A program made the position numbers and the translations under genes. A stretch of DNA of 64,000 nt from the NCBI GenBank assembly GCA_016218705.1, contig JACRDC010000049.1, forward strand, positions 21,660-85,659, read 5' to 3'. Below are positions 1 to 64,000 of the stretch, in pieces. Position 1 is the first letter of the stretch. Every line of letters begins with the position of its first letter. The stretch comes from Desulfarculus sp. (GTDB lineage Bacteria > Desulfobacterota > Desulfarculia > Desulfarculales > Desulfarculaceae). The notes beneath the pieces are model-generated. The model was not told the origin of the DNA and searched no databases. It saw nothing but the letters and a program-made list of their open reading frames with translations.

Positions 1-617
1 TGCACGATATCGCCCATCAGCGCGGCGCGGGCGCGGTGCTGGCCCTGGGCATCAAGAGCGCGGCGGCGGCCTGGGGCATGAGCGACCAGGCCATCCACGT
101 CAAGGGCCTGGAACCGGCGGGCTACGACCCCCGGGTGCTCAAGGGCATGGGCCTGGCCTACGGCACCAGCGACCGCGGGGCCTGCCACCTGCGCGCCACC
201 TTCTATAAACCCGAGCTGGCCGGCATGGTGGACCCCGAGGTGATTGAAGGCAAGGCCGCCACCTTCGTGGAGTGGGAGGACCGGCTGACCTTCTTCGACA
301 CCCTGATCCTGTGCCGCTTCTACCGCGACCTCTACCAGTGGGAGCAACTGGGCCAGATGGTCAAGGCGGTCACTGGCCTGGATTTGGAGCAGAATCAGTT
401 GCGGGCCATCGCCCGGACGGTGAGCGACGACACCCGGCGCTTCAACCTGCGCGAGGGGCTGGTGCCCAGCGACGACCGCCTGCCCGCGCGCTTCACCAGC
501 CAGGCCCTGCCCGAGACGGGCAAGACCATCAGCGCCCAGCAGATGGAGGTGATGCTCCAGGAGTACTACCAGGCCCGGGGCTGGGACCACGAGGGCCGGC
601 CGCCAAGGGAAAAGTAA
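1..617 (+). CDS. Aldehyde:ferredoxin oxidoreductase family (tungstopterin AOR), C-terminal part; 5' end lies outside the window
   Basis: The frame of listed ORF 36..617 stays open back to the window edge. GLEPAGYDPRVLKGMGLAYGTSDRGACHLRATFYKPELAG matches the conserved AOR C-terminal domain as I remember it. Stop TAA 615-617. Confidence 0.8.
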   Translation, partial: HDIAHQRGAGAVLALGIKSAAAAWGMSDQAIHVKGLEPAGYDPRVLKGMGLAYGTSDRGACHLRATFYKPELAGMVDPEVIEGKAATFVEWEDRLTFFDTLILCRFYRDLYQWEQLGQMVKAVTGLDLEQNQLRAIARTVSDDTRRFNLREGLVPSDDRLPARFTSQALPETGKTISAQQMEVMLQEYYQARGWDHEGRPPREK

Positions 618-788
618 CCGCCGGTGGGGGCGAGACCGGCCCCGCCAGGGAGGAGACAAAAGGCGAGAGACAGCGCTTGTTCGGCAAGCCCGCGTCCTTG
701 GTTTTAGCGATGGGGGCCGCGCCCGCCATGGGGATGGCGGAGGCGGGGCCGGCCCGCGGCGAAACAATATCTAGCGAGGAGATGGGGC

Positions 789-2078
789 ATGGCTAAGAAG
801 GGCATGAGCAGAAGGCAGTTCATGAAGGCGGGCCTGTTGACCGCCGCCGCGGCGGCCCTGGGACCGGGGGTGCTCAAACCCACTGGCCTGTGGGCGGCCG
901 AGACCAAGATCAAGGGGCCGGTGAAAGTGGGCTACCAGACCGTTATGTCCGGCACCCTGGCCGGCTACGGCGAGTTCCACAAAATGGGCGCCCAGATGGC
1001 CGTGGAGGAGATCAACGCCGCCGGCGGCATCGGCGGCGTAAAGCTGGAGATGGAACTGCGCGACTCCACCCTCAAGGCCCCCGACGCCATCCAGAACGCC
1101 CGCTACTTCGTGGACTCCTGGGGCGCCGACTTCCTGGCCGGCGTGGACAGCTCCGGCCAGGCCCTGGCCCTGGCCCCGGTGATGGCCGAGCTGGACCGGG
1201 TGCTCATGGTCACCCACGCCGCCACCGAGAAGCTCACCGAGGAGCACGTCTTCAAGAACGGCGTGCGCCAGGTATTCCGCATGGTGACCCCCACCTACCA
1301 GGACGGCTACGCGGCGGCCATCGTGGCCAAGGACCTGCCCATCAAGACCTGGGCCACCATCAGCCCCAAGTACGAGTACGGCTTCACCTGCTGGGAGATG
1401 TTCAAGAGCACGCTCGCGGCCCTGCGCCCCGACGTCACCTTCACCGCCGAGTCCTGGGCGCCCTTTGGCACCACCGACTTCCGCTCGCACATCAACACCA
1501 TCATGGACGCCAAGCCCGAGGGCCTGTACTCGGTGGAGTGGGCCGGCGAACTCATCACCATGGTCAAGCAGGGCCAGCAGGCCGGGCTGTTCAAGCAGGT
1601 CAAGGAGGTCATGCTGCCGGTGGGCGCGGCCATGGACGTGCTGGAGGGCCTGGGACAGGAGCTGCCCGACAACATCTGGGTGTCGGGGCGCTACTACTTC
1701 CTCTACCCCACCAACCAGGCCAACAACGACTGGGTGGGGCGCTTCCACAAGCGCTGGCAGCACTACCCGGCCTACGTCTCCGAGGCGGCCTATTCCACCA
1801 TGTACGCCTTCAAGAAGGCCGTGGAGGCGGCGGGCAGCAAGGACACCAAGGCCGTGATCGGCGCCCTGGAGGGCATGAGCCTGGATACCCCGGCGGGCAC
1901 TCGCGTCTTCCGCAAGGAGGACCACCAGGCCATGTACGACGTGCCCTGGGGCCTGACCAAGAGCGATCCCAAGTACCCCTTCAAGATCATGGGCAAGCAG
2001 GTGGTGGTGCCGGCTTTAGCCTGCTTCGCGCGGCCGCCCTTTGATGGGCCGGCGAGCAAGCCTCCCTTCAAGTCCTGA
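789..2078 (+). CDS. ABC transporter substrate-binding protein, LivK/branched-chain amino acid type
   Basis: 429 aa with a twin-arginine-like signal (SRRQFMKAGLLTAAAAALG). The sequence is of periplasmic binding protein type I and is followed directly by LivH/M/G/F-type genes. SD GAGGAG lies upstream of ATG 789. Confidence 0.85.
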   Translation: MAKKGMSRRQFMKAGLLTAAAAALGPGVLKPTGLWAAETKIKGPVKVGYQTVMSGTLAGYGEFHKMGAQMAVEEINAAGGIGGVKLEMELRDSTLKAPDAIQNARYFVDSWGADFLAGVDSSGQALALAPVMAELDRVLMVTHAATEKLTEEHVFKNGVRQVFRMVTPTYQDGYAAAIVAKDLPIKTWATISPKYEYGFTCWEMFKSTLAALRPDVTFTAESWAPFGTTDFRSHINTIMDAKPEGLYSVEWAGELITMVKQGQQAGLFKQVKEVMLPVGAAMDVLEGLGQELPDNIWVSGRYYFLYPTNQANNDWVGRFHKRWQHYPAYVSEAAYSTMYAFKKAVEAAGSKDTKAVIGALEGMSLDTPAGTRVFRKEDHQAMYDVPWGLTKSDPKYPFKIMGKQVVVPALACFARPPFDGPASKPPFKS

Positions 2079-2137
2079 CGCCACTAACGGCCCCGGTCCC
2101 TTTGGGCCGGGGCCGATTTCGCTCCGGGAGCCTGTCC

Positions 2138-3007
2138 ATGCTGGAGTCCATAGTCCACGTCTGCCTGGCCGGCCTGTCGGGCGGCATGTTCATCTGGCTG
2201 GTGGCCAGCGGCCTGACCCTGATTTTCGGGGTGCTGGGGGTGCTCAACTTCGCCCACGGCAGCTTCTACATGCTGGGCGCCTACCTGTGCTTCAGCGTGC
2301 TGCGCGCCCTGGGCCAGAACTTCTGGTGGGGCCTCTTGCTGGGGCCTTTGGTGGTGGCCGCCGTGGGCTACCTGGTGGAGCGCTTCTTTTTGCGCCGGGT
2401 CTACGGCCTGGAGTTGCCCTACCAGTTGCTACTCACCTTCGCCTTCGTGCTGCTCTTCGATGACCTGGTCAAGATACTCTGGGGGGCCGGCTCCCTGGGC
2501 GCCCCGGGCGCCCCTGGCCTCACGGACTCGGTGCCCATCCTGGGCCGCCAGTTTCCCGTGTACAACCTCTTCGTCATCGCCGTGGGTCCCCTGGTGGCCG
2601 TGGGGTTGTGGGCGCTGTTGGAGAAGACCTGGGCCGGCCGCATCATCCGCGCCTCCTCCTCCGACCGCGAGATGGCTAGCGCCCTGGGGGTCAAGGTGCC
2701 GGCCCTGTTCACGGCGGTCTTCGTCTTCGGCTCCTGGCTGGGGGCCTTGGGCGGGGGCCTGGCCGTGCCCTACCTGGGGCTTCTGACCCCGGGCATGGGC
2801 GAGCAGGTCATCATCGAGGCCTTCGTGGTGGCGGTGATCGGCGGCTTGGGCAGCCTCAAGGGGGCCTTCCTGGGCGCGCTCTTGATCGGCCTGCTCTCGG
2901 CCTTTGGCACGCGTTTTTTGCCGGCCTTCGACATGTTCCTCACCTTCATCCTCATGGCCGGCGTGCTCTTGTGGCGGCCACAGGGCTTTTTCGGGGAGAA
3001 ACGCTAG
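2138..3007 (+). CDS. livH: Branched-chain amino acid ABC transporter permease (LivH type)
   Basis: Polytopic hydrophobic protein in the frame of ORF 2102..3007. ATG 2138 is preceded by GGGAG. Operon position is between the binding protein and the second permease. Confidence 0.85.
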   Translation: MLESIVHVCLAGLSGGMFIWLVASGLTLIFGVLGVLNFAHGSFYMLGAYLCFSVLRALGQNFWWGLLLGPLVVAAVGYLVERFFLRRVYGLELPYQLLLTFAFVLLFDDLVKILWGAGSLGAPGAPGLTDSVPILGRQFPVYNLFVIAVGPLVAVGLWALLEKTWAGRIIRASSSDREMASALGVKVPALFTAVFVFGSWLGALGGGLAVPYLGLLTPGMGEQVIIEAFVVAVIGGLGSLKGAFLGALLIGLLSAFGTRFLPAFDMFLTFILMAGVLLWRPQGFFGEKR

Positions 3008-3970
3008 ATGCAAAACAGGCAGGCATACCTGGCCGCCGCCGCTCTCCTGGTGGGCCTGGCACTGTTGGGGCTGTGGGGTGAGCGGTTCCTGCTCTACCTG
3101 GCCATGCGGGTGATGATCCTGGCCATCTTCGCCCTGGGCTTCGATCTGCTCTTTGGGCGCACGGGGCTTCTTTCCTTTGGCCATGGTGCCTTCTACGCCG
3201 GCGGGGCCTACGGCACGGCCCTGTGCTATTTGCACCTGAGCAAGGACCCCCTGCTGTGCCTCTTGGCCGGCCTGCTGTTGGCCACGGCCTTGGCGCTGAT
3301 CGTGGGCTTTTTTTGCGTGCGGCACACCGAAATTTACTTCGCCATGCTCACCCTGGCCTTCGGCATGATGATCTTCTCGCTGGTGTGGAACCTGCGCGAG
3401 ATCACCGGCGGCGACGACGGCCTGGTGGGCATCAGCCGCCAGGCCATCAACCTGGGGTTGGCCAAATTGCCACTGCGCAAGGAGGGGCAATTCTACTTCC
3501 TGGTGCTCTCCTGCTTCGGCCTGGTACTGTACGCCGTGCACCGCATCCGCTCCTCGCCCTTCGGCCTTATCCTGGCCGGCATACGCGAAAACCACCTGCG
3601 GGCCGAGTTCGCCGGGGCCAACATCAAGAACTACCGCCTGGCGGCCTTCGTGATCTCGGGCTTCCTGGCCGGCCTGGCCGGTGGCCTGGGGGTGCTCCTG
3701 GAGAGCAACGCCGCGCCCTTTGCCGCCCACTGGAGCCACTCCTCGGAGCCGGTGCTGGTCAGCCTCATCGGCGGGCTCAACACCCTGGCCGGGCCGCTGG
3801 TGGGCAGCTTCGTCTTCATCGTGCTCAAGGAAGTGGTCATGCGCGTCACGCCCTACTGGATGCTCTGGTTCGGCGTGGTGCTCCTGGTGATCCTCCTGGG
3901 CTTCAGGGGCGGGGTGGTGGGCACCCTGGCCCAGGCCCTGGGGCGTGGGGCCAAGGAGGCGCGCTCATGA
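3008..3970 (+). CDS. livM: Branched-chain amino acid ABC transporter permease (LivM type)
   Basis: 320 aa hydrophobic protein. ATG 3008 immediately follows the livH stop TAG 3005-3007. Typical LivM-like sequence (GHGAFYAGGAY). Confidence 0.85.
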   Translation: MQNRQAYLAAAALLVGLALLGLWGERFLLYLAMRVMILAIFALGFDLLFGRTGLLSFGHGAFYAGGAYGTALCYLHLSKDPLLCLLAGLLLATALALIVGFFCVRHTEIYFAMLTLAFGMMIFSLVWNLREITGGDDGLVGISRQAINLGLAKLPLRKEGQFYFLVLSCFGLVLYAVHRIRSSPFGLILAGIRENHLRAEFAGANIKNYRLAAFVISGFLAGLAGGLGVLLESNAAPFAAHWSHSSEPVLVSLIGGLNTLAGPLVGSFVFIVLKEVVMRVTPYWMLWFGVVLLVILLGFRGGVVGTLAQALGRGAKEARS

Positions 3971-4725
3971 GCGCGCCGCTGATGGAGGTGCGCGGGCTCA
4001 GCAAGGCCTTCGGCAAGGTCGTCACCGCCCGCAATATAGACCTGGCCTTCCAGGCCGGGGAGCTGACCAGCATCATCGGACCCAATGGCGCCGGCAAGTC
4101 CACCTTTATCAACATGATGTCCGGCTCGCTGGCGGTGGACGCCGGCGCCATACTTTTTCTGGGCCGCGATGTGACCAGGCTGCCCATCCATGAGCGGGTG
4201 GGCCTGGGGCTGTGCCGCAGCTTCCAGGTGGTCAATGTCTTCCCGGGGTTGACCGTCTTCGAGAACGTGGAGATACCCGTGCTGGTGGCCGCCAAGAGGG
4301 CCACGCGCTTCTTCGCGCCGCGCGCCAGGGAGGCCCAGGCCCACGAGGCGGTTCGGGAGGTGCTGGAGCGGGTGGGCCTGGCCGCGCGGGCCGAGGTCAA
4401 GGCCAGCGAGCTGAGCCACGGCGACCAGCGCCTGCTGGAGGTGGCCGTGGCCCTGGCCGCCCGGCCCAAGCTGTTGTTTTTGGACGAGCCCACGGCGGGC
4501 ATGAACCCGGTGGAGCGGGTGGAGATACTCAAGCACATCCGCCGTCTCAACCAGGAGGGCGGGACCACCTTCATCATTGTGGAGCACGACATGGACATCG
4601 TCTTCTCGCTCTCCGACCGGGTGGTGGTGCTGCACCGCGGCGACGTCATCTGCGACGGCCCGCCGGCGCACGTGCAGTGCGACCCCCAGGTGCGCGAGTG
4701 CTACCTGGGCGAGGAGGTGGCGTGA
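3967..4725 (+). CDS. livG: ABC transporter ATP-binding protein (LivG type)
   Basis: Walker A GPNGAGKST, signature LSHGDQRLLEVA, Walker B LLFLDEP. ATG 3967 overlaps the livM stop (ATGA). The upstream 248 codons of listed ORF 3223..4725 are a shadow of livM. Confidence 0.9.
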   Translation: MSAPLMEVRGLSKAFGKVVTARNIDLAFQAGELTSIIGPNGAGKSTFINMMSGSLAVDAGAILFLGRDVTRLPIHERVGLGLCRSFQVVNVFPGLTVFENVEIPVLVAAKRATRFFAPRAREAQAHEAVREVLERVGLAARAEVKASELSHGDQRLLEVAVALAARPKLLFLDEPTAGMNPVERVEILKHIRRLNQEGGTTFIIVEHDMDIVFSLSDRVVVLHRGDVICDGPPAHVQCDPQVRECYLGEEVA

Positions 4726-5426
4726 TGCTCCTGGAGGTCGGCGCCATAGACACCTTTTACGGCACCTCGCACATCCTGCAGCAGGTGAGCCTGACCGTGG
4801 AGGCCGGCGAGGTGGTGGCCCTGTTGGGGCGCAATGGCGTGGGCAAGACCACCACCCTGCGCTCCATCATGGGGCTCACCCCGCCCAAGGCCGGCGGCGT
4901 GCGCCTGCAAGACAAGCCCTTGAACGGCCTGGGCGCCCACGCCATCTCCCGGCTGGGCGTGGCCTACATGCCCGACGACCTGCGCATCTTCCCGGACCTG
5001 ACCTGCGAGGAGAACCTCCTGATCGCCCAGAAGCTCTCGCCCCGCCAGGGCTACTGGGACCAGGAGCGCGTGGAGGCCCTGTTCCCGGTGCTGGCCGAGC
5101 GGCGCCGCCAAAAGGGACTGAACCTCAGCGGCGGCGAGAAGAAAATGTTGGCCATGGGCCGGGCGCTCATGGCCAACCCCCAGCTCATCCTCATGGACGA
5201 GCCCTCGGAGGGCCTGGCGCCCCTGATCGTGCGCGCCCTGGTCCTGGCCATCGCCGAGATTCGCGGCCACGGGGTCACCATCCTCTTGGCCGATCAAAAC
5301 CTGAAATTCTGCCGCCAGGTCTGCGACCGGGGCTACATCATCGAGAAGGGGCGCATCGTGCACCAGGGTGGCATGGAAGAAATCTGGGCCAACGAGGACG
5401 TGGTCAAGAAATACCTGGCGCTGTGA
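4725..5426 (+). CDS. livF: ABC transporter ATP-binding protein (LivF type)
   Basis: Walker A GRNGVGKTT, signature LSGGEKKMLAMG, Walker B ILMDEP. ATG 4725 overlaps the livG stop TGA 4723-4725. Confidence 0.9.
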   Translation: MLLEVGAIDTFYGTSHILQQVSLTVEAGEVVALLGRNGVGKTTTLRSIMGLTPPKAGGVRLQDKPLNGLGAHAISRLGVAYMPDDLRIFPDLTCEENLLIAQKLSPRQGYWDQERVEALFPVLAERRRQKGLNLSGGEKKMLAMGRALMANPQLILMDEPSEGLAPLIVRALVLAIAEIRGHGVTILLADQNLKFCRQVCDRGYIIEKGRIVHQGGMEEIWANEDVVKKYLAL

Positions 5427-5466
5427 GCCGGCGCGGCCGTGGGGCTAATAACGAGCGAGGCGCGTG

Positions 5467-6228
5467 ATGCTCGACATCTTCGATCTCAGCGGCAAGGTGG
5501 CCATGGTCACCGGCGCCAGCCGTGGGCTAGGTGAGGCGGCGGCCAAGGGCCTGGCCAAGGCCGGGGCCGACCTGGCCCTCTGCGGCCGCAACGCCGCCGA
5601 CCTGGAGCGGGTGGCCGGCCAGATTCGCGATCTGGGCCGCCAGGCCCAGGGCTTCCACCTGGACGTGCTTTCCAAGACCAACGTGCACGAGGGCGTGGCC
5701 AGCATACTGGATCACTTCGGCCGGGTGGACATCCTGGTCAACAACGCCGGGGTCAACAACCGCCAGCCGGTGCTGGAGTTCCCCGAGGAGGCCTGGGACC
5801 TGATCCTGGCCACCAACCTCAAGGGCTACTTCCTGGTCAGCCAGGCCGTGGCGCCCCAGATGCTTGAACGAGGCTACGGCAAGATCATCAACATGAGCTC
5901 CATCCTGGGGGCCGTGGGCTTGCCCGGCCAGGTGGCCTACGCCTCCAGCAAGGGCGGAGTGGACCAGCTTACCAAGGTCATGGCCCTGGAGTGGGCCAAG
6001 CTGGGGGTGCGGGTCAACGCCGTGGCCCCAACTTACTTTGAGACCGAGCTGGTCAAGCCCCTGCGCAACGACCCCGAGCGCTTCAACTTCATCAACGAGC
6101 GCACGCCCATGGGCCGTTGGGGCTACCCCCAGGAGCTGGAGGGCCTGGTCATTTTCCTGGCCGCCCAGGCCTCGGACTTCATCACCGGCCAGACCATCTA
6201 CATAGACGGTGGCTGGACCATCTGGTAA
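5467..6228 (+). CDS. Short-chain dehydrogenase/reductase (SDR) family oxidoreductase
   Basis: Rossmann motif TGASRGLG, NNAG, catalytic Y-x3-K (YASSK). GTG 5464 and ATG 5467 are both possible starts. GAGG lies 6 nt before the ATG. Confidence 0.85.
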   Translation: MLDIFDLSGKVAMVTGASRGLGEAAAKGLAKAGADLALCGRNAADLERVAGQIRDLGRQAQGFHLDVLSKTNVHEGVASILDHFGRVDILVNNAGVNNRQPVLEFPEEAWDLILATNLKGYFLVSQAVAPQMLERGYGKIINMSSILGAVGLPGQVAYASSKGGVDQLTKVMALEWAKLGVRVNAVAPTYFETELVKPLRNDPERFNFINERTPMGRWGYPQELEGLVIFLAAQASDFITGQTIYIDGGWTIW

Positions 6229-6241
6229 GGGAGCGCCCGTC

Positions 6242-7777
6242 ATGCTGGTGCACGAAATCCTGGAGTACTCCGCGCGGCGCCTGCCCGGCAAGACCGCCCT
6301 GGTGGAGGGCGACACCTCCCTGACCTATGCCCAGGCCTGGTCCAGGGTGCAGGCCCTGGCCGCCGGTCTGGCCGCCCAGGGCGTGCGCCCCGGCGACCGG
6401 GTGGCCCTCTTGTTCCCCAACTGCCTGGAGTTCTGCCTGGCCTATTTTGCGGTGCTTAGCCTGGGGGCCGTGGCCGTGCCCCTGAACAACCGCCTGGCCA
6501 GCCGCGAGTTCGCCTACATCGTGGGCGACGCCGGCCCCAAGGTGCTGATGCTGGGCCAGCAGTTCTGGGAGGCCTACCAGGGCTTCCGGGACGAACTTAC
6601 CCAGCAGCCGCTGCTGGTATGCGCCGGCCCCGACTGCCCGGACGGCGCCTTGTCTTTCGACGGCCTGTGCGCGACCGGTCAGACCCCGGCAGCCCCGCCG
6701 GCGCTTGACTCCGGCAGCCCCGCCTGCATCATGTACACCTCGGGCACCACGGGCCTGCCCAAGGGCGCGGTGATGAGCCACGGCAACATCTTCGCCAACG
6801 CGCGCAACTGCGGCGCCCATCTTAACTACCGCCAGAGCGACGTCACCCTGATCGTGGTGCCCCTGTTCCACGTCACCGGCCTCAACTCCCAACTGGTGGC
6901 CATGGCCTACGTGGGCGGCTCATGCGTGATAATGCGCGCCTACAACACCGCCCAGATGATCGAGCTCATCGCCCGCCACCGGGTCAGCATCACCTTCAAG
7001 GTGCCCACCATGTATACCCTGATGCTGGTCAGCCCATCCCTGGAACAGCACGACCTGGCCAGCCTGCGCCTGGCCGCCTATGGCGGGGCGCCCATGGACC
7101 CCGCCACCATCGAGGCCTTGCAGCAAAGGCTGGGCGTGGACCTGTACAACGCCTACGGGCTAACCGAGACCAGTTCGCTGGCCACCGTGCTGCCCTGCTG
7201 CGACGCCCTGCGCAAGGCCGGCTCGGTGGGCCTGGCGGTCACCGGCGTCAATCTGAAGGTGGTGGACGGCCAGGGCCAGGCCCTGCCCGCCGGCCTGGTG
7301 GGCGAGCTGTGGGCGCAGGGCCCCAATGTGGTGCAGAGCTACTGGAACAAGCCCCAGGCCAGCGCCGAGAGCCTGGGCGGCGGCTGGCTGCGCACCGGCG
7401 ACGTGGCGCGCATTGACGGCGAGGGGTTCGTCTACATCGTGGACCGCAAGAAGGACATGATCTGCCGGGGCGGCGAGAACATCTACTCCATCGAGGTGGA
7501 GGCGGCGCTGCTCAAGCACCCCCAGGTGATGGAGGCCGCCGTGGTGCCCAGGCCCCACTCCATCTTCCAGGAGGTGGTGCACGCCTTCTTGGTTCTCAAG
7601 CCCGGCGGCCAGGCCAGCGAGGACGAGATCATCGCCCACTGCCGCCGGCACATCGCCGACTTCAAGGCGCCGGCCTCGGTAAGCTTCGTGGAGGCCATGC
7701 CGCGCAACCCCGGCGGCAAGGTGCTGAAAAACGTGCTGCGCCAGGAGGTGCCCCCCGGCGATCCCCCCCGGCGCTAG
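6242..7777 (+). CDS. AMP-forming acyl-CoA synthetase/ligase
   Basis: AMP-binding signature IMYTSGTTGLPKGA, then YGLTE and TGD motifs and a C-terminal GGKVLK. ATG 6242 is in the frame of ORF 6209..7777. Confidence 0.85.
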   Translation: MLVHEILEYSARRLPGKTALVEGDTSLTYAQAWSRVQALAAGLAAQGVRPGDRVALLFPNCLEFCLAYFAVLSLGAVAVPLNNRLASREFAYIVGDAGPKVLMLGQQFWEAYQGFRDELTQQPLLVCAGPDCPDGALSFDGLCATGQTPAAPPALDSGSPACIMYTSGTTGLPKGAVMSHGNIFANARNCGAHLNYRQSDVTLIVVPLFHVTGLNSQLVAMAYVGGSCVIMRAYNTAQMIELIARHRVSITFKVPTMYTLMLVSPSLEQHDLASLRLAAYGGAPMDPATIEALQQRLGVDLYNAYGLTETSSLATVLPCCDALRKAGSVGLAVTGVNLKVVDGQGQALPAGLVGELWAQGPNVVQSYWNKPQASAESLGGGWLRTGDVARIDGEGFVYIVDRKKDMICRGGENIYSIEVEAALLKHPQVMEAAVVPRPHSIFQEVVHAFLVLKPGGQASEDEIIAHCRRHIADFKAPASVSFVEAMPRNPGGKVLKNVLRQEVPPGDPPRR

Positions 7778-7789
7778 GGGCCAACGCCC

Positions 7790-8053
7790 GTGCGCGTGGC
7801 GCTGAAATTCTGCGGGGGGTGCGACCCTGGCTTTGAACGCGGGGAATACTGGCAGGCCATCGCCCGGGCCGCCGGCCCAGAGATAGAGTGGGCGCGCCTG
7901 GAGGAAGAAGGCTGCCAGGCCGTGCTGCTGATCTGCGGCTGCGACACGGCCTGCCCACAGAAGGACATGCCCCCGGGCCTCAGACAGGTCTGCCTGAAAG
8001 ACGACCGCCTGGCCCCCGGCCAGGTGGTGAAAAAAATACTCCAGAAAGAGTGA
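7790..8053 (+). CDS. Small Cys-rich protein with CGGC motif, function unknown
   Basis: 87 aa starting at GTG. Contains KFCGGCDPGF and LLICGCDTACP. Sits 4 nt upstream of abfD and 12 nt after the ligase stop. Coding status rests on its position and Cys pattern only. Confidence 0.45.
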   Translation: MRVALKFCGGCDPGFERGEYWQAIARAAGPEIEWARLEEEGCQAVLLICGCDTACPQKDMPPGLRQVCLKDDRLAPGQVVKKILQKE

Positions 8054-8057
8054 AACC

Positions 8058-9500
8058 ATGAAGACCATACGCACCAAGGAAGACTACCTGCAAAGCCTGC
8101 GCGAGCTGGGCAGCGTCATCTATTTCAACGGCCAGCGGGTGGCCGACATCACCACCCACCCGGCCTTCATCCCCCACATCAACGCCGCCGCCAAGACCTA
8201 CGAGCTGGCCCAGCGCCCCGAGAGCGAGGACCTGGCCACGGCAATCAGCCACCTGACGGGCAAGCGCATCAATCGCTTCACGCACATCCATCAGTCGGTG
8301 GAGGACCTGATAAAGAAGGTCCAACTCCTCAGGCTCATCGCCCACGAGACCGGCAGTTGCTTCCAGCGCTGCGTGGGCTGGGACGCCATGAACGCCACCT
8401 ACATGACCACCTATGAGATTGACCAGAAGCACGGCACGCAGTATCACGCGCGCTTCGTGGAGTTCTTGAAGCGCATCCAGAGCGAAAACTTCATGCTGGT
8501 GGGCGGCATGACCGACCCCAAGGGCGACCGCTCCCTGCCCCCGGCCCAACAGGAGGACCTTGACCTCTTCACCCACGTGGTGGAGAAAAACGACAAGGGC
8601 ATCGTCATCCGGGGCGCCAAGGCCCACCAGACCGGCGGGGCCAACAGCCACGAGATACTGCTCATGCCCACCCAGGCCATGCGCCCCGATGACGCCGACT
8701 TCGCCCTGGTGGCGGCGGTGCCACTGAACGCGCCTGGAGTGGTGCAGATCTTCGGACGCCAGACCAACGACGAGCGCAAGCTGACCGGTGGCATGGACGC
8801 CGGCAACCCGGACTACGGCCTGGTGGGCGGCGAGACGCTCATCGTCTTCGAAAACGTCTTCGTGCCCTGGGAGCGCGTCTTCATGCTGGGCGAGACCGAG
8901 TTCGCCGGCCTGTTGGTGGAGCGCTTCGCCACCCTGCACCGCCAGAACTACGGCGGCTGCAAGGGCGGGGTCAGCGACATCCTGGTGGGGGCCTGCGCCT
9001 TGGCCAGCGAGATGCAGGGCTCGGCCAAGGCCAGCCACGTCAAGGAGAAGCTGGCCGAGATGATGCACCTGGCCGAGACCCTCTACGCCGGCTCGGTGGC
9101 CTGCTCGGCCATGGGCTCCAAGACGGCCAGCGGCGCCTTCTACCCCGACCCGCTCCTGGCCAACTGCACCAAGCACAACGTCACCCGCCACATCTACGAG
9201 ATCGCCCGCCTGGCCCACGACGTGGCCGGCGGCATCCTGGCCACCATGCCCTCTGAGAAAGACCTCAATAGCCCCGAGGTGGGCGGCTACGTGCGCAAGT
9301 ACATGGCCGGGGTCAAGGGCGTCTCTCCCGAGAACCGCATGCGCATCCTGCGCCTGATCGAGAACATGACCAGCGGCACCGCCTTGGTGGAGTCCATGCA
9401 CGGCGCCGGCTCGCCCCAGACCCAGAAGGTGATGTACGGCCGCCTGGGCAAGATGGACATGAAGAAGAAGATGGCCGCCAAGCTGGCGGGGGTTCAGTAG
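8058..9500 (+). CDS. abfD: 4-hydroxybutyryl-CoA dehydratase / vinylacetyl-CoA delta-isomerase
   Basis: 480 aa. Blocks SCFQRCVGWDA (Cys ligands), MTDPKGDR, IRGAKAHQTGG, HRQNYGGCKGG and ESMHGAGSPQTQ closely parallel the Clostridium aminobutyricum AbfD sequence as I recall it. Confidence 0.9.
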   Translation: MKTIRTKEDYLQSLRELGSVIYFNGQRVADITTHPAFIPHINAAAKTYELAQRPESEDLATAISHLTGKRINRFTHIHQSVEDLIKKVQLLRLIAHETGSCFQRCVGWDAMNATYMTTYEIDQKHGTQYHARFVEFLKRIQSENFMLVGGMTDPKGDRSLPPAQQEDLDLFTHVVEKNDKGIVIRGAKAHQTGGANSHEILLMPTQAMRPDDADFALVAAVPLNAPGVVQIFGRQTNDERKLTGGMDAGNPDYGLVGGETLIVFENVFVPWERVFMLGETEFAGLLVERFATLHRQNYGGCKGGVSDILVGACALASEMQGSAKASHVKEKLAEMMHLAETLYAGSVACSAMGSKTASGAFYPDPLLANCTKHNVTRHIYEIARLAHDVAGGILATMPSEKDLNSPEVGGYVRKYMAGVKGVSPENRMRILRLIENMTSGTALVESMHGAGSPQTQKVMYGRLGKMDMKKKMAAKLAGVQ

Positions 9501-9625
9501 GGCGCGGCCCACAACGACGCGATTGGGACAAGACGGGCGGGGGTCGAGTGCCTCGACTCCCAATGCGGGTCGGGAGACGCTCTACCCTGACCAACCCCGT
9601 CGGCTCCCGTACAGACCTTGTTGAA

Positions 9626-9661
9626 CATACAAGGGGCGGGGGTTATCCCCGCCCGCTTTTT
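9626..9661 (+). terminator. REP-like hairpin (GGGGCGGGG-gttat-CCCCGCCC) plus T-run; probable terminator after abfD
   Basis: CAAGGGGCGGGGGTTATCCCCGCCCGCTTTTT read directly. It belongs to the repeat family also seen at 31395-31473 and 36351-36440. Confidence 0.6.
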
Positions 9662-9706
9662 GCCCTGATGGGAGCCATGGATTCGCCGAACGGCGTATGC
9701 CTGGGC

Positions 9707-10369
9707 CTAGATGGACCCGAAGTAGGTCTTCTCGATCAGCTCGAAGTTGCGCTTGATGTTCTCGGCGCCTTTGAGCATGGGGCCGTGGCCGGGCAGCAGC
9801 CATTGCAGGTCGAGCGCGGCCATGCGCTGGATGGACTCTTTGAGCGCCGCGCCGTCGCCGCCAGGGAAGTCCACGCGGCCCACCCCCTGGGCGAAGATCA
9901 AATCGCCGGCAAATAGCGCCTTGTGCCGGGGCCAGTACAGGCAAATGTGCCCCGGCGAGTGGCCGGGTGTGTGCAGCACCTCAAAGGCCTCCTGGCCGGC
10001 CTTGAGCTCGCCCTCTTCCAGCAGGATGTCCATTTGCATCTCGGGCAGGCTCATGCCCAGGGAGGCGGCCATCTGGCGGCCTTCCTTGTCCAGATAGGCC
10101 ACCTCGCGGGCGTGCATGGCCACGCGCAGGCCGGCCTTTTGCAGGGGCAGGGCTGCTTCCAGGTGGTCGGGGTGGCAGTGGGTGAGCACCACCAACTGGG
10201 GCGGCTGGCTGATGCCGTCCTGGCCCAGGCCCCGTTGCACGTGGGCAAACAGCCGGGTGTGGCCGGGGTCTATGAGTATGGGCAGATCGCCGCCGGCCAG
10301 ATAGGCGTTGCAGTTGTTGGCCGAGGGCTGGGTCCAGGGGTAGGCGTAAAGGTCGTCGGCTAGCTTCAT
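9707..10369 (-). CDS. MBL-fold metallo-hydrolase (glyoxalase II-like)
   Basis: HxHxDH motif (THCHPDH) and downstream HTPGHSPGH. The Met at 10369 (MKLADDLYAYPW) is chosen within ORF 9707..10432. Confidence 0.85.
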   Translation of the reverse strand: MKLADDLYAYPWTQPSANNCNAYLAGGDLPILIDPGHTRLFAHVQRGLGQDGISQPPQLVVLTHCHPDHLEAALPLQKAGLRVAMHAREVAYLDKEGRQMAASLGMSLPEMQMDILLEEGELKAGQEAFEVLHTPGHSPGHICLYWPRHKALFAGDLIFAQGVGRVDFPGGDGAALKESIQRMAALDLQWLLPGHGPMLKGAENIKRNFELIEKTYFGSI

Positions 10370-10463
10370 GGGGCTTCCAATCTCTGTTATTATGGCTGCT
10401 CCAAGTCTGTAGCCAGCGGCCCGGCCTGTCAATCACTTGTGTGCCCTGGCCTGGAGGACGCCC

Positions 10464-10859
10464 ATGCCCATGCTGGAGATCGCCACCAATGGCCGAAGCC
10501 AGGCCCTGGACATCACCCGCCAGGTGCAGCAGGCCGTGAGCGCCTCGGGGGTGGGGGAGGGCTGGGCCACGGTCTACGTGCCCCATACCACCGCCGGGGT
10601 GGCCATCAACGAGGCCGCCGACCCCGACGTCATGGCCGACGTGCTCATGACCCTGGAGCGTCTGGTGCCCTGGCAGGGCGGCTTTCGCCACGCCGAGGGC
10701 AACTCCGCCGCCCACGTCAAATCCATACTGGTGGGCTCCAGCGTGCGGGTGCCGGTGGGCGGTGGCCGTTTACTGCTGGGCACCTGGCAGGGCATCTTCT
10801 TCATGGAGTTCGACGGCCCCCGCCGCCGCACGGCCCGGGTGGAGGTGAGCCCGGCTTGA
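10464..10859 (+). CDS. YjbQ/UPF0047 family protein (secondary thiamine-phosphate synthase-like)
   Basis: MLEIATNGRSQALDITRQV...VYVPHTTAGVAINEAADPDV...HVKSILVGSS is the typical YjbQ pattern. A paralog lies at 27971-28414. Confidence 0.85.
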   Translation: MPMLEIATNGRSQALDITRQVQQAVSASGVGEGWATVYVPHTTAGVAINEAADPDVMADVLMTLERLVPWQGGFRHAEGNSAAHVKSILVGSSVRVPVGGGRLLLGTWQGIFFMEFDGPRRRTARVEVSPA

Positions 10860-10961
10860 CGGCCCGGTGTATATATGGTCTGGGCCGCCGCGCGTCCGTG
10901 TTAACATTCTAGGATAAATGCCCCACCACCAGGGGTGGCCGGGCAATTACGGGAGTCAGGC

Positions 10962-11717
10962 GTGAAGATTGATCTCGAAGAGGCCTTGAACCAACTCGAC
11001 AGCATGCGCGAGTTGGACAGCGACGAGGGCGTGGCCAACGCCCTGCTGAAGGTGGCGGTGGCCTATCTGGAGCGGGGCAGGGCGGCGCTGGCCACCGAGC
11101 CCCTGGACGAGGCCTATTACCACTGCCGCAAGCTGGACAACGACCTGGGCCGCGCCCACGTCAGTCTGCGCCAGGGCCAGATGGAACTGATGCTGGGCCG
11201 GTTCCCGGAGGCGATTGCCAAGTACCGCGAGGCCCTGGGGGTCTTTGCGGCCCAGGAGCACCCCTCCGGCCAGGTGGGCGCCCTGGAGGGGCTGGCCCAG
11301 GCCCAGGCCGCCGCCGGGGACGTGGCCGGAGCGGCGGCGAGCCTGGAGCAGGCCCTGGAGCTGGCGGGGCAGGGCGGCGACAAGGTGGCCCAGGTGCTCC
11401 TGCGCCAGTACCTGGCCCCTCTGTACCGCCACCTGGACCGGCCCGGTCAGGCCCTGGAGGTTTATCTGGAGATGGGGCGCCTGGCCCAGGAACTGGGGGA
11501 CCTGCAGCGGGTGGCCCTGGCCCTGGTGGGCGTGGCCAGCATGCAAGCCGTCACCGGCCAGACGGGCACGGCGCTCAAGAACCTGGAGCAGGCCCATAGG
11601 GCCTATCAAGAACTGGGGCAGATGGCCCGCGCCCAGCAGGTGGAGCAGGAGATGGCGCGATTGCGGGCCGCGGGGGAAGGGCAATCAAGCGATAACCAGG
11701 AGGTGAGCGATGACTAA
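10962..11717 (+). CDS. TPR-like repeat protein
   Basis: Ala/Leu-rich helical repeats with a recurring A-x3-L-x2-A-L pattern. GTG 10962 is preceded by GGGAG; GTG 10935 is an alternative start. Confidence 0.6.
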   Translation: MKIDLEEALNQLDSMRELDSDEGVANALLKVAVAYLERGRAALATEPLDEAYYHCRKLDNDLGRAHVSLRQGQMELMLGRFPEAIAKYREALGVFAAQEHPSGQVGALEGLAQAQAAAGDVAGAAASLEQALELAGQGGDKVAQVLLRQYLAPLYRHLDRPGQALEVYLEMGRLAQELGDLQRVALALVGVASMQAVTGQTGTALKNLEQAHRAYQELGQMARAQQVEQEMARLRAAGEGQSSDNQEVSDD

Positions 11718-12405
11718 ATGCTGGGGACTGGTGGCCGGCATGGTCGGGTTGTTGGTGGCGGCGGCCTTTGGCCCGGCTTATGCGGGCAGCAAGTCCGAGG
11801 CCAACCTCAAGACGACCGAGGCCCAGGTGGTGATGGAGCAGGTCATGTCCTCCGGCGACGCCTCCATACCCCAGGACCTGCTGCAAAAGGCCAAGGCCGT
11901 GGCCATCTTCCCGGACATGGTCAAGGCCGGCTTCCTGGTGGGCGGCCAGTACGGCACCGGAGTGGTCATGACCCGCCGGGACGACGGCTCCTGGGGTCCG
12001 CCGGCCTTCTTCACCATGGGCGGGGTGAGCTTCGGGCTGCAATTGGGGGCCCAGGCCGCCGACGTGGTGCTGGTCATCATGAAGCAGCGGGGCCTGGATG
12101 GGCTTTTGACCAACAAGATCAGGTTCGGGGCCGATCTGGGCGTGGCCGTGGGGCCGGTGGGGCGCCGGGGCGAGGCCAGCATCTCTGCGGCCAGCGGCTA
12201 TGCCGACGCCTATTCCTACTCGCGCACCAAGGGCCTGTTCGCGGGACTGTCCCTGGAGGGCGGGGGCATTGAGTATGACGCCCAGACCACGTCCGCCTTC
12301 TATGGCAAGAGCCTGAAGGCGCGCGACGTGCTCAAGGGCGGCAAGGTCTCGCCCCCGGAGCCGGCCCGGACCCTGATGAAGACCATGGACAGCTTCGCGC
12401 GCTAG
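11710..12405 (+). CDS. SYLF (Ysc84/DUF500) lipid-binding domain protein with signal peptide
   Basis: GGQYGTGVVMTRRDDGSWGPPAFFTMGGVSFGLQLGAQAADVVLVIM is characteristic of the SYLF domain. AGGAGG SD present. The start overlaps the TPR gene stop by 8 nt. Confidence 0.8.
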   Translation: MTKCWGLVAGMVGLLVAAAFGPAYAGSKSEANLKTTEAQVVMEQVMSSGDASIPQDLLQKAKAVAIFPDMVKAGFLVGGQYGTGVVMTRRDDGSWGPPAFFTMGGVSFGLQLGAQAADVVLVIMKQRGLDGLLTNKIRFGADLGVAVGPVGRRGEASISAASGYADAYSYSRTKGLFAGLSLEGGGIEYDAQTTSAFYGKSLKARDVLKGGKVSPPEPARTLMKTMDSFAR

Positions 12406-12517
12406 CCGGCGCGCCCGGGCCAAGGGGCTAATGGCCCTCTTGGCCCTGTTCGTACACTGGCCGGCTGGGGCGCCGCAAGGCCCCGGCCGGCTTTTCTCAA
12501 CCCGTGGGGCCGGGGGC

Positions 12518-12787
12518 CTAGCAGGTGCCGCAGCCCTTGGCCCGGTGGTCGTCGTACCATGACCTGACCAGTTGCCTTAGCTCCCCACGCTCCAGCTTGA
12601 GCATCTGGCCGATTTCGGCCTTGGTCAGGATGCCGGTGAAAAAGCCAAATTTGCACAGGAAGATCAGGCCTTCGCGGTCTGGCCCCTTCACCTTGCCCTC
12701 GATCCAGGGGGCCACGCCCTGGGCCTCGATACGCTGCAATAGCCTATCATAGCTATGGGAAATGCTGGGATCGTCGGTGATAAGCAT
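12518..12787 (-). CDS. Small hypothetical protein, HTH-like middle segment and C-terminal CxxC, divergent from dsrA
   Basis: 89 aa. Codon composition looks coding. GILTKAEIGQMLKLERGELRQLVRSW is helix-turn-helix-like. The protein ends in KGCGTC. I recognise no family. Confidence 0.5.
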   Translation of the reverse strand: MLITDDPSISHSYDRLLQRIEAQGVAPWIEGKVKGPDREGLIFLCKFGFFTGILTKAEIGQMLKLERGELRQLVRSWYDDHRAKGCGTC

Positions 12788-12864
12788 TGTGCAATTCCGT
12801 TGGGTTTCAACTGGTTGATGTTAACCATTCAAGGGGATTAGGGCAACAAGAGCCGTCTTTTTTG

Positions 12865-12893
12865 TTGACATGCCCCTGGGGGGTTCCTATAAT
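12865..12893 (+). promoter_or_regulatory. Consensus sigma70-type promoter of dsrAB (TTGACA-17 bp-TATAAT)
   Basis: TTGACA 12865-12870 and TATAAT 12888-12893 with a 17-bp spacer, read directly. It lies about 230 nt upstream of dsrA ATG 13130. Confidence 0.6.
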
Positions 12894-13129
12894 CACGAGC
12901 ATTGTGAATATGGGGGCTTGTTTGTTCCCTATAGGAATCACGGCATTTTAGCCTCTACATGCCGACATCGCCGAGAACGCGGCGGCCACAGACGCCGGAG
13001 GCGGGGAGGCAGCAACAGGGGTTGATGCCCGGGCCTAGGGCGGCGGCATTGATTCCCCGCGGTCAGGGGCCGAGTTTTCGCGATTGAAACCATTGTCCCA
13101 CTTGCAACACTTAGCGGAGGTACTATTCC

Positions 13130-14401
13130 ATGGCGAAAAAGCATCAGACTCCGATGCTGGATGAGCTGGAAAAGGGACCTTGGCCTAGCTTCGTTACCGA
13201 CATCAAGCGTATGGCTGAGACCGGTAAAGATGCTTGCGCCGACCTTTTGGGCCAGCTGGAGCTCTCCTACAAGGATAAGGAGGGCCATTGGAAGCACGGC
13301 GGCATCGTGGGCGTGCTGGGTTATGGCGGCGGCGTCATAGGCCGTTACTCCGACGTTCCCGATCTCTTCCCCGGCGTCGAGCACTTCCACACCGTGCGCG
13401 TCAATCAGCCGGCGGCCAAGTACTACCACAGCGAGTCCATTCGCAAGATCATGGACATCTGGAACCGCCGCGGCTCGGGCATGCTCAACATGCACGGCTC
13501 CACCGGCGACATCATTATGCTCGGCGCCTTCACCGACGAGTTGGAGAACATCTTCGCCGAGCTGACCTCCCTGGGCTGGGACCTGGGCGGCTCGGGTTCG
13601 GCCCTGCGCACCCCCTCTTCCTGCCTGGGCCAGAGCCGGTGCGAGTTCGCCTGCATCAACGCCGAGGACATCTGCTACGACCTGACCCAGTCCTACCAGG
13701 ACGAGTTGCACCGTCCGGCCTGGCCCTACAAGTTCAAGTTCAAGGTGGACGGCTGCCCCAACTGCTGCGTGGCCTCCCTGGCCCGCTCCGACTGCGCCAT
13801 CATCGGTACCTGGCGTGACGACATCCGCATTGACAAGGCCGCCGTGGCCGCCTACGCCGCCGGCGAGTTCGCGGCCAATGGTGGCGCCCACGGCCAGGAC
13901 GTCAAACTGGACATCCAGAAGGACGTCTGTGACCTGTGCCCCACCCAGTGCATGGCCTGGGACGGCAAGACCTTGTCCATCAACAACAAAGAGTGCACCC
14001 GCTGCATGCACTGCATCAACATGATGCCGCGCGCCCTGCGTCCGGGCAAGGACACCGGCGCCAGCATCCTGGTGGGCGCCAAGGCCCCCATCCTCGACGG
14101 CGCCCAGATGGGCTCGGTTATCGTGCCCTTCATCAAGATGGAGCCACCCTACGAGGAGTTCAAAGAGTTCGTTGAAAAGATGTGGGAGTGGTGGGACGAG
14201 AACGGCAAGAACCGCGAGCGCATCGGTGAAACCATCCAGCGCCTGGGCCTGGGCACCTTCCTGGCTGCCGTGGAAGTGGAACCCGATCCCCGCCATGTCA
14301 AAGAGCCCCGCTCCAACCCCTACGTCTTCTACAAGGAGGACGAGGTGCCCGGCGGCTTCGACCGCAAGATCGAGGACTACCGCAAGCGTCACGCTCGCTA
14401 G
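13130..14401 (+). CDS. dsrA: Dissimilatory sulfite reductase alpha subunit
   Basis: 423 aa. Sirohaem/FeS Cys motifs SCLGQSRCEFAC and GCPNCC, ferredoxin insert CDLCPTQC...CTRCMHC. GGAGG SD. Followed by dsrB 24 nt later. Confidence 0.97.
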   Translation: MAKKHQTPMLDELEKGPWPSFVTDIKRMAETGKDACADLLGQLELSYKDKEGHWKHGGIVGVLGYGGGVIGRYSDVPDLFPGVEHFHTVRVNQPAAKYYHSESIRKIMDIWNRRGSGMLNMHGSTGDIIMLGAFTDELENIFAELTSLGWDLGGSGSALRTPSSCLGQSRCEFACINAEDICYDLTQSYQDELHRPAWPYKFKFKVDGCPNCCVASLARSDCAIIGTWRDDIRIDKAAVAAYAAGEFAANGGAHGQDVKLDIQKDVCDLCPTQCMAWDGKTLSINNKECTRCMHCINMMPRALRPGKDTGASILVGAKAPILDGAQMGSVIVPFIKMEPPYEEFKEFVEKMWEWWDENGKNRERIGETIQRLGLGTFLAAVEVEPDPRHVKEPRSNPYVFYKEDEVPGGFDRKIEDYRKRHAR

Positions 14402-14425
14402 TCAGGGAAAAGGAGGATTCAATCC

Positions 14426-15499
14426 ATGGCAGAGCGACTTACTGATATCGGACCGCCTAAATACGATCTCTTTTGGCCCCAGGTCATCAAGGACAATGCC
14501 GGCAAGTGGTTGTACCACGACATCCTGGAGCCCGGCGTACTCCTGCACGTGTCCGAGACAGGCGCCAAGATCTGGAGCGTGCGTTGCGGCACCACCCGCC
14601 TCATGACCACCATGATGGTCGAGGATATCTGCAAGCTGGCCGACCAGTTCTGCGACGGCCACTTCCGGTTCACCACGCGTAACAACGTGGAGTTCCTGGT
14701 GGTGGACGAGTCCAAGCTTGAGCCCTTGAAGAAGGCCCTCAAAGCGGCCGGCAACCTGCCCATCGGCGGCACCGGCGCTAGCATCACCAACATCGTCCAC
14801 ACCCAGGGGTGGGTGCATTGCCACACTCCGGCCATTGACGCCTCCGGCGTGGTCAAGGCCGTCATGGACGATCTGTTCGAGTACTTCGGCTCCCACAAGA
14901 TGCCGGCCCAGGTCCGCATTTCGCTGGCCTGCTGCCTCAACATGTGCGGCGCCGTGCACTGCTCCGACATCGCCATCCTGGGCGTGCACCGCAAGCCTCC
15001 GGTTATCGAGCACACCCACTTGGACAAGATGTGCGAAATCCCCACCACCATCGCTTCTTGCCCCACCGCCGCCATCAAGCCGGCCAAGGTGGATGATTTC
15101 AAGAGCGTGGCGGTGAACGCCGACCGCTGCATGTTCTGCGGCAACTGCTACACCATGTGCCCCGCCATGCCGCTGGCCGACGCCGACGGCGACGGCATCG
15201 CCCTGTGGGTGGGCGGCAAGGTCAGCAACTCCAAGTCCATGCCCAAGTTCTCCAAGCTGGCCGTGCCCTTCATCCCCAACGAGCCCCCCCGTTGGCCCAC
15301 CACTGTCAAGATGGTGCGCCAGATCGTGGAGGCCTACGTGGCCGGCGCCAACCGCTACGAGCGTCTGGGCGAGTGGGCCGAGCGTATTGGCTGGGAGCGC
15401 TTCTTCGAGAAGACCGGCCTGGAGTTCACCCACCACCACATCGACGACTACCGCTTCGCGGCGACCACCTGGCGGACCTCCACCCAGTTCAAGTGGTAG
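14426..15499 (+). CDS. dsrB: Dissimilatory sulfite reductase beta subunit
   Basis: 357 aa. [26 protein letters not shown], ferredoxin-like CPTAAI...[20 protein letters not shown]. Confidence 0.97.
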
Positions 15500-15540
15500 G
15501 ACCGCCGCAGGGTCGGTAGCCCCGATCCTTGGCATGAAAC

Positions 15541-15580
15541 CGCTACCCGGGGCCGTACAGCGGTCCCGGGTAGCGCATTT
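15541..15580 (+). terminator. Hairpin after dsrB (11-bp perfect stem) followed by CATTTT; possible attenuating terminator
   Basis: CGCTACCCGGG (15541-15551) pairs with CCCGGGTAGCG (15565-15575). The T-tract is weak. Confidence 0.45.
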
Positions 15581-15651
15581 TACCTCCCTGGGTTCCGGCG
15601 GCCTGGCCGGCGGCACCTCCAGGATCCTCAACTTACGCACGGAAAACCGCC

Positions 15652-16461
15652 GTGGCCGCCAAAAAGACCCTACTTAAAAACAATTACCAATTCCTGCTGC
15701 TGGGCTTTTTTGTGGCCCTGGCCGTGTACACGTATTTCCAAGACCGCGACAAGGAAGGCCCCGGCCGCTTCTTCGATGGCTACCAGGGCACCCTGGTGGT
15801 CCTGGACCTGCAAAGCGGGGAATACCAGCGCTTCAAGCCCGCCCAGGCGGCCAAGCGCCTGTCCCCCTGCTCCACCTTCAAGGTACCCAACGCCCTCATC
15901 GGCCTGGAGACGGGGGTGGTCTCCGGCCCGGACCACCTCTTGACCTGGGACGGGCAGCAGCGCCCCCTGGCGGCCTGGAACCAGAACCACACCCTGCATA
16001 CGGCCATGGAGAACTCGGTGGTGTGGTACTATCAGGAACTGGCCGCCGCCGTGGGGCCGGAGCGCATGGCCGAATACCTTAAAGCATTTGCTTACGGCAA
16101 TCAGGACGTCTCCGGGGGCATCTCTCGGTTTTGGCTGGGCAATAGCCTTCAAATCTCGGCTGACGAGCAGGTGGAGTTTTTACGCAAACTTTATGCGGAT
16201 GCCCTGCCCGCCCGGCCCGAGAACCAGGCCCTGGTGCGCGGCATGCTTGTGCTGCCCAAGACCGGCCAGGCCCAGCTCAGCGGTAAGACCGGCACCAACG
16301 TGGTCAACGGCAAGGCCACCCTGGGCTGGTTCGTGGGGCATGTGGCCAAGGACGGAAAGGCCCATGTCTTTGCCTGCAACATCGAGGCCGCCGACCAGGC
16401 CACCGGCGCCAAGGCCCGGCTGATCGTCGAGAAGGCCTTGCGGGCCAAGGGGTTGTTGTAG
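15652..16461 (+). CDS. Class D (OXA-type) serine beta-lactamase-like protein with N-terminal hydrophobic segment
   Basis: 269 aa. Motifs S74-T-F-K77, S122-V-V, Y148-G-N, W161, K212-T-G and GWFVGH occur with OXA-like spacing (Ser-to-SxV 48 residues, Ser-to-KTG 138 residues). Stop TAG overlaps the dsrN GTG. Confidence 0.85.
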   Translation: MAAKKTLLKNNYQFLLLGFFVALAVYTYFQDRDKEGPGRFFDGYQGTLVVLDLQSGEYQRFKPAQAAKRLSPCSTFKVPNALIGLETGVVSGPDHLLTWDGQQRPLAAWNQNHTLHTAMENSVVWYYQELAAAVGPERMAEYLKAFAYGNQDVSGGISRFWLGNSLQISADEQVEFLRKLYADALPARPENQALVRGMLVLPKTGQAQLSGKTGTNVVNGKATLGWFVGHVAKDGKAHVFACNIEAADQATGAKARLIVEKALRAKGLL

Positions 16462-17858
16462 TGGATCGGCCCCTGCCGCGCCTGGTGGTGGCCGCCCTCA
16501 GGGGGGGCTCGGGCAAGACCACCATAACCCTGGGGCTGATCCAGGCCCTGAAGAACCGCGGTCTGTCGGTCAAGCCATTTAAGAAGGGGCCCGACTACAT
16601 TGACCCCTTCTGGCACGGCGAGGCCGCCGGCACCCCCTGCCACAACCTGGACCCCTTCATGCTGGGCCGCGAGCAGGCGCTGGCCTCCTTCGGGCATTTC
16701 AGCCAGGGGTTCGAGGCGGCCCTGGTGGAGGGCAATCGGGGCCTTTTCGACGGCATGGACGCCACAGGCAGCCAATCCACGGCCGAGCTGGCCAAATGGC
16801 TGAAGGCCCCGGTGGTGCTGGTGGTGGACTGCTCCATGGCCAGCCGCACCGTGGCGGCGGTGGTGCTGGGCTGCCAGCGCTTCGACCCCGGCCTCAACCT
16901 GGCCGGGGTGGTGCTCAACCCGGTGGCCAACGCCCGCCAGGAGGGGGTCATCCGACGGGCCATCGAGGATACCACCGGCATCCCGGTGCTGGGGGCCGTG
17001 CCCCGGCTCAAGCTGTCCATGCCCGAGCGCCATATGGGCCTGTTGCCTCCCCAGGAGCACCGCCAGGTGGCCGATTCCCTGCGCCTGGCCGCCGAGGGCG
17101 TGGCCACCCACGTGGACGTGGAGGCCCTGTGGGGGCTGATGCGCTCGGCCCCGCCCTGGCCGGAGACGCCCCCGCCCCAGGGGTTGTTCCCCCCAGGGCC
17201 GCCAACCGGCGGCCGGCCATTGATCGGCGTGGTGCGCGACGCCGCCTTTGGCTTCTACTATCCCGAGAACCTGGACGCCCTGCAAAACCATGGCGCCCGC
17301 CTGGTCTTCTGCTCGGCCCTGGAGGATGCCGGCCTGCCCCCCGGCCTGGGGGCGTTGTACATCGGCGGCGGCTTTCCCGAGACCCACGCCAAGCTCCTGG
17401 CCGACAACCTGGCCTTCCGCCAGGCCATCCAGCGGGCGGCCAACCAGGGCCTGCCCATCTACGCCGAGTGCGGCGGCCTGATGTACCTGGGGCGCAATCT
17501 GCGGGTCGAGGGGCGAGCCTATCCCATGGCCGGGGTGTTTCCCCTGGACTTCGCCATGCAGAAGCGCCCCCAGGGGCACGGCTACACCCTCTGCCGGGTG
17601 GTGGGAGCCAACCCCTTCCTGCCCGTGGGCACCGAGTTCAAGGCCCACGAGTTCCACTACTCCCAGGCGCAAGCCCTGGAGGGCGCGGAATATAGCTTTG
17701 CGTACCAGGTGGTTAGGGGTCAGGGCCTCCTGGGGACCGGCGAGGGCCTCCGCCTCAACAACGTGCTGGGCACTTATCACCACGTACACGCCCTGGGCCT
17801 GCCCCAGTGGGCGCCCGGCCTGGTGCGGGCGGCCTCGGCCGGGGTAGAAGTTTCTTGA
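16461..17858 (+). CDS. dsrN: Cobyrinate a,c-diamide synthase family protein; by context DsrN (sirohaem amidase)
   Basis: 465 aa. CbiA-type P-loop GGSGKTT and glutamine amidotransferase Cys in AECGGLMYL. Located between dsrB and dsrD. Confidence 0.85.
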   Translation: MDRPLPRLVVAALRGGSGKTTITLGLIQALKNRGLSVKPFKKGPDYIDPFWHGEAAGTPCHNLDPFMLGREQALASFGHFSQGFEAALVEGNRGLFDGMDATGSQSTAELAKWLKAPVVLVVDCSMASRTVAAVVLGCQRFDPGLNLAGVVLNPVANARQEGVIRRAIEDTTGIPVLGAVPRLKLSMPERHMGLLPPQEHRQVADSLRLAAEGVATHVDVEALWGLMRSAPPWPETPPPQGLFPPGPPTGGRPLIGVVRDAAFGFYYPENLDALQNHGARLVFCSALEDAGLPPGLGALYIGGGFPETHAKLLADNLAFRQAIQRAANQGLPIYAECGGLMYLGRNLRVEGRAYPMAGVFPLDFAMQKRPQGHGYTLCRVVGANPFLPVGTEFKAHEFHYSQAQALEGAEYSFAYQVVRGQGLLGTGEGLRLNNVLGTYHHVHALGLPQWAPGLVRAASAGVEVS

Positions 17859-17934
17859 CAGGGTGGATGGCCGGCGATATGGTGGGGTCTGTTATTTTTA
17901 GCAAAAGTACGCTAAGCCAAGGAGGTTAGAGGAT

Positions 17935-18165
17935 ATGTCAGACGTCAGAGCGTTGGTGTTGCAGGTCTTGGAGAAGAAGCAAAAACGCATGATGATGAAC
18001 GACCTGCTGAAGGAGGTCCAGAAGCTGGACGAGAGCGTAAAAAAGAAGGATATCAAGCCGGTTACCACCGAGATGATCAACGATGGTACCCTGGCCTACT
18101 GGTCCAGCGGCTCCACCACCTACTTCGCGCTGCCCGGCTCCAAGGCCCCCGAGGGCGAGGACTAG
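17935..18165 (+). CDS. dsrD: DsrD
   Basis: 76 aa. The conserved DsrD block LAYWSSGSTTYFAL compares with EYWSSGSTTMYGL in Desulfovibrio DsrD as I recall it. AAGGAGG SD. Confidence 0.9.
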   Translation: MSDVRALVLQVLEKKQKRMMMNDLLKEVQKLDESVKKKDIKPVTTEMINDGTLAYWSSGSTTYFALPGSKAPEGED

Positions 18166-18202
18166 TCCTCGGCGTCCCCAGCCGGCGTCCCAAGCTTTTT
18201 TT

Positions 18203-18254
18203 AGGCCCCTTCCCCTGGGTCCGGTGCGCCGGTCCCAGGCGAAGGGGCCTTCTT
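18203..18254 (+). terminator. Long GC hairpin after dsrD
   Basis: AGGCCCCTTC (18203-18212) pairs with GAAGGGGCCT (18241-18250). Inner stems are CCTGGG/CCCAGG and CCGG/CCGG. TCTT follows. Confidence 0.6.
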
Positions 18255-18334
18255 GACCTGCCGGGCGGGCCAGGCCTGCCTACCTTCAAACAGCCGCCGC
18301 CGGCCCTTGGCTGGCGGGGCCAAGGCGCGAGCAT

Positions 18335-18976
18335 ATGTCCAAGATCGAGAATCCCAGCGGCATCCCCGACGACGACCTCATGCGCGAGGGGCTGATCGAC
18401 CGCCTGAGCCAGTACCTGGCCGCCGAGCCCGGGGCCTGGCACGTGCGCTACAATCTGGGGGTGGCCATGGCCCACGAGGGCCGCCTGGACGAGGCCCTGG
18501 AGCAGTTCGGGCTGGTACTGAAGGACGCCCCCAAGCACATGCAGAGCCTGGTCAATATCGGCGGCATCCACTTGTCGCGCGGCGACGCCGGCGAGGCCCT
18601 TAAGGCCTTCTCCTCGGCCTTGATGGTCTGGGACGTGCCCGTGGTGCGGGCCAACCTGGCCGTGGCCTACCTGCAACTGGACCGGCTGGAGGAGGCTGAG
18701 CGCGAGTTGCGCCGCGCCCTGGCCATGGACCCCAAGATGCCAGACGCGCTCACTAACTTGGGTAGCCTGCTGCTTCGGCGGGAGCGCTACGCCGAGTCGG
18801 CCGAGGCCAGCCGCCAGGCCCTGGAGCTGAGCCCGGATTTTGCCATGGCCTGCAACAACCTGGCCCTGGCGCTTCTGGCCCTGGAGCAGGTGGATCAGGC
18901 CCGGGAGCAGGCGGCCCGGGCCAAAGAGTTGGGCTACCCGGTGCACCCCGACCTGCTGGCCAGCCTGGGGTTATAG
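18335..18976 (+). CDS. Tetratricopeptide repeat protein
   Basis: 213 aa with several canonical 34-residue TPR units (e.g. WHVRYNLGVAMAHEGRLDEALEQFGLVLKDAP). Confidence 0.75.
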   Translation: MSKIENPSGIPDDDLMREGLIDRLSQYLAAEPGAWHVRYNLGVAMAHEGRLDEALEQFGLVLKDAPKHMQSLVNIGGIHLSRGDAGEALKAFSSALMVWDVPVVRANLAVAYLQLDRLEEAERELRRALAMDPKMPDALTNLGSLLLRRERYAESAEASRQALELSPDFAMACNNLALALLALEQVDQAREQAARAKELGYPVHPDLLASLGL

Positions 18977-19057
18977 CAGTCTGTATTCAACAGCCTGCTA
19001 AGCCCTGCCTCCCGCCAACTCCTTCTGCGAGGCGGCAAGGGCCGAGCAAGAGGACGC

Positions 19058-19957
19058 ATGGAAGCCTTGGGGACCCTGGTCTTTGGCATCCTGCCCCACG
19101 CCGCCCTGGCGGTACTGCTGGGCGGGTGCGCCTGGCGCCTGTGGGGCTGGGCGGCCACCCCGGAGCCTTGGCCCCAGCCCTTGACCCCGGCCCCCGCCGG
19201 CCGGGCCGGAGTGGCTTGGCGGTTCTTGTGGCAGGCCCTGGCCATGCCGGCCCTGTGGCGGGCCAACCCCATACTGTGGGCCTTGGTCTGGCTGCTGCAC
19301 CTGTGCCTGCTGCTCACCTTCCTGCACCACCTGCGCCTGTTCGTGCAGCCGGTGCCGGAGTGGCTCATGGCCCTGCGCGCCCCCGGCCGCCTGGCCGGGC
19401 ACCTGCTACCCCTACTCTTGCTTATATTGTTGATGCGCCGCCTGGCCGGCCCAGTGCTGCGCCGGCTCTCGGTCTGGGAGGACTATCTGGCCCCGGCCCT
19501 GCTTTTGGCCTTGAGCCTTAGCGGCCTGGCCATGCACAGTCTGGAGCGGCCCCCCCTGGTGGAAATCAAGGCCCTGGCCCTGGGGCTCGTGGGCCTGCGC
19601 GCCGCCCCCTCGCCACCGGCCGGGCTGTTCTGGTTGCACTTCCTGCTGGCCCTGGGGCTGTGCTGCTACCTGCCCTGGGGCAAGCTGATGCACGGGGCCG
19701 GCCTGTGGTTGAGCCCGGGCCTGGGCCAGCCCGACAGCCTCCGTTCACGCGCCGCGGCCGCCACCGGCCAAGCCGCCACCCTGGTCCAGCCCGGCCCGCC
19801 GGAAACCTCCGCCTGGGGACCCGAGGAATACCGCGCCGCTCTGAAGAACCGCTGGGCCGGGGCCGGGGTGCACCGGGTCATGGGCGCCCGCGAGCGGGCG
19901 CAGAGCCTCACCGGCCACCGCCAGTGGCCAGGCCCGGGAGGCGACCATGGCCGCTGA
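19058..19957 (+). CDS. DsrM/NarI-like integral membrane dihaem cytochrome b candidate
   Basis: 299 aa, about 5 TM helices. N-terminus and His-containing helices (LHLCLLLTFLHH, GLAMH, LHFLL...GKLMH) resemble the DsrM/HmeC/NarI family. Overlaps the following HdrD-like gene by 11 nt. Confidence 0.7.
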   Translation: MEALGTLVFGILPHAALAVLLGGCAWRLWGWAATPEPWPQPLTPAPAGRAGVAWRFLWQALAMPALWRANPILWALVWLLHLCLLLTFLHHLRLFVQPVPEWLMALRAPGRLAGHLLPLLLLILLMRRLAGPVLRRLSVWEDYLAPALLLALSLSGLAMHSLERPPLVEIKALALGLVGLRAAPSPPAGLFWLHFLLALGLCCYLPWGKLMHGAGLWLSPGLGQPDSLRSRAAAATGQAATLVQPGPPETSAWGPEEYRAALKNRWAGAGVHRVMGARERAQSLTGHRQWPGPGGDHGR

Positions 19958-21407
19958 GTCCTGGCCGGCGCCCGCCATGGCGCTGGGCGCGTCGGCCGAT
20001 CAGGCCTGCCTGCCGGCCCAGGCCAACGACCTTGAGGCCCTGGGCCTGCCGGAAGCGTTGCCCCCGGACTGGCGCCAGCGTCTTTTGGGGGCCTTTGGCC
20101 AGGCCCTGGAGGGGCAGCGCGGCCTGCGCCAGGCCTTGGAGGCCTGCGTGGGCTGCGGGGCCTGCCACCAGTCTTGTTCGTTCCACCTGGGCACCGGCGA
20201 CCCCCACAACACCCCGCAAGGCCGCGCCGACTTGGCCAGGCGGTTGTACCGGCGGCATTTTTCGCCTCGGGCGCGGCTGTTGGGCCGGTGGGGCCAGCCA
20301 AGGGATATCCTTGATGAAGACCTGCTGGGCCTTTGGCGGGCCTATTTCTGGCAGTGTACCCTCTGCCGCCGCTGCACCCTGTTCTGCCCCCTGGGCATAG
20401 ACACCTCCCTGGTCACTCGGGCCTGCCGCCACATCCTGGCCCAAGTGGGACAGGTGCCTGGGCATGTCGCCCGCGAGTTCTTGGGCATCCTGGGCAGCGG
20501 CAACGGCCAAGGCCTGCCGCCAGCCGCCTGGACCGCCCGGCACCAGGCCCTGGAGGAGGAGCTCCTGCGCGAGACCGGCCAGGCCATGGCCTGCCCCGTG
20601 GACGAGCAGGGCGCGGACGTGCTCTTGATCCCCTCGCCCCAGGAGCCCTTCAGCCAATCCGCCACCTACAAGGGCTACGCCAAGGTCTTCCACGCCGCCG
20701 GCCTGTCCTGGACCACCAGCACCTACTTGAACCAGGCCAGCAATCCCGGCCTCTGGCTGGGTCCCCGCCAGGCGGCCCTGGTGGGGCGCCGGGTGTTGGA
20801 GGCCACCCGCCTGCTCAAGCCCCGGCACATCGTCGTCGCCGAGAGCGGACAGGGATGGGCGGTCTTGCGCAACCTGGGGGCGGTGCTGGCCGGCGGCTTG
20901 GCCGGCGAGAAATACCTCAAGGCCAAGGAGCCCCTGCATATCTGCCAGCTCAGCAGCCGCCTGCTCAAGGAGGGGGCCTTTGCCGGCGTCCTGCGGCCCC
21001 AGGCCCTGCAGGGGGTCAAACCGGTGTTTCACGAGCCCTGCCAGGTGGCGCGCTCCGGCGGGCTGGGCCAGGAGCCCCGCCGCCTGCTCAAGGCCGCCTG
21101 CCTGGGCTGGCTGGAGATGCCCAAACCCGTGGGCGGCCCCCTAACCCTGTGCTGCGGGGCCGGCGGCGGGCTCAACGCCCCGGAGCTGTACCAAGTCCGC
21201 CTGGCCGGCCTGATGCCCCTGGCCCGGGCCTTGGCCCAGGCCCAGCGCCGCCAGGGCTGCACCGCCGTGGTGACCATGTGCGCCACCTGCCAGGACCAAC
21301 TGGGCGAGGGGCTGGCCCACTTCGGTCTGGGCCTGACCGTGCACGGGGTGCACGAGTTCCTGGGCCAGGCCCTGTACCCCTCGCGCCCGGCGGAGGCCAG
21401 GCCGTGA
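19947..21407 (+). CDS. DsrK/HdrD-like iron-sulfur (CCG-domain) oxidoreductase
   Basis: 486 aa. Two ferredoxin motifs, CVGCGACHQSC and CTLCRRCTLFCP. C-terminal Cys-rich CCG region (LCCGAGGG, CATCQDQ). Confidence 0.8.
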   Translation: MAAESWPAPAMALGASADQACLPAQANDLEALGLPEALPPDWRQRLLGAFGQALEGQRGLRQALEACVGCGACHQSCSFHLGTGDPHNTPQGRADLARRLYRRHFSPRARLLGRWGQPRDILDEDLLGLWRAYFWQCTLCRRCTLFCPLGIDTSLVTRACRHILAQVGQVPGHVAREFLGILGSGNGQGLPPAAWTARHQALEEELLRETGQAMACPVDEQGADVLLIPSPQEPFSQSATYKGYAKVFHAAGLSWTTSTYLNQASNPGLWLGPRQAALVGRRVLEATRLLKPRHIVVAESGQGWAVLRNLGAVLAGGLAGEKYLKAKEPLHICQLSSRLLKEGAFAGVLRPQALQGVKPVFHEPCQVARSGGLGQEPRRLLKAACLGWLEMPKPVGGPLTLCCGAGGGLNAPELYQVRLAGLMPLARALAQAQRRQGCTAVVTMCATCQDQLGEGLAHFGLGLTVHGVHEFLGQALYPSRPAEARP

Positions 21408-21430
21408 GGCCGGGGCAGGGCAGGGGCCTG

Positions 21431-21701
21431 ATGGTCGGGGCGTTGGTCCTGGCCGGGCTGGCCCTGGCCGCCTGCGCCCCGCCGGCCCCGCCCCCCCGGC
21501 GCCAAGGCCAGGGCCGGGGCCATGCGGCCCGAGTATCACCAGCCGGCCCCCTGGTGGCGCGACCGGCACGCGCTGCTCCTGGAGCGGGCCGCCGCCGGGC
21601 TCAGGCTGGCCGACTGCCGGGTCTGCCACCAGCCCTCCCAGGCCTGCCGGCCCTGCCACGCCTATGTGGGCCTGCCCCCCGGGGAGGCCGACCGTGACTA
21701 G
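21431..21701 (+). pseudogene. Putative dihaem c-type cytochrome lipoprotein; signal peptide and haem domain are in different frames across a C7 tract (frameshift or sequencing error)
   Basis: ATG 21431 encodes MVGALVLAGLALAAC (lipobox LAAC). From 21498 the +1 frame encodes ...YHQPAPWWRDRHALLLE...ADCRVCHQPSQACRPCHAYVG, ending at TAG 21699-21701. The frames switch at C7 21491-21497. Confidence 0.45.
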
Positions 21702-22344
21702 ACCGCCGGCAAATCCGGGAGGGCGGGGCCGCCCCGGCCCGTGGGTCTGGCTGGAGCGCCGCCTGGGCCTGGGCGAGGCCTTTCGCCAGCGCTACCTGGA
21801 GCGCCAGGTGCCGGCATTGCGCGGCTGGCCCCAGTATTTCCACCGCTGCCTGGGGGGGCTGAGCCTGCTGCTCTTGGTGGTGCAACTCCTCACGGGGCTC
21901 TTTTTGCTGCTGCACTACCGGCCCGAGCCCGGCCAGGCCCTGGCCAGCCTGATGCGCATGGAGGCCCAGGTCTGGGGGGGCTGGGCGCTCAGACGGGCCC
22001 ACGCCGTGGGTGGCAACCTCTTGCCGTGGCTGGTGAGCCTGCATATGCTCAAGGTGCTGTGGCGGGGCGCCTTTCATGATCCCCGCGAACTCAACTGGCT
22101 CAGCGGCGCGCTGCTGTGGCTGGCCAGCCTGGCCATGCTGGTCAGCGGCGGGTTGTTGCCCGCCACCCAGGGCGCCTGGCGGGGGCTGGCCACCCTGTGC
22201 CAGGCCCTGGGCCTGGACCCGCCGGGCCTGGAGGGCCTGGGTCTGGCCCATGGCCTGCATCTGGGCCTGCCCTGGCTGATGCTCCTGGCCCTGTGGGCCC
22301 ACCTGGCCATGGTGCGCCGCCTGGGCCTGGCCGAGCCTTTGTGA
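21694..22344 (+). CDS. Cytochrome b N-terminal domain protein (b6-like)
   Basis: WLERRLGLGEAFRQRYLERQVP...YFHRCLGG resembles the cytochrome b6 N-terminus. Two His pairs sit 14 residues apart (AHAVGGNLLPWLVSLH; LHLGLPWLMLLALWAH). GTG 21694 follows GGGGAGG; ATG 21664 is an alternative start. Confidence 0.8.
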   Translation: MTRPPANPGGRGRPGPWVWLERRLGLGEAFRQRYLERQVPALRGWPQYFHRCLGGLSLLLLVVQLLTGLFLLLHYRPEPGQALASLMRMEAQVWGGWALRRAHAVGGNLLPWLVSLHMLKVLWRGAFHDPRELNWLSGALLWLASLAMLVSGGLLPATQGAWRGLATLCQALGLDPPGLEGLGLAHGLHLGLPWLMLLALWAHLAMVRRLGLAEPL

Positions 22345-22357
22345 CCAGGATGAAGCC

Positions 22358-22771
22358 ATGAAGATCTACGACCCCCGCCGCGACGGACCCTTGCAGCCCC
22401 TGGTGCCCCACGGCCTACTGGACCTGGCCCTGGCCGGCCTGGGTCTCCTGGTGCTGTTGGTGGGGCTGTGCGTGCTGGCCCCGGGCTGGTTCCAGGACCC
22501 GCCCCTGCCGGCGGGCGGGGCTGCCCTGGCCGGGGAGGCCACGCCGGCCTGGTACTGGCTGCCCCTGCTGGGGCTGTTTGATCTGCTGCCCGGCGGCTGG
22601 GGCCTGACCCTGGGGGTGCTTATGCTGCTGGCCCTGGGGGGCCTGCCCTTCTGGCGGCGCGGTCCGCGTCTGCCCGCGCGCCAGCGTCCCCTGTTCCTCA
22701 AGGTGCTTCTTACCGCCCTGACTCTGCTCCTTGGCCTCTTCCTGTGGGGGGCCTGGAGGATGACGGCCTGA
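22358..22771 (+). CDS. Cytochrome b C-terminal domain / b6f subunit IV-like protein
   Basis: 137 aa with 3 TM helices. Contains PAWYWLP at the position of the PEWY quinol-site motif. Lies 13 nt after the cytochrome b gene. Confidence 0.65.
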   Translation: MKIYDPRRDGPLQPLVPHGLLDLALAGLGLLVLLVGLCVLAPGWFQDPPLPAGGAALAGEATPAWYWLPLLGLFDLLPGGWGLTLGVLMLLALGGLPFWRRGPRLPARQRPLFLKVLLTALTLLLGLFLWGAWRMTA

Positions 22772-23385
22772 TGGACGGGCGGGCGCTCATGGGGCCCTGG
22801 GCCTGGAGATGGGGCGTGGCCCTGGCCCTGTTTTTGGGCCTGGCGGTCTGGCCGGCCACCGCCGGCGCCCAGGCCGGCCCGGGGGGCCAGTGCCGGCAGT
22901 GCCACCTGAGCCAGCCCTCGCGGGTGCTGGGGCAACTGGCCTGGCAGGGGCCGCTGGAGCAGGGACGGCTCACCCCCTGTCCGGGGCTCCAGGTGGTGCA
23001 GGAGGAGCTTTGGGCCACCGAGAGCCTGCTCAGCGGCCTGGCCGCCCAGTTGCCCGGCCTGGCCCGCCAGGGCCGTTACGTGGAGCCCTGGCGCCTGGCC
23101 CTGCACCAGGCCCGGGCCGGCCTGGCCTTGGCCCTGGCCGAGCCCCTGGAGGACGGCGGGCCGGCTGTCCGGCGCCTGGCCCAGGTGCGCCGCCTGGCCC
23201 ATGAGGGCGCCCTGGCCCCCCTGCTGGAGCAGAACCAGCTCAGCCGCCAGCGTCTGTGGTGGGGGCTATTGTTGCTGGGCGGCCTACTACTGGCCCTGGC
23301 CTGGCTGGTGGGATGGCGCCGGGGCCTGCCGGCCGAGCCCGGCGAGCGCGTCTTCGCCCGGGTCAAGGCGGGGCGCCTGCCATGA
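22771..23385 (+). CDS. Membrane-anchored monohaem c-type cytochrome
   Basis: Signal peptide WGVALALFLGLAVWPATAGAQA, a single CRQCH motif, and a C-terminal TM helix (LWWGLLLLGGLLLALAWLVGW). ATG 22771 overlaps the upstream stop (TGATG). Confidence 0.6.
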   Translation: MDGRALMGPWAWRWGVALALFLGLAVWPATAGAQAGPGGQCRQCHLSQPSRVLGQLAWQGPLEQGRLTPCPGLQVVQEELWATESLLSGLAAQLPGLARQGRYVEPWRLALHQARAGLALALAEPLEDGGPAVRRLAQVRRLAHEGALAPLLEQNQLSRQRLWWGLLLLGGLLLALAWLVGWRRGLPAEPGERVFARVKAGRLP

Positions 23386-25082
23386 AGTTTACGGCGCTCA
23401 AGTGGGCCAGGGGCTGGCTGGCCGGGCTGGCGGGCCTGCTTTGGGCCTGTGGCCTGGGGGCGGTGCTGGGTTGCTCCGAGGCCCCGGAGCCGCCCTCCAC
23501 CGCTATTGGCCAGCAGCAGGCGGCGGCCCGCGCCCAGGCCCAGGAGTTGGCCGGTCAGTTGGCGGCCCGGCGGGAGCGGGTGCTGGCCCTGTGCGGCCTG
23601 GCGGCCAAGGCCGCGCCCAGCACCCCGGACCTGGCCCGGGGACTCTACCAGGAGGCCTGGCAAGAGGCCCAGTCCCTGGCCGAGCCCAAGGCCGCGGTGC
23701 TGGCCCAGCAACTGCGCCAGGAGGCCGGCGCCGCCCAGGACGCGGCCCGCCGGCGGGAACTGGACCTGGCCGGGCGCCTGGAGGATTACAGCCGGCGGGC
23801 CTGGCCGCTCAGGGTGGTGGCCGAGGGCTGCCAGGCCTTGGCTCCCCAGGTGGCCGCCCAGGCCCTCAAGCAGGGCCTGGCCCTGGCCAAGGTCAACCCC
23901 GACCTGGTGGCCCGCGACCAGGACCTGGGGGGCTTCTGCCTGGTGCTGGCCCGCCGCGACCCCGTGGCCGGCCGCGCCCTGGCCGGCGAGTTGGGCGACC
24001 CCCTGTGGCGGGCCTGGGTCTGGCGGGAGCTGGCCGTCCTGGAGGGCGGACCCCTGGCCTGGACCCAGGCGGCCCAGGCGGCCCGCGAGCTGCCCCATAC
24101 CGCCCTGCGCGCCCGTGAGCTGGCGGCCACGGCTTTGGCCGCCTGCGAGTCCGACCCCGCCCTGGGGCTCACCCTCTTTCAGGAAGCCTTCCAGGCCGCC
24201 GGCGGCCTGGCCCAGCCCCGGGAGCGTGCCCTGTTGCAGGGCCAGGTGGCGGCGCTTTTGGCGCGGGTGGACGCCGAGTCGGGCTGGCGCCTGGCCAAGC
24301 GGGCCGAGCCCCTGGCCGGCGCCCGCTTCCAGGCCTGCCGCTGGGCCGGCCTGGCCCTGTTGGGCAGCGACCCCGTGGCCGGCCGGCGCGCCCTGCACGA
24401 GGCCTGGGAGGCCTCCCAGGCCCTGCCCCTGGAGTTCGAGCGCCAGCGGGCCGTGTGCCTGCTGGCCCAAGACCTGGCCGGCCCCGACCCGGCCCTGGCC
24501 CGGGAGATGCTGGAGACCCTGCCCCCGGGCGAGAACCTGTTGCGCGGCGAGGCCGAGGCTGCTATGGTGCTGGCCGAGGCCAGCCGGGACTGGCCAGCGG
24601 CCCTGGCCCAGGCCTCGCGGCTTGCCGATCCCTTGAGCCGCCTGCGGGTGCTGATGCGCCTGAGCGCGGTGGCTGGGCAGGGCCAGGCCGGCTCCAGCGC
24701 GGAGCTACTGGCCCGCGCCCTGGACCTGGCCCGGCCCCTGGGGGCCCATGAGGCCCTGCGCGCCCTTGCCCTGGAGTGGGCGGCCCGGGAGCCGCGCAAA
24801 GGGGTTGACATCGCCGCCGCCATCGGCGAAAACGTGGCCAGGGCCGCGGCGCTGTCCAGCGTGGCCAGGGTCCTGGCCCAGGGGGGGCAGACGGCCGCCA
24901 GCCAGTGGGCCTTGTATCTGGCCGAGGAGGCCCTGCAAGGACTGCCAGCCAATCAGGCTATTGACAAGGCGCGCTTGCTGGGCGATATGGGACAGGAATG
25001 GGCCGCGGGCGACGCGGAGTTGTCCCGGCGCTTTTTTGAGATGGGCGCCGAGGCGGCCAGGAAAGTGGGTACCAGCAGTTGA
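23382..25082 (+). CDS. Ala/Leu-rich helical-repeat lipoprotein, function unknown
   Basis: 566 aa. Lipobox AVLGC. Long repetitive A/L/R/E-rich sequence (HEAT/TPR-like by eye). ATG 23382 overlaps the upstream stop (ATGA). The track ORF 23256..25082 contains it. Confidence 0.55.
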   Translation: MKFTALKWARGWLAGLAGLLWACGLGAVLGCSEAPEPPSTAIGQQQAAARAQAQELAGQLAARRERVLALCGLAAKAAPSTPDLARGLYQEAWQEAQSLAEPKAAVLAQQLRQEAGAAQDAARRRELDLAGRLEDYSRRAWPLRVVAEGCQALAPQVAAQALKQGLALAKVNPDLVARDQDLGGFCLVLARRDPVAGRALAGELGDPLWRAWVWRELAVLEGGPLAWTQAAQAARELPHTALRARELAATALAACESDPALGLTLFQEAFQAAGGLAQPRERALLQGQVAALLARVDAESGWRLAKRAEPLAGARFQACRWAGLALLGSDPVAGRRALHEAWEASQALPLEFERQRAVCLLAQDLAGPDPALAREMLETLPPGENLLRGEAEAAMVLAEASRDWPAALAQASRLADPLSRLRVLMRLSAVAGQGQAGSSAELLARALDLARPLGAHEALRALALEWAAREPRKGVDIAAAIGENVARAAALSSVARVLAQGGQTAASQWALYLAEEALQGLPANQAIDKARLLGDMGQEWAAGDAELSRRFFEMGAEAARKVGTSS

Positions 25083-25129
25083 GTTTCGGGTTTTGCCCGG
25101 TTTGATGCCAATCGGAAGGAGGACAGCTT

Positions 25130-25315
25130 ATGTTCCAGGTCGTGGTTGATGCCGACAAATGCGTTGGCGACGAGGAGTGCGTGGAGGTTTGCCCGGTGGA
25201 CGTGTATGAAATGCAAGATGGCAAGGCGGTCCCCGTGAACGCGGAGGAGTGCCTGGGCTGCGAGAGCTGCGTCGAGGTGTGCGAGAACGACGCCATCACG
25301 ATCACCGAAGTCTAA
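25130..25315 (+). CDS. 7-Cys + Asp14 ferredoxin (Desulfovibrio africanus FdIII-like [3Fe-4S]/[4Fe-4S] type)
   Basis: 61 aa. C11-x2-D14-x2-C17-x3-C21-P and C41-x2-C44-x2-C47-x3-C51-E. Strong SD GGAAGGAGG. Confidence 0.9.
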   Translation: MFQVVVDADKCVGDEECVEVCPVDVYEMQDGKAVPVNAEECLGCESCVEVCENDAITITEV

Positions 25316-25333
25316 GCCGCCCCAGATCAGAGC

Positions 25334-25380
25334 AACCCGCCGCGGGGCCCCTGCCGGCCCCGCGGCGGGTTTTGTGTTTC
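25334..25380 (+). terminator. Rho-independent terminator after the ferredoxin gene
   Basis: ACCCGCCGCGGGGCC / GGCCCCGCGGCGGGT stem followed by TTTTGTGTTT. Confidence 0.75.
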
Positions 25381-25430
25381 CCGGCCCTGGCGGGCACCGG
25401 CGGGTTTTGATTTTTGGCCGCCCAAGCCCC

Positions 25431-25605
25431 GTGTCCCGCTCTTAGCCCGGCCATTCCTAGGGCACCGGCAAGGGGGCTGCTATGATCCACCCGGGAAGGG
25501 ATACGGGCTCTCTGCGGCCCCTGCCCACGCCAGGGCGGAGAGTCCACCCCGCGCCGGCAGCCGCACCGGCAAAGCCAGTATGGCCGGGTGGCTCTAGCGG
25601 GACAC
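25431..25605 (+). ncRNA. Candidate structured RNA (rod-like, 6S-like architecture) or palindromic element
   Basis: Nested co-linear helices: 25431-40/25596-605 (10 bp), 25447-54/25580-87 (8 bp), 25475-80/25557-62 (6 bp), 25505-15/25535-45 (11 bp, two G-U pairs that only work on the + strand). An asymmetric central loop separates them. No coding potential. Confidence 0.3.
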
Positions 25606-25719
25606 CAAAAGAAACCGCTTAGGTTTTCTTGGGCCGCCGAAACCGTATGGGTTGTGCCCAGAGGAAATTTGCAGAAAAACCTATGCGTCCGATCTGAAAT
25701 ACGAAAAAACTTCAGACCT

Positions 25720-25760
25720 AAAAAGGGCCAGGGCCGGCCCCGGGGGGAGCCGGCCCTGGC
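25720..25760 (-). terminator. Rho-independent terminator after cytochrome c3
   Basis: GCCAGGGCCGGC (25727-38) pairs with GCCGGCCCTGGC (25749-60). A-run 25720-25724 on the + strand gives a U-run after the stem on the minus strand. Confidence 0.7.
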
Positions 25761-25785
25761 GAGGGTCGCCGTATTCAAGCCGCTG

Positions 25786-26217
25786 CTACTTGGCCTTGGG
25801 ATGGCACTCGTCGCACTTGGTGGGGCCCTTCTTCTGGTCCTTGTGGCAGTCGCGGCACTGCTTGTGGAAGGCGTTGTAGAGGCTCAGGCTCTCGCCCTCC
25901 ACCGGGGGCTTCTTGTCCGCGGAGGTATGGCACTCGGCGCATTTCTGCACCTTGTCGCCGTCCTTCCAGGTGTTGGTCTTCTTGTCCTTCTTCACGTGGT
26001 GGCACTTGTCGCAGGCGATCTTGTACTCCACGTTGTGCTTGGTGTGGGTCAGCTTCACCGGGGCCTTGGTCAGGGTGCCGAAGACCTTGGTGTTGTCAAT
26101 GGGGAACTCGTCCTTCACCTCGCCGGACTTGGTTTTGGCCGCCCAGGCCGCCCCTCCCACCAGGGCCAGCGCCAGGAAGGCCACCAGGGCCAAGATGGCA
26201 ACAAAGCTTTTCTTCAT
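25786..26217 (-). CDS. Tetrahaem cytochrome c3 (class III, periplasmic)
   Basis: 143 aa with a signal peptide ending in AWA. Four haem motifs: CDKCH, CAECH, CRDCH, CDECH. Lys-rich, a typical c3. Confidence 0.92.
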   Translation of the reverse strand: MKKSFVAILALVAFLALALVGGAAWAAKTKSGEVKDEFPIDNTKVFGTLTKAPVKLTHTKHNVEYKIACDKCHHVKKDKKTNTWKDGDKVQKCAECHTSADKKPPVEGESLSLYNAFHKQCRDCHKDQKKGPTKCDECHPKAK

Positions 26218-26288
26218 GTCGTTGTCTCCTCCTCCCCGCTAATAAAAAAGCGAATTGAAAACTCTCGCTTGCCTAACCCATAGCCGGC

Positions 26289-26318
26289 TTTATAGCCCTG
26301 GGGCGCGGCCATTGTCAA
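26289..26318 (-). promoter_or_regulatory. Sigma70-type promoter of cytochrome c3 (TTGACA-18 bp-TATAAA on minus strand)
   Basis: The minus strand reads TTGACAatggccgcgccccagggcTATAAA. On the plus strand these are TGTCAA 26313-18 and TTTATA 26289-94. Confidence 0.5.
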
Positions 26319-26434
26319 GTGAATTTACCCACAGGGAGCGTTGTGCAATAATTGTGCAACGGCCTGTAGAATCAGCCACTTAACCCCTACGGGCCTGGTC
26401 GGGACCGTCCAGGGGCCCTCCCAGGAGGCTATGG

Positions 26435-27238
26435 CTATTTGACAAGCATTTCCAGCCGCTTGGCCTCTTGCCATAGGTCTTCCAGTTGCGGGGGGGCCAA
26501 TTGTCCCAAGCCCTGGCCCCGGCCCGCGGCCAGGGCCTCCATGGCCGCGAAGCGCCGCTGAAAACGCCGGTTGGCCCCGCGCAGGGCCGCCTCGGCGTCC
26601 AGGCCCCGGTGGCGCGCCCACTGGGCCAGGCTGAAGAGCACGTCGCCCAGCTCCTCCTGGGCGCGCTCATGGCCCTGGGCGGCGGCCAGCTCGGCCATTT
26701 CCTCGCCCACCTTGTCCCACACGCCGGCGGCGCCGGGCCAATCGAAACGCACCCGCGCCGCCCTCTGGCCCAGGCGCTGGGCGCGGGAGAGGGCCGGGAT
26801 GGCCTTGGGCAGGCTCTCCAGGAGCCCGCCGGCCGCCTCGCCCCGCTCCTGGTCCTTGATGCGCCCCCACTGCTGGCGCACGGCCTGGGCGTCGTCCAGG
26901 GCCTGGCCACCGAAGACGTGGGGGTGGCGGCGGACCATCTTTTCCTCCACCGCCTCCAGGACCTGGGTCAGGTTGAAGCCGCCCGACTCGGCGTAGAGTT
27001 CGGCCAGGAAGACCACGTGGAAGACCAGGTCGCCCAGCTCGCCCCGCGCCTGAACGGGGTCGCCGCCTTCCACGGCCTCCACGGCCTCGTGGGCCTCCTC
27101 CAGCAGGTAGGCGGCCACGGTTTGCGGGGTCTGCTGGCGGTCCCAGGGACAGCCGCCAGGGGCGCGCAGGCGGCTGACCAGGTCCATGAGCCGGGCCAGG
27201 GCCTGGCCAGCCGATGGGCGCGGGTTGGGGCCGTTCAT
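26435..27238 (-). CDS. mazG: Nucleoside triphosphate pyrophosphohydrolase MazG
   Basis: Two MazG repeats (EEAHEAVEAVE...GDLVFHVVF and EEMAELAAA...ELGDVLFSL). The Met at 27238 is chosen within ORF 26435..27610. Confidence 0.9.
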   Translation of the reverse strand: MNGPNPRPSAGQALARLMDLVSRLRAPGGCPWDRQQTPQTVAAYLLEEAHEAVEAVEGGDPVQARGELGDLVFHVVFLAELYAESGGFNLTQVLEAVEEKMVRRHPHVFGGQALDDAQAVRQQWGRIKDQERGEAAGGLLESLPKAIPALSRAQRLGQRAARVRFDWPGAAGVWDKVGEEMAELAAAQGHERAQEELGDVLFSLAQWARHRGLDAEAALRGANRRFQRRFAAMEALAAGRGQGLGQLAPPQLEDLWQEAKRLEMLVK

Positions 27239-27807
27239 TTGCCGGGTTCCGCCGCCTTGGGTTTGATGAGGCCGGCCTTGGCCTGCATCTCGCGGGTCCA
27301 GTCCTGGGGCAACAGGTCCAGCAGGTAGCGGCCGGTCTGTATTACCCGGGGGGCCACCAGGGAGCGGCTGACCAGGCTGCCCTGCTGCCCCTCGGGTTGG
27401 GCCAGCATGGCCAGGGGCAGCACCATCAGCAGGATGTTGAGCAGCAGATAAGACAGCAGTATGCCCTTGGCCCCGCCCACCCCGGAGCCAAAGAGGCGGT
27501 CCAGCCCCGAGAAGGGGCCGGCGTGGATCAGGCGGGCCAGGGCGGCGGCCATGTAGACAAAGGCCAGGAAGACCACCAGCAGCACCAGGGCGAAGGCCAC
27601 GCCGTCCCACCAGCCGGCCTCGATGGCGCTGACCCGGCGCAGGAAGCCGGCCAGGGGCTTGTAGGTGGCCACTCCCAGGAACAGGGCCGCCACCAGGCCG
27701 ATCAGCCCCATGATCTCCCTGACGAAGCCGCGCACCGCCCCCCGGATGACAAAAAAGCCCAAAAGGACCAGCAGGGCGATGTCCAGTATGTTGGGGCCGG
27801 ATTCCAT
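27235..27807 (-). CDS. cvpA: CvpA family membrane protein
   Basis: ILDIALLVLLGFFVIRGAVRGFVREI is the typical CvpA N-terminus. 4 TM helices. The stop overlaps the mazG start (ATGA). Confidence 0.8.
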   Translation of the reverse strand: MESGPNILDIALLVLLGFFVIRGAVRGFVREIMGLIGLVAALFLGVATYKPLAGFLRRVSAIEAGWWDGVAFALVLLVVFLAFVYMAAALARLIHAGPFSGLDRLFGSGVGGAKGILLSYLLLNILLMVLPLAMLAQPEGQQGSLVSRSLVAPRVIQTGRYLLDLLPQDWTREMQAKAGLIKPKAAEPGK

Positions 27808-27970
27808 GGACTTATGCCTTAGCATGCCACCCGGGGCCTTGTCAAGGCGGCCTCCGGGAGGCCCGTCCCATTTGCCTTTTTGAAACAATGGATTATGCAC
27901 AGGCAATCCACGGAGTGCCCGGCGCTACCCCCTTGTTTGGCCACAGGCGCTGTGGTAATAATGGCGGCAT

Positions 27971-28403
27971 ATGTCACCCATGGCCTGCCACGTCCACAAC
28001 CTGGAGCTGCCGGGAAGCTCTGGCACGGACATTCATGATGTCACCTCCCAGGTGCTGGCGGCGGTCGGCCAGAGCGGGGTGCGGGCGGGCTTGGTCACCG
28101 TGCACACGCCAGGCTCCACCGCCGCCGTCACCACCATCGAGCATGAGCCGGGGGTCCTGGAGGACCTGCGGGCCGCCCTGGAGCGCCTGGCTCCCCAAGG
28201 CGCCCATTACGCCCACAACGCCCGCTGGGGCGACGGCAACGGCTACGCCCACGTGCGCGCCGCCCTGTTGGGTCCCTCGCTGTCGCTGCCCATAGAAAAC
28301 GGCCGCCCGCTCCTGGGGCAGTGGCAGCAGGTCGTGGTGCTGGACCTGGACAACCGCCCCCGCCGCCGGCGGGTGGTCATCCAGGTGCTGGGGGAGCAGT
28401 GCC

Positions 28404-28414
<11 letters not shown>
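27971..28414 (+). CDS. YjbQ/UPF0047 family protein (second copy)
   Basis: DIHDVTSQV...[20 protein letters not shown]...[10 protein letters not shown]...[10 protein letters not shown] parallels the copy at 10464-10859. Confidence 0.8.
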
Positions 28415-29363
<949 letters not shown>

Positions 29364-29364
29364 C

Positions 29365-31014
29365 ATGCCCCAGCAGGAGCCCCCCAAGCTCAAGGCGGTG
29401 CCGCCCCGCGACCAGCGGTTTTCCTGGCCGCGCCTGACCGGCCAGTTGCCCCAGGTCCTGGAGCGGCTCAAGGACCTGGCCGGGGGCGGCCGGGGCACCC
29501 AGTGGCTGCTGGCCGGCCTGGTGGGGCTATTGCTGGCCGTGGCCATCACCCCCCATCCCTGGCGCCTTGATTCCCTGCCCCAGGTGCTGGGGGGCGCGGC
29601 CCTGGCGGCGGCCCTGCTCAGGGTGCTCTTCGTGGCCTGGTACCAGGGCCTGTCCCGGGCCGGCGGCCGGGCCGGGGCGCGCAACCTGGCCCTCTGCCTG
29701 GCCCTGGTGGTCATGGCCGCCGGCGTGAGCCGGGGCTGGGAGGTGTTCGCCGTGGCCCTCCTGGAGGGCTGGAGCGGCCCGGGGCTGGGCGCCTTGGCCT
29801 TTGCCGCCCCCTTGAGCGCCGGCCCCATATTGGGGGCCTTGCTCCTGGGACCGCAGATGGGCATGCTGGCGGCCCTGGCCGGCGGCCTGGTGGGCGCCCT
29901 GGCCTGGCCCCAGCCAGCGGGACCCATGATCTACTTTTTGGTCAGCGGGGTGGCCGCCGCCCATTACGCCGGCCGGGAGCACAGCCTCCCGGGCCTGATA
30001 AAGGCCGGCTTCCGGGGCGCCCTGGCCGGCCTGCCCGTGGTGCTGGGCCTGGCCCTGTGGCAGGGCTGGCTGATCTCCACCGACGCCCTGTGCGCGGTGC
30101 TGGCCGTGGGCCTCGGCGGAGCCTTGGGCGGGGTGCTGGCCGCCGGCCTGGCGCCCCTGGTGGAGATGCTCCTGGGCTACACCACCCACATACGCCTGAT
30201 GGAGTTGTCCAGCCTGGACCAGCCGGCCCTGCAGGAGCTGATGCTCCAGGCGCCGGGCACCTACCACCACAGCCTGGTGGTGGGCAGCCTGGTGGAGGCC
30301 GCGGCCAAGGAGATCGGCGCCGACAGCCTCCTGGCCAAGGTGGCGGCCCTGTACCACGACCTGGGCAAGATCAAGAAGAGCCCCTACTTCGTGGAGAATC
30401 AGGCCAGCGGCCCCAACCGCCACGAGAAGCTGGCCCCCTCCATGAGCGCCCTGATCCTGACCAGCCACGTCAAGGAGGGCGTGGAGATGGCCCGGCGCCA
30501 CCGCTTGGGCAAGCCCATCATAGACATCATCGCCCAGCACCACGGCACCCGGCTCATCCCCTTCTTCTACAGCAAGGCCTGCGAGGCCCGCCGCGCCCTG
30601 GGCCAGCCCGACCCCGAGCCCGAGGACTTCAGCTACCCCGGCCCCCGGCCCCAGACCCGCGAGGCCGGCCTGGTGATGCTGGCCGACACCGTGGAGGCGG
30701 CCAGCCGCAGCGTGGACAATCCCACCCCGGCCCGGCTGCAGGGGCTGGTGCAGCAGCAGATCAGCAAGATCTTCGCCGAGGGACAGCTTGACGACTGCGA
30801 GTTGACGCTCAAGGACCTGCACAAGATCGCCAAGATATTCAACACCATCCTGGGCGGCATCTTCCACCAGCGGGTGGAGTATCCCCAGGCCGAGGAAAAG
30901 CCACGGAAGCGCCATGGAGATTCTGATAAGCAACCGCCAGGCAAGCCAGCCCATAGACCTCCAGGCCCTGGAGCACAGGGTCAGGCGGGTCTTAGAAGGC
31001 TTGGCCTGCGCTGA
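29365..31014 (+). CDS. 7TM-HD (PgpH/YqfF-type) membrane phosphohydrolase
   Basis: Multi-TM N-terminal half. HD domain (HHSLVVGSL...LYHDLGK...HHG). The tail overlaps ybeY by 101 nt. Confidence 0.85.
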   Translation: MPQQEPPKLKAVPPRDQRFSWPRLTGQLPQVLERLKDLAGGGRGTQWLLAGLVGLLLAVAITPHPWRLDSLPQVLGGAALAAALLRVLFVAWYQGLSRAGGRAGARNLALCLALVVMAAGVSRGWEVFAVALLEGWSGPGLGALAFAAPLSAGPILGALLLGPQMGMLAALAGGLVGALAWPQPAGPMIYFLVSGVAAAHYAGREHSLPGLIKAGFRGALAGLPVVLGLALWQGWLISTDALCAVLAVGLGGALGGVLAAGLAPLVEMLLGYTTHIRLMELSSLDQPALQELMLQAPGTYHHSLVVGSLVEAAAKEIGADSLLAKVAALYHDLGKIKKSPYFVENQASGPNRHEKLAPSMSALILTSHVKEGVEMARRHRLGKPIIDIIAQHHGTRLIPFFYSKACEARRALGQPDPEPEDFSYPGPRPQTREAGLVMLADTVEAASRSVDNPTPARLQGLVQQQISKIFAEGQLDDCELTLKDLHKIAKIFNTILGGIFHQRVEYPQAEEKPRKRHGDSDKQPPGKPAHRPPGPGAQGQAGLRRLGLR

Positions 31015-31354
31015 GGGCTGCGAGCTCTCGCTGGTCCTCACCGACGACCCGGGCATCGCGGTCTTGAACCAGGACTACCTGGGTCGCGTCGGCCCCACCA
31101 ACGTGCTGGCCTTCCCCATGGGCGAGGGCCAGTTCGCCGAGTTGAACCCGGGGCTCTTGGGCGACGTGGTGGTCAGCGTGGACACCGCCTGGCGCGAGGC
31201 CGCCGGCCACGGCCTGGACCCGGGCGAGCATTTCATGCGGCTGGTCATCCACGGCATCCTGCATCTCCTGGGCCACGACCATCTGCAAGACGAGGCCCAG
31301 GCTCTGGCCATGGAGGAGCTGACCGAGCGATTGCTCACGCAAAGCGCGGGTTGA
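30914..31354 (+). CDS. ybeY: rRNA maturation endoribonuclease YbeY
   Basis: Zinc motif HGILHLLGHDH; 146 aa. Confidence 0.92.
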   Translation: MEILISNRQASQPIDLQALEHRVRRVLEGLACAEGCELSLVLTDDPGIAVLNQDYLGRVGPTNVLAFPMGEGQFAELNPGLLGDVVVSVDTAWREAAGHGLDPGEHFMRLVIHGILHLLGHDHLQDEAQALAMEELTERLLTQSAG

Positions 31355-31394
31355 AAAGACCCACAACCTTCCTGTATTCTTTCTGAATGGTTCT

Positions 31395-31473
31395 AATGTA
31401 GGGGAGGGGTTCATCCCCTCCCTCTTCTGGTTAAACCAAGACGGGCGGGAGTAAACCTCGCCCCTACATTAAG
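31395..31473. repeat. Two inverted copies of a ~30-bp REP-like hairpin unit
   Basis: AATGTAGGGGAGGGGTTCATCCCCTCCC (31395-) faces ACGGGCGGGAGTAAACCTCGCCCCTACATTAAG (31441-31473), which is the reverse complement of the same unit. Confidence 0.7.
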
Positions 31474-31562
31474 AAAAATCCTTGAGGCTCGCACCGCGCC
31501 CTCTGAAGAGGGACGCAGGTCCAGGGTAATTTAGGCTCAACTAAAAGATTAAGGAGCGGAGC

Positions 31563-32321
31563 ATGGCCCGCCTATCGGTAAACGTGGACCACGTGGCCAC
31601 CCTGCGCCAGGCCCGGGGCATTGACGAGCCCGACCCGGTGTGGGCGGCGGTATTGGCCGAGAAGGCCGGGGCCGACGGCATCATCGTGCACCTGCGCGAG
31701 GACCGCCGCCACATACAGGACCGCGACCTCAAGGTGCTCAGGCAGGTGGTCAAGGGCCGGCTGAACATGGAGATGGCCGCCACCGAGGAGATGCTGGGCA
31801 TCGCCGCCACCGTGGGACCAGACCTGTGCACCCTGGTGCCCGAGCGCCGCCAGGAACTGACCACCGAGGGCGGCCTGGAGGTCAAGGGCCACCTGGAGGC
31901 CGTCAAGCAGGCCGTGGCCAAACTCAACGGCGCGGGCATCCAGGTCAGCCTGTTCATTGATCCACACCCCGAGCAGGTCAAGGCCGCCCACCTGGCCGGT
32001 GCCCAGGTGGTGGAGCTGCACACCGGCACCTACGCCAACGCCGGCGACGAGGCCACCCTCAAGAAACACCTGGACGCCATCGAGGACGCCGCCCGCCTGG
32101 CCGCCCGCCTGAACATCAAGGTGGCCGCCGGCCACGGGCTCAACCTGCGCAACGTGGGGCCGCTGTTGAAGCTGCCCGAGATCGAGGAATACTCCATCGG
32201 CCATTCCATCGTGGCCCGGGCCTTGTTCGTGGGCATGGAGCAGGCGGTTGGCGAGATGCTGGCCCTGGTGCGCCAGTCGGCCGCCCCCCGGGCCGCCGAG
32301 GCCCCGCGCCGGCGCCTGTAG
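31563..32321 (+). CDS. pdxJ: Pyridoxine 5'-phosphate synthase
   Basis: LSVNVDHVATLRQARG..EPDP and IIVHLREDRRHI motifs; 252 aa. Confidence 0.93.
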   Translation: MARLSVNVDHVATLRQARGIDEPDPVWAAVLAEKAGADGIIVHLREDRRHIQDRDLKVLRQVVKGRLNMEMAATEEMLGIAATVGPDLCTLVPERRQELTTEGGLEVKGHLEAVKQAVAKLNGAGIQVSLFIDPHPEQVKAAHLAGAQVVELHTGTYANAGDEATLKKHLDAIEDAARLAARLNIKVAAGHGLNLRNVGPLLKLPEIEEYSIGHSIVARALFVGMEQAVGEMLALVRQSAAPRAAEAPRRRL

Positions 32322-32333
32322 GGGCATGAGACC

Positions 32334-32708
32334 GTGATCCGGGGCCTGGGGCTGGACCTGGCGCGGGTGGCGCGGGTGCAAGAGGCCTGGCAACGCTTTG
32401 GCCAGCGCTTCCTGGAGCGCTGCTTCACCCCGGGGGAAATCGCCGCTTGTCTAAAGAGGCCCCGGCCGGCCCAGGCTTTGGCCATGCGTTTTGCCGCCAA
32501 GGAGGCCTTTGCCAAGGCCGCCGGGCTGGGCATGCGCGGCCTGGGCTGGACCGAGATCGAGGTGATTAGCGATGCCCTGGGCAAGCCCTCCCTGGCCCTG
32601 CACGGCCGCGCCCGGGCCTGGGCCGAGGGCCAGGGCGTCACGGCCTGCCACCTGAGCCTCAGCGACGACGGCGACTACGCCGCAGCGGTGGTGGTGCTGG
32701 AGGGCTGA
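32334..32708 (+). CDS. acpS: Holo-[acyl-carrier-protein] synthase
   Basis: 124 aa. GLGLDLARVARV N-terminus, FAAKEAFAKA motif, SLSDDGDYAAAVVVLE C-terminus. Confidence 0.88.
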   Translation: MIRGLGLDLARVARVQEAWQRFGQRFLERCFTPGEIAACLKRPRPAQALAMRFAAKEAFAKAAGLGMRGLGWTEIEVISDALGKPSLALHGRARAWAEGQGVTACHLSLSDDGDYAAAVVVLEG

Positions 32709-32735
32709 GCGCCACGCCCTAGCCAAGGGGGATGA

Positions 32736-32773
32736 CATGTTCCTGGCCACCGCCGAGGAAATGCGCCGGGCCG
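32736..32773 (+). repeat. 38-bp exact direct repeat, copy 1 (duplicate of the nnr 5' end with the better SD)
   Basis: CATGTTCCTGGCCACCGCCGAGGAAATGCGCCGGGCCG is identical to 32928-32965. Preceded by AAGGGGGA. Confidence 0.9.
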
Positions 32774-32927
32774 GCCCGGTGCCCGGGCTGGCAATGACGG
32801 GTCGGGTAACGCCCTGCCCAGCCTTGCGCGCTCCCGTTGGGAGGTTGCCATAGTCAAACGAGAGGGTGAAGAGTTCTCGCTTCACCTCCCGGAGAATGAA
32901 GACCTGACCATCAATCAGGGGTAAAGC

Positions 32928-32965
32928 CATGTTCCTGGCCACCGCCGAGGAAATGCGCCGGGCCG
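32928..32965 (+). repeat. 38-bp exact direct repeat, copy 2 (actual nnr start)
   Basis: Identical to 32736-32773 and 192 bp downstream of it. Confidence 0.9.
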
Positions 32966-34500
32966 ACCGCGTCACCATCGAGGAGATCGGCCTGCCTGGC
33001 ATCGTGCTCATGGAAAACGCCGCCCAGGGGGCTGCCCGGGTGCTCACCGAGGCCCTGGGCCAGGTGGAGGGCCTTGACATCGCCGCCTTCTGCGGCCGGG
33101 GCAACAACGGCGGCGACGGCCTGGCCATCTTGCGCATCCTGGCCGGGCAAGGCGCCAACTGCACGGTCTATCTCTTGGCCCGCCAGGAGGACCTCTCCGG
33201 CGACGCGGCCACCAACCTCAAGGTGGCCAAAGCCTGCGGGGTTGAGGTGGTGGAGGTGCCCGGGGAGGAGGCCTTCGCCCGCCACCAGGCGGCCATGGCC
33301 GGCCACGACGCCTACGTGGACGCCATCCTGGGCACTGGGCTCAACTCGCCGGTGACCGGCCGCCAGGCCCTGGCCATTGATCTCTTGAACACCCTGGGCC
33401 AGCCGGTGCTGGCCGTGGACATCCCCAGCGGCCTCTCCGCCGACACCGGCCAGCCCCTAGGCCTGGCGGTGAGGGCCGACTTCACGGCCACCTTCGGGCT
33501 CATCAAGATCGGCCTGGCCTGCGACCCCGGCGATTATGTGGGGCAACTTCACCTGGTGGAGATTGGCATACCCCCCCGGGTCATCGAGGGCCTGGGCTGC
33601 CAGGCCAGCCTGCTGGACCCGGCCACCGTGGCCTGGCTGTTGCCGGCCCGGCCGGCCGCCGGGCACAAGGGCACCTTTGGGCACCTCTTGGTGGTGGGCG
33701 GCAGCCTGGGCAAGTCCGGGGCGGTCTGCCTGGCCGCCCAGGGAGGCGTCAGGGCCGGGGCCGGCCTGGTCACCGCCGCCCTGCCCGAGGCCCTGAACCT
33801 GGCCGCCGAGATCAAGCTCACCGCCGCCATGAGCCAGCCCCTGCCCCAGACCAGCCAGGGCGGGCTGTCGCAGGGGGCCCTGCCGGTGCTCTTGGAGATG
33901 TGCGCCGACCGTCAGGCGGTGGTGCTGGGCCCGGGCCTGGGCCGCGAGGATGAGAGCCTGGAATTGGCCCGCCGGCTGGCCGCCCAAGTCACCACGCCCA
34001 TGGTCCTGGACGCCGACGGCCTATTGGCCCTGGCAGGGGCGTTTGCGCCTGGGGCCATGGCCGCGCCCCAGGCGGTCATCACCCCCCACCCCGGCGAGGC
34101 GGCGCGCCTCTTGGGCTGCTCCGCCGCCGAGGTGCAGGCCGACCGCCTGGCCGCCGCCCGCGCCCTGGCCGCCAGAAGCGGCGCCGTGGCGGTGCTCAAG
34201 GGCGCGCGCACGGTCATAGCCGAGCCGGGAGGCCGGGTGTGGATCAACCCCACGGGCAACGCCCTCCTGGCCAGCGGCGGCAGCGGCGACGTGCTGGCCG
34301 GGCTCATCGGCGGGCTCATGGCCCAGGGCATCGGCGGCCTGTCGGCGGCCCTGGCTGGAGTTTTTGTGCACGGCCTGGCGGCACAGATGGCCGAGGAGGA
34401 CTTTGGCTTGCGCGGCCTGGCCGCCGAGGATCTCCTGGACTACCTGCCGCCGGCCTTCGCCTCCCTGGAGGCGCCGCCTGAGCAGGAGGATCAGGAGTGA
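32929..34500 (+). CDS. nnr: Bifunctional NAD(P)H-hydrate repair enzyme (epimerase/ADP-dependent dehydratase)
   Basis: 523 aa. YjeF_N part (GRGNNGGDG) and carbohydrate-kinase part (GHKGTFGHLLVVGGS..., GSGDVLAG). Confidence 0.9.
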   Translation: MFLATAEEMRRADRVTIEEIGLPGIVLMENAAQGAARVLTEALGQVEGLDIAAFCGRGNNGGDGLAILRILAGQGANCTVYLLARQEDLSGDAATNLKVAKACGVEVVEVPGEEAFARHQAAMAGHDAYVDAILGTGLNSPVTGRQALAIDLLNTLGQPVLAVDIPSGLSADTGQPLGLAVRADFTATFGLIKIGLACDPGDYVGQLHLVEIGIPPRVIEGLGCQASLLDPATVAWLLPARPAAGHKGTFGHLLVVGGSLGKSGAVCLAAQGGVRAGAGLVTAALPEALNLAAEIKLTAAMSQPLPQTSQGGLSQGALPVLLEMCADRQAVVLGPGLGREDESLELARRLAAQVTTPMVLDADGLLALAGAFAPGAMAAPQAVITPHPGEAARLLGCSAAEVQADRLAAARALAARSGAVAVLKGARTVIAEPGGRVWINPTGNALLASGGSGDVLAGLIGGLMAQGIGGLSAALAGVFVHGLAAQMAEEDFGLRGLAAEDLLDYLPPAFASLEAPPEQEDQE

Positions 34501-34528
34501 TCCCCGGCCTTGCCCAGCGGGGCCGGCC

Positions 34529-35023
34529 ATGGTAAAAGGCGCTTTCGTGGAGGCCGCGCAAGAGGCCAGGCTGGAACTGGCCCTGGCGGGGGAGGAGCAA
34601 ACCGTGGCCCTGGGGCGCGCCCTGGGCGGACTCCTCAAGGCCGGGGACGTGGTGCTGCTCATCGGCGAGTTGGGGGCGGGCAAGACCTGCCTGGCCCGGG
34701 GCCTGGCCGGGGGCCTGGGCGTGGACCCGGCTTACGTGATCCAGAGCCCCACCTTCACCCTGCTAAACGTCTACCCCGGGCGCCTGGAGTTCTTCCACGC
34801 CGACCTCTACCGCCTGGGGCCGGGGGACGCCGCCGACCTGGAGCTTCTGGAGCAGGCGGCCGGGGGCGTGCTGGCCGTGGAGTGGCCCGAGCGGGCGCCC
34901 GGCATGTGGCCAGCCACGGCGCTCAGGGTGGAACTGGGGCATGACGGCCAGGACCGGCGCCGGGCGGTCGTCAGCGGGCCGGCGGGGCTGGTTCAGCGGC
35001 TCAAGGAAATCATGAATACCTAG
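34529..35023 (+). CDS. tsaE: tRNA threonylcarbamoyladenosine biosynthesis ATPase TsaE
   Basis: P-loop GELGAGKT, then SPTFTL...Y and HADLYRL motifs. ATG 34529 lies within ORF 34364..35023. Confidence 0.85.
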   Translation: MVKGAFVEAAQEARLELALAGEEQTVALGRALGGLLKAGDVVLLIGELGAGKTCLARGLAGGLGVDPAYVIQSPTFTLLNVYPGRLEFFHADLYRLGPGDAADLELLEQAAGGVLAVEWPERAPGMWPATALRVELGHDGQDRRRAVVSGPAGLVQRLKEIMNT

Positions 35024-35039
35024 CAGAGGACGATAGGCC

Positions 35040-36293
35040 ATGGCCCTGATCGTGCAAAAATACGGCGGCACCTCGGTGGGCGACATCGAGCGCATCAAGA
35101 ACGTGGCCCGCAAGGTCAAGGCCCGCGTGGACCAGGGCCACCAGTTGGTGGTGGTGCTCTCGGCCATGGCCGGGGTGACCAACTCGCTCATCGCCCTGGC
35201 GGGCGAGATATCCAGCGACCCCGACCCCCGCGAGCTGGACGTGCTCCTGACCACCGGCGAGCAGCAGTCGGTGGCCCTGTTCTGCATGGCCGCACGCGAG
35301 ATGGGCATGCCGGCCCGCTCGCTCATGGGCTTCCAGGCCGCCATCCTCACCGACCGCATGTTCGGCCGGGCGCGCATCAATTTCGTGGAGACCAGGCGCA
35401 TCCACGAGCTTCTGGACAAGGGCCGCCTGGTGGTGGTGGCCGGCTTCCAGGGCGTGGACGAGGACACCGGCGACATCACCACCCTGGGCCGGGGGGGCAG
35501 CGACACCACCGCCGTGGCCCTGGCCGCCGCCCTGCGCGCCGAGGTCTGCGAGATCTATACCGACGTGGAGGGCGTCTTCACCACCGACCCCAACGTGGAG
35601 CCCAAGGCCCGCAAGCTGGCCCAGGTTTCCTACGAGGAGATGCTGGAGATGGCCTCCCTGGGGGCCAAGGTCCTGGACATCCGCTCGGTGGCCCTGGCCG
35701 CCAAGTTCGGCGTGCGCGTGCACGTGCGCTCCACCTTCACCGACCGGGAGGGTACCATGGTCATCCCCGAGGATCATATTGACGAGAAGCTGATGGTCAG
35801 CGGCGTGGCCTACAACAAGAACGAGGCCCGCATCAAGGTGCGCGGCGTGCCCGACCAGCCGGGAGTGGCCAGCAAGCTTTTCACGCCCATCAGCCAGGCC
35901 GGCATCGTGGTGGACGTCATCATCCAGAACACCAGCGCCGACGGCATCACCGACCTGACCTTCACGGTGCCCAAGACCGACTACAAGCGTGCCCTGGAGC
36001 TGGTGCAGCAGGTGGCCCAGACCATCGGCGCCAGGGCCGTGCGCGGCGACACCGACATCGCCAAGGTTTCCATCATCGGCATCGGCATGCGCAACCACTC
36101 CGGCGTGGCCACCAAGATGTTCGAGACCCTGGCCCGCGAGAACATCAACATCCAGATGATCAACACCAGCGAGATCAAGATATCCTGCGTCATCGAGGAG
36201 AAGTACACCGAGCTGGCGGTGCGCGCCCTGCACGAGGCCTTTGGCCTGGCCCAGCAGAACGAGCCCGAGGCCGAGGAGGTTTCCCGGGTCTAG
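35040..36293 (+). CDS. lysC: Aspartate kinase
   Basis: IVQKYGGTSV N-terminus, GGSDTTAVALAA, and two C-terminal ACT domains; 417 aa. Confidence 0.93.
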   Translation: MALIVQKYGGTSVGDIERIKNVARKVKARVDQGHQLVVVLSAMAGVTNSLIALAGEISSDPDPRELDVLLTTGEQQSVALFCMAAREMGMPARSLMGFQAAILTDRMFGRARINFVETRRIHELLDKGRLVVVAGFQGVDEDTGDITTLGRGGSDTTAVALAAALRAEVCEIYTDVEGVFTTDPNVEPKARKLAQVSYEEMLEMASLGAKVLDIRSVALAAKFGVRVHVRSTFTDREGTMVIPEDHIDEKLMVSGVAYNKNEARIKVRGVPDQPGVASKLFTPISQAGIVVDVIIQNTSADGITDLTFTVPKTDYKRALELVQQVAQTIGARAVRGDTDIAKVSIIGIGMRNHSGVATKMFETLARENINIQMINTSEIKISCVIEEKYTELAVRALHEAFGLAQQNEPEAEEVSRV

Positions 36294-36350
36294 GGCCGAG
36301 GCAGGCACCAATACGGTTGCTGATTTGGTTACATTTATTGCTGGAAACAC

Positions 36351-36440
36351 ACGGGCGGGGATAAACCACGCCCCTGCATTAAGTTATTGTAATAACGTAT
36401 TTTATCTTGATGTAGGGGCGGGGTTTATCCCCGCCTGCGC
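36351..36440. repeat. Two inverted copies of the REP-like unit flanking an AT-rich spacer
   Basis: ACGGGCGGGGATAAACCACGCCCCTGCATTAAG (36351-83) and GATGTAGGGGCGGGGTTTATCCCCGCCTGC (36409-40). The spacer contains GTTATTGTAATAAC. Confidence 0.7.
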
Positions 36441-36763
36441 TTGTCTTAAACAAGGCCCCCTGGCAAAAGGCCACATGCCTCTGGCCCTCCGTACAACCAT
36501 GGTGACAAAGCCCCGGCGGGGGGCTATACTTCCATTCATGAGCCTCCGCGAATCACATAGCGCCCCGGGCGCCGCCTCTAAGCCACAGCCGGCCCAGCGG
36601 GCCTCCGTGGCCGTTTCCTATATCAGCAGCCTAATTCGAATTTAACCCAGGGCCGGCGCGCAGCCGCCTTTAAGCCCTGCGTGTCCGGCCAGGTCCCCCC
36701 CAACCCAGGGGGCGGGCTGCGTTGTTTTTTGCCCCCATGAGGGGCCGAAAGGAGAGGCCGGAG

Positions 36764-38353
36764 ATGGCCAGCAACCAGAGCCAGCGTGTGGAGGTCTACG
36801 ACACCACCCTGCGCGACGGCACCCAGGCCGAGGGCTTGGCCCTGTCGGTGGAGGACAAACTGCGGGTGGCCCGCCAACTGGACCGCCTGGGGCTGACCTA
36901 CCTGGAGGGCGGCTGGCCGGGCAGCAACCCCCGCGACCGCGAGTTCTTCGCCGCCCTGCCCACCCTGGGCCTCAAGCGCATCCAGGTGGCGGCTTTCGGC
37001 TCCACCCACCACCCCAGCCGCACGCCACAGGACGACGCCAACCTGGCCGAGCTCCTGGCCGCCGGCACCGAGATCATCACCCTGGTGGGCAAGTCCTCCC
37101 TGCGCCACGTGCAGTCTCAGCTCCAGATCGCCCCCGAGCGCAATCTGGCCATGGCCGCCGACTCGGTGGCCTACCTGCGCCAGAAGGGCCGGCGGGTCTT
37201 CTTCGACGCCGAGCACTTCTTCGACGGCTTCAAGGAAGACCCCGAGTACACGTGCGCCGTGCTGGCGGCCGCCGCCCAGGCCGGGGCCGAGGCCCTGGTG
37301 CTCTGCGACACCAACGGCGGCTCCCTGCCCGAATTGGTGGCCCTGGCCACGGCCCGGGTAAAGGAGGCCCACCCCGGCCTGACCATCGGCATCCACACCC
37401 ACAACGACGCCGAGCTGGCCGTGGCTAACACCCTGGCCGCCGTGTCCGCCGGCGCCCGCCAGGTGCAGGGCACCCTGGGCGGCTTTGGCGAGCGCTGCGG
37501 CAACGCCAACCTGTGCTCGCTCATCCCCAACCTGCAACTCAAGCTGGGCTACCAGTGCCTGGAGCCCGCGCGCCTGCAACTGTTGAGCGAGACCGCCCGC
37601 CTGGTGCACGAGCTGGCCAACCTGCCGCCCCACCGCTTCGCGCCCTACGTGGGCAAGAGCGCCTTCTCGCACAAGGGCGGCCTGCACATCAGCGCCGTGG
37701 AGAAGGACCCCGCCCTGTACGAGCACGTCAACCCCGAGGCCGTGGGCAACGTGCGCCGCTTTCTGGTCAGCGACCTCTCGGGCCGGGCGGCCATCCTCAA
37801 CAAGGCCAAGGAGTGGGGCCTGGACCTCGGCGCCGACGACCCCGAGGTCAAGGCCATCCTGGCCAATCTCAAGGCCCGCGAGAACGAGGGCTACCAGTAC
37901 GAGGGGGCCGAGGCCAGCTTCGAGCTTCTGATGAACCGGGCCATGGGCCGCCACCAGCGCTATTTCGAGCTGGTGGGCTTCCGCGTGATGAACTTCAAGG
38001 ACGCCGAGGGCGAGCTGCCCCGGGCCGAGGCCACGGTGCGCGTGCGCGTGGGCGGCCTGGAGGAGCACACGGCGGCCATGGGCCACGGCCCGGTCAACGC
38101 CCTGGACCGCGCCATCAGAAAGGCCCTGGTGCGCTTCTTCCCGCGGCTCAACGAGGTGCGCCTGGTTGACTACAAGGTGCGCGTGCTCAGTGGCGCCGAC
38201 GGCACCGGCGCCCGGGTGCGGGTGCTCATCGAGAGTAGCGACGGCGTGAGCAGTTGGGGTACCGTGGGGGTGTCCTTCGACGTGCTGGAGGCCTCCTACC
38301 AGGCGCTGGGCGATTCCATCCGCTACAAGCTGTTCAAGGACCAGCAGGTTTAG
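36764..38353 (+). CDS. cimA: Citramalate synthase / 2-isopropylmalate synthase family (long CimA-type)
   Basis: VEVYDTTLRDGTQAEG HMGL-like N-terminus, HTHND, and a C-terminal LeuA-allosteric-like domain. SD AAAGGAGAGG precedes ATG 36764. Confidence 0.85.
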   Translation: MASNQSQRVEVYDTTLRDGTQAEGLALSVEDKLRVARQLDRLGLTYLEGGWPGSNPRDREFFAALPTLGLKRIQVAAFGSTHHPSRTPQDDANLAELLAAGTEIITLVGKSSLRHVQSQLQIAPERNLAMAADSVAYLRQKGRRVFFDAEHFFDGFKEDPEYTCAVLAAAAQAGAEALVLCDTNGGSLPELVALATARVKEAHPGLTIGIHTHNDAELAVANTLAAVSAGARQVQGTLGGFGERCGNANLCSLIPNLQLKLGYQCLEPARLQLLSETARLVHELANLPPHRFAPYVGKSAFSHKGGLHISAVEKDPALYEHVNPEAVGNVRRFLVSDLSGRAAILNKAKEWGLDLGADDPEVKAILANLKARENEGYQYEGAEASFELLMNRAMGRHQRYFELVGFRVMNFKDAEGELPRAEATVRVRVGGLEEHTAAMGHGPVNALDRAIRKALVRFFPRLNEVRLVDYKVRVLSGADGTGARVRVLIESSDGVSSWGTVGVSFDVLEASYQALGDSIRYKLFKDQQV

Positions 38354-38486
38354 GCTCCAAGTCTGCTTGCAATATATCAAATAGCTGATGTAAATTGCAA
38401 AAGACCATTACATCCAAACCGTTGTGACGGTGTAATCGAAGACAATAACTAAATAGGTAACTGGATAGCGAAAAAAGGGGCGAAAC

Positions 38487-39035
38487 ATGACTCAGCGCCT
38501 CATCTTAACGTCATTCATTGTTCTGCTGTTCTTGGCGCCTGCTGTTACTCCTGCAGCAGAAACGACAGCCGAAACCATCAACTTTTGGAAAGAGCGCGCA
38601 AAAAGAGGCAGTGCAACCACGCCATTCCAATTGGGGCTTGCGTATCAAAAAGGGGAGGGAGTTCTACAAGATAAGTCGGAGGCGGCGAAATGGTATTCTT
38701 TAGGTGCGCAAAGGGGTGATCTTCAAGCAGCACTAATGCTAGCAAAGATGTACTCAAGGGGCGAGGGGGTACAGAAGAATGAAGAAAAGGCTATAGAATT
38801 ATTTGTTGATATAGGCAAAAGTGATTCTGTTCTCGGTTCCATGGCGAGATGCCACTTGTTAATATTTACTAGAAATTATTCTCTAGGTAATGAAGGCATA
38901 ATGCCTGACAGGGAAAAAGCACGTTACCTATTTGAACGGCTGGGTGAAATAGAAATAGCAATAATGGATAAGAAAAATAAGCAAATGGATAAATTATTCG
39001 AGGAGCAAGAACGGATATTGGACTCTATTAAATAA
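38487..39035 (+). CDS. Sel1-like repeat (SLR) protein with signal peptide
   Basis: 182 aa. Repeats of the form LGLAYQKGEGVLQDKSEAAKWY and LAKMYSRGEGVQKNEEKAIELF. The gene and its flanks are visibly AT-richer than the rest of the window. Confidence 0.8.
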   Translation: MTQRLILTSFIVLLFLAPAVTPAAETTAETINFWKERAKRGSATTPFQLGLAYQKGEGVLQDKSEAAKWYSLGAQRGDLQAALMLAKMYSRGEGVQKNEEKAIELFVDIGKSDSVLGSMARCHLLIFTRNYSLGNEGIMPDREKARYLFERLGEIEIAIMDKKNKQMDKLFEEQERILDSIK

Positions 39036-39220
39036 ACGATTCTTTGTTGCTACTGCCATGGATTGTTTGAAGGGGTTGCTTCGGCCTATCAATGCTGATT
39101 AACCGAACTTCCTAGATATGCTGGAGATGTGCTACTGAAAATGCCTACTGCGTTAGATGTAACTCACTGACTGTGCAGTGATGGTATTCGCCTGACAGTC
39201 GCCCCCGGCTTGGGGGTTGG

Positions 39221-39511
39221 TTAGGCAGCCTTTTGGGCGGCCTTGTTTCCAGTCTGATCCTTCTGGTTCAATCCGTCCCTGAAAGCCTGGAAGGGAGTCC
39301 TGCCGTTCATGCCCCTGCCCTGGTGGGGCCGCTTGGTGTTGTAGACGGCCAGGTATTCCTCCAGATCCTTCTGCATCTCCTCCACCGACTCATACCACTT
39401 CTGGCGGCCCTTGATCCGGAAGTGCTCGTCCAACAAGGTTATATGCAGGCGCTCCACGAAGCCGTTGCTCTGGGGCCGGCGCACCCGCGTGGTGCGGTGC
39501 TCGACATCCTC
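39221..39511 (-). pseudogene. C-terminal remnant of a DDE (rve/integrase-core) transposase
   Basis: RRPQSNGFVERLH (carrying the third catalytic Glu) ...YNTKRPHQGRGMNGRTPFQAF is the typical C-terminus of IS3/IS481-type transposases. The N-terminal two thirds are missing. Confidence 0.7.
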
Positions 39512-39622
39512 CATTTGGAGGCATAGGACACCCGGCGGGTTACGCTTCGCTAACCGCCCTTCCCCCTTTCCCTGATTATTCCTCAGCAACAACGCCTTCG
39601 ACCGCCCCCCGCCACCGCCCCC

Positions 39623-40234
39623 CTACCCCCTGAACTCCTCCACCGGGCCGGCGCCCTCGCGCAGGATCTCGGGCGTGTCGTCCACCAGGCTGATGACGCT
39701 CGATGGCTTGCCCGGCACCGGGCCGCCATCCACGATCAGGTCCAGTTGGTTGCCCATGAGGTCTTCCACCTCCCAGGCGTGCAGGAGCATGCGGCCATCC
39801 TCGCCGGTGGCGCTGGTGGAGAGCAGGGGGTGGCCCAGGCCCATGGCCAGGGCCAGGGGTATGGGGTGGTCGGGCACGCGGATGCCGGCGGTCTTGCGCC
39901 GGGTGAGCATCATCTTGGGCACCTCGCGCGAGCCCTCCAACACGAAGGTGTAGGGGCCGGGCAGAAGGCGGCGCAGGGTCTTGTAGGCGTAGTTGGTCAC
40001 CCGGGCGTACTGCGACACGTCCTTGAGGTCCGGGCAGATGAAGGAGAAGGGCTTGCTCTCGGGCTGGCGCTTGATCTGATGGACGCGCTTGATGGCCCGC
40101 TTGTTGAAGATGTCGCAGCCCAGGCCGTAGACAGTGTCCGTGGGATAGGCCACCACCCCGCCGTCGGCCAGCACCTGCACCACCCGGGCGATGAGCCGGG
40201 GCTGGGGGTTCTGGGGGTTGATGGTCAGGATCAT
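39623..40234 (-). CDS. tsaC: L-threonylcarbamoyladenylate synthase (YrdC/TsaC family)
   Basis: 203 aa. VVAYPTDTVYGLGCD, KRVHQIKRQP and SANxSG-like STSATGE blocks. Confidence 0.88.
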   Translation of the reverse strand: MILTINPQNPQPRLIARVVQVLADGGVVAYPTDTVYGLGCDIFNKRAIKRVHQIKRQPESKPFSFICPDLKDVSQYARVTNYAYKTLRRLLPGPYTFVLEGSREVPKMMLTRRKTAGIRVPDHPIPLALAMGLGHPLLSTSATGEDGRMLLHAWEVEDLMGNQLDLIVDGGPVPGKPSSVISLVDDTPEILREGAGPVEEFRG

Positions 40235-40469
40235 GGCGGCTATCTCCTGCTATCTCCTTATGCTTCCAGCATATCCCAGCCGGGGCCGGGGCGTCAAGGC
40301 GGCCCAGGCGCACTAAGCATGTATTCATGGGCACTTGCGCCCTTGTGCCTTCTGGCCGGCCTTGACCATGGCGCTGGGGCGGGGGTAATCTTGCCCCCAG
40401 CGCCGCCGCCCAAGGTGCGGCACCCGCCACAACCCTTGCTTCCAGCGATGCCACCTGGCACATTAGGCC

Positions 40470-42191
40470 ATGCTCACATATTTGCGCATACAAAACTTCG
40501 CCCTGATCGAGAACCTGGAGCTGGAGCTGGGGCCGGGGCTGACCGTGCTCACCGGCGAGACCGGGGCCGGCAAGTCCATCATCCTGGCGGCGGTGAACCT
40601 GCTGCTGGGCGGGCGGGCCGCCGCCGACCTCATCCGCGCCGGCCAGGACCAGGCCGTGGTGGAGGCGGCCTTCAGCCTGCCCGCCGAGGCCCCGGCGCGG
40701 GCGCGCCTGGAGGCCCAGGGCCTGGCCCTGGACCCCGGCGAGGACCTGGTGGTGCGCCGGGTGGTCAGCCGCGAGGGGCGCAACCGGGTGCAGGTGGCCG
40801 GCGGGCTATCCACCCTGGGCGTCCTGGCCGAGCTGGGGCCGGAGTTGGTGAGCCTGGTGGGGCAGCACAGCCACCAAACGCTGCTCAAGGCCGAGGGGCA
40901 CCTGAGCCTGCTGGACGCCTTCGCCGGCCTGGAGCCATTGCGCCAGGAGGTGGCCACGGCGGTGGCCCGGGCCAGGCAGGCCCAGCGCCAACTTCAGGAG
41001 TTGCAACAGGACCTGGCCCGCCGCCAGGAGCGGGGGGCCTGGCTCAGGGAGGTGGTGGCCGAGATCGAGGCCGCCGGCCTGGACTCCGCCGAGGAGCAGG
41101 CCCTCAAGCAGGAGCGCCAACTGCTGGCCAACGCCGAGCAGATGATCCGCCTGGCCCAGGGGGCCTTTCAGGGCCTCTATGGCGCCGAGGAGGGAGCGGC
41201 CCTGGAGACCCTGGGCAAGGTCCGGGGTCTGCTGGCTGACCTGGCGCGCCTGGACCAGCGCCTGCGGCCCCTGGCCGAGCGCCTGGACGAGGCCTTTTAC
41301 GGCCTGGAGGACATCGCCCGCGAGTTGGGGGACTACCCGGAGTCCTTGAACGCCGACCCTGGCCGCCTGGACTGGCTGGAGGGGCGATTGCTGACCATCC
41401 AGCGCGTCAGCCGCAAGCACGGCGGCGGCGTGGAGGAGGCCCTGGCCGCCCTGGCCCAGGCCCGGCGGGAGCTTGAGTCCCTGGACAGCGGCCAGGAGCG
41501 CCTGGCCCAGTTGGAGCGCCAGCGCCAGGAGGCCCTGGACCTGGCCCTGGACCTGGCCCGGCGGCTGGGCCAGGCCCGCCGCCAGGCCGCGCCCGGCCTG
41601 GCCCGGGCGGTGCGCGGCGAGCTGGCCCAGTTGGGCATGGCTGCCTGCGAGTTCGAGGCGCGCTTCAGCCCGCCGGTTGGCGCGGCCCTGGCCACGCCCG
41701 ATGGTCCCCTGGCCTCGCGGGGACTGGAGGAGGCCGAGTTTTACATCGCGCCCAACCCTGGCGAGGGCTTCCGGCCCTTGAGCCGCATCGCCAGCGGGGG
41801 CGAGCTTTCGCGCCTGCTGCTGGCGCTAAAAAGCCTGGTGGCCAGCCAGGCCGGCGCGCCCACCATGATCTTCGACGAGGTGGACGCCGGCATCGGCGGC
41901 GCCACCGGCACCGCCGTGGGCCAGAAGCTGAAAAGGCTGGCCCAGGGCGCCCAGGTGCTGTGCATCACCCATTTGCCCCAGATAGCGGCCTGGGGCGGCG
42001 CCCACCTCACGGTGGGCAAACAGGTGCGCCAGGGCCGCACGGCCACGGTGCTGGGCGTGTTGGATGAGGCAGGCCGCCTGGATGAGATGACCCGCATGCT
42101 GGGCGGACAAAAAGACGGCCCAGCGGCCCGGGAGCATGCCCAAGCCATGCTCTCCCAGGCTCGCCGGGACCAAGTCCCGGATACTCCCTGA
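40470..42191 (+). CDS. recN: DNA repair protein RecN
   Basis: 573 aa. LRIQNFALIE, Walker A GETGAGKS, long coiled coil, and C-terminal SGGELSRLLLALK / IFDEVDAGIGG. Confidence 0.93.
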   Translation: MLTYLRIQNFALIENLELELGPGLTVLTGETGAGKSIILAAVNLLLGGRAAADLIRAGQDQAVVEAAFSLPAEAPARARLEAQGLALDPGEDLVVRRVVSREGRNRVQVAGGLSTLGVLAELGPELVSLVGQHSHQTLLKAEGHLSLLDAFAGLEPLRQEVATAVARARQAQRQLQELQQDLARRQERGAWLREVVAEIEAAGLDSAEEQALKQERQLLANAEQMIRLAQGAFQGLYGAEEGAALETLGKVRGLLADLARLDQRLRPLAERLDEAFYGLEDIARELGDYPESLNADPGRLDWLEGRLLTIQRVSRKHGGGVEEALAALAQARRELESLDSGQERLAQLERQRQEALDLALDLARRLGQARRQAAPGLARAVRGELAQLGMAACEFEARFSPPVGAALATPDGPLASRGLEEAEFYIAPNPGEGFRPLSRIASGGELSRLLLALKSLVASQAGAPTMIFDEVDAGIGGATGTAVGQKLKRLAQGAQVLCITHLPQIAAWGGAHLTVGKQVRQGRTATVLGVLDEAGRLDEMTRMLGGQKDGPAAREHAQAMLSQARRDQVPDTP

Positions 42192-42204
42192 ACACCGCCA
42201 CCGG

Positions 42205-42242
42205 GTCGGGTGGGGCTGGATTCATCACCAGCCCCACCCGAC
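42205..42242 (+). terminator. 15-bp perfect hairpin after recN
   Basis: GTCGGGTGGGGCTGG (42205-19) pairs with CCAGCCCCACCCGAC (42228-42). ACCTTTG follows. Confidence 0.6.
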
Positions 42243-42373
42243 ACCTTTGCGCGGCCTGGGCGCCCGGCTCCCCCCAACCCTGCTTGAAGGTCGGCGCCGT
42301 CCCCGTATCAAGAGATATCTTGGCCGCCGCGCTCCCCGCGATGCCCTCGGCCAGGATCATCCGGTGAAAGACC

Positions 42374-43210
42374 CTAGTCGTCGTATTGCTTGGCGTAGGC
42401 CGCGTCGTTGTACAGGCCGCCGCCGTACTCCCTGATGATCTTCTGCCCGGCCGGCGAGGCCACGAAGTCAATGAAGCGCCCCGCCAGGGCCGCGCCGGGG
42501 GTGACGCCATCGGGCTGGCGCAGGGCGTGGTAGGTGTTGACCAGGTACTTGTCGCCCTTGAACAACACCTTGAGCCCCGGCAGCTTGGCGGCCTCCTGCA
42601 CCCAGGTGCTGGAGTCGGTCATGAAGTAGCCGCCCTCGTCGTTGGCCCGCTTGAGGGTGGCGGCCATGAAGGCCTTGGTGACGATGTACCAGCCATCCTG
42701 GGGGGTGATGCCGGCCATTTTCCAGATGGCCATCTCCTTCTGGTGGGTGCCGGAATTGTCGCCGCGCGAGAAGAACTTGGCCTGGGCCTTGGCGATACGG
42801 GCGTAGGCGTCCTTGACGTCCGCCGCCTGGGCGATGCCCGCCGGGTCACTGGCCGGCCCCACGATGAAGAACTCGTTGCTGCCCAAGAGGGTGCGCTGGG
42901 TGGCCCAGCCCTGGGCCACGGCCTCCTTCTCGGCCTTGGGCGCGTGCACCATTATCATGTCCACGGCCTTGGCCTGCAAAAGCTTGAGCCCCTCGCCGGA
43001 GCCGGCCTTTTTCCAGTTGAGCCTGGCCTGGGCCGTGGGCGAGAAGGCCTCGGCCAGGGCCTGCAAGAGGCCCAGCTCGCCGGGGCTGCCCGTGGCCAGG
43101 GAGAAGGCGCTTGGCCCCTGGCCATAGGTGGCGTCGTAGGTGTCGGCGGCCAGACAGGCCAGAGGGGTCAGGGCCAGGAGCAGGGCCAGGGGCCAGGCCA
43201 AGGGTCTCAT
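42374..43210 (-). CDS. TupA-like (tungstate/oxyanion) periplasmic substrate-binding protein, no adjacent permease or ATPase
   Basis: 278 aa with a signal peptide. GSGEGLKLLQAKAVDMIMVHAPKAEKE and SRGDNSGTHQKE resemble TupA blocks as I recall them. Confidence 0.6.
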   Translation of the reverse strand: MRPLAWPLALLLALTPLACLAADTYDATYGQGPSAFSLATGSPGELGLLQALAEAFSPTAQARLNWKKAGSGEGLKLLQAKAVDMIMVHAPKAEKEAVAQGWATQRTLLGSNEFFIVGPASDPAGIAQAADVKDAYARIAKAQAKFFSRGDNSGTHQKEMAIWKMAGITPQDGWYIVTKAFMAATLKRANDEGGYFMTDSSTWVQEAAKLPGLKVLFKGDKYLVNTYHALRQPDGVTPGAALAGRFIDFVASPAGQKIIREYGGGLYNDAAYAKQYDD

Positions 43211-43339
43211 GTGCTTCTCCCGCCGTGTGAGGTGCCTCGGGGGGGGGCATTGTTATGTCATTTTAAACATAGCCTACGGCAAGACACCGGCGGGGTCAAG
43301 AGATTGTGGCTCCCAAGGAGTGTCAGGGGGGTGCCCGAA

Positions 43340-43371
43340 TAAAAAAGGGCAGGGACCGCTGGTCCCTGCCC
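43340..43371 (-). terminator. Rho-independent terminator after the lipoprotein gene
   Basis: GGGCAGGGACC (43347-57) pairs with GGTCCCTGCCC (43361-71). The A7 run 43340-46 gives a U-run on the minus strand. Confidence 0.7.
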
Positions 43372-43411
43372 GTATGCCCTGTCAGGGCGCCGGCTGGAGG
43401 AAAAGCCGCTC

Positions 43412-44509
43412 CTAGTGGGTGCGCACCCACTGGCCCACCTCGAAGGTGAGCGGCTGGGGTTTTTCCTCCATGGTCTCCTTGAGGGCCTGGGCCTCCTTGG
43501 CCGGGGCTTCCCGCTTGCCCTCGGTGTCCTGGCCGTCCTTGGCTTTCTTTTCGGCGGCCTCCTTGGCCTTTTTAGCCTCGGCCTCCTTGGCCTCTTTGGC
43601 CTCCTTGGCCTTTTTTTCGTCGCTGGCCCGTTCCACGATCTCGGCCCAGGAGAAGCGCGCCCCCAGTTCGCCCAGCTTGATGCGTCCCACGCGGGGGCCG
43701 GGCAGGGCCAGTTGCTGGCCGGTGCCGGCCTTGATGCGCTCGCCCAGGGCGTAGACCGTCAGTATTGATCCGGGGGGCAGGCCGGTGTCACGTCCCACGC
43801 TCACCAGCACCCGGTTGCCCTCCACCTCCAGCACGGTGCCGCCCCAGGGCAGGGAGGCCACGCGCTTGCCCACCCAGGCGGTGGTTTCCTCGGTGATCTC
43901 GGCCAACAGCTTGTTCACTAGCTTGTCGTCGGGCTGTGCCCCACCCTCGATGGCCTCGGCCACGGTGTCGTCCACGCGCTCCTGGCGCTTGAAGGCCTCC
44001 TGGCCGATCACGATGCCGGTGGTCACGTCCACCAGGCGCAGTTCCACCTCCAGGGAGAGGAAGGGCCGGTTCTCGCGCATGCCGTAGATGCCCTTGAGGG
44101 CGCGCTGCACCGACAGGTCGGTGATGTTGCCGGCCAGCAGGGCGTTGACGCCCAGGCGGCGGCTGGCCTCCATGGCCCGGTCCTCGGGGTGGGCGATGGC
44201 CTGGGGCAGCTTCTTCATCTCCTCCTGCACGGGCGTGAAGTCGCCCACCACCACGCCGCCCATCTTGACTAGATGCTGGCTGATGGCCATTTGCAGGGCC
44301 GTGGCCCGCTCCTTCATGCTGGGCACCCCGCTGGTGAACGGCGCCACCGCCACCCGTTTGCGCAGGCCGGTGTCCTTGCTGTCAATTATGTTGGTCACGG
44401 CGCTGGTGACGCCGCAACCAGGCAGCAGGGCCAGGAACAAAACCAATCCCAGCAGGGCCGGGGCCAAACGCGCCGGGTTCTGGCCGGGTCCTAGGTGGCG
44501 GGGGTGCAT
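43412..44509 (-). CDS. Lipoprotein of unknown function with Lys/Glu/Ala-rich C-terminal region
   Basis: 365 aa. Lipobox LLPGC. The KEAKEAKEAEAKKAKEAAEKKAK tract is encoded by imperfect GGCCTCCTT-type tandem repeats at about 43555-43612. Confidence 0.6.
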   Translation of the reverse strand: MHPRHLGPGQNPARLAPALLGLVLFLALLPGCGVTSAVTNIIDSKDTGLRKRVAVAPFTSGVPSMKERATALQMAISQHLVKMGGVVVGDFTPVQEEMKKLPQAIAHPEDRAMEASRRLGVNALLAGNITDLSVQRALKGIYGMRENRPFLSLEVELRLVDVTTGIVIGQEAFKRQERVDDTVAEAIEGGAQPDDKLVNKLLAEITEETTAWVGKRVASLPWGGTVLEVEGNRVLVSVGRDTGLPPGSILTVYALGERIKAGTGQQLALPGPRVGRIKLGELGARFSWAEIVERASDEKKAKEAKEAKEAEAKKAKEAAEKKAKDGQDTEGKREAPAKEAQALKETMEEKPQPLTFEVGQWVRTH

Positions 44510-44554
44510 GGGGTTCTCCCTGGGCAGATGGTGTCGGGGCCGATTGTTCCAATA

Positions 44555-44699
44555 GGCTGTTGAAAAACAGCCTGTTGGCGGGCCATGGACGGCCCGCCAA
44601 AAAGCGCGGGCGCTTTAGCGCCAAGCTTTTTGGGGGAGTTAGCCGAATTCATTTCGGCTAACTCGTGTTGAAAAAAGTCCATGGACGGACTTTTTCAAC
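44555..44699. other. Array of five consecutive stem-loops in the intergenic region
   Basis: Stems at 44555-72 (GAAA loop), 44577-98, 44597-633, 44636-64 (12 bp perfect) and 44667-99. Hairpins 2 and 5 share the loop ATGGAC. Confidence 0.7.
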
Positions 44700-44756
44700 A
44701 ACCTGCTGAAGCGCGAGTATATCAAAACTTGGCCAGGCAACAAAAGTGCGGCGCGA

Positions 44757-45035
44757 TCAGTATCTGATCTCAAACCCCGCCAGGGCCGGGTCGGGCTCGG
44801 ACCAACTGACGTCCACCTCGGTGACCAAGGCCGAGGGCGAGCCCTGGTGGCACCAGGCGATGGCCTTTTCCACCTGGTCCCGGGGGCCTTGGAACACGGC
44901 CTCGACCCGCCGAAGCGGCAGGTTGCGCACCCAGCCCTTGAGCCCCAGTTCCTGGGCCGTCTCCTGGGTGTAGGCCCTGAAGAACACGCCCTGCACCTTG
45001 CCCTTGATGAGCACCGTGGCCTTGACCTCGTCCAT
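44757..45035 (-). CDS. acyP: Acylphosphatase
   Basis: 92 aa with the VQGVFFR signature and GWVRN. Confidence 0.9.
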   Translation of the reverse strand: MDEVKATVLIKGKVQGVFFRAYTQETAQELGLKGWVRNLPLRRVEAVFQGPRDQVEKAIAWCHQGSPSALVTEVDVSWSEPDPALAGFEIRY

Positions 45036-45036
45036 G

Positions 45037-47112
<2,076 letters not shown>

Positions 47113-47189
47113 CTATAACTACACAACCCGGGGCGCGATTTCAAGATGGGCGCGCCAGGCGGAGGCCGGCCACGGTGGCGGGTTTGGCC

Positions 47190-48224
47190 TCAGCCCCGCA
47201 CCAGGGCCAGGGAGGCGGCCAGGAGGCCGAAGCAGCCCGAGAGCATCACGTCGCCGTGGGGCACGGCCAGGGTCCAGCCCAAGCCTGAAGCCAGGCGCCG
47301 GCGGGGGCCGGTGAAGACCACCGGCCAGTCCTGGCCTTGGGGGGCGGAGTCCAGGCGGGCGCAGCCGTGGCCCTGGCCGGCGAAGACCTCGGAGTCGCTC
47401 AGGGTGCCCTGGATGAAGCGCCCCACCTGGTCGGCCAGGCTGAAGGCGTCCAGGCAGCCGGTGTGGTGCTCGTAGACGCCCAGCACCCGCTGCCCTTGGA
47501 CGAGGAAGCCCACGGTGTGCATGTTGCCCAGGTTGACAATGCACACGCCCCCCTGAGCCAGGGCGGCCACGGCGGGGTCTTGCAGGGCGCCCCAGGCGGC
47601 GGCCGCGGCGGTGTCCATCAACAAGGCCCCGGGGGCCTGCTGTTTGAGGGCGGCCATGCGGGTCATGTCCGGCGGGGCCTGGGGGAAGATCAAGTCGCCC
47701 AGGCGGCCGCCCTTTTGCAGGAAGCGCTCCCACATCATAAAGCGGAACTTGCGGTTGGAGAAGCCGGGGGAATGGCCGTGGTCGCATAGGGCCACGGCCA
47801 GGCGCTGGGGCGGGTCCACCTCGAAGAGCGCGCAGGCCTGGCGAATGGCCTTCAGGTCCAGGTCGCTGGTGGGCACGGTCACGGCCCCGGCCGGCGGCTT
47901 GTCGCAGATGACCACCCCCTGGGCGCGGACCTTGTCCAGGTCGTCGGCCAGGGAGGCCGCCGCCGCCGGGGTGGCGAAGACCTTCAGGCCCTCGTCAAGG
48001 TGCTCCCCCACGGCCCGGTGCATGGCCCCGCCGCCCATGAGCCAGCCCTCGAGGAAGACGTCGCGGCCCTGGCCCCGGGCGGCGCGGATGCGCCGGGCCG
48101 CCACCTGGGTGGGCGAGGGCAGCACCATCTTCACGGCGTTTTCGATCTCCTGGCCGTCTCGCCACAGGAGCAGGTCCTGGGTGCCGCCGCCCACATCCAG
48201 GGCCAGTAGGGATTCTAACTCCAT
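47190..48224 (-). CDS. ASKHA-fold (actin/sugar kinase-like) protein, DUF1786-like
   Basis: N-terminal LALDVGGGTQDLLLW phosphate-1 motif. 344 aa from the Met at 48224 within ORF 47190..48314. The family name is from memory only. Confidence 0.55.
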   Translation of the reverse strand: MELESLLALDVGGGTQDLLLWRDGQEIENAVKMVLPSPTQVAARRIRAARGQGRDVFLEGWLMGGGAMHRAVGEHLDEGLKVFATPAAAASLADDLDKVRAQGVVICDKPPAGAVTVPTSDLDLKAIRQACALFEVDPPQRLAVALCDHGHSPGFSNRKFRFMMWERFLQKGGRLGDLIFPQAPPDMTRMAALKQQAPGALLMDTAAAAAWGALQDPAVAALAQGGVCIVNLGNMHTVGFLVQGQRVLGVYEHHTGCLDAFSLADQVGRFIQGTLSDSEVFAGQGHGCARLDSAPQGQDWPVVFTGPRRRLASGLGWTLAVPHGDVMLSGCFGLLAASLALVRG

Positions 48225-48308
48225 GCCGTGATATATACACGCTGGCGGTCCCCGGGGCCAGGCGTCCCGGGCGCTTTCGCGCCCGGCGGGCCATCCATGG
48301 CCCTCAAA

Positions 48309-48345
48309 CCACATGCGATCAACCTATTCGTTTGATCGCATGTGG
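48309..48345. other. 14-bp perfect inverted repeat with a 9-nt spacer
   Basis: CCACATGCGATCAA (48309-22) and TTGATCGCATGTGG (48332-45), in the divergent region between the DUF1786-like gene and ffh. Confidence 0.8.
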
Positions 48346-48461
48346 CATGAATACTCCCAGGCTGTCCGGCGCTGGCGCTTAAACTAGGGTTTGCCCCCCG
48401 GGGGTTGGGTTTGCTATATTTTCACAAGGGGACATCGAACAAGCCTAAGAACCATGAGCGG

Positions 48462-48490
48462 TTGACGGGGCTGGGCCTGTCCCATATAAT
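48462..48490 (+). promoter_or_regulatory. Sigma70-type promoter of ffh operon (TTGACG-17 bp-TATAAT)
   Basis: TTGACG 48462-67 and TATAAT 48485-90, read directly. About 70 nt upstream of ATG 48560. Confidence 0.55.
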
Positions 48491-48559
48491 CCCCTAGTTT
48501 ACCGGCAGACGTTTGCTCCCGGCGGCTGGCGCCATTGCCTTCGAACGAAAGACTATCCC

Positions 48560-49894
48560 ATGTTCGACCACCTGAGCGACCGCCTGGCCGAGACCTTCAA
48601 GCGCCTAAAGGGCCACGGCAAGCTCTCCGAGAAGAACATAGCCGACGCCCTGCGCGAGGTGCGCCTGGCCCTGCTGGAGGCCGACGTCCACTACAAGGTG
48701 GCCAAGGACTTCATCGAGCAGGTACGCCAGCGGGCCGTGGGCCAGGAGGTGGCGGGAAGCCTGACGCCGGCCCAGGTGGTGGTCAAGATCGTCCACGAGG
48801 AGATGACCGCCCTCATGGGCGGCGAGGCCGAGCCCCTGACGCTGACCGGCCGGCCGCCGCTGATCTATATGATGGTGGGCCTGCAAGGCTCGGGCAAGAC
48901 GACCACCAGCGCCAAGCTGGCCCTGGCGCTCAAGAAAAAGGGCCGGCACCCATTTTTGGTGCCCGCGGACGTGCAGCGCCCGGCGGCCATCGAGCAGTTG
49001 AAGCGCCTGGGCGCCCAGATCCAGGTGCCGGTGAACGACAGCGACCCGGGCAAGAACCCGGTGGACATCTGCGTGCAGGCCCTGGCCAATGCCGCCCGGG
49101 CCGGCGCCGATCTGCTGATACTGGACACCGCCGGCCGCCTGCACGTGGACGAGCCCCTCATGGCCGAGCTGGCGGCCATCCGCGAGCGCCTTCGTCCCCA
49201 GGAGGTGCTCCTGGTGGCCGACGCCATGACCGGCCAGGACGCTGTTAACGTGGCCAAGGCCTTCCATGAGCGCCTGAGCCTCAGCGGCGTCATCCTGAGC
49301 AAGGTGGAGGGCGACGCCCGGGGCGGCGCGGCCCTGTCCATCCGGGCGGTGACCGGGGTGCCCATCAAGCACCTGGGCGTGGGTGAGAAGCTCGACGCCC
49401 TGGAGGCCTTCCACCCCGGGCGCATGGCCGGCCGCATCCTGGGCATGGGCGACGTGCTTAGCCTGGTGGAGAAGGCCCAGGAGGCCTACGACCAGGACAA
49501 GGCCAAGGAGCTGGCCAAGAAGCTGGTCAAGAATTCCTTCACCCTGGAGGACTTTAAGGACCAGTTGCAGCAAATAAAAAAGATGGGCAGCCTGGAGTCC
49601 ATCCTGAGCATGCTGCCCGGGGCGGGCAAGCTAAAGAAACTCAAGGACTTTCAGCCCGAGGAAAAGGAAATCAAGCGCACCGAGGCCATCATCAACTCCA
49701 TGACCGTGGCCGAGCGGCGCGACGTCAACCTGATCAACGCCTCGCGGCGCAAGCGCATAGCGGCGGGCAGCGGCACCACCGTGGCCGACGTCAACCGGCT
49801 TTTGAAGAACTTCGCGGATGCCCGCAAGATGATGAAGAACATGACCCGCATGGGCGCCAGGAAGGGGCTAGGGCGCCTGCTGCCCATGCGCTAA
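48560..49894 (+). CDS. ffh: Signal recognition particle protein
   Basis: 444 aa. N/G domains with GLQGSGKTTT, DTAGR and SKVEGD, plus a Met-rich M domain. Confidence 0.95.
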   Translation: MFDHLSDRLAETFKRLKGHGKLSEKNIADALREVRLALLEADVHYKVAKDFIEQVRQRAVGQEVAGSLTPAQVVVKIVHEEMTALMGGEAEPLTLTGRPPLIYMMVGLQGSGKTTTSAKLALALKKKGRHPFLVPADVQRPAAIEQLKRLGAQIQVPVNDSDPGKNPVDICVQALANAARAGADLLILDTAGRLHVDEPLMAELAAIRERLRPQEVLLVADAMTGQDAVNVAKAFHERLSLSGVILSKVEGDARGGAALSIRAVTGVPIKHLGVGEKLDALEAFHPGRMAGRILGMGDVLSLVEKAQEAYDQDKAKELAKKLVKNSFTLEDFKDQLQQIKKMGSLESILSMLPGAGKLKKLKDFQPEEKEIKRTEAIINSMTVAERRDVNLINASRRKRIAAGSGTTVADVNRLLKNFADARKMMKNMTRMGARKGLGRLLPMR

Positions 49895-49955
49895 AGCCAA
49901 GAAACCAAACCCTAGCCCGAGCACCTAATTTTTTGGAGCGAAGAGAGAGACAGTC

Positions 49956-50225
49956 ATGGCAGTTAGAATCCGTCTGGCCCGCTTAGGCGCCAAGAAAAAG
50001 CCCATGTACCGCATCGTGGCCGCCGACTCCCAGGCCCCCCGCGACGGCAGCTTCCTGGAGATCGTGGGCACCTACGATCCCCATCAGAACCCGGCCCTGG
50101 TGCAGGTTGACGCCGACGCCCTGCAAAAATGGCTGGGCCGTGGCGCCCAGCCCACGGACACCGTGCACAGCCTGCTCAGGAGCAGGGGCCTGTTGCCCGC
50201 AGCGGCGGCTCAGGCGGCCTCGTAA
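49956..50225 (+). CDS. rpsP: 30S ribosomal protein S16
   Basis: MAVRIRLARLGAKKKPMYRIVAADSQAPRDG is the canonical N-terminus. Confidence 0.93.
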   Translation: MAVRIRLARLGAKKKPMYRIVAADSQAPRDGSFLEIVGTYDPHQNPALVQVDADALQKWLGRGAQPTDTVHSLLRSRGLLPAAAAQAAS

Positions 50226-50285
50226 GCTCCTTTGGTTGACCCAGGTTTCGCGCCACCGGTTTCCTTACTCAGGTGGAGGTGCTGA

Positions 50286-50516
50286 ATGAAGGAGTTGATC
50301 AAGTACATCGCGCAGGCGCTGGTGGACCGCCCCGAGCACGTGGAGGTCAACGAGGTGGAAGGCGAACAGACCTCGGTGATCGAGCTGAAGGTGGCCAAGG
50401 AGGACCTGGGCAAGGTGATCGGCAAACAGGGGCGCACGGCCCGGGCCATGCGCACCATCCTTAGCGCCGCCTCCACCAAGATCCGCAAGCGTTCGGTCTT
50501 GGAGATCATCGAGTAG
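50286..50516 (+). CDS. KH domain RNA-binding protein (YlqC/UPF0109)
   Basis: 76 aa. [19 protein letters not shown] contains the GxxG KH motif. Conserved position between rpsP and rimM. Confidence 0.85.
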
Positions 50517-50518
50517 CC

Positions 50519-51085
50519 ATGGCGCGGCCCGACCTGATCCTCATGGGTCGGGCCTCGGGGGCCTTCGGACTCAAGGGCGAGATCAGGGTCTTCTCCCACG
50601 GCCGCGACCCGGAGGTCTTCCGGCGGGCCGGGCGGGTGTACCTGGGGCCCAACCCCGAGGCGGCCCGCCCCCTGACCCTGGTCTCCCTGCGCGAGCACGG
50701 CGGCCGCCTGCTGCTCACCACCCGCGAGGTGAGCGACCGCACCCAGGCCCAGGCCCAGGCCGGGGCCTGGGTGTACCTGGAGCGCGCGGCGCTCAAGCCC
50801 CTGGACCAGGACGAGTACTACTGGTACCAGCTCAAGGGCGCCCTGGTGGTGGACAAAGAGGGGCGGGAGCTGGGCCGGGTGGTCCAGGTGGGCGACCTGG
50901 GCGCCCACGACCTGTTGCTAGTACGGGCCGAGGATGGTAAAGAGGCCCTGATCCCGGTGGTGGAGGGCGTGGTGCTGACCGTGGACCCTCTGGCGGGCCT
51001 GGTCAGGGTGGACCCGCCCCCGGGGCTATTGGAGGCCCAGGGCTGGCCCGAGGACCCCGAGGGACCAGAGGGCAAGGCCCCATGA
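50519..51085 (+). CDS. rimM: 16S rRNA processing protein RimM
   Basis: [16 protein letters not shown]-terminus and a PRC barrel C-terminus. Operon context. Confidence 0.9.
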
Positions 51086-51846
51086 TTTTTGACATAGTCA
51101 CCCTGCTGCCCGAGGTGTGCCAGGCCTACTGCCAGGCCTCGATCCTGGGCCGGGCGGTCAAGGCGGGGCTGATAGAGGTGCGGCTGACCAACCCGCGCGA
51201 CTTCGCCCCTGACCGCCACCGCACCGTGGACGACGTGCCCTACGGCGGCGGCGACGGCATGGTGATGATGCCCGGGCCTTTGGTGGCCGCCCTGGAGGGT
51301 TTGCCCCAGGGGCCGCCGGCGCGGGTGATCTTGCTCTCGCCCCGGGGACGGCCCTTTGACCAGGCCAAGGCCCGCCAGTTGGCCGGGCTGGAGCGCCTAG
51401 TGCTGGTCTGCGGCCGCTACGAGGGCGTGGACGAGCGGGTGCGCCAGTTGGCCGTGGACGAGGAACTGAGCCTGGGCGACTTCGTGCTCTGCGGCGGTGA
51501 GTTGGCGGCCTTGGCGGTGCTGGAGGCCGTCAGCCGGCTTCTGCCCGGGGTGCTGGGCGGGGCCGATTCGGCGGTGGCGGACAGCTTCAGCGACGGGCTG
51601 CTGGAGCACCCCCACTACACCAGGCCCCCCGAGTTCCGGGGCCTGACGGTGCCCGAGGTGCTCCTCAGCGGCCACCACGGGGCCATCGCCCGCTGGCGGC
51701 GCAAGGAGTCCATCCGGCGCACCCTGCTGGCCCGCCCCGAGCTGCTGGCCGTGGCGGACCTGACCAGCGCCCTGGACCAGCGGCTGTTGGCCGAGGTCAG
51801 GCAAGAGGAAGATATCCCATGGGCCCCCCCGGGGGACCGGACGTAG
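51082..51846 (+). CDS. trmD: tRNA (guanine37-N1)-methyltransferase
   Basis: [33 protein letters not shown] and [12 protein letters not shown] motifs. ATGA overlap with rimM. Confidence 0.93.
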
Positions 51847-51911
51847 GCTAGATTACCATCAGGCCCCGGGCCTTTGGCGGCGCCGGCTGGCCTTGTGCAA
51901 GGAGACGAACC

Positions 51912-52259
51912 ATGGATGCCAGGGAGATGATCGCGCTCGAGCAGATGCGTGTGGACATGCCCGAGTTTCGCGCTGGCGACACCGTCAAGGTGCACGTGCG
52001 CATCAAGGAGGGCGAGAAGGAGCGCCTGCAGGTCTTCGAGGGCGTGGTGATGCGCCGCCGGGGAGACGGCATGGGCGCCTCCTTCACGGTGCGCAAGGTT
52101 TCCTACGGCGTGGGGGTGGAGCGCATCTTCCCCCTGCACTCGCCGATCATTGACCACGTGGACCTGATTACCCAGGGCCGCGTGCGCCAGGGGCGCATCT
52201 ACTACCTGCGCGCCCTGCGCGGCAAAGCCGCCCGCATCAAGGAGAAGAAGCGGGTCTAG
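51912..52259 (+). CDS. rplS: 50S ribosomal protein L19
   Basis: [28 protein letters not shown]...RRGDG is the canonical L19 sequence. Confidence 0.95.
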
Positions 52260-52262
52260 CCC

Positions 52263-52907
52263 ATGGCCCCCGGCCGCCCGCGGCGCGCCCGCGGCCTGGA
52301 CGGCCAGGCCGAGGCGGACCTGCGCGCCCAGGGCTATGCCCTGGTGGCCGGGGTGGACGAGGTGGGGCGCGGGCCCTTGGCTGGGCCGGTGGTGGCCGCG
52401 GCGGTGATCCTGCCCGCCGGCTGGGACGACCCCGGCGTGGACGACTCCAAGCGCCTGCCCGCGCCCACGCGCCAGCGCCTGGCCATGCACATCCGGGCCA
52501 CGGCCCTGGCCTGGGGCCTGGGCCTAGTGGAGCCGGTGGAGATTGACCGCCTGAACATCCACCAGGCCAGCCTCCTGGCCATGGGCCGGGCGGTAAAGGC
52601 CCTGGGGCGGCGGCCGGATTATCTCTTGGTGGACGGGCGCTTCATGCTGGACATGGCCATCGCCCAGCGGGCGGTGGTGGGGGGCGACGGGGCAATAGCC
52701 TCGGTGGCGGCGGCCAGCATACTGGCCAAGGTTCACCGCGACGGCCTGATGGAGGGCTGGCATCAAGAGTGGCCGGCCTACAACTTCGCGGCCAACAAGG
52801 GCTACGGCACCGCCGAGCACCGCCAGGCCCTGAAGGCCCACGGCCCCTGCCCCCTGCACCGCAAGAGCTTCGCGCCGGTGGCCCAGTTGGAGCTGGGCCT
52901 TGCCTGA
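52263..52907 (+). CDS. rnhB: Ribonuclease HII
   Basis: GVDEVGRGPLAGPVVAAAV, DDSKRL, and ASILAKV...GYGT motifs. Confidence 0.92.
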   Translation: MAPGRPRRARGLDGQAEADLRAQGYALVAGVDEVGRGPLAGPVVAAAVILPAGWDDPGVDDSKRLPAPTRQRLAMHIRATALAWGLGLVEPVEIDRLNIHQASLLAMGRAVKALGRRPDYLLVDGRFMLDMAIAQRAVVGGDGAIASVAAASILAKVHRDGLMEGWHQEWPAYNFAANKGYGTAEHRQALKAHGPCPLHRKSFAPVAQLELGLA

Positions 52908-53283
52908 GACCAGGCCGGCCGGCCTGGGCCAGGCCCGGGGCCGCGCCGCCGAGGACCTGGCCCGCCGGCACCTGGAGCAGGCGGGCCTGCGGGTGGTGGC
53001 GGCCAACCGCCGCACTACCGGCGGCGAGCTGGATTTGGTGGCTTGGGAAGGGCCGGTGCTAGTCTTCGTGGAGGTGAAGGGCCGCGCCCTGGGCCACCCC
53101 GGAGCGCCCGAGGAGGCCGTGGACCGGCGCAAGCGGCAACGGATCGTGGCGGCCGCCCAGGCCTACCTGGCGGGCCTCCAGGGGCCGGAGCCTGTCTGCC
53201 GCTTCGATGTGGTGGCGGTGGATTTCGCCGGGGGCCGGGCCAGCCTGCGCCACTTGCGCGACGCCTTTAGGCTGGGGGACTAG
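52900..53283 (+). CDS. yraN: YraN family (UPF0102) endonuclease-like protein
   Basis: GRAAEDLARRHLEQAGLRVVAANRR..GELDLVA...LVFVEVK is the typical YraN pattern. The start (TTG 52900) is uncertain. Confidence 0.8.
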   Translation: MPETRPAGLGQARGRAAEDLARRHLEQAGLRVVAANRRTTGGELDLVAWEGPVLVFVEVKGRALGHPGAPEEAVDRRKRQRIVAAAQAYLAGLQGPEPVCRFDVVAVDFAGGRASLRHLRDAFRLGD

Positions 53284-53285
53284 CC

Positions 53286-54461
53286 ATGTCCACCCTGTAC
53301 GTGGTGGCCACGCCCATAGGCAACCTGGAGGACCTCACCCCCCGGGCGGCCAGGATATTGGGCGAGGTACCGGTGGTGGCCGCCGAAAGCCTGGCCCGGG
53401 GCAAGAAGCTCCTCAGCCACCTGGGCCTGAAGGGCAAGCGGGTCATCTCCTGCCGGGAGGCCAACCGCCGCCGGGCCGCGGCGCAGGTGGTGCAGGCCCT
53501 GGAGGAAGGCCACGACGTGGCCCTTATCAGCGACGCCGGCACCCCGGGGGTCAGCGACCCGGGGGTGGCGGTGGTGCAGGCCGTGGCCGCATCTGGACAC
53601 CGCCTGTGCCCAGTGGCCGGGCCCAGCGCCCTGGCCGCTAGCCTGAGCGTGGCCGGTCTGCCCGGGGCGCCCCTGGTCTTTTTGGGCTTCGCGCCAGCCA
53701 AGCCCGGGGCGCGTAAAAAACTTTTGGAGCGGGCCGCCTCGACCGGCTGGACCTTCGCGCTGTTTGAGGCGCCCCACCGCCTGGCCGAGACCGCCGCCGG
53801 CCTGGTGGAGGTGGTGGGAGGCGAGCGGCCGGTGGTCATGGCCCGGGAGCTGACCAAGCTGCACGAGGAGGTGGTGCACACCACCTGCCAGGAACTGGCC
53901 GAATTGGCCAGGAGCAATCAGGCCCGGGGTGAGATAACCTTGGTGGTGGCCGGCGGCCCCAGCCAAGAAGTAGAGCAGGAGCAGGCCGGCCAGGTGGGCC
54001 GGCTATTGGCCCAGGGCATGCAAGAGGGCCAGCCGCCCAGCCGCCTGGCCAAACAGGTGGCCCAGCAGACCGGCCAGCCCCGCGAGGCGGTTTACCGCCG
54101 GCTATTGGAATTGAAACAGGCGCGGCCAGAGCAGGGTTCAGCGACAAGGACCGAACCAGTGGAATCATCGGGCGCAATCAAGTGTGACGACGACGTCCTC
54201 CAGTGCCAACTGGAGGTGAACAACAGCCTGGGTCTGCACGCCCGCGTGGCCGCGCGCATCGCCGAGACGGTGCAGCGCTACGACTGCCAGGTGGTGCTGT
54301 GCAAGGACGGCCTGGAGGCCGACGGGGCCAGCGTGCTCTCCATCCTGGCCCTGGACGCCCCCCTGGGCAGCCTTATTACCGTGCAGGCCAAGGGCAAGGC
54401 CGCCCGCCAGGCCCTTCAGGCCCTGGAAGGGCTGTTCGCGGGCTCCTTCGGAGAGAACTGA
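53286..54461 (+). CDS. rsmI: 16S rRNA (cytidine1402-2'-O)-methyltransferase RsmI, continuing in frame without a stop into an HPr domain
   Basis: LYVVATPIGNLEDLTPRA, SDAGTPGVSDPG and FFEAPHR-like FEAPHRL blocks up to about residue 279. A 26-aa linker follows, then the HPr sequence. The single ORF is 391 aa. Confidence 0.85.
   Translation: MSTLYVVATPIGNLEDLTPRAARILGEVPVVAAESLARGKKLLSHLGLKGKRVISCREANRRRAAAQVVQALEEGHDVALISDAGTPGVSDPGVAVVQAVAASGHRLCPVAGPSALAASLSVAGLPGAPLVFLGFAPAKPGARKKLLERAASTGWTFALFEAPHRLAETAAGLVEVVGGERPVVMARELTKLHEEVVHTTCQELAELARSNQARGEITLVVAGGPSQEVEQEQAGQVGRLLAQGMQEGQPPSRLAKQVAQQTGQPREAVYRRLLELKQARPEQGSATRTEPVESSGAIKCDDDVLQCQLEVNNSLGLHARVAARIAETVQRYDCQVVLCKDGLEADGASVLSILALDAPLGSLITVQAKGKAARQALQALEGLFAGSFGEN
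54159..54461 (+). CDS. ptsH: HPr (phosphocarrier) domain; fused to RsmI or translated from internal GTG 54159
   Basis: LEVNNSLGLHARVAARI (His15 motif GLHAR) and DGASVLSILAL (Ser46 region). AAGGA lies 8 nt before GTG 54159. The stop overlaps the ptsI ATG. Confidence 0.7.
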   Translation: MESSGAIKCDDDVLQCQLEVNNSLGLHARVAARIAETVQRYDCQVVLCKDGLEADGASVLSILALDAPLGSLITVQAKGKAARQALQALEGLFAGSFGEN

Positions 54462-56233
54462 TGGCCAGCGGGGAGGAGCGCGTTCTGCACGGCGTGGGGG
54501 CCTCGCCGGGCATCAGCATCGGCCGGGCCATGGCCGTGCCGCGCCATCCCGTGCAGGTGGCCTACCGCCCACTACAGGACCAAACCGAGGCCGAGGCCGA
54601 GGTCACCCGCTTCGAGGTGGCCCTGCAGGCCACCCACGACGACCTGGCCACCGCCCGCGACGACCTCTCCGCCGCCCTGGCCGACTACTCCTACATCATC
54701 GAGGCCCACCTGCTGATCCTCAAGGATCGCATGATTAAGGACCGCACGGCCCAGATCATACGCCAGCAGCGCCTCAACGCCGAGTGGGCCCTATCCCAGG
54801 CCGTGAGCGAGGCCAAGGTCTTTTTCCAGAAGATCAAGGACGACTACATCCGCTCGCGCTTCACCGACGTGGAGTACGTCACCGACCAGGTGCTGCGCCA
54901 CCTCTCGGGCCAGGAGGGCTCGGCGCTCTCGGCCATCCGCGAAAAGGTCATCGTGGTGGCCCACGACCTGTCGCCGGCCGACACCACCCAGATGGACCTG
55001 GACTGGGTCATGGGCTTTGTCACCGACATGGGCGGCCCCACCAGCCACACGGCCATCATGGCCCAGGCCAAGGCCCTGCCGGCGGTGTTGGGCCTGGAGC
55101 GGGTGAGCCTGGAGGTCAAAAGCGGCGACTTCCTCATCGTGGACGGCTCGGCCGGGGTGGTGGTGATAAACCCCGACGACGAGACCCTGCACTACTACCG
55201 CGACAAGCAGGAGGCCTACGAGCTCTACGCCCAGGAGATACTGGCCCAGGCCCATCTGCCGGCCGAGACCCTGGACGGCCACCCCGTGGACGTGGGCGCC
55301 AACATCGAGCTGGCCGAGGAGGTGGGCATGGTGCTGGGCTACGGCGCCGAGTCCATCGGCCTGTACCGCACCGAGTTCTTCTACATCAGCCAGAAGACCA
55401 CTCCCAGCGAGGACGAACTTTTCCACAATTTTAGGGCCGTGGCCCAGCGCCTGGGCGGCCGGCCGGTGAACATCCGCACCCTCGACATCGGCGGCGACAA
55501 GTTCGCCAGCTCGGTGGATTTGGCCCCGGAGATCAACCCCGCCCTGGGGCTAAGGGCCATCCGTTTCTGCCTCAAGGAGAAGGACCTGTTCCTGGACCAG
55601 CTCAGGGCCGTGCTCAGGGCCTCGGCCTTCGGCCGGGTGCGGGTGCTCTTCCCCCTCATCTCGGGGGTGGAGGAGCTGGTGCAGGCCAAGGAGCTTCTGG
55701 AGCGGGCCAAGGCCCAACTGGTGCGGCGGGGCCAGTCCTTCGACCCCAAGCTGGAGACGGGCATCATGATCGAGGTGCCCTCGGCCGTGGCCATAGCCGA
55801 CCTGCTGGCCCGCCACTGCGACTATTTCTCCATCGGCACCAACGACCTTATCCAGTATTCCCTGGCCATTGACCGGGTCAACGAGCACGTGGCCCACCTG
55901 TACCAGCCCCTGCACCCGGCGGTCTTGCGCATGATCCAGATGGTGGTGCGGGCCGGGCACCAGGCGGGCATCAAGGTGGCCATGTGCGGCGAGATGGCCG
56001 GCGACCAGAGGGCCGTGCCCCTCTTGTTGGGCCTGGGCCTGGACTACCTGTCCCTTAACGCCCTGGGCATCCCCCGGGTCAAGCAGATGGTGCGCATGAC
56101 CAACCGCGCCACCTGGCAGAAACTGGCCAAGCGGGCGCTCTCCTTCGCCACCGCCGCCGAGGTCAGCGCCTTCATGGATCAGGAACTCCGGCGCCACTTC
56201 CCCAAGGTCTTCAGCGCCGAGCCGGCTAAGTAG
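54461..56233 (+). CDS. ptsI: Phosphoenolpyruvate-protein phosphotransferase (PTS enzyme I)
   Basis: 591 aa. Phospho-His region [14 protein letters not shown]-binding LYRTEF, and [11 protein letters not shown]...CGEMA. Confidence 0.93.
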
Positions 56234-56286
56234 TCCCCTGGGGCCGGCCGGCCCAACAGCATACCAAACCAGGACGGGTGGCAGGC

Positions 56287-56748
56287 ATGGCCGAACAGGG
56301 CATCAAGCTCGTGGCCAAGAACAAGAAGGCGCGCTTCAACTACGAGTTGGGCGACCGCCTGGAGGCCGGGCTGGTGCTCAGCGGCACCGAGGTCAAGTCC
56401 CTGCGCCTGGGCAAGGCCAACCTCACCGACTCCTACGCCAAGATCAAGGACGGCGAGGCCTGGCTGATAAGCTGCCACATCAGCGCCTATCCCTTTGCCC
56501 ACTACGACAACCACGACCCCGAGCGCCCCCGCAAGTTGCTCTTGCACGGCCGTGAGATCCGCCGCCTGGACGCCAAGCTCTCCGAGCAGGGCTACAGCCT
56601 CATCCCCCTGGCCATCTACTTCAAGAACGGCAAGGCCAAGGTGGAACTGGCCCTGGCCAAGGGCAAGAAGCTCTTCGACAAGCGCCAGGCCATCAAGGAG
56701 CGCGAGCAGAACCGCGACGTGGCCCGCGCCATGAGGCGTGAAAGGTAA
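56287..56748 (+). CDS. smpB: SsrA-binding protein
   Basis: [13 protein letters not shown]...GTEVKSLR...PRKLLLH is the canonical SmpB sequence. Confidence 0.93.
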
Positions 56749-56763
56749 ACCGGAGGCGGCGCC

Positions 56764-57758
56764 ATGCGCATCGGCATCATGCTGCGCCATCTGGATGAAA
56801 AGGGCGGCATCGTCACCTACACCTAGAACTTGCTGAAAAGCTTCCTGCGCCTGGCGCCCCAGCACCATTTCGCCCTGTTCTACGCATCAAACTACCTCCT
56901 GTGCCCTTACCACGCACCCAATGTCAGCGAGCACCTGCTGCCAGCCCGGGGCAAGTTCGCCTGGGACCAGTGGGCCGTGCTCCGCCTGGCTGCGGCCCTG
57001 GACCTGGATTTGATCTTCAACCCCTAGCTCAGCGTGCCCCTGTACTGCCGGGCGGCGGCGCGCATCCTGGCCCCTGCCGCCCAGGCGGCCCAGGACATCG
57101 CGCGCTTCGTGGGCTCCGGTCCCCGCAAAACCGTGTGGGTGCACGAGGGCTGCGGTGACCATTTCTTCGCGCCCGGCCCCAGGCCGGAAATCCTGGCCGA
57201 GGTGCGCCAGCGCTACAACCTGCCGGAGCGCTAGGTGCTCTTCGTGGGCGGCATCACCCTCTTGAAAAACTTCGAGCGCTTGATGGAAGCATTTGCCAGG
57301 GTGCATGAGCGTCAGGCCATCCCCCTGGTGGTGGTGGGCTTCAACCGCTGGCGCTTTGAGAACGACCTGGCCTTCGCCAAGTCCCACCGGGCCTCGGCGC
57401 ACATCCTGTTCCCCAGCTTCGTGGCCGACGAGGCTATGCCCCAGGTGTACCGAATGGCGAGCTGCCTGTTTTTCCCCAGCATATACGAAGGTTTCGGCAT
57501 ACCGGTCCCCGAGGCCTTCGCCACGGGCTGCCCGGTGGTCACCACCAATCGCGGCTGCACCTCCGAGGTGGCCGGCGGCGCCGCCCACCTGGTGGATCCC
57601 TTTGACGTGGAAGACATGGCCCAGGGCCTGGAACTGGTGCTCTCCGACCAAGCCTATTGCCAGGAGCTCATCGCCCGTGGCCGGGCACGCCCCCCCACTT
57701 CCGCTTCGACCGCTGCGCCCGTCAACCCCTGGATATATTCGAGCAAATACTTCACTAA
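56764..57758 (+). pseudogene. Family-1 (GT4-type) glycosyltransferase pseudogene: three in-frame TAG codons plus a frameshift in a C7 tract
   Basis: One frame reads MRIGIMLRHLDEKGGIVTYT*NLL...FNP*LSVP...LPER*VLFVGG...FFPSIYEGFGIPVPEAFATGCPVV. TAGs lie at 56824, 57025 and 57232. After C7 57690-96 the -1 frame gives HFRFDRCARQPLDIFEQILH, stop at 57756-58. Confidence 0.8.
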
Positions 57759-57883
57759 GCTTCCTAACCGCCGCGGCCCACGGGCCTCGCTGGCTGCCCC
57801 CTGGGGAATCAGCCGGGAGCCCTTACGACAATGTCAAACATATCAAGGCACTAATTATATGCTCCCCCCGGGGGGAGTTATGG

Positions 57884-57912
57884 TTGACAGCCCTGACCGG
57901 GGGCGATATATT
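57884..57912 (+). promoter_or_regulatory. Sigma70-type promoter of mnmA (TTGACA-17 bp-TATATT)
   Basis: TTGACA 57884-89 and TATATT 57907-12, read directly. About 30 nt upstream of ATG 57942. Confidence 0.5.
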
Positions 57913-57941
57913 TGATTCTCCTTAATCGCCATTATATTTGT

Positions 57942-59018
57942 ATGGAATGGCGAGGGAGAGTATCGGGCTTGGCAAGGATCGCGGTGGCCCTGAGCGGCGG
58001 CGTGGACTCGGCAATGGCCGCCTGGCTCCTGGGCCGCCAGGGTCATGAGGTGGTGGGCCTGAGCTTAAGTCTGGGCCAGGGCCGTGACGAGGCGCCTGGG
58101 GCCGGCGGGGCGGTGGCCCGGCAAATGGGTCTGGAGCACCAAGTGGTGCCGGCCCAGCGGGAGTTCGCGGACCTGGTGGTGCGCCCCAGCCTGGAGGCCT
58201 ACGCCAGGGGCACCACCCCCAACCCCTGCGCCCGCTGCAACGCCCGGGTCAAGTTTCCGCTCCTGTGGCGGGCGGCCCAGGACCTGGGTTGCGGGGCCCT
58301 GGCCACCGGGCACTACGCGCGCCTGGTGGAGGACACCACCGGCCGCCGGCTGGCCGAGGCCAGCCACCGGGGCAAGAGCCAGGCCTATTTTCTGGCCCGC
58401 CTGGACCAGGAGATGCTGGGCCGGTTGGTTTTTCCCCTGGGCGAGTTGAGCAAGCCCCAGGTGCGGGACATGGCCCGCCAGGCCGGCCTGGAGGCGGCCC
58501 AGCGCCCCGAGAGCCAGGACGCCTGCTTTTTGCCGCCTGGCGGTTGGGACGAGTTGATGGCCGCCCACGGCCTGGTCAGGCCGGGCACGGTGGAGGACCA
58601 GGCGGGCAGGGTGCTAGCCACCCACGGGGGCCTGCACCGCTTCACCATCGGTCAGCGCCGGGGCCTGGGGGTGGCCTTGGGCCAGCCGGCCTATGTGCTA
58701 GCCCTGGACGGGCCGCGCGCGGCGGTGCGGGTGGGACCGGCCCCGGGTCTTTTCTGCCAGGGCCTGTGGGGCGCCGCGCCCCGCTGGTTCGCCCCGCCCC
58801 CCCAGGGCGACGGCCTGACGGTGCGGATGCGCTACGCCCACCAGGGGGTGGGCTGCCGGGTTGGCGAGGAAGGCGAAAGGCTCCGGGTGGACTTCCTGGA
58901 GCCCCAGAGGGCCGTGGCTCCCGGACAACTGGCGGTGTTTTTCCACCGCGGCGAGGTCTGGGGCTCGGCCTGGATAACCGAGGCCATACACTTAAAAAAC
59001 AACGGGATAACTTCATGA
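57942..59018 (+). CDS. mnmA: tRNA 2-thiouridine(34) synthase
   Basis: PP-loop VALSGGVDS, NPCARCN, and ALATGHYAR. ATG 57942 lies within ORF 57912..59018. Confidence 0.9.
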   Translation: MEWRGRVSGLARIAVALSGGVDSAMAAWLLGRQGHEVVGLSLSLGQGRDEAPGAGGAVARQMGLEHQVVPAQREFADLVVRPSLEAYARGTTPNPCARCNARVKFPLLWRAAQDLGCGALATGHYARLVEDTTGRRLAEASHRGKSQAYFLARLDQEMLGRLVFPLGELSKPQVRDMARQAGLEAAQRPESQDACFLPPGGWDELMAAHGLVRPGTVEDQAGRVLATHGGLHRFTIGQRRGLGVALGQPAYVLALDGPRAAVRVGPAPGLFCQGLWGAAPRWFAPPPQGDGLTVRMRYAHQGVGCRVGEEGERLRVDFLEPQRAVAPGQLAVFFHRGEVWGSAWITEAIHLKNNGITS

Positions 59019-59473
59019 AGCTTTCCACCAGAGGACGATACGGCGTGCGGGCCATGCTGGAACTGGCCCTTAACAACGGCAAAGGCCCGGTGCCCCTGCG
59101 CGACCTGGCCCTGCGTCAGGAAATATCAGCCAAGTACCTTGAGCAACTTCTCATCCCCTTGAAGGGCGCTGGCCTGGTCAAGAGCGTGCGCGGGGCGCGC
59201 GGGGGCTACCAGTTGGCCCTGGAGCCGGCCAAGATTTCCCTCTACGACATCGTGCGCAGCCTGGAAGGCCCCTTGGCCCCCGTGGAGTGCGTGCAGGACG
59301 CCAACTACTGCGAGCGCGTGGGCGGCTGCACCGTGCACCTGGTCTGGGGCGAGATGGGCCGTCTGTTGGTGGACTACCTAAGCAGCATGACCCTGGCCGA
59401 CATGGTGGCCAGGCAGCACGAAAAAGACCGAATGTGCCAGCCCTCCTCCCCGGGCCTGGCCGTGGCCCAGTAG
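59015..59473 (+). CDS. Rrf2 family transcriptional regulator (IscR-like, three Cys)
   Basis: MKLSTRGRYGVRAMLELA and ISAKYLEQLLIPLKGAGLVKSVRGARGGY. Cys cluster CVQDANYCERVGGC. ATGA overlap with mnmA. Confidence 0.88.
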   Translation: MKLSTRGRYGVRAMLELALNNGKGPVPLRDLALRQEISAKYLEQLLIPLKGAGLVKSVRGARGGYQLALEPAKISLYDIVRSLEGPLAPVECVQDANYCERVGGCTVHLVWGEMGRLLVDYLSSMTLADMVARQHEKDRMCQPSSPGLAVAQ

Positions 59474-59576
59474 CACCCCCACAACCAGATAGCCTTTTGT
59501 AGGAATAGTCCCGCCGGCGGCCACCCACGGGCGGCCCGGCGGCGGGACTCACCGCCGCTGGCAGGGAGAGTGGACA

Positions 59577-60752
59577 ATGCTAAGGACCATTGACGAGATC
59601 AATGCCAAAATAAAGACCGGCAAAGTAGTAGTGTATACCGCCGAGGAGGTGGTCGGCCTGGTCAAGGAAAAGGGCGTGGCCCAGGCAGCCCGCGAGGTGG
59701 ACGTGGTCACCACCGGCACCTTCGGCCCCATGTGCTCCTCCGGCGCCTACTTCAACATCAAGCAGTCCACCCCCAAGATCAAATGCGGCGGCGGGCGGGT
59801 GTCCTTGGGCGGCGTGCCGGTCTACGCCGGCTGGGCGGCGGCCGATCTCTACCTGGGTTGCACCGCTTTACCCGACGAGGACCCGCGCAACGCCGTGTAC
59901 CCTGGCCTGTTCAAGTACGGCGGGGCCCATGTCATCGAGGACCTGGTCAGCGGCCGCAAGGTCAAGCTGACGGCCCAGGCCTATGGCACCGACTGCTACC
60001 CCCGCAAGGAGTATGTCACCGAACTGGGCCTGGCGGACTTCAACAGCGCGGTGATGTTCAACCCCCGCAACGGCTACCAGCTCTACAACGTGGCAGTCAA
60101 CCTGGGCGAGCGCACCATCTACACCTACATGGGCGTGCTGCGCCCCCGCCTGGGCAACGCCAACTACTCCACGGCCGGGTCCTTGAGCCCCCTGCTCAAG
60201 GACCCCCAGTTGCGCACCGTGGGCCTGGGCAGCCGCATCTTCATGGGCGGCGCCGAGGGCTACGTGGTCTGGCCGGGCACCCAGCACGTGCCCGAGCCCC
60301 AGCGCGACGCCAACGGCCTGCCCCTGACCCCCTCGGCCACCCTGGCCCTCATGGGCGACCTGAAGCAGATGAGCCCGCGCTTTTTGCGCGCCGCCTCCTT
60401 CACCGGCTACGGCGCCACCCTCTCGGTGGGCTTTGGGCTGCCCATCCCGGTGCTGGACGAGCAGGTCATGGCCCAGGCGGCCATCGGCGACGAGGAGATC
60501 ACCTATCCCATCATTGACTACTGCGAGGCCTACCCCCTGGGCCGGCCGGGCAGTCTGGGACGGGTCTCCATGGCCGAGCTGATGAGCGGGCAGATCGAGG
60601 TGGAGGGCAAGAAGGTGCCCACCGGCGGCCTGGCCAGCCGGGCGCGCGCCCGCGAGGTGGCGGGCGAGCTGAAAGAGCGCATCGCCCAGGGGCGCTTCTT
60701 CCTCACCCGGCCGGTGGCGCCCCTGCCCGGGGCCCAACTAATCGAGGGCTGA
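59577..60752 (+). CDS. COG1900/DUF39 homocysteine biosynthesis protein (methanogen-type, MA1821-like)
   Basis: 391 aa. TIDEINAKIKTGKVVVYTAEE...VDVVTTGTFGPMCSSGAYFN is typical of the family as I recall it. Followed by a NIL-ferredoxin partner. Confidence 0.8.
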   Translation: MLRTIDEINAKIKTGKVVVYTAEEVVGLVKEKGVAQAAREVDVVTTGTFGPMCSSGAYFNIKQSTPKIKCGGGRVSLGGVPVYAGWAAADLYLGCTALPDEDPRNAVYPGLFKYGGAHVIEDLVSGRKVKLTAQAYGTDCYPRKEYVTELGLADFNSAVMFNPRNGYQLYNVAVNLGERTIYTYMGVLRPRLGNANYSTAGSLSPLLKDPQLRTVGLGSRIFMGGAEGYVVWPGTQHVPEPQRDANGLPLTPSATLALMGDLKQMSPRFLRAASFTGYGATLSVGFGLPIPVLDEQVMAQAAIGDEEITYPIIDYCEAYPLGRPGSLGRVSMAELMSGQIEVEGKKVPTGGLASRARAREVAGELKERIAQGRFFLTRPVAPLPGAQLIEG

Positions 60753-60833
60753 CAAGCCGGCCGCGAACGCTATCGCCAACGCGCCCGCTGGCCCACCAAG
60801 GCCACCGGGCGGCAAACCTACGAGGTCACGACC

Positions 60834-61241
60834 ATGGTCAAGAAGAAACTGGTCATCAGCTTCCCCCCCCGGCTCATCCAGGAGCCGGTCACCTATCACC
60901 TGATCCGCGACTATGACCTGCAGGTCAACATCCTGCGGGCCACCGTGCGCCCCCGCGAGCGCGGCCGCATGGTGGTGGAGATCAAGGGCGAGAAGAAGAA
61001 CCTGGACCGGGCCTTTGAGTACATGGAGAGCGTGGGCCTGCAGGTGGACCCGTTGGTGCAGGAGATGCGCTACTACCCCGAGCGTTGCGTGCACTGCACG
61101 GCCTGCACCGCGGTCTGCCCCACCGAGGCGCTCACCGTGGACCCGGCCAGCCGCGAGCTGGTCTTCGATGCCAGCCACTGCATCATCTGCGAGTCCTGCA
61201 TCCCGGCCTGCTCCTACGCGGCCATAGAAAGCCAGTTCTAG
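60834..61241 (+). CDS. NIL domain + 2x[4Fe-4S] ferredoxin protein (MA1822-like partner)
   Basis: 135 aa. The N-terminal ~75 aa are NIL-like. CVHCTACTAVCP and CIICESCIPAC motifs. Confidence 0.8.
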   Translation: MVKKKLVISFPPRLIQEPVTYHLIRDYDLQVNILRATVRPRERGRMVVEIKGEKKNLDRAFEYMESVGLQVDPLVQEMRYYPERCVHCTACTAVCPTEALTVDPASRELVFDASHCIICESCIPACSYAAIESQF

Positions 61242-61244
61242 CCA

Positions 61245-61271
61245 CCCCAAAAAAGCCGCGCTTTTTTGGGG
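61245..61271 (+). terminator. 12-bp perfect hairpin CCCCAAAAAAGC/GCTTTTTTGGGG (bidirectional terminator-like)
   Basis: Read directly, 4 nt after the stop of the NIL-ferredoxin gene. Confidence 0.7.
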
Positions 61272-61338
61272 ACCCCGGAAGAGAATCCCAAGCAACACTG
61301 TTTGCTTGGGGACCCACAAAATCACGCATAGGTCCGGC

Positions 61339-61380
61339 CAACCGGCCTGCAAAGCCAAAAATGGCTTTGCAGGCCGGTTG
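61339..61380. other. 18-bp perfect hairpin with AAAAAT loop
   Basis: CAACCGGCCTGCAAAGCC (61339-56) pairs with GGCTTTGCAGGCCGGTTG (61363-80). Confidence 0.8.
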
Positions 61381-61471
61381 CCATAAGCGCGCTCCAGCGC
61401 ATCCCACCTTGACAGAAGAGCCCCCCGCCCCGTAGCCTTAGCCAGCCACCGAAGGTAAGCCGGGAGCGTCC

Positions 61472-64000
61472 TTGAAGATATCGGCCCACATCCTGCCCCG
61501 CCGGGTGATCCTGGCCCTGATCCTGCTGCTGGGTTGGGGCCTGCGCCTGTGGGGCCTGGCCTGGGGGCCGGACCAGAGCGGCGCGGGCCACCCCGACGAG
61601 TGGACCTGGCAGGTCATCGAGGGGCTGTCTTGGAGCCAGCCCACCTACCAGGGCATCTGGACCCAGGCCTTCTTCAGCCTGGCGGCCTTGGTGCGCGGCG
61701 CAATCTCCACCCTGGCCGGCTGGCTGGGGGTGTGGCTGGGAGAGGTGCGCACCAGCACCGAGCTGGCCATCTCGGCACGCCTGGCCGGCCGGCTCACGGC
61801 GGCGCTCCTGGGCGGGGCCCAGGTGTGGGTGGCCTACCTGGTGGGCCGGCGCTTCTTCGACAGCGTGGCCACGGGGCTGTTGGCCGCGGCGGTGCTGGCG
61901 GTCAGCCCCCTCTTGGTGGCCCAGGGCCATTACCTGTCCCTGGACGTGCCGCTGGGCCTGGCGGTGATGTTCTGCCTATGGACCGCCTGGAAGATGGTGG
62001 ATTCCCCCGGCCCCCGCGTCCTGTGCCTGGCTGGCCTGGCCCTGGGGCTCACGCTCACCACCAAGGCCAGCGGGGTGCTGGTGCTGCCGGTTTTCGTGGG
62101 CGCCTACGCCCTGGTGCTGCGGCGGCAGGAGCCGGGGCTCAGGCGGGCGGCCTTGTATTGGCCGGCGGCCTGGTTGGGCGGCCTGGGGCTGGGTCTGGTG
62201 TTGGGCTACCCCGGCTTTCTGGTGCGCCTGCCCGAGGTGGGCGACGTGCTCAGCGCCTCCTTCAGCGCCCCCAGCGCCCCCGGCGGCGACTGGTGGGCCT
62301 ACCTGGCCGGCCGCTGGTCGGCGGCCCAGGGGGTGCTGGGCCGGGCCGTGGGGTTGGAGTTGTTGCTGTTGTGGTTGGTGGCCGCCGGTCTGATGATCTG
62401 GCGGCGCCAATGGCCGCGCCTGCTCTTGATGATCTTCCCGCCCCTGTACCTGCTGGCCGGGCTGACCGTGCTCAAGGGGCCGGTGGAGGGCCAGCAGGCG
62501 GTGTGGCTGCCGGTGGCTGCCCTGGCCGCCTGCTGGCCCCTGGTGGTGGCCTGCCGCCGGCTGCCCGGCCGCTGGTGGCCGGTGGCCGGCGTGAGCCTCT
62601 TGGGCTGCCTGTTGTGCCTGACGCCGCTGTGGCGCTCCCTGGGGGTGGGCTATATTTTCTGGCAGCAGGACACCTTCGGCGCCGCCCGCTTCTGGCTCCA
62701 GGCCAACCTGCCGCCCGGTGCCCAGGTCCTGGCCGGCCCGCGTGGGCCGCTGAATCTCTTTCCAGGCGCCCAGCCCCTGCCCGCCAAGCCGGCCAAGCTG
62801 CCGCCCGACTGGGGCCGCCAGGAGCCGGCCTACCTGGTGCTCTACTCCCTGGGTCCCGACGGCGACCCCAGCGCTGCGGACCCGGCTTGGCGGGACTTTG
62901 CCCAGCGTTTCGAATTGCTCAAACGCTTTGATCTGCGCGCCGGCTGGGGGCCGGGCATCGGCTCGGAGGGCCCCAGCTTCCCCCGCTGGGTCAGCCCGGC
63001 GGTGGAGGTCTATGCCAGCCGCCCGCCCTCGCCCATACCCCAGCCCTTGGCCCTATGGCGGCCGGTGGTGGGGCAGGAGCGTTCCTACGCCCTGCTGCCC
63101 GCCGATCTGCCGGCCTACAGCCGGGCCGAGAACGTCATGTGGCTCAAGCCGGGGGGCCTGGGCCAGCGGGTGCTGCGCAGCCAGGCGCCCCTGGGCGAAA
63201 TGGGGCTGACCCTGGACAACCAGGGCCAGGACCTGGCCGTGGTGGAGGTGCGTCAGGGGCTTTTCTCCCGCCGGCAATTGAGCATCTACCCCGGCCAGGA
63301 GCTGGACCTGCCCCTGGAGCCCCTGCCCTGGCCCTTCATGGCCAACGGCTTCTACCCGGTGCGGGTGGCGCTGCGCCGGGGCGGCGACTTGCTGGCCCGC
63401 CTGGACTGGGACCCCCTGCTGCTGGGCCGGCGGGCCTTGGAGGCTGGGCACCATGCCCGGGCCGCGGCGCTCTTGCAGCGGGCCGTGGCCGAGCAGGGCG
63501 GGGGGTTCGACGCCCTGGCGCTGCTGGCCGGGGCCCAGGCCCGCCTGGGGCTGTGGGAAGAGGCCGGCCGCAGCCTGGCGGCGCTCTCCGGCCCCGATGG
63601 CCAGCCGGCCCGCGCCTACCAGGCCCTGGCCGCCCGCGAGCAGTCAACCCACGCCGCCGACTGGCTGGCGCGCTTTGGCCAGTTCACCGGCTACCACGGC
63701 CAGTTGCTGCGCCAGGCCACCTCGCGCTCCTACGCGGTGCAGGGGCCGTTGTGCCAGTCCGAGGGCCAGGAGGTGCCGCTTTCCGGCGAGGGCTATCACG
63801 GAAGCTTTCTGCGCCGGCCGGGTAAACCAGGCGGACACCTCAAGCTCTGGCTGGATAACCCCATGCCCGCCGGTCAGTTCCAAGCCGACCTGAAGCTTAC
63901 CGCCAGGGGAGCTCCGGCTGGCGCGGCCCTGGCCCTGGCCGAAATTTGGGCGCACGACTACAACGGCAGCCGCCAGTTGGCCAGCCGCCGCCTGACCAGC
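61472..64000 (+). CDS. Large polytopic membrane protein, GT-C (ArnT/PMT-like glycosyltransferase) candidate with C-terminal TPR-like region; 3' end outside the window
   Basis: Absent from the supplied track because it has no stop in the window. I translated it by hand: TTG 61472 (GGGAG SD, upstream in-frame TAG 61439-41), then 843 open codons to position 64000. The N-terminal ~400 aa hold many Leu/Trp-rich TM helices. Confidence 0.65.
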   Translation, partial: MKISAHILPRRVILALILLLGWGLRLWGLAWGPDQSGAGHPDEWTWQVIEGLSWSQPTYQGIWTQAFFSLAALVRGAISTLAGWLGVWLGEVRTSTELAISARLAGRLTAALLGGAQVWVAYLVGRRFFDSVATGLLAAAVLAVSPLLVAQGHYLSLDVPLGLAVMFCLWTAWKMVDSPGPRVLCLAGLALGLTLTTKASGVLVLPVFVGAYALVLRRQEPGLRRAALYWPAAWLGGLGLGLVLGYPGFLVRLPEVGDVLSASFSAPSAPGGDWWAYLAGRWSAAQGVLGRAVGLELLLLWLVAAGLMIWRRQWPRLLLMIFPPLYLLAGLTVLKGPVEGQQAVWLPVAALAACWPLVVACRRLPGRWWPVAGVSLLGCLLCLTPLWRSLGVGYIFWQQDTFGAARFWLQANLPPGAQVLAGPRGPLNLFPGAQPLPAKPAKLPPDWGRQEPAYLVLYSLGPDGDPSAADPAWRDFAQRFELLKRFDLRAGWGPGIGSEGPSFPRWVSPAVEVYASRPPSPIPQPLALWRPVVGQERSYALLPADLPAYSRAENVMWLKPGGLGQRVLRSQAPLGEMGLTLDNQGQDLAVVEVRQGLFSRRQLSIYPGQELDLPLEPLPWPFMANGFYPVRVALRRGGDLLARLDWDPLLLGRRALEAGHHARAAALLQRAVAEQGGGFDALALLAGAQARLGLWEEAGRSLAALSGPDGQPARAYQALAAREQSTHAADWLARFGQFTGYHGQLLRQATSRSYAVQGPLCQSEGQEVPLSGEGYHGSFLRRPGKPGGHLKLWLDNPMPAGQFQADLKLTARGAPAGAALALAEIWAHDYNGSRQLASRRLTS

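What the first reader, a model, noticed from the sequence alone, without database searches (positions are those of the whole stretch)
15541..16463. Class D beta-lactamase-like gene inserted inside the dsr operon and translationally coupled to dsrN
Seen: all class D serine beta-lactamase motifs (STFK, SVV, YGN, W, KTG, GWFVGH) occur with OXA-like spacing in a 269-aa ORF located between dsrB and dsrN. Its TAG stop shares a base with the dsrN GTG (TAGTG, 16459-16463). Upstream there is only a hairpin with a weak T-tract and no recognisable promoter.
Established: dsrAB is usually followed by dsrD and/or dsrN. I know of no serine-hydrolase gene belonging to dsr loci.
Inference: either a resistance-type gene landed in a highly expressed operon, or the protein has another acyl-transfer or amide-related role. 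DsrN itself makes an amide on sirohaem.
Basis: partly seen in the sequence, partly recalled or inferred. Interest (0 to 1): 0.65.

Follow-up and report, generated by a model that had tools for sequence, protein, structure and literature searches.

The report
Class D beta-lactamase gene inside dsr operon
A complete, exported class D (OXA-like) beta-lactamase-family gene has been kept for a long time between the sulfite reductase gene dsrB and the sirohaem amidase gene dsrN in one branch of the sulfate-reducing family Desulfarculaceae; it most likely acts on beta-lactams in the periplasm and simply borrows the operon's transcription.

Summary
ORF 15652-16461 (+, 269 aa, GTG start) encodes a class D beta-lactamase-fold protein with every catalytic motif. 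Its TAG stop shares a base with the GTG of dsrN (TAGTG, 16459-16463). It lies downstream of a strong hairpin that follows dsrB.

The gene is not a recent arrival. Eight contigs with 68-88% identical proteins all show dsrB-hairpin-bla-dsrN with a stop/start overlap. dN/dS is about 0.3, dS tracks that of dsrN, and GC3 matches the neighbours. Three more divergent class D lineages (about 45-56% identical) sit directly upstream of dsrN, or one gene upstream, in sister Desulfarculaceae lineages, sometimes beside a hemerythrin gene. More basal Desulfarculaceae (Desulfocarbo and others) and all other families sampled have dsrB followed directly by dsrN.

The protein carries a conserved N-terminal membrane anchor, or a cleavable signal peptide in one lineage, so it faces the periplasm. 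DsrAB, DsrN and sirohaem are cytoplasmic. An amide-chemistry role with DsrN is therefore unlikely.

Best reading: an intrinsic, vertically inherited class D beta-lactamase or penicillin-acylated hydrolase, transcribed by read-through and translationally coupled to dsrN. Activity and expression are untested. Interest is moderate.

The parts
12865..12893 (+). Sigma-70-like promoter (TTGACA-17-TATAAT, 12 of 12 matches) upstream of dsrA; the likely source of transcription for the whole unit
13130..14401 (+). dsrA
   Evidence: TIGR02064, 587 bits
14426..15499 (+). dsrB
   Evidence: TIGR02066, 524 bits
15504..15533 (+). Small stem-loop immediately after the dsrB stop codon, kept in the bla1 loci through changed bases
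15541..15575 (+). Strong hairpin CGCTACCCGGGGCCG...CGGTCCCGGGTAGCG followed by TTTT. Its outer 11 bp (CGCTACCCGGG / CCCGGGTAGCG) are nucleotide-invariant in the bla1 loci and are also present in three Desulfarculaceae loci that lack the insert (one arm shorter by a base in L011). Read as a pre-existing attenuator or mRNA 3' stabiliser of dsrAB
15576..15651 (+). Poorly conserved spacer between the hairpin and the bla start codon. It has no promoter-like site and only a weak Shine-Dalgarno sequence (GGA at 15641-15643)
15652..16461 (+). Class D beta-lactamase-family gene (269 aa, lineage bla1)
15682..15756 (+). N-terminal hydrophobic helix (residues 11-35) after a basic KK..K cluster: a signal anchor, N-in/C-out, conserved across bla1, P0125 and P0133
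15871..15882 (+). S-T-F-K motif: the nucleophile Ser74 and Lys77, the lysine that is carboxylated in class D enzymes
   Evidence: invariant
16015..16023 (+). S-V-V motif (Ser122)
16093..16101 (+). Y-G-N motif
16129..16137 (+). F-W-L; Trp161 corresponds to OXA Trp154
16285..16293 (+). K-T-G motif
16447..16452 (+). AAGGGG, a Shine-Dalgarno-like site for dsrN lying inside the last codons of bla (K-G-L-L)
16459..16463 (+). TAGTG: the bla stop codon and the dsrN start codon share base 16461
   Evidence: equivalent overlaps
16461..17858 (+). dsrN (CobB/CbiA-type glutamine amidotransferase)
17855..17883 (+). Promoter-like site (TTGACA-17-TATGGT) in front of dsrD
17935..18165 (+). dsrD
   Evidence: PF08679

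Best explanation
The gene encodes an intrinsic, chromosomally fixed member of the class D (OXA-type) serine beta-lactamase family. The protein is inserted into the inner membrane by an uncleaved N-terminal signal anchor, with its catalytic domain in the periplasm. There it is most likely acylated by beta-lactams on Ser74 and hydrolyses them through a carboxylated Lys77, as other class D enzymes do.

Its place in the dsr cluster is an old, lineage-specific insertion into the short spacer between a pre-existing hairpin after dsrB and the dsrN start codon. The gene has no promoter of its own. It would be transcribed by polymerases from the dsrA promoter that read through the hairpin. dsrN, which lost its own spacer and Shine-Dalgarno sequence, is now translated by ribosomes that terminate on bla (a stop/start overlap, with the Shine-Dalgarno site inside the bla codons).

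Shown here:
- family membership by sequence and fold;
- conserved catalytic residues;
- the export signal;
- conserved synteny and stop/start overlap;
- purifying selection.

Inferred, not shown:
- beta-lactam hydrolysis;
- read-through transcription;
- actual translational coupling;
- absence of any role in sulfite reduction.
For: Family and fold:
- NCBIfam class D main, E = 2.8e-72; PDB BPU-1, BAT-2, BSU-2, OXA-10 and OXA-48 at E = 1e-51 to 1e-44.
- The AlphaFold model (pLDDT 92) matches BPU-1 with TM 0.93 and rmsd 1.0 A.
- S74, K77, S122, Y148, G149, W161 and K212-T-G are invariant across 49 homologues, including all four dsrN-linked lineages.

Export:
- There is a basic N-terminus followed by a 25-residue helix, conserved in sequence across the clade.
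- The sister lineage has a classical A-x-A signal peptide.

Age and selection:
- Eight of eight checked bla1 contigs show dsrB-hairpin-bla-dsrN with a stop/start overlap.
- dN/dS is 0.27-0.34, dS parallels that of dsrN, and GC3 is 0.84 against 0.87-0.92 for the neighbours.

Insertion into a pre-existing site:
- The same hairpin follows dsrB in Desulfocarbo and in other Desulfarculaceae where dsrN follows directly.
- No promoter-like site lies between the hairpin and bla, and that spacer is not conserved.

Not a general dsr component:
- Among the 80 best dsrB loci of GTDB species genomes, and among 34 metagenome dsrN loci, only a Desulfarculaceae subclade has the gene.
- The nearest outgroup homologues come from Riflebacteria, Phycisphaerae, Anaerolineae and Cyanobacteria, or from contexts without dsr genes.

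Precedent: intrinsic, cell-associated class D enzymes are active in a strict anaerobe, Clostridium difficile (PMC6299217).
Against: - No activity, expression or topology data exist. No RNA run holds the gene.
- The NCBIfam class D equivalog score is 242.8, just under the cut-off of 250. The BlaR1 sensor-domain model scores equally well, so a slow-deacylating penicillin-binding protein cannot be told apart from a true hydrolase by sequence.
- Four class D lineages that are only 45-56% identical to each other are all kept next to dsrN. In one case (L128) no dsrB lies within 2.6 kb upstream. This linkage is more persistent than expected for a neutral hitch-hiker and could reflect a functional tie that I cannot see.
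- Some Gram-positive class D homologues are known, from my own knowledge of B. subtilis YbxI, to have low activity.
Confidence: 0.6

Rival explanations
1. The protein is a membrane-tethered penicillin-binding or sensor-type class D domain, like the extracellular domain of BlaR1/MecR1. It is acylated by beta-lactams or a related ligand but does not turn over, and it acts by binding or signalling rather than detoxification.
For: - The NCBIfam BlaR1 model scores its sensor part (positions 353-584) as well as, or slightly better than, the class D model for most bla1 proteins tested: 244.4 against 242.8, 247.5 against 240.7, and 232 against 224. The most divergent member, P0011, scores the other way (232 against 237).
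- JGI names P0007 and P0009 'BlaR1'.
- The domain is membrane-tethered by a conserved, probably uncleaved anchor.
- The BlaR1 sensor structure 1nrf matches at E = 2e-46.
Against: - There is no M56 protease or 4-TM transducer domain. The protein is 269 aa with only PF00905.
- No blaI/mecI-type repressor is adjacent.
- The best structural matches are true enzymes: BPU-1, BAT-2, BSU-2, OXA-10 and OXA-48.
- The sister lineage bla2 is predicted to be soluble in the periplasm and scores only to the class D enzyme model.
Confidence: 0.15
2. The class D protein has been recruited to a function tied to dissimilatory sulfite reduction or to DsrN. Examples would be acting on a non-beta-lactam amide or ester in the envelope, or placing dsrN translation at the membrane. 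Selection would then keep the bla-dsrN pair together.
For: - Four divergent class D lineages all lie immediately upstream of dsrN, or one gene upstream, across 17 contigs.
- In L128 the bla-dsrN pair persists with no dsrB within 2.6 kb upstream.
- The stop/start overlap is conserved while its sequence changes.
- Trees of the catalytic domain do not unite the lineages. Repeated capture at one site, which would imply selection, is therefore not excluded.
Against: - The catalytic domain is predicted to be periplasmic, whereas DsrAB, DsrN, DsrD and sirohaem are cytoplasmic.
- Most Desulfarculaceae and all other families sampled do without the gene.
- L006 lost bla but kept the neighbouring hemerythrin gene.
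- The same gap also holds unrelated genes (hemerythrin, a DUF362 gene on the opposite strand), which fits a permissive insertion site.
- The active site is a canonical class D site with no lineage-specific change in catalytic residues.
- Linkage to dsrN is expected anyway once dsrN translation depends on bla.
Confidence: 0.12
3. The ORF is kept mainly as a translated leader that delivers ribosomes to dsrN, and its enzymatic function is dispensable or decaying.
For: - dsrN has no spacer or independent Shine-Dalgarno region. Its Shine-Dalgarno-like AAGGGG lies in the last bla codons and is predicted to pair with dsrN codons 4-6 in several loci.
- bla has a GTG start and a weak Shine-Dalgarno sequence.
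Against: - dN/dS of about 0.3 applies over the whole gene, not just the 3' end.
- All catalytic residues are invariant across lineages that are only about 45-56% identical.
- The export signal is maintained.
- In bla2 loci the gene is kept although it is not coupled to dsrN; the two are separated by 120 nt or by a hemerythrin gene.
Confidence: 0.05

Closest known systems
Class D beta-lactamases of Gram-positive bacteria (BPU-1 of Bacillus pumilus, BSU-2/YbxI, BAT-2; CDD-1/2 of Clostridium difficile)
   Same: - Best sequence and structure matches: 5ctn at E = 2.4e-51, 40% identity, TM 0.93, rmsd 1.0 A.
- Chromosomal and intrinsic.
- An N-terminal extension or anchor has to be removed for soluble expression (PMC6299217).
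- CDD enzymes show that class D enzymes work in a strict anaerobe.
   Different: - The host is a Gram-negative-type sulfate reducer of the Desulfarculaceae.
- The gene has no promoter of its own. It is embedded in an energy-metabolism operon and overlaps the next gene.
- Identity is only about 40%, and activity is untested.
OXA-type class D beta-lactamases of Gram-negative bacteria (OXA-10, OXA-48 families)
   Same: - Same fold and all active-site motifs, with 34-37% identity.
- The YGNQDxSGGIxxFWL segment is close to that of OXA-10; this comparison rests on my own knowledge of the OXA-10 sequence.
   Different: - Scores to every named OXA family model are far below their cut-offs, for example 159 bits against 580 for OXA-10-like.
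- It is not on an integron cassette, plasmid or transposon.
- It has a signal anchor rather than a cleaved signal peptide.
BlaR1/MecR1 beta-lactam sensor-transducers (C-terminal sensor domain)
   Same: The sensor-domain part of the BlaR1 model scores 244 bits, and 1nrf matches at E = 2e-46. The class D-like domain is tethered to the membrane and faces outward.
   Different: - It lacks the 4-TM and zinc-protease transducer.
- It lacks the partner repressor gene.
- It is 269 aa, against about 585 aa for BlaR1.
Canonical dsrAB-dsrN / dsrABD clusters of sulfate reducers
   Same: The flanking genes dsrA, dsrB, dsrN, dsrD and dsrMK are ordinary. The hairpin after dsrB and the dsrB-dsrN adjacency are shared with relatives.
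   Different: In the other loci sampled where both genes were found, dsrB is followed directly by dsrN or dsrD, apart from a few loci with larger gaps that I did not examine. Only this Desulfarculaceae subclade carries a serine hydrolase gene, a hemerythrin gene or both in the gap. The large dsr synteny study I searched does not mention lactamases (PMC10504309).

Membership tests
Class D (OXA-type) serine beta-lactamase | Two-domain class D alpha/beta fold | tested here: met
   AlphaFold model with pLDDT 92. The top 50 Foldseek hits are all class D enzymes, with TM up to 0.94 when normalised by target length.
Class D (OXA-type) serine beta-lactamase | S-x-x-K with the nucleophilic Ser and the Lys that is carboxylated | tested here: met
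   S74-T-F-K77, invariant in 49 homologues. Carboxylation itself was not testable.
Class D (OXA-type) serine beta-lactamase | The S-x-V, Y-G-N and K-T/S-G motifs, and the Trp that stabilises the carboxy-lysine | tested here: met
   S122-V-V, Y148-G-N, K212-T-G and W161. One clade member (P0004) has Y-G-D.
Class D (OXA-type) serine beta-lactamase | Score above the curated NCBIfam equivalog cut-off (NF012161, 250 bits) | tested here: not met
   The window protein scores 242.8 bits. dsrN-linked relatives score 213-254, and only P0125 passes. This is a narrow miss, shared with many environmental homologues.
Class D (OXA-type) serine beta-lactamase | Export to the periplasm or cell surface | tested here: met
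   Basic N-terminus plus hydrophobic helix 11-35; a cleavable signal peptide in lineage bla2. This is prediction only.
Class D (OXA-type) serine beta-lactamase | Hydrolysis of beta-lactams, typically dependent on bicarbonate | not testable with these tools
   Needs the purified protein and nitrocefin, penicillin or oxacillin kinetics.
BlaR1/MecR1 sensor-transducer | N-terminal 4-TM region with an M56 zinc-protease domain | tested here: not met
   The protein is 269 aa. Only positions 353-584 of the 585-position model match, and Pfam finds only PF00905.
BlaR1/MecR1 sensor-transducer | Adjacent BlaI/MecI repressor gene | tested here: not met
   The neighbours are dsrB and dsrN.
Core or accessory Dsr protein | Co-occurrence with dsrAB across sulfite and sulfate reducers | tested here: not met
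   Present only in a Desulfarculaceae subclade. Absent from about 70 other dsrB loci and from at least 8 further Desulfarculaceae dsrB-dsrN loci.
Core or accessory Dsr protein | Cellular location compatible with DsrAB, DsrN and sirohaem (cytoplasm) | tested here: not met
   A signal anchor or signal peptide is predicted.
Mobile resistance cassette (integron, transposon or plasmid borne OXA) | Flanking attC site or repeats, a nearby integrase or transposase, atypical composition | tested here: not met
   - The 3' end overlaps dsrN, which leaves no room for an attC site.
- No integrase or transposase lies among the ORFs between 9.7 and 22.4 kb.
- GC3 of 0.84 resembles the neighbours.
- Synteny is stable across relatives.
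- No dedicated attC model was run.

The most novel reading that the evidence does not exclude
The class D domain is not just a passenger. A subclade of Desulfarculaceae has kept, or repeatedly re-acquired, a periplasmic class D serine hydrolase directly upstream of dsrN. This would be because its co-expression or coupled translation with the sirohaem amidase matters for sulfite respiration, or because the enzyme has a natural substrate that is not a beta-lactam. That would be the first physiological role for a class D beta-lactamase fold outside antibiotic hydrolysis or sensing.
Probability: 0.1. Interest if true: 0.8.

Novelty: new member of a known kind. Interest (0 to 1): 0.4.

Why it matters
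First, it documents an intrinsic class D beta-lactamase-family gene in uncultured, strictly anaerobic sulfate reducers from groundwater and sediments. The gene is wired into the transcription unit of the core respiratory enzyme. That adds to the picture of an ancient environmental reservoir of OXA-like genes.

Second, it is a clean natural example of how a foreign gene can become locked into an essential operon. It took over the spacer and ribosome-binding region of the downstream gene, so dsrN translation now depends on it.

Third, anyone annotating dsr loci or mining resistance genes should know that this gene is a lineage marker of some Desulfarculaceae. It is not evidence of recent resistance transfer, and it is not a new Dsr subunit.

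Tried and rejected
- RNA evidence. No RNA run holds the bla stretch. Two metatranscriptomes that share words with the region cover only dsrAB and dsrD of related organisms, and give essentially nothing from 15478 to 17778. This says nothing about co-transcription in this organism.
- Rfam scan of 12400-18400. Only two sub-threshold chance-level hits appeared, so the hairpin is not a known RNA family.
- Sirohaem or amide chemistry with DsrN. Rejected because of the predicted export.
- Recent horizontal transfer or a mobile cassette. Rejected on composition, dS tracking the neighbours, stable synteny and the absence of mobility genes.
- Single versus repeated capture. NJ trees of 53 and 230 class D proteins and reciprocal HMM ranking do not unite bla1 with the other dsrN-linked lineages. 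The bootstrap for joint monophyly is 38 of 200 in the smaller set and 0 of 100 in the larger. bla2, P0125 and P0133 do cluster.
  - The host DsrB+DsrN tree (carrier lineages monophyletic in 159 of 200 replicates) and the shared N-terminal anchor motif of bla1, P0125 and P0133 favour one old capture with fast divergence.
  - Only distance methods were available, so the question stays open.
- Literature. Searches for class D or lactamase together with dsrN, dsrD or Desulfarculus returned nothing relevant.
- Desulfarculus baarsii DSM 2075. I could not establish the state of the type strain. It did not appear among the 80 loci kept, and none of the listed close relatives comes from a cultured isolate or bears that species name.
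Full report
**1. What is at the coordinates**

The window carries a reductive-type dsr cluster on the + strand:

| Gene | Coordinates |
|---|---|
| dsrA | 13130-14401 |
| dsrB | 14426-15499 |
| 269-codon ORF | 15652-16461 |
| dsrN (CobB/CbiA-type amidase) | 16461-17858 |
| dsrD | 17935-18165 |
| TPR protein | 18335-18976 |
| dsrM-like | 19058-19957 |
| dsrK-like | 19947-21407 |

- The ORF starts with GTG. Its TAG stop (16459-16461) shares base 16461 with the GTG of dsrN.
- The hairpin (15541-15575) has 16 pairs, 12 of them G-C, and is followed by CATTTTACCT.
- Promoter-like sites occur before dsrA (12865-12893, a perfect TTGACA-17-TATAAT) and before dsrD (17855-17883). None occurs before the ORF.
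- The window matches a groundwater metagenome almost completely (99% of sampled words). Its closest relatives are MAGs labelled Desulfarculus sp..

**2. The protein is a class D beta-lactamase-family member**

- Sequence matches:
  - Pfam PF00905, E = 2.7e-37.
  - NCBIfam class D main, 242.8 bits (E = 2.8e-72), just under the curated cut-off of 250.
  - The sensor part of the BlaR1 model scores the same, at 244.4 bits.
- The best solved structures are BPU-1, BAT-2, BSU-2/YbxI, the BlaR1 sensor domain, OXA-10 and OXA-48.
- An AlphaFold model (pLDDT 92) superposes on BPU-1 with TM 0.93 and rmsd 1.0 A. All top 50 Foldseek hits are class D enzymes.
- S74-T-F-K77, S122-V-V, Y148-G-N, W161, K212-T-G and G-W-F-V-G are present. 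The catalytic positions are invariant in an alignment of 49 homologues.

The motif observation is therefore confirmed and is far beyond chance.

**3. The protein is exported**

- Residues 1-10 are basic (KK..K). Residues 11-35 form one long hydrophobic helix in the model.
- This N-terminus is conserved in sequence across the clade (KKTLLKNNxQFLLLxFFVALAVYTYF). That is typical of a retained signal anchor rather than a cleaved signal peptide.
- The charge distribution favours N-in/C-out; this is my own reading of the sequence.
- A sister lineage has a classical cleavable signal peptide ending in A-x-A.
- The catalytic domain should therefore sit in the periplasm. DsrAB, DsrN, DsrD and sirohaem are cytoplasmic; DsrN amidates sirohaem (PMC10504309).

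**4. The gene is old and vertically inherited in a subclade**

- A protein search finds a tight clade, P0001-P0011, at 68-88% identity. Identity then drops to 55% or less.
- Every member whose contig I could read shows dsrB, the hairpin, bla and dsrN. These are P0001, P0004, P0006 (two contigs), P0008, P0010 and P0011; with the window that makes eight contigs.
- In all of them the bla stop overlaps the dsrN start, although the junction sequence differs: TAGTG, TGATG or GTGA.
- Pairwise dN/dS of bla is 0.27-0.34, against 0.15-0.28 for dsrN. Its dS rises in step with that of dsrN. Its GC3 (0.84) resembles its neighbours (0.87-0.92).
- This is a gene under purifying selection that has travelled with its neighbours. 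It is not a recent import.

**5. The wider distribution**

I scanned one genome per GTDB species with DsrB and kept the 80 best loci. A metagenome scan with DsrN added 34 loci.

Outside the Desulfarculaceae (Syntrophobacteraceae, Desulfobulbaceae, Desulfobacterales, Desulfobaccales, Desulfomonilaceae), no locus has a class D gene near dsrB or dsrN.

Inside the family the dsrB-dsrN gap is variable:

| Content of the dsrB-dsrN gap | Loci |
|---|---|
| Nothing; dsrN follows the hairpin after about 20-30 nt | L010 (Desulfocarbo indianensis), L011 |
| No gene found; dsrB-dsrN gap of about 100-280 nt | L012, L094-L096, L099, L101, L102, L104, L127 |
| Hemerythrin gene only | L006 |
| DUF362 gene on the opposite strand | L008 |
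| bla1 | the window clade |
| bla2, a second class D lineage with a cleavable signal peptide, with a hemerythrin gene | L007, L061, L091 |
| bla2 without a hemerythrin gene | L088-L090, L103 |
| Hemerythrin, then a third class D lineage (P0125), then dsrN, again with an overlap | L092 |

A fourth lineage (P0133, L128) lies directly upstream of dsrN, but no dsrB lies within 2.6 kb upstream.

In total, 17 contigs carry a class D gene directly upstream of dsrN, or one gene upstream.

**6. One capture or several?**

- A DsrB+DsrN tree groups the hosts as follows:
  - bla1 hosts form a clade in 200 of 200 replicates.
  - bla2 hosts plus L006 form a clade in 200 of 200.
  - The two groups join in 159 of 200, with the empty-site lineages outside.
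- The catalytic-domain trees do not unite the class D lineages. bla1 plus bla2 are monophyletic in 38 of 200 replicates with 53 sequences, and in 0 of 100 with 230 sequences. bla2, P0125 and P0133 do cluster. Reciprocal HMM ranking shows no special affinity.
- On the other hand, bla1, P0125 and P0133 share a recognisably homologous N-terminal anchor: a basic cluster, then T-x-x-x-N-x-x-F-x-x-L-L-x-F-x-A-L. Outgroup proteins lack it.
- I therefore favour one old insertion followed by fast divergence, replacement of the anchor by a signal peptide in bla2, loss of bla in L006, and gain, loss or rearrangement of the hemerythrin gene. My estimate for this is about 0.7.
- Only distance methods were available, so repeated capture is not excluded.

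**7. How the insertion sits in the operon**

- The outer 11 base pairs of the hairpin (CGCTACCCGGG ... CCCGGGTAGCG) are nucleotide-invariant in all bla1 loci. They are also present in three insert-free Desulfarculaceae loci (L010, L011, L012), with one arm a base shorter in L011.
- The hairpin therefore predates the insertion. It is best read as an attenuator or 3' stabiliser of the dsrAB message.
- This fits the general finding that dsrN is expressed well below dsrAB (PMC13047784).
- The insert occupies the stretch from just after the T-run to the dsrN start codon. It thereby replaced dsrN's own spacer and Shine-Dalgarno sequence.
- The 30-75 nt between the hairpin and the bla GTG are poorly conserved and contain no promoter-like site.
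- A Shine-Dalgarno-like AAGGGG for dsrN lies in the last bla codons (16447-16452). In several loci it is predicted to pair with dsrN codons 4-6. This is weak evidence from short folds.
- Together these features suggest low-level read-through transcription, weak initiation at a GTG, and termination-reinitiation coupling onto dsrN. None of this has been measured.

**8. Function**

The most economical reading is an intrinsic periplasmic, membrane-tethered class D beta-lactamase or penicillin-acylated hydrolase that uses the constitutive dsr transcript.

- Precedents exist for intrinsic, cell-associated class D enzymes in a strict anaerobe (C. difficile CDD-1/2). For those, and for BPU-1, N-terminal segments must be removed to get soluble expression (PMC6299217).
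- Sequence cannot separate a true hydrolase from a slowly deacylating binder of the BlaR1-sensor type. However, the transducer domain and the repressor gene that define BlaR1 systems are absent.
- The persistence of the bla-dsrN pair is notable, including the L128 case where no dsrB lies within 2.6 kb upstream. It is also what one expects once dsrN translation depends on bla. It keeps a small probability alive for a real functional tie.

**9. Novelty**

- I found no paper that mentions a class D or serine beta-lactamase gene in dsr loci. A synteny study covering about 195,000 genomes does not mention lactamases.
- The protein is a new peripheral member of a well-known family.
- The new element is the stable, lineage-specific embedding in the dsr operon with a conserved overlap onto dsrN.
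- Interest is moderate.

Noticed in passing
window 15541-15575 (also L010, L011, L012, L001-L004, L085-L087): The outer 11 bp of the hairpin after dsrB (CGCTACCCGGG...CCCGGGTAGCG) are nucleotide-invariant across the bla1 loci, whose neighbouring genes have dS of 0.15-0.7. They are also kept in three loci without any insert (one arm shorter by a base in L011). This is more conservation than a plain terminator needs. It may be a processing or protein-binding site that sets the dsrAB to dsrN ratio. It has no Rfam match.
   Followed up: partly
L006 7234-7842; L007 8084-8695; L061 1909-2535; L091 2806-3414; L092 478-1062: A hemerythrin-domain gene of about 200 aa (PF01814) occupies the same dsrB-dsrN gap in sister Desulfarculaceae lineages. 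It lies after the class D gene in L007, L061 and L091, before it in L092, and alone in L006. The L092 and L007 copies are only about 50% identical.
   Followed up: partly
L128 1816-3482: In one metagenome contig the class D gene (P0133) and dsrN are adjacent, but no dsrB lies within the 2.6 kb upstream. The upstream genes encode a 248-aa secreted protein of unknown family and, facing the other way, a long protein I did not identify.
   Followed up: partly
window 12518-12787 (-): An 89-aa ORF with no Pfam match lies on the opposite strand upstream of dsrA. An 89-aa (in L002, 73-aa) minus-strand ORF without a Pfam hit occupies the same place in L001, L002, L004 and L088. It could be a small regulator of the dsr cluster.
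   Followed up: no
window 12865-12893 and 17855-17883: A perfect sigma-70 consensus (TTGACA-17-TATAAT) lies about 240 nt upstream of dsrA. A second promoter-like site overlaps the end of dsrN, just before dsrD. This suggests that dsrD is transcribed separately from bla-dsrN.
   Followed up: no
window 9707-10432 (-): A metallo-beta-lactamase-fold protein (PF00753/ODP) lies 3 kb upstream of dsrA and is syntenic in relatives. It is unrelated to the class D gene but is easily confused with it in annotation tables.
   Followed up: partly
window 19058-22344: The dsrM-like and dsrK-like genes are followed by a cytochrome b gene (PF00033, 21664-22344) and not, in the part I examined, by dsrJOP. The same arrangement occurs in L002 and L004.
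   Followed up: no
L008 7705-9030 (-): In Desulfarculus sp. SURF_10 the dsrB-dsrN gap holds a 441-aa DUF362 gene on the opposite strand. This supports the view that the gap is a permissive insertion site in this family.
   Followed up: partly

Follow-up and report, generated by a model that had tools for sequence, protein, structure and literature searches.

A block of eight genes directly downstream of dsrABND in a MAG labelled Desulfarculus sp., from an uncultured lineage of sulfate reducers, may, on the reading we tentatively prefer, encode a lineage-specific, Dsr-associated transmembrane electron-transfer complex with a divergent DsrMK-type core, working beside DsrMKJOP. It is probably an extra electron-transfer complex next to the standard one and not a replacement for it, and the operon can be seen as a variant of the known modular Dsr/Tmc-type complexes. 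The operon is apparently undescribed: as an earlier note on this DNA had supposed, no account of its architecture was found in the searchable literature.

Organization of the Gene Block

The window, the whole 64,000-nucleotide stretch that was analysed, contains the following features:

17855..17883 (+): sigma-70-like promoter match, TTGACA-17-TATGGT, upstream of dsrD (consensus match only)
17935..18165 (+): dsrD, immediately upstream as a context gene (its identical L001 counterpart matches Pfam DsrD)
18335..18976 (+): cytoplasmic TPR protein, between dsrD and the DsrM-like gene (Pfam TPR families)
19058..19957 (+): DsrM', DsrM-like NarI-type dihaem b membrane protein
19947..21407 (+): DsrK', cytoplasmic Fe-S protein (Fer4_8 and CCG domains)
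21431..21701 (+): c2, small dihaem c lipoprotein gene, disrupted by a +1 frameshift (frame and orthologue comparison)
21694..22344 (+): cytochrome b6-like protein, GTG start
22358..22771 (+): subunit IV-like protein (SUIV), three helices, Qo motif PAWY (family profile against PDB)
22771..23385 (+): c1, monohaem cytochrome c (signal peptide, CxxCH, C-terminal TM anchor)
23382..25082 (+): 566-aa periplasmic lipoprotein, TPR-like solenoid (lipobox at C31)
25130..25315 (+): 61-aa two-cluster ferredoxin (CxxDxxCxxxCP and CxxCxxCxxxC; strong Shine-Dalgarno)
25334..25381 (+): intrinsic-terminator-like hairpin and T tract, block end (16-bp stem, 14 GC pairs)
25786..26217 (-): tetrahaem cytochrome c3 gene, convergent neighbour (Pfam Cytochrom_CIII, 57 bits)

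The earlier note had described a block of co-directional, closely packed genes closed by a strong terminator, and ORF, junction and hairpin analysis bears this out. Seven of its eight genes are intact at the coordinates listed, with coding-like GC3 values of 0.89-0.92; the eighth, for the small dihaem c lipoprotein, is frameshifted, and the 271 nt assigned to it (21431-21701) hold no ORF. Along the block, the junctions measure -11, +23, -8, +13, -1, -4 and +47 nt in order. The hairpin at 25334-25371, followed by the T tract, is the sole strong terminator-like hairpin, and the promoter match at 17855..17883 is a possible start of a transcription unit running to the terminator at 25334. The domain calls of the earlier reading hold up. 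Among the flanking genes, dsrD has a dN/dS of 0.03-0.17, and the TPR gene is kept in all family loci that cover its position, with a HEAT-repeat protein in its place in L021. The tetrahaem cytochrome c3 gene lies at the same position in L002, L004, L008, L009, L013, L017, L018, L021, L023 and L024, and its product is a candidate periplasmic partner of the block products.

Conservation of the Block and Apparent Exchange of Its Modules

The gene order dsrAB-(bla-like)-dsrN-dsrD-TPR-DsrM'-DsrK'-(c2)-b6-SUIV-c1-solenoid-Fd is found in at least 11 distinct MAG lineages, among which cytochrome b identity falls to 42%, and in every lineage the block lies directly downstream of dsrABND. Since the same order recurs in so many distinct lineages, the block is more than a chance assembly. 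Fusions join b6 to SUIV in L011, SUIV to c1 in L013, and c1 to the solenoid in L016 and P0097; as Rosetta-stone evidence, these fusions tie the parts of the block together.

The otherwise homologous block in the relative L021 consists of DsrM'K'-c2-c1-solenoid-Fd and lacks b6/SUIV. In L016, a Chloroflexi DsrK locus, a DsrK with the canonical motif is accompanied by c2, a c1-solenoid fusion, and Rieske and Mo/FeS/NrfD genes. The content of these two loci therefore points to the haem-c/solenoid module as the constant partner of DsrMK-type cores, with quinone modules being swapped. On gene content, DsrM'K' has its conserved partners in the c-type cytochromes and solenoid protein rather than in the bc module, and the quinol module looks exchangeable. 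In L006, an uncharacterised operon, a cytochrome b-SUIV-Rieske set adjoins a fused NarI/HdrD-like protein.

All block genes have a dN/dS below 1. The complex genes evolve faster than dsrAB (0.37-0.75 versus 0.15), and the two cytochromes c lie at 0.58-0.85; in this genome, whose GC3 is saturated, values for housekeeping genes nearby are as high as 0.3-0.4. It is very improbable that the block is the decaying remnant of a dispensable paralogous dsrMK cluster drifting to loss. The frameshifted dihaem c gene in the window, the loss of that gene in several lineages, the lost catalytic Cys of DsrK', and the relatively high dN/dS of the two cytochromes c would all suit decay, but the remaining ORFs have all stayed intact across 11 or more lineages whose identity is down to 35-50%, the cofactor ligands are all invariant, dN/dS stays below 1 everywhere, with the nearby housekeeping genes at up to 0.3-0.4, and new fusions and insertions have become fixed.

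A Divergent DsrMK-Type Core

DsrM' has five hydrophobic helices and two invariant pairs of haem-ligating His, H81/H91 and H194/H212 (H-x9-H in helix 2, H-x17-H in helix 5), the arrangement of a NarI-type dihaem b protein. It scores 29.3 bits with Pfam Nitrate_red_gam (cut-off 22.9) and 93.8 bits with the NCBIfam DsrM model for the DsrMKJOP type, below the cut-off of 300; the matched region is ~11 residues shorter than the model. Compared with DsrM of the DsrMK-only locus L015, its TMH3 carries no insertion; the signature of DsrM-2 is a loop inserted in TMH3 that closes off the quinol site, together with two Arg. The C-terminal extension of DsrM' is family-specific and is seen only in loci with b6/SUIV, being lacking in one family locus (L021) and one outgroup (L015).

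The cysteines of DsrK' (C67/70/73/77, C137/140/143/147, C365, C402/403, C445/448) are invariant in the family and its outgroups. They form two [4Fe-4S] ferredoxin-type motifs and a complete five-Cys CCG motif (CXnCCGXnCXXC/D), which aligns to the C-terminal CCG domain of HdrB. GECGH, which comprises a non-ligating catalytic Cys (A. fulgidus Cys329) and His331, is described as a strictly conserved motif of DsrK, TmcB and HmcF that is probably essential (PMC10861901). Where it is expected, DsrK' in the window has AESGQ, and all 22 of the 22 clusters in the DsrK' clade read [AG]E[SDEN][GA][QHLG], with the Cys lost in every one and the His in most; GECGH is present in all other full-length matches to the motif pattern (P0037-P0064). 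The best-scoring curated family for DsrK' is DsrK (NF045796), at 288.7 bits against a cut-off of 400, followed by TmcB (116) and HmcF (93); the DsrK-like protein of L021 reaches 371.7 bits. The nearest outgroups are DsrK proteins of DsrMK-only operons beside dsrABC. The view of DsrM'K' as a DsrMK-like module thus stands for the NarI/DsrM-like and CCG Fe-S domains, but not for the GECGH motif, and both proteins fall below their NCBIfam cut-offs. Because the motif's Cys and His are lost and the protein scores under the cut-off, DsrK' cannot simply be taken as the core of a DsrC-trisulfide reductase.

Relation to Canonical DsrMKJOP

The earlier note had proposed that a bc-like module could replace DsrJOP. 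Carried through, this would make the block the organism's only Dsr membrane complex, in which DsrM'K' reduces DsrC-trisulfide and b6/SUIV with cytochrome c has taken over from DsrJOP as the quinol-oxidising, energy-conserving part. The position directly downstream of dsrABND in every lineage is consistent with this, as are the best match of DsrK' to DsrK over TmcB, nearest outgroups that sit next to dsrABC, a DsrJOP search of the 64 kb that returned nothing, and an electron path that would resemble the published route from DsrP/O by way of DsrJ and DsrM to DsrK. Against it, the GECGH Cys, mostly with the His, is lost throughout the clade, the scores stay under the equivalog cut-offs, and b6/SUIV is absent in L021. 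Moreover, Desulfarculus baarsii, Desulfarculus sp. SURF_10 (a MAG) and Desulfocarbo indianensis carry a separate canonical dsrTMKJOP according to published tables, and Deltaproteobacteria with a dsrMK-only copy also have DsrMKJOP (Neukirchen et al.). Since three Desulfarculaceae genomes carry separate dsrTMKJOP, replacement of DsrJOP is unlikely and the only-complex model is improbable. Given these genomes and a DsrK' without GECGH, the replacement idea survives only as a functional analogy, which is plausible: on this hypothesis a quinol module would supply DsrM by way of periplasmic haems c.

Cytochrome b6, Subunit IV and the Rieske Protein

The b6-like protein has four helices, a shortened cd loop (~15 residues shorter than in the b6f/QcrABC type), and two His pairs, H103/H117 and H189/H203, each 14 apart, which are invariant along with C52. 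Its profile matches cytochrome b6 in PDB over the full length (E=3e-33), with C52-L-G-G falling on FYCLGG of b6, and thus retains CxGG, the motif significant for haem cn (PMC5600118). Pfam Cytochrome_B is matched at 74.6 bits; the curated NCBIfam cut-offs are missed (cytochrome b6, 93.6 versus 325; ExtP, 108.4 versus 290). The three-helix SUIV falls as a single sequence below the Pfam PF00032 cut-off (14.4 versus 20.7), but its family profile matches in PDB, listed to E=1, only the C-terminal half of cytochrome b and b6f subunit IV (best E=1.2e-6), and PaWY aligns on the PEWY loop. PAWY and PPWY are naturally occurring Qo motifs (PMC4122944), and the lineages here have PAWY, PPWY, PPWH or PPWP. 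The two b-type proteins are accordingly true homologues of cytochrome b6, with two His pairs 14 apart, and of subunit IV (PetD, or the cytochrome b C-terminal half), with PAWY, as had been read from the window.

The window was also said to have no Rieske or DsrJOP genes, and this is borne out: Pfam annotation of ~50 ORFs and an all-frame motif scan of the 64 kb found no Rieske domain, CxH...CxxH motif, DsrJ/O/P or DsrC. Neither Rieske nor DsrJOP genes occur in the fetched flanks of 18 family loci, and in every lineage both the operon and the sequence up to 10 kb from it are free of Rieske genes. "Rieske-less" therefore describes the locus, and the genome may have a Rieske gene at another site. 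To our knowledge, no biochemical study has demonstrated that a Qo site can oxidise quinol when no Rieske protein is present.

Cytochromes c, Solenoid Lipoprotein and Ferredoxin

The region 21431-21701 had been taken for an intact dihaem c lipoprotein gene, which it is not in this window. The lipobox and signal peptide are read in the frame that opens with ATG 21431, and a different frame, which closes at 21701, holds the two CxxCH motifs; compared with L002/L003, the window has a single additional base within or beside a C7 run, which causes the split. Close relatives have an unbroken gene. It is whole, at 90-118 aa, in L017, L018-20, L002/3 and L011, and intact orthologues also occur in L021, L025 and L016; for the copy in the window, either pseudogenization or an assembly error in the homopolymer accounts for the break. 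In several lineages, the dihaem c gene is absent or broken.

The c1 protein has the single CxxCH and the C-terminal TM helix attributed to it, together with an invariant Cys-Pro 25 residues beyond the CxxCH, a long helical region and a conserved cytoplasmic tail, VKAGRLP. It matched no Pfam or NCBIfam family and has an orthologue in L021. CxxCH is invariant in both cytochromes c. DsrJ (NF038038, ~120 aa, three CxxCH) was not found, the haem motifs being split 2+1 over two proteins; the best DsrJ match is the dihaem c of L002 (E=0.1, 12.9 bits; cut-off 100), and the monohaem c gave none.

The 566-aa lipoprotein, whose lipobox is present as described, belongs to an orphan family; its homologues make up just 14 clusters, and no Pfam domain occurs in any of them. 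Its AF2 model (pLDDT 89.3, pTM 0.80) is all-alpha with ~28 helices, and in PDB the protein has only generic TPR or repeat matches. The ferredoxin gene at 25130-25315 was correctly recognized; it encodes a two-cluster type with CxxDxxC in the first motif, and is 82-100% identical across all family loci (dN/dS 0-0.06).

Proposed Electron Flow

In the complex that we tentatively prefer, for which we infer subunit association, direction of electron flow and acceptor, the core would be the dihaem b protein DsrM' and DsrK' with its two [4Fe-4S] clusters and a noncubane-type CCG cluster site, without the catalytic GECGH Cys. The dihaem c lipoprotein, the anchored monohaem c and the solenoid lipoprotein would form a periplasmic module. 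In this sublineage, the b6/SUIV pair, encoded between the two cytochrome c genes, would add a quinol module with haems bp, bn and probably cn. Menaquinol would be oxidised at a Qo-type pocket of b6/SUIV on the periplasmic side, and electrons would go to the anchored haem c, perhaps together with the dihaem c, then to the outer haem of DsrM' and across the membrane to DsrK'. In the cytoplasm, DsrK' may reduce the ferredoxin encoded with it or, using a modified mechanism, a sulfur carrier of the DsrC type. As in Tmc and Hmc, this haem-c wire may also receive electrons from periplasmic cytochrome c3. The proposed flow mirrors that from DsrP/O through DsrJ and DsrM to DsrK, in which quinol is oxidised in a separate subunit and the periplasmic DsrJ haems pass electrons to DsrM (bioRxiv 10.64898/2026.08.25.746951). 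This published mechanism speaks for the reading, as do the conserved gene order, the close packing up to a single strong terminator, the fusions, the invariant cofactor motifs, the separability of the core from b6/SUIV, dN/dS values below 1 and the dsrTMKJOP of the three Desulfarculaceae genomes. Speaking against it are a DsrM' that might manage quinol oxidation alone, a Qo site that would have to act without Rieske, the lost GECGH Cys, the absent or broken dihaem c gene of several lineages, and complex genes that evolve faster than dsrAB.

Rather unlikely is the alternative that two independent enzymes are simply co-transcribed with the dsr genes: DsrM'K' as a quinol:acceptor oxidoreductase with its own NarI-type quinol site, and b6/SUIV with cytochrome c as a menaquinol:cytochrome c (c3) oxidoreductase or, if it runs backwards, a Qrc-like cytochrome c3:menaquinone reductase. 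In L021, b6/SUIV has gone and the rest stays, the cytochrome c3 gene is a conserved neighbour, and the SUIV-c1 fusion in L013 presumably recalls the Firmicutes QcrC arrangement. DsrM' is also collinear with DsrM of a DsrMK-only operon and keeps the four His. Its resemblance to DsrM-1/NarI, drawn from the TMH3 that has no insertion relative to DsrMK-only DsrM, means that DsrM' might oxidise quinol alone, making b6/SUIV unnecessary there; Yin et al. propose that DsrM-1 itself oxidises quinol. On the other hand, c1 and c2 accompany DsrM'K' in L021 and a canonical DsrK in L016, though b6/SUIV is absent from both, and b6/SUIV is inserted exactly between c2 and c1; c1 would for these reasons be common to both putative enzymes. 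The restriction of the DsrM' C-terminal extension to b6/SUIV loci also argues, weakly, against two enzymes, its absence resting on L021 and the outgroup L015.

In a further scheme, which we consider doubtful, b6/SUIV without Rieske would reduce the anchored haem c (which may be His/Cys ligated) and, through it, the DsrM-type b as a true DsrJOP substitute, and the Cys-less DsrK' would reduce ferredoxin, not DsrC-trisulfide. If true, the ferredoxin route would give DsrAB a membrane-linked supply of electrons and name a candidate for its physiological donor.

Comparison with Known Systems

Like DsrMK and DsrMKJOP of Archaeoglobus fulgidus and Desulfovibrio, the block combines a four-His NarI-type dihaem b protein with a cytoplasmic subunit bearing two [4Fe-4S] motifs and one CCG motif, encoded by an overlapping gene pair beside dsrAB, and periplasmic haems c are predicted to supply the b-type subunit. 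It differs in lacking the GECGH Cys/His, DsrJ, DsrO and DsrP, in scoring under the NCBIfam cut-offs, in carrying its haems c on a dihaem and a monohaem protein without detectable DsrJ homology (beyond the faint match above), and in adding the b6/SUIV pair, the solenoid lipoprotein and ferredoxin.

With TmcABCD and HmcABCDEF of Desulfovibrio, thought to bring electrons from periplasmic cytochrome c3 into the cytoplasm, it shares a periplasmic cytochrome c, a NarI-like b and a cytoplasmic HdrD-like CCG protein. TmcB and HmcF keep the T/GECGH motif (PMC10861901), whereas DsrK' does not, and their models score far below DsrK on it. The cytochromes c of the block are unrelated; they lack the multihaem c3 fold of the TmcA type and match no family, and neither Tmc nor Hmc has b6/SUIV.

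The likeness to b6f and Firmicutes QcrABC lies in a b6 of four helices that carries four His and the haem-cn Cys of CxGG, a SUIV of three helices with PxWY, and a cytochrome c gene directly downstream of SUIV, fused to it in one lineage as in QcrC. Unlike these, the block has no Rieske gene in the operon or within 10 kb, the shorter cd loop, a variable Qo motif (PAWY, PPWY, PPWH or PPWP), and a cytochrome c that forms a new family, bears a C-terminal anchor and has one more Cys, which is invariant; its b6/SUIV pair stands inside a DsrMK-like operon.

Among curated families, the b subunit scores highest with ExtP (108 bits, short of its cut-off), and Geobacter ExtOPQ/Cbc-type clusters likewise join a bc-type module to non-canonical c-type cytochromes in a menaquinone-using anaerobe. 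The Ext cluster differs: it includes ExtO, a Rieske protein (PMC5877670), its multihaem cytochromes carry 4-12 haems, and a DsrMK-like module is lacking. L006 has a Rieske gene and lacks c2, c1 and the solenoid. In L016, which like L006 is uncharacterised, homologues of the dihaem c and of a monohaem c-solenoid fusion come after DsrK, but GECGH is kept, and Rieske and Mo/FeS/NrfD genes stand where the block has b6/SUIV. As far as gene content can tell, L006 and L016 show that DsrMK/HdrED-type cores recruit varied quinone modules.

A recurrent gene block beside dsrAB

Directly downstream of dsrAB, dsrN and dsrD, the window (68% G+C) holds an operon at 19058-25315 in which seven intact ORFs, all read in one direction and with the codon bias of coding sequence (GC3 0.89-0.92), lie exactly where the earlier note had placed seven of its eight genes. 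Junctions along the operon measure -11, +23, -8, +13, -1, -4 and +47 nt, and the sole strong terminator-like hairpin of this part is found at 25334-25371.

19058-19957 (+), DsrM-like membrane protein (DsrM')
19947-21407 (+), DsrK-like iron-sulfur protein (DsrK')
21431-21701 (+), region of the small dihaem c lipoprotein (c2)
21694-22344 (+), cytochrome b6-like protein (b6), with four invariant His and a C52-L-G-G that aligns to the haem-cn Cys of cytochrome b6
22358-22771 (+), subunit IV-like protein (SUIV)
22771-23385 (+), monohaem c (c1), with signal peptide, invariant CxxCH, C-terminal TM helix and conserved cytoplasmic tail
23382-25082 (+), solenoid lipoprotein of 566 aa, of an orphan family (14 clusters of homologues, none with a Pfam domain)
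25130-25315 (+), ferredoxin with CxxDxxCxxxCP and CxxCxxCxxxC

In the 64 kb, Pfam searches with about 50 ORFs and a scan of all six frames for motifs found no gene for DsrC, nor any for Rieske or DsrJ/O/P proteins, in agreement with what had been noted of the latter two; an Rfam search of the window gave no matches.

The order dsrA-dsrB-(class-D beta-lactamase-like)-dsrN-dsrD-TPR-DsrM'-DsrK'-(c2)-b6-SUIV-c1-solenoid-ferredoxin is shared by at least 11 distinct lineages, among which cytochrome b identity falls to 42%; a convergent cytochrome c3 gene and then MazG, CvpA, YjbQ and PhoH come next in most cases. Besides the MAG of the window, assemblies GCA_043804825.1, GCA_027331135.1, GCA_054024895.1 and GCA_027404855.1 and contig Ga0401392_0000018 of JGI 3300037657 have the cluster. 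Among the homologue-search matches, none of the close homologues of the cluster came from a complete genome, that of the cultured Desulfarculus baarsii included. The complex genes have dN/dS values of 0.37-0.75 between the window and its relative L002, as against 0.15 in dsrAB and 0.14-0.41 in other neighbouring genes. Judged by these comparisons, the complex genes are under purifying selection, yet evolve faster than dsrAB. Decay of the block into pseudogenes was considered as the main explanation and rejected, given the dN/dS values and a gene order that recurs in at least 11 lineages.

The surroundings of the operon have features of their own. A perfect sigma-70 consensus (TTGACA-17-TATAAT, 12865-12893) precedes dsrA and a strong terminator-like hairpin (15541-15575) stands immediately 3' of dsrB, which together suggest a strongly expressed dsrAB unit of its own, from which transcription reads through into the genes that follow. 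Between dsrB and dsrN, 15652-16461 (+) encodes a class-D beta-lactamase/BlaR1-sensor-like protein with an N-terminal TM helix, an unusual passenger for a dsr operon, which scores slightly below the NCBIfam bla_class_D_main cut-off (242.8 against 250 bits); the gene is kept in the relatives L002, L003, L011 and L023 and missing in L013 and L021. The cytoplasmic TPR protein between dsrD and the DsrM' gene (18335-18976, +) is, at dN/dS 0.06-0.24, better conserved than the genes of the complex, and its position is taken by a HEAT-repeat protein in L021. Two YjbQ/UPF0047 paralogues (10437-10859 and 27971-28414) bracket the entire dsr region, a pairing also found in L013 and L021. A lone integrase-core (rve_3) fragment of 123 aa at 39221-39592 (-) is probably an IS remnant.

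The membrane subunits

The description of the first gene product as a NarI/DsrM-like membrane protein holds: DsrM' passes Pfam Nitrate_red_gam (29.3 bits) and has five hydrophobic helices with two invariant His pairs at NarI spacing. It reaches 93.8 bits against the NCBI DsrM model, the cut-off of which is 300, and is collinear with the DsrM of the DsrMK-only operon L015, the TMH3 insertion being absent. DsrM' resembles DsrM-1/NarI in sequence and could itself oxidize quinol. Its C-terminus (19700-19957) carries about 75 additional cytoplasmic residues, among them the conserved RWAGAGVHRVMGARERA motif; this extension is confined to loci with b6/SUIV and is missing in L021 and L015.

The b6-like protein is of the genuine b6 type, as had been proposed, and its entire length aligns with cytochrome b6 in the PDB (E=3e-33); its cd loop is about 15 residues shorter. 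In the literature, CxGG marks haem cn (PMC5600118). As a single sequence SUIV is marginal in Pfam (E=0.047), but the profile of its eight-member family matches, among PDB entries, only b6f subunit IV and the cytochrome b C-terminal half (best E=1.2e-6), supporting the suggested homology, and its PAWY falls on the PEWY motif. Both PAWY and PPWY are known natural variants of this Qo motif (PMC4122944). Of the curated models, ExtP of the Geobacter Ext cluster scores highest on the b subunit; that cluster does contain a Rieske protein. The locus offers a candidate case of a cytochrome b6 that would oxidize quinol while its operon lacks a Rieske gene. We know of no demonstration so far of Rieske-independent Qo chemistry.

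Periplasmic cytochromes, solenoid protein and ferredoxin

A lipoprotein signal peptide and two CxxCH motifs are indeed encoded in the c2 region, as the earlier note had it, but in different frames, so that the 271 nt of 21431-21701 do not form an ORF. Alignment with orthologous DNA places one extra base within or beside a C7 run at about 21484-21497. L017, a relative with 88% identity, has the gene intact, as do L002, L003, L011 and L018-20; in the window it has either become a pseudogene recently or been misassembled at the homopolymer. The intact c2 of L002 (L002:9682-10008) matches the NCBI DsrJ model faintly (12.9 bits, E=0.1) where its two C-terminal CxxCH motifs lie, which may reflect distant DsrJ ancestry or chance.

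The anchored cytochrome c1 matches no family in Pfam or NCBIfam. Because a Cys-Pro 25 residues past CxxCH is invariant and there is no invariant Met or second His, we infer that the haem may have His/Cys ligation. A SoxA-like His/Cys haem was considered and rejected, the profile match to SoxA being weak (E=0.007) and the invariant Cys pairing with a Trp and not with the SoxA Cys ligand. The solenoid lipoprotein is predicted with high confidence (pLDDT 89) to be an all-alpha solenoid, and a fold search returned only generic TPR-like/repeat matches at low TM-scores. The ferredoxin is 82-100% identical among all relatives, and its PDB search gave generic 2x[4Fe-4S] domains only.

A DsrK-like clade without the GECGH cysteine

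DsrK' (identical to MBI5522600.1, from a MAG labelled Desulfarculus sp.) finds its best curated family in DsrK at 288.7 bits, ahead of TmcB (116) and HmcF (93). The assignment as HdrD/DsrK-like stands in that both [4Fe-4S] motifs and the five-Cys CCG motif are kept; on the other side, the score is below the DsrK cut-off of 400 and the GECGH cysteine is missing. A (T/G)ECGH motif is present in canonical DsrK, TmcB and HmcF, and its cysteine, Cys329 in A. fulgidus, has been described as strictly conserved and probably essential (PMC10861901); by cryo-EM it was observed as a persulfide beside the noncubane cluster (bioRxiv 10.64898/2026.08.25.746951). The window has AESGQ at this position, and all 22 clusters of its DsrK' clade carry [AG]E[SDEN][GA][QHLG], whereas GECGH occurs in all other full-length matches fitting the motif pattern. 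In a neighbour-joining tree the Cys-less sequences form one clade, except for P0062, the L021 homologue, which is basal to the GECGH group. Among the best 148 matches of a profile search against 1.84 billion representatives, about 12 are Cys-less and 48 Cys-bearing, and 85 do not match the motif pattern.

Cys216 of the window (CP[VL]DE) is clade-specific and co-varies with the loss of GECGH, as a relocated catalytic cysteine might. Spacing to the HdrB N-terminal CCG motif puts the vestigial first Cys presumably near residues 228-231 and not at 216, so that a position of Cys216 by the active site is unsupported and this candidate was set aside. Solved-structure searches with single DsrK' and DsrM' sequences gave nothing useful, and the matches to the family profile were HdrB/HdrC and one "iron-sulfur-binding reductase", with no DsrMKJOP structure among them. 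A whole DsrK-like clade that has lost a supposedly essential cysteine offers a natural test of the mechanism proposed for DsrK.

Constant partners, varying quinone modules and DsrMKJOP

Neighbouring genes of the block are fused in some relatives, as b6+SUIV in L011, SUIV+c1 in L013 and c1+solenoid in L016 and P0097. The 601-kb JGI contig L021 (58% G+C) has the same flanks and reads dsrD-dsrAB-dsrN-HEAT-DsrM'-DsrK'-c2-c1-solenoid-ferredoxin, with b6 and SUIV absent. In L016, from a Chloroflexi MAG (L016:172-9620), a GECGH-bearing DsrK heads a series of genes for a c2 homologue, a Rieske protein with a TAT signal, a monohaem c, and molybdopterin oxidoreductase, FeS and NrfD proteins; the c1-solenoid fusion closes the series. 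From the gene content of these two loci, the constant partners of such DsrMK-type cores therefore appear to be two cytochromes c and the solenoid protein, while the quinone-interacting module varies. This suggests a recurring, previously unrecognised periplasmic partner set of dihaem c, anchored monohaem c and solenoid, beside which stand b6/SUIV in the window, Rieske plus Mo/FeS/NrfD proteins in the Chloroflexi locus and no quinone module in L021. Separately, an uncharacterised operon at L006:8001-12918 encodes a cytochrome b with an N-terminal CxxCH, SUIV, a Rieske protein, a fused NarI+HdrD-like protein of 639 aa and an FeS protein; in it a bc complex with a Rieske protein is genetically linked to a module of the HdrED/DsrMK type.

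The earlier note had proposed that the bc-like module replaces DsrJOP. A separate DsrT-M-K-J-O-P locus is listed for Desulfarculus baarsii, Desulfarculus sp. SURF_10, whose dsr genes likewise run dsrA-dsrB-x-dsrN-dsrD, and Desulfocarbo indianensis (Neukirchen et al. 2023, supplement), and Deltaproteobacteria with a dsrMK-only copy also have DsrMKJOP (Neukirchen et al. 2023). Together with the missing catalytic cysteine, dsrTMKJOP in three Desulfarculaceae genomes makes outright replacement improbable; the observation itself was essentially right, and its interpretation stands as a functional analogy but not as a claim of replacement.

In DsrMKJOP, quinol is oxidized at DsrP and electrons pass from DsrO to DsrJ, DsrM and DsrK, the quinol site of DsrM itself being blocked (bioRxiv 10.64898/2026.08.25.746951). 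By analogy, and as the reading with most support, menaquinol in the window's sublineage would be oxidized by b6/SUIV at a Qo-type site and reduce the haems c; c1, with or without c2, would pass electrons to the outer haem of DsrM'; and DsrK' would pass them on in the cytoplasm, to the co-encoded ferredoxin or, through altered chemistry, to a carrier of the DsrC kind. The membrane wiring of sulfite reduction and the electron source of DsrAB are still debated, and "only DsrMK" organisms are the least understood. The searchable literature on DsrMK, bc, HdrD, Desulfarculus and Geobacter Cbc-Ext systems gave no description of this architecture, which had been thought new. The exchange of quinone modules suggests a parallel to the recruitment of DsrJOP, and the block is, on its gene content, a putative new variant, from uncultured MAG lineages only, within the known modular Dsr/Tmc/Hmc-type membrane complexes.
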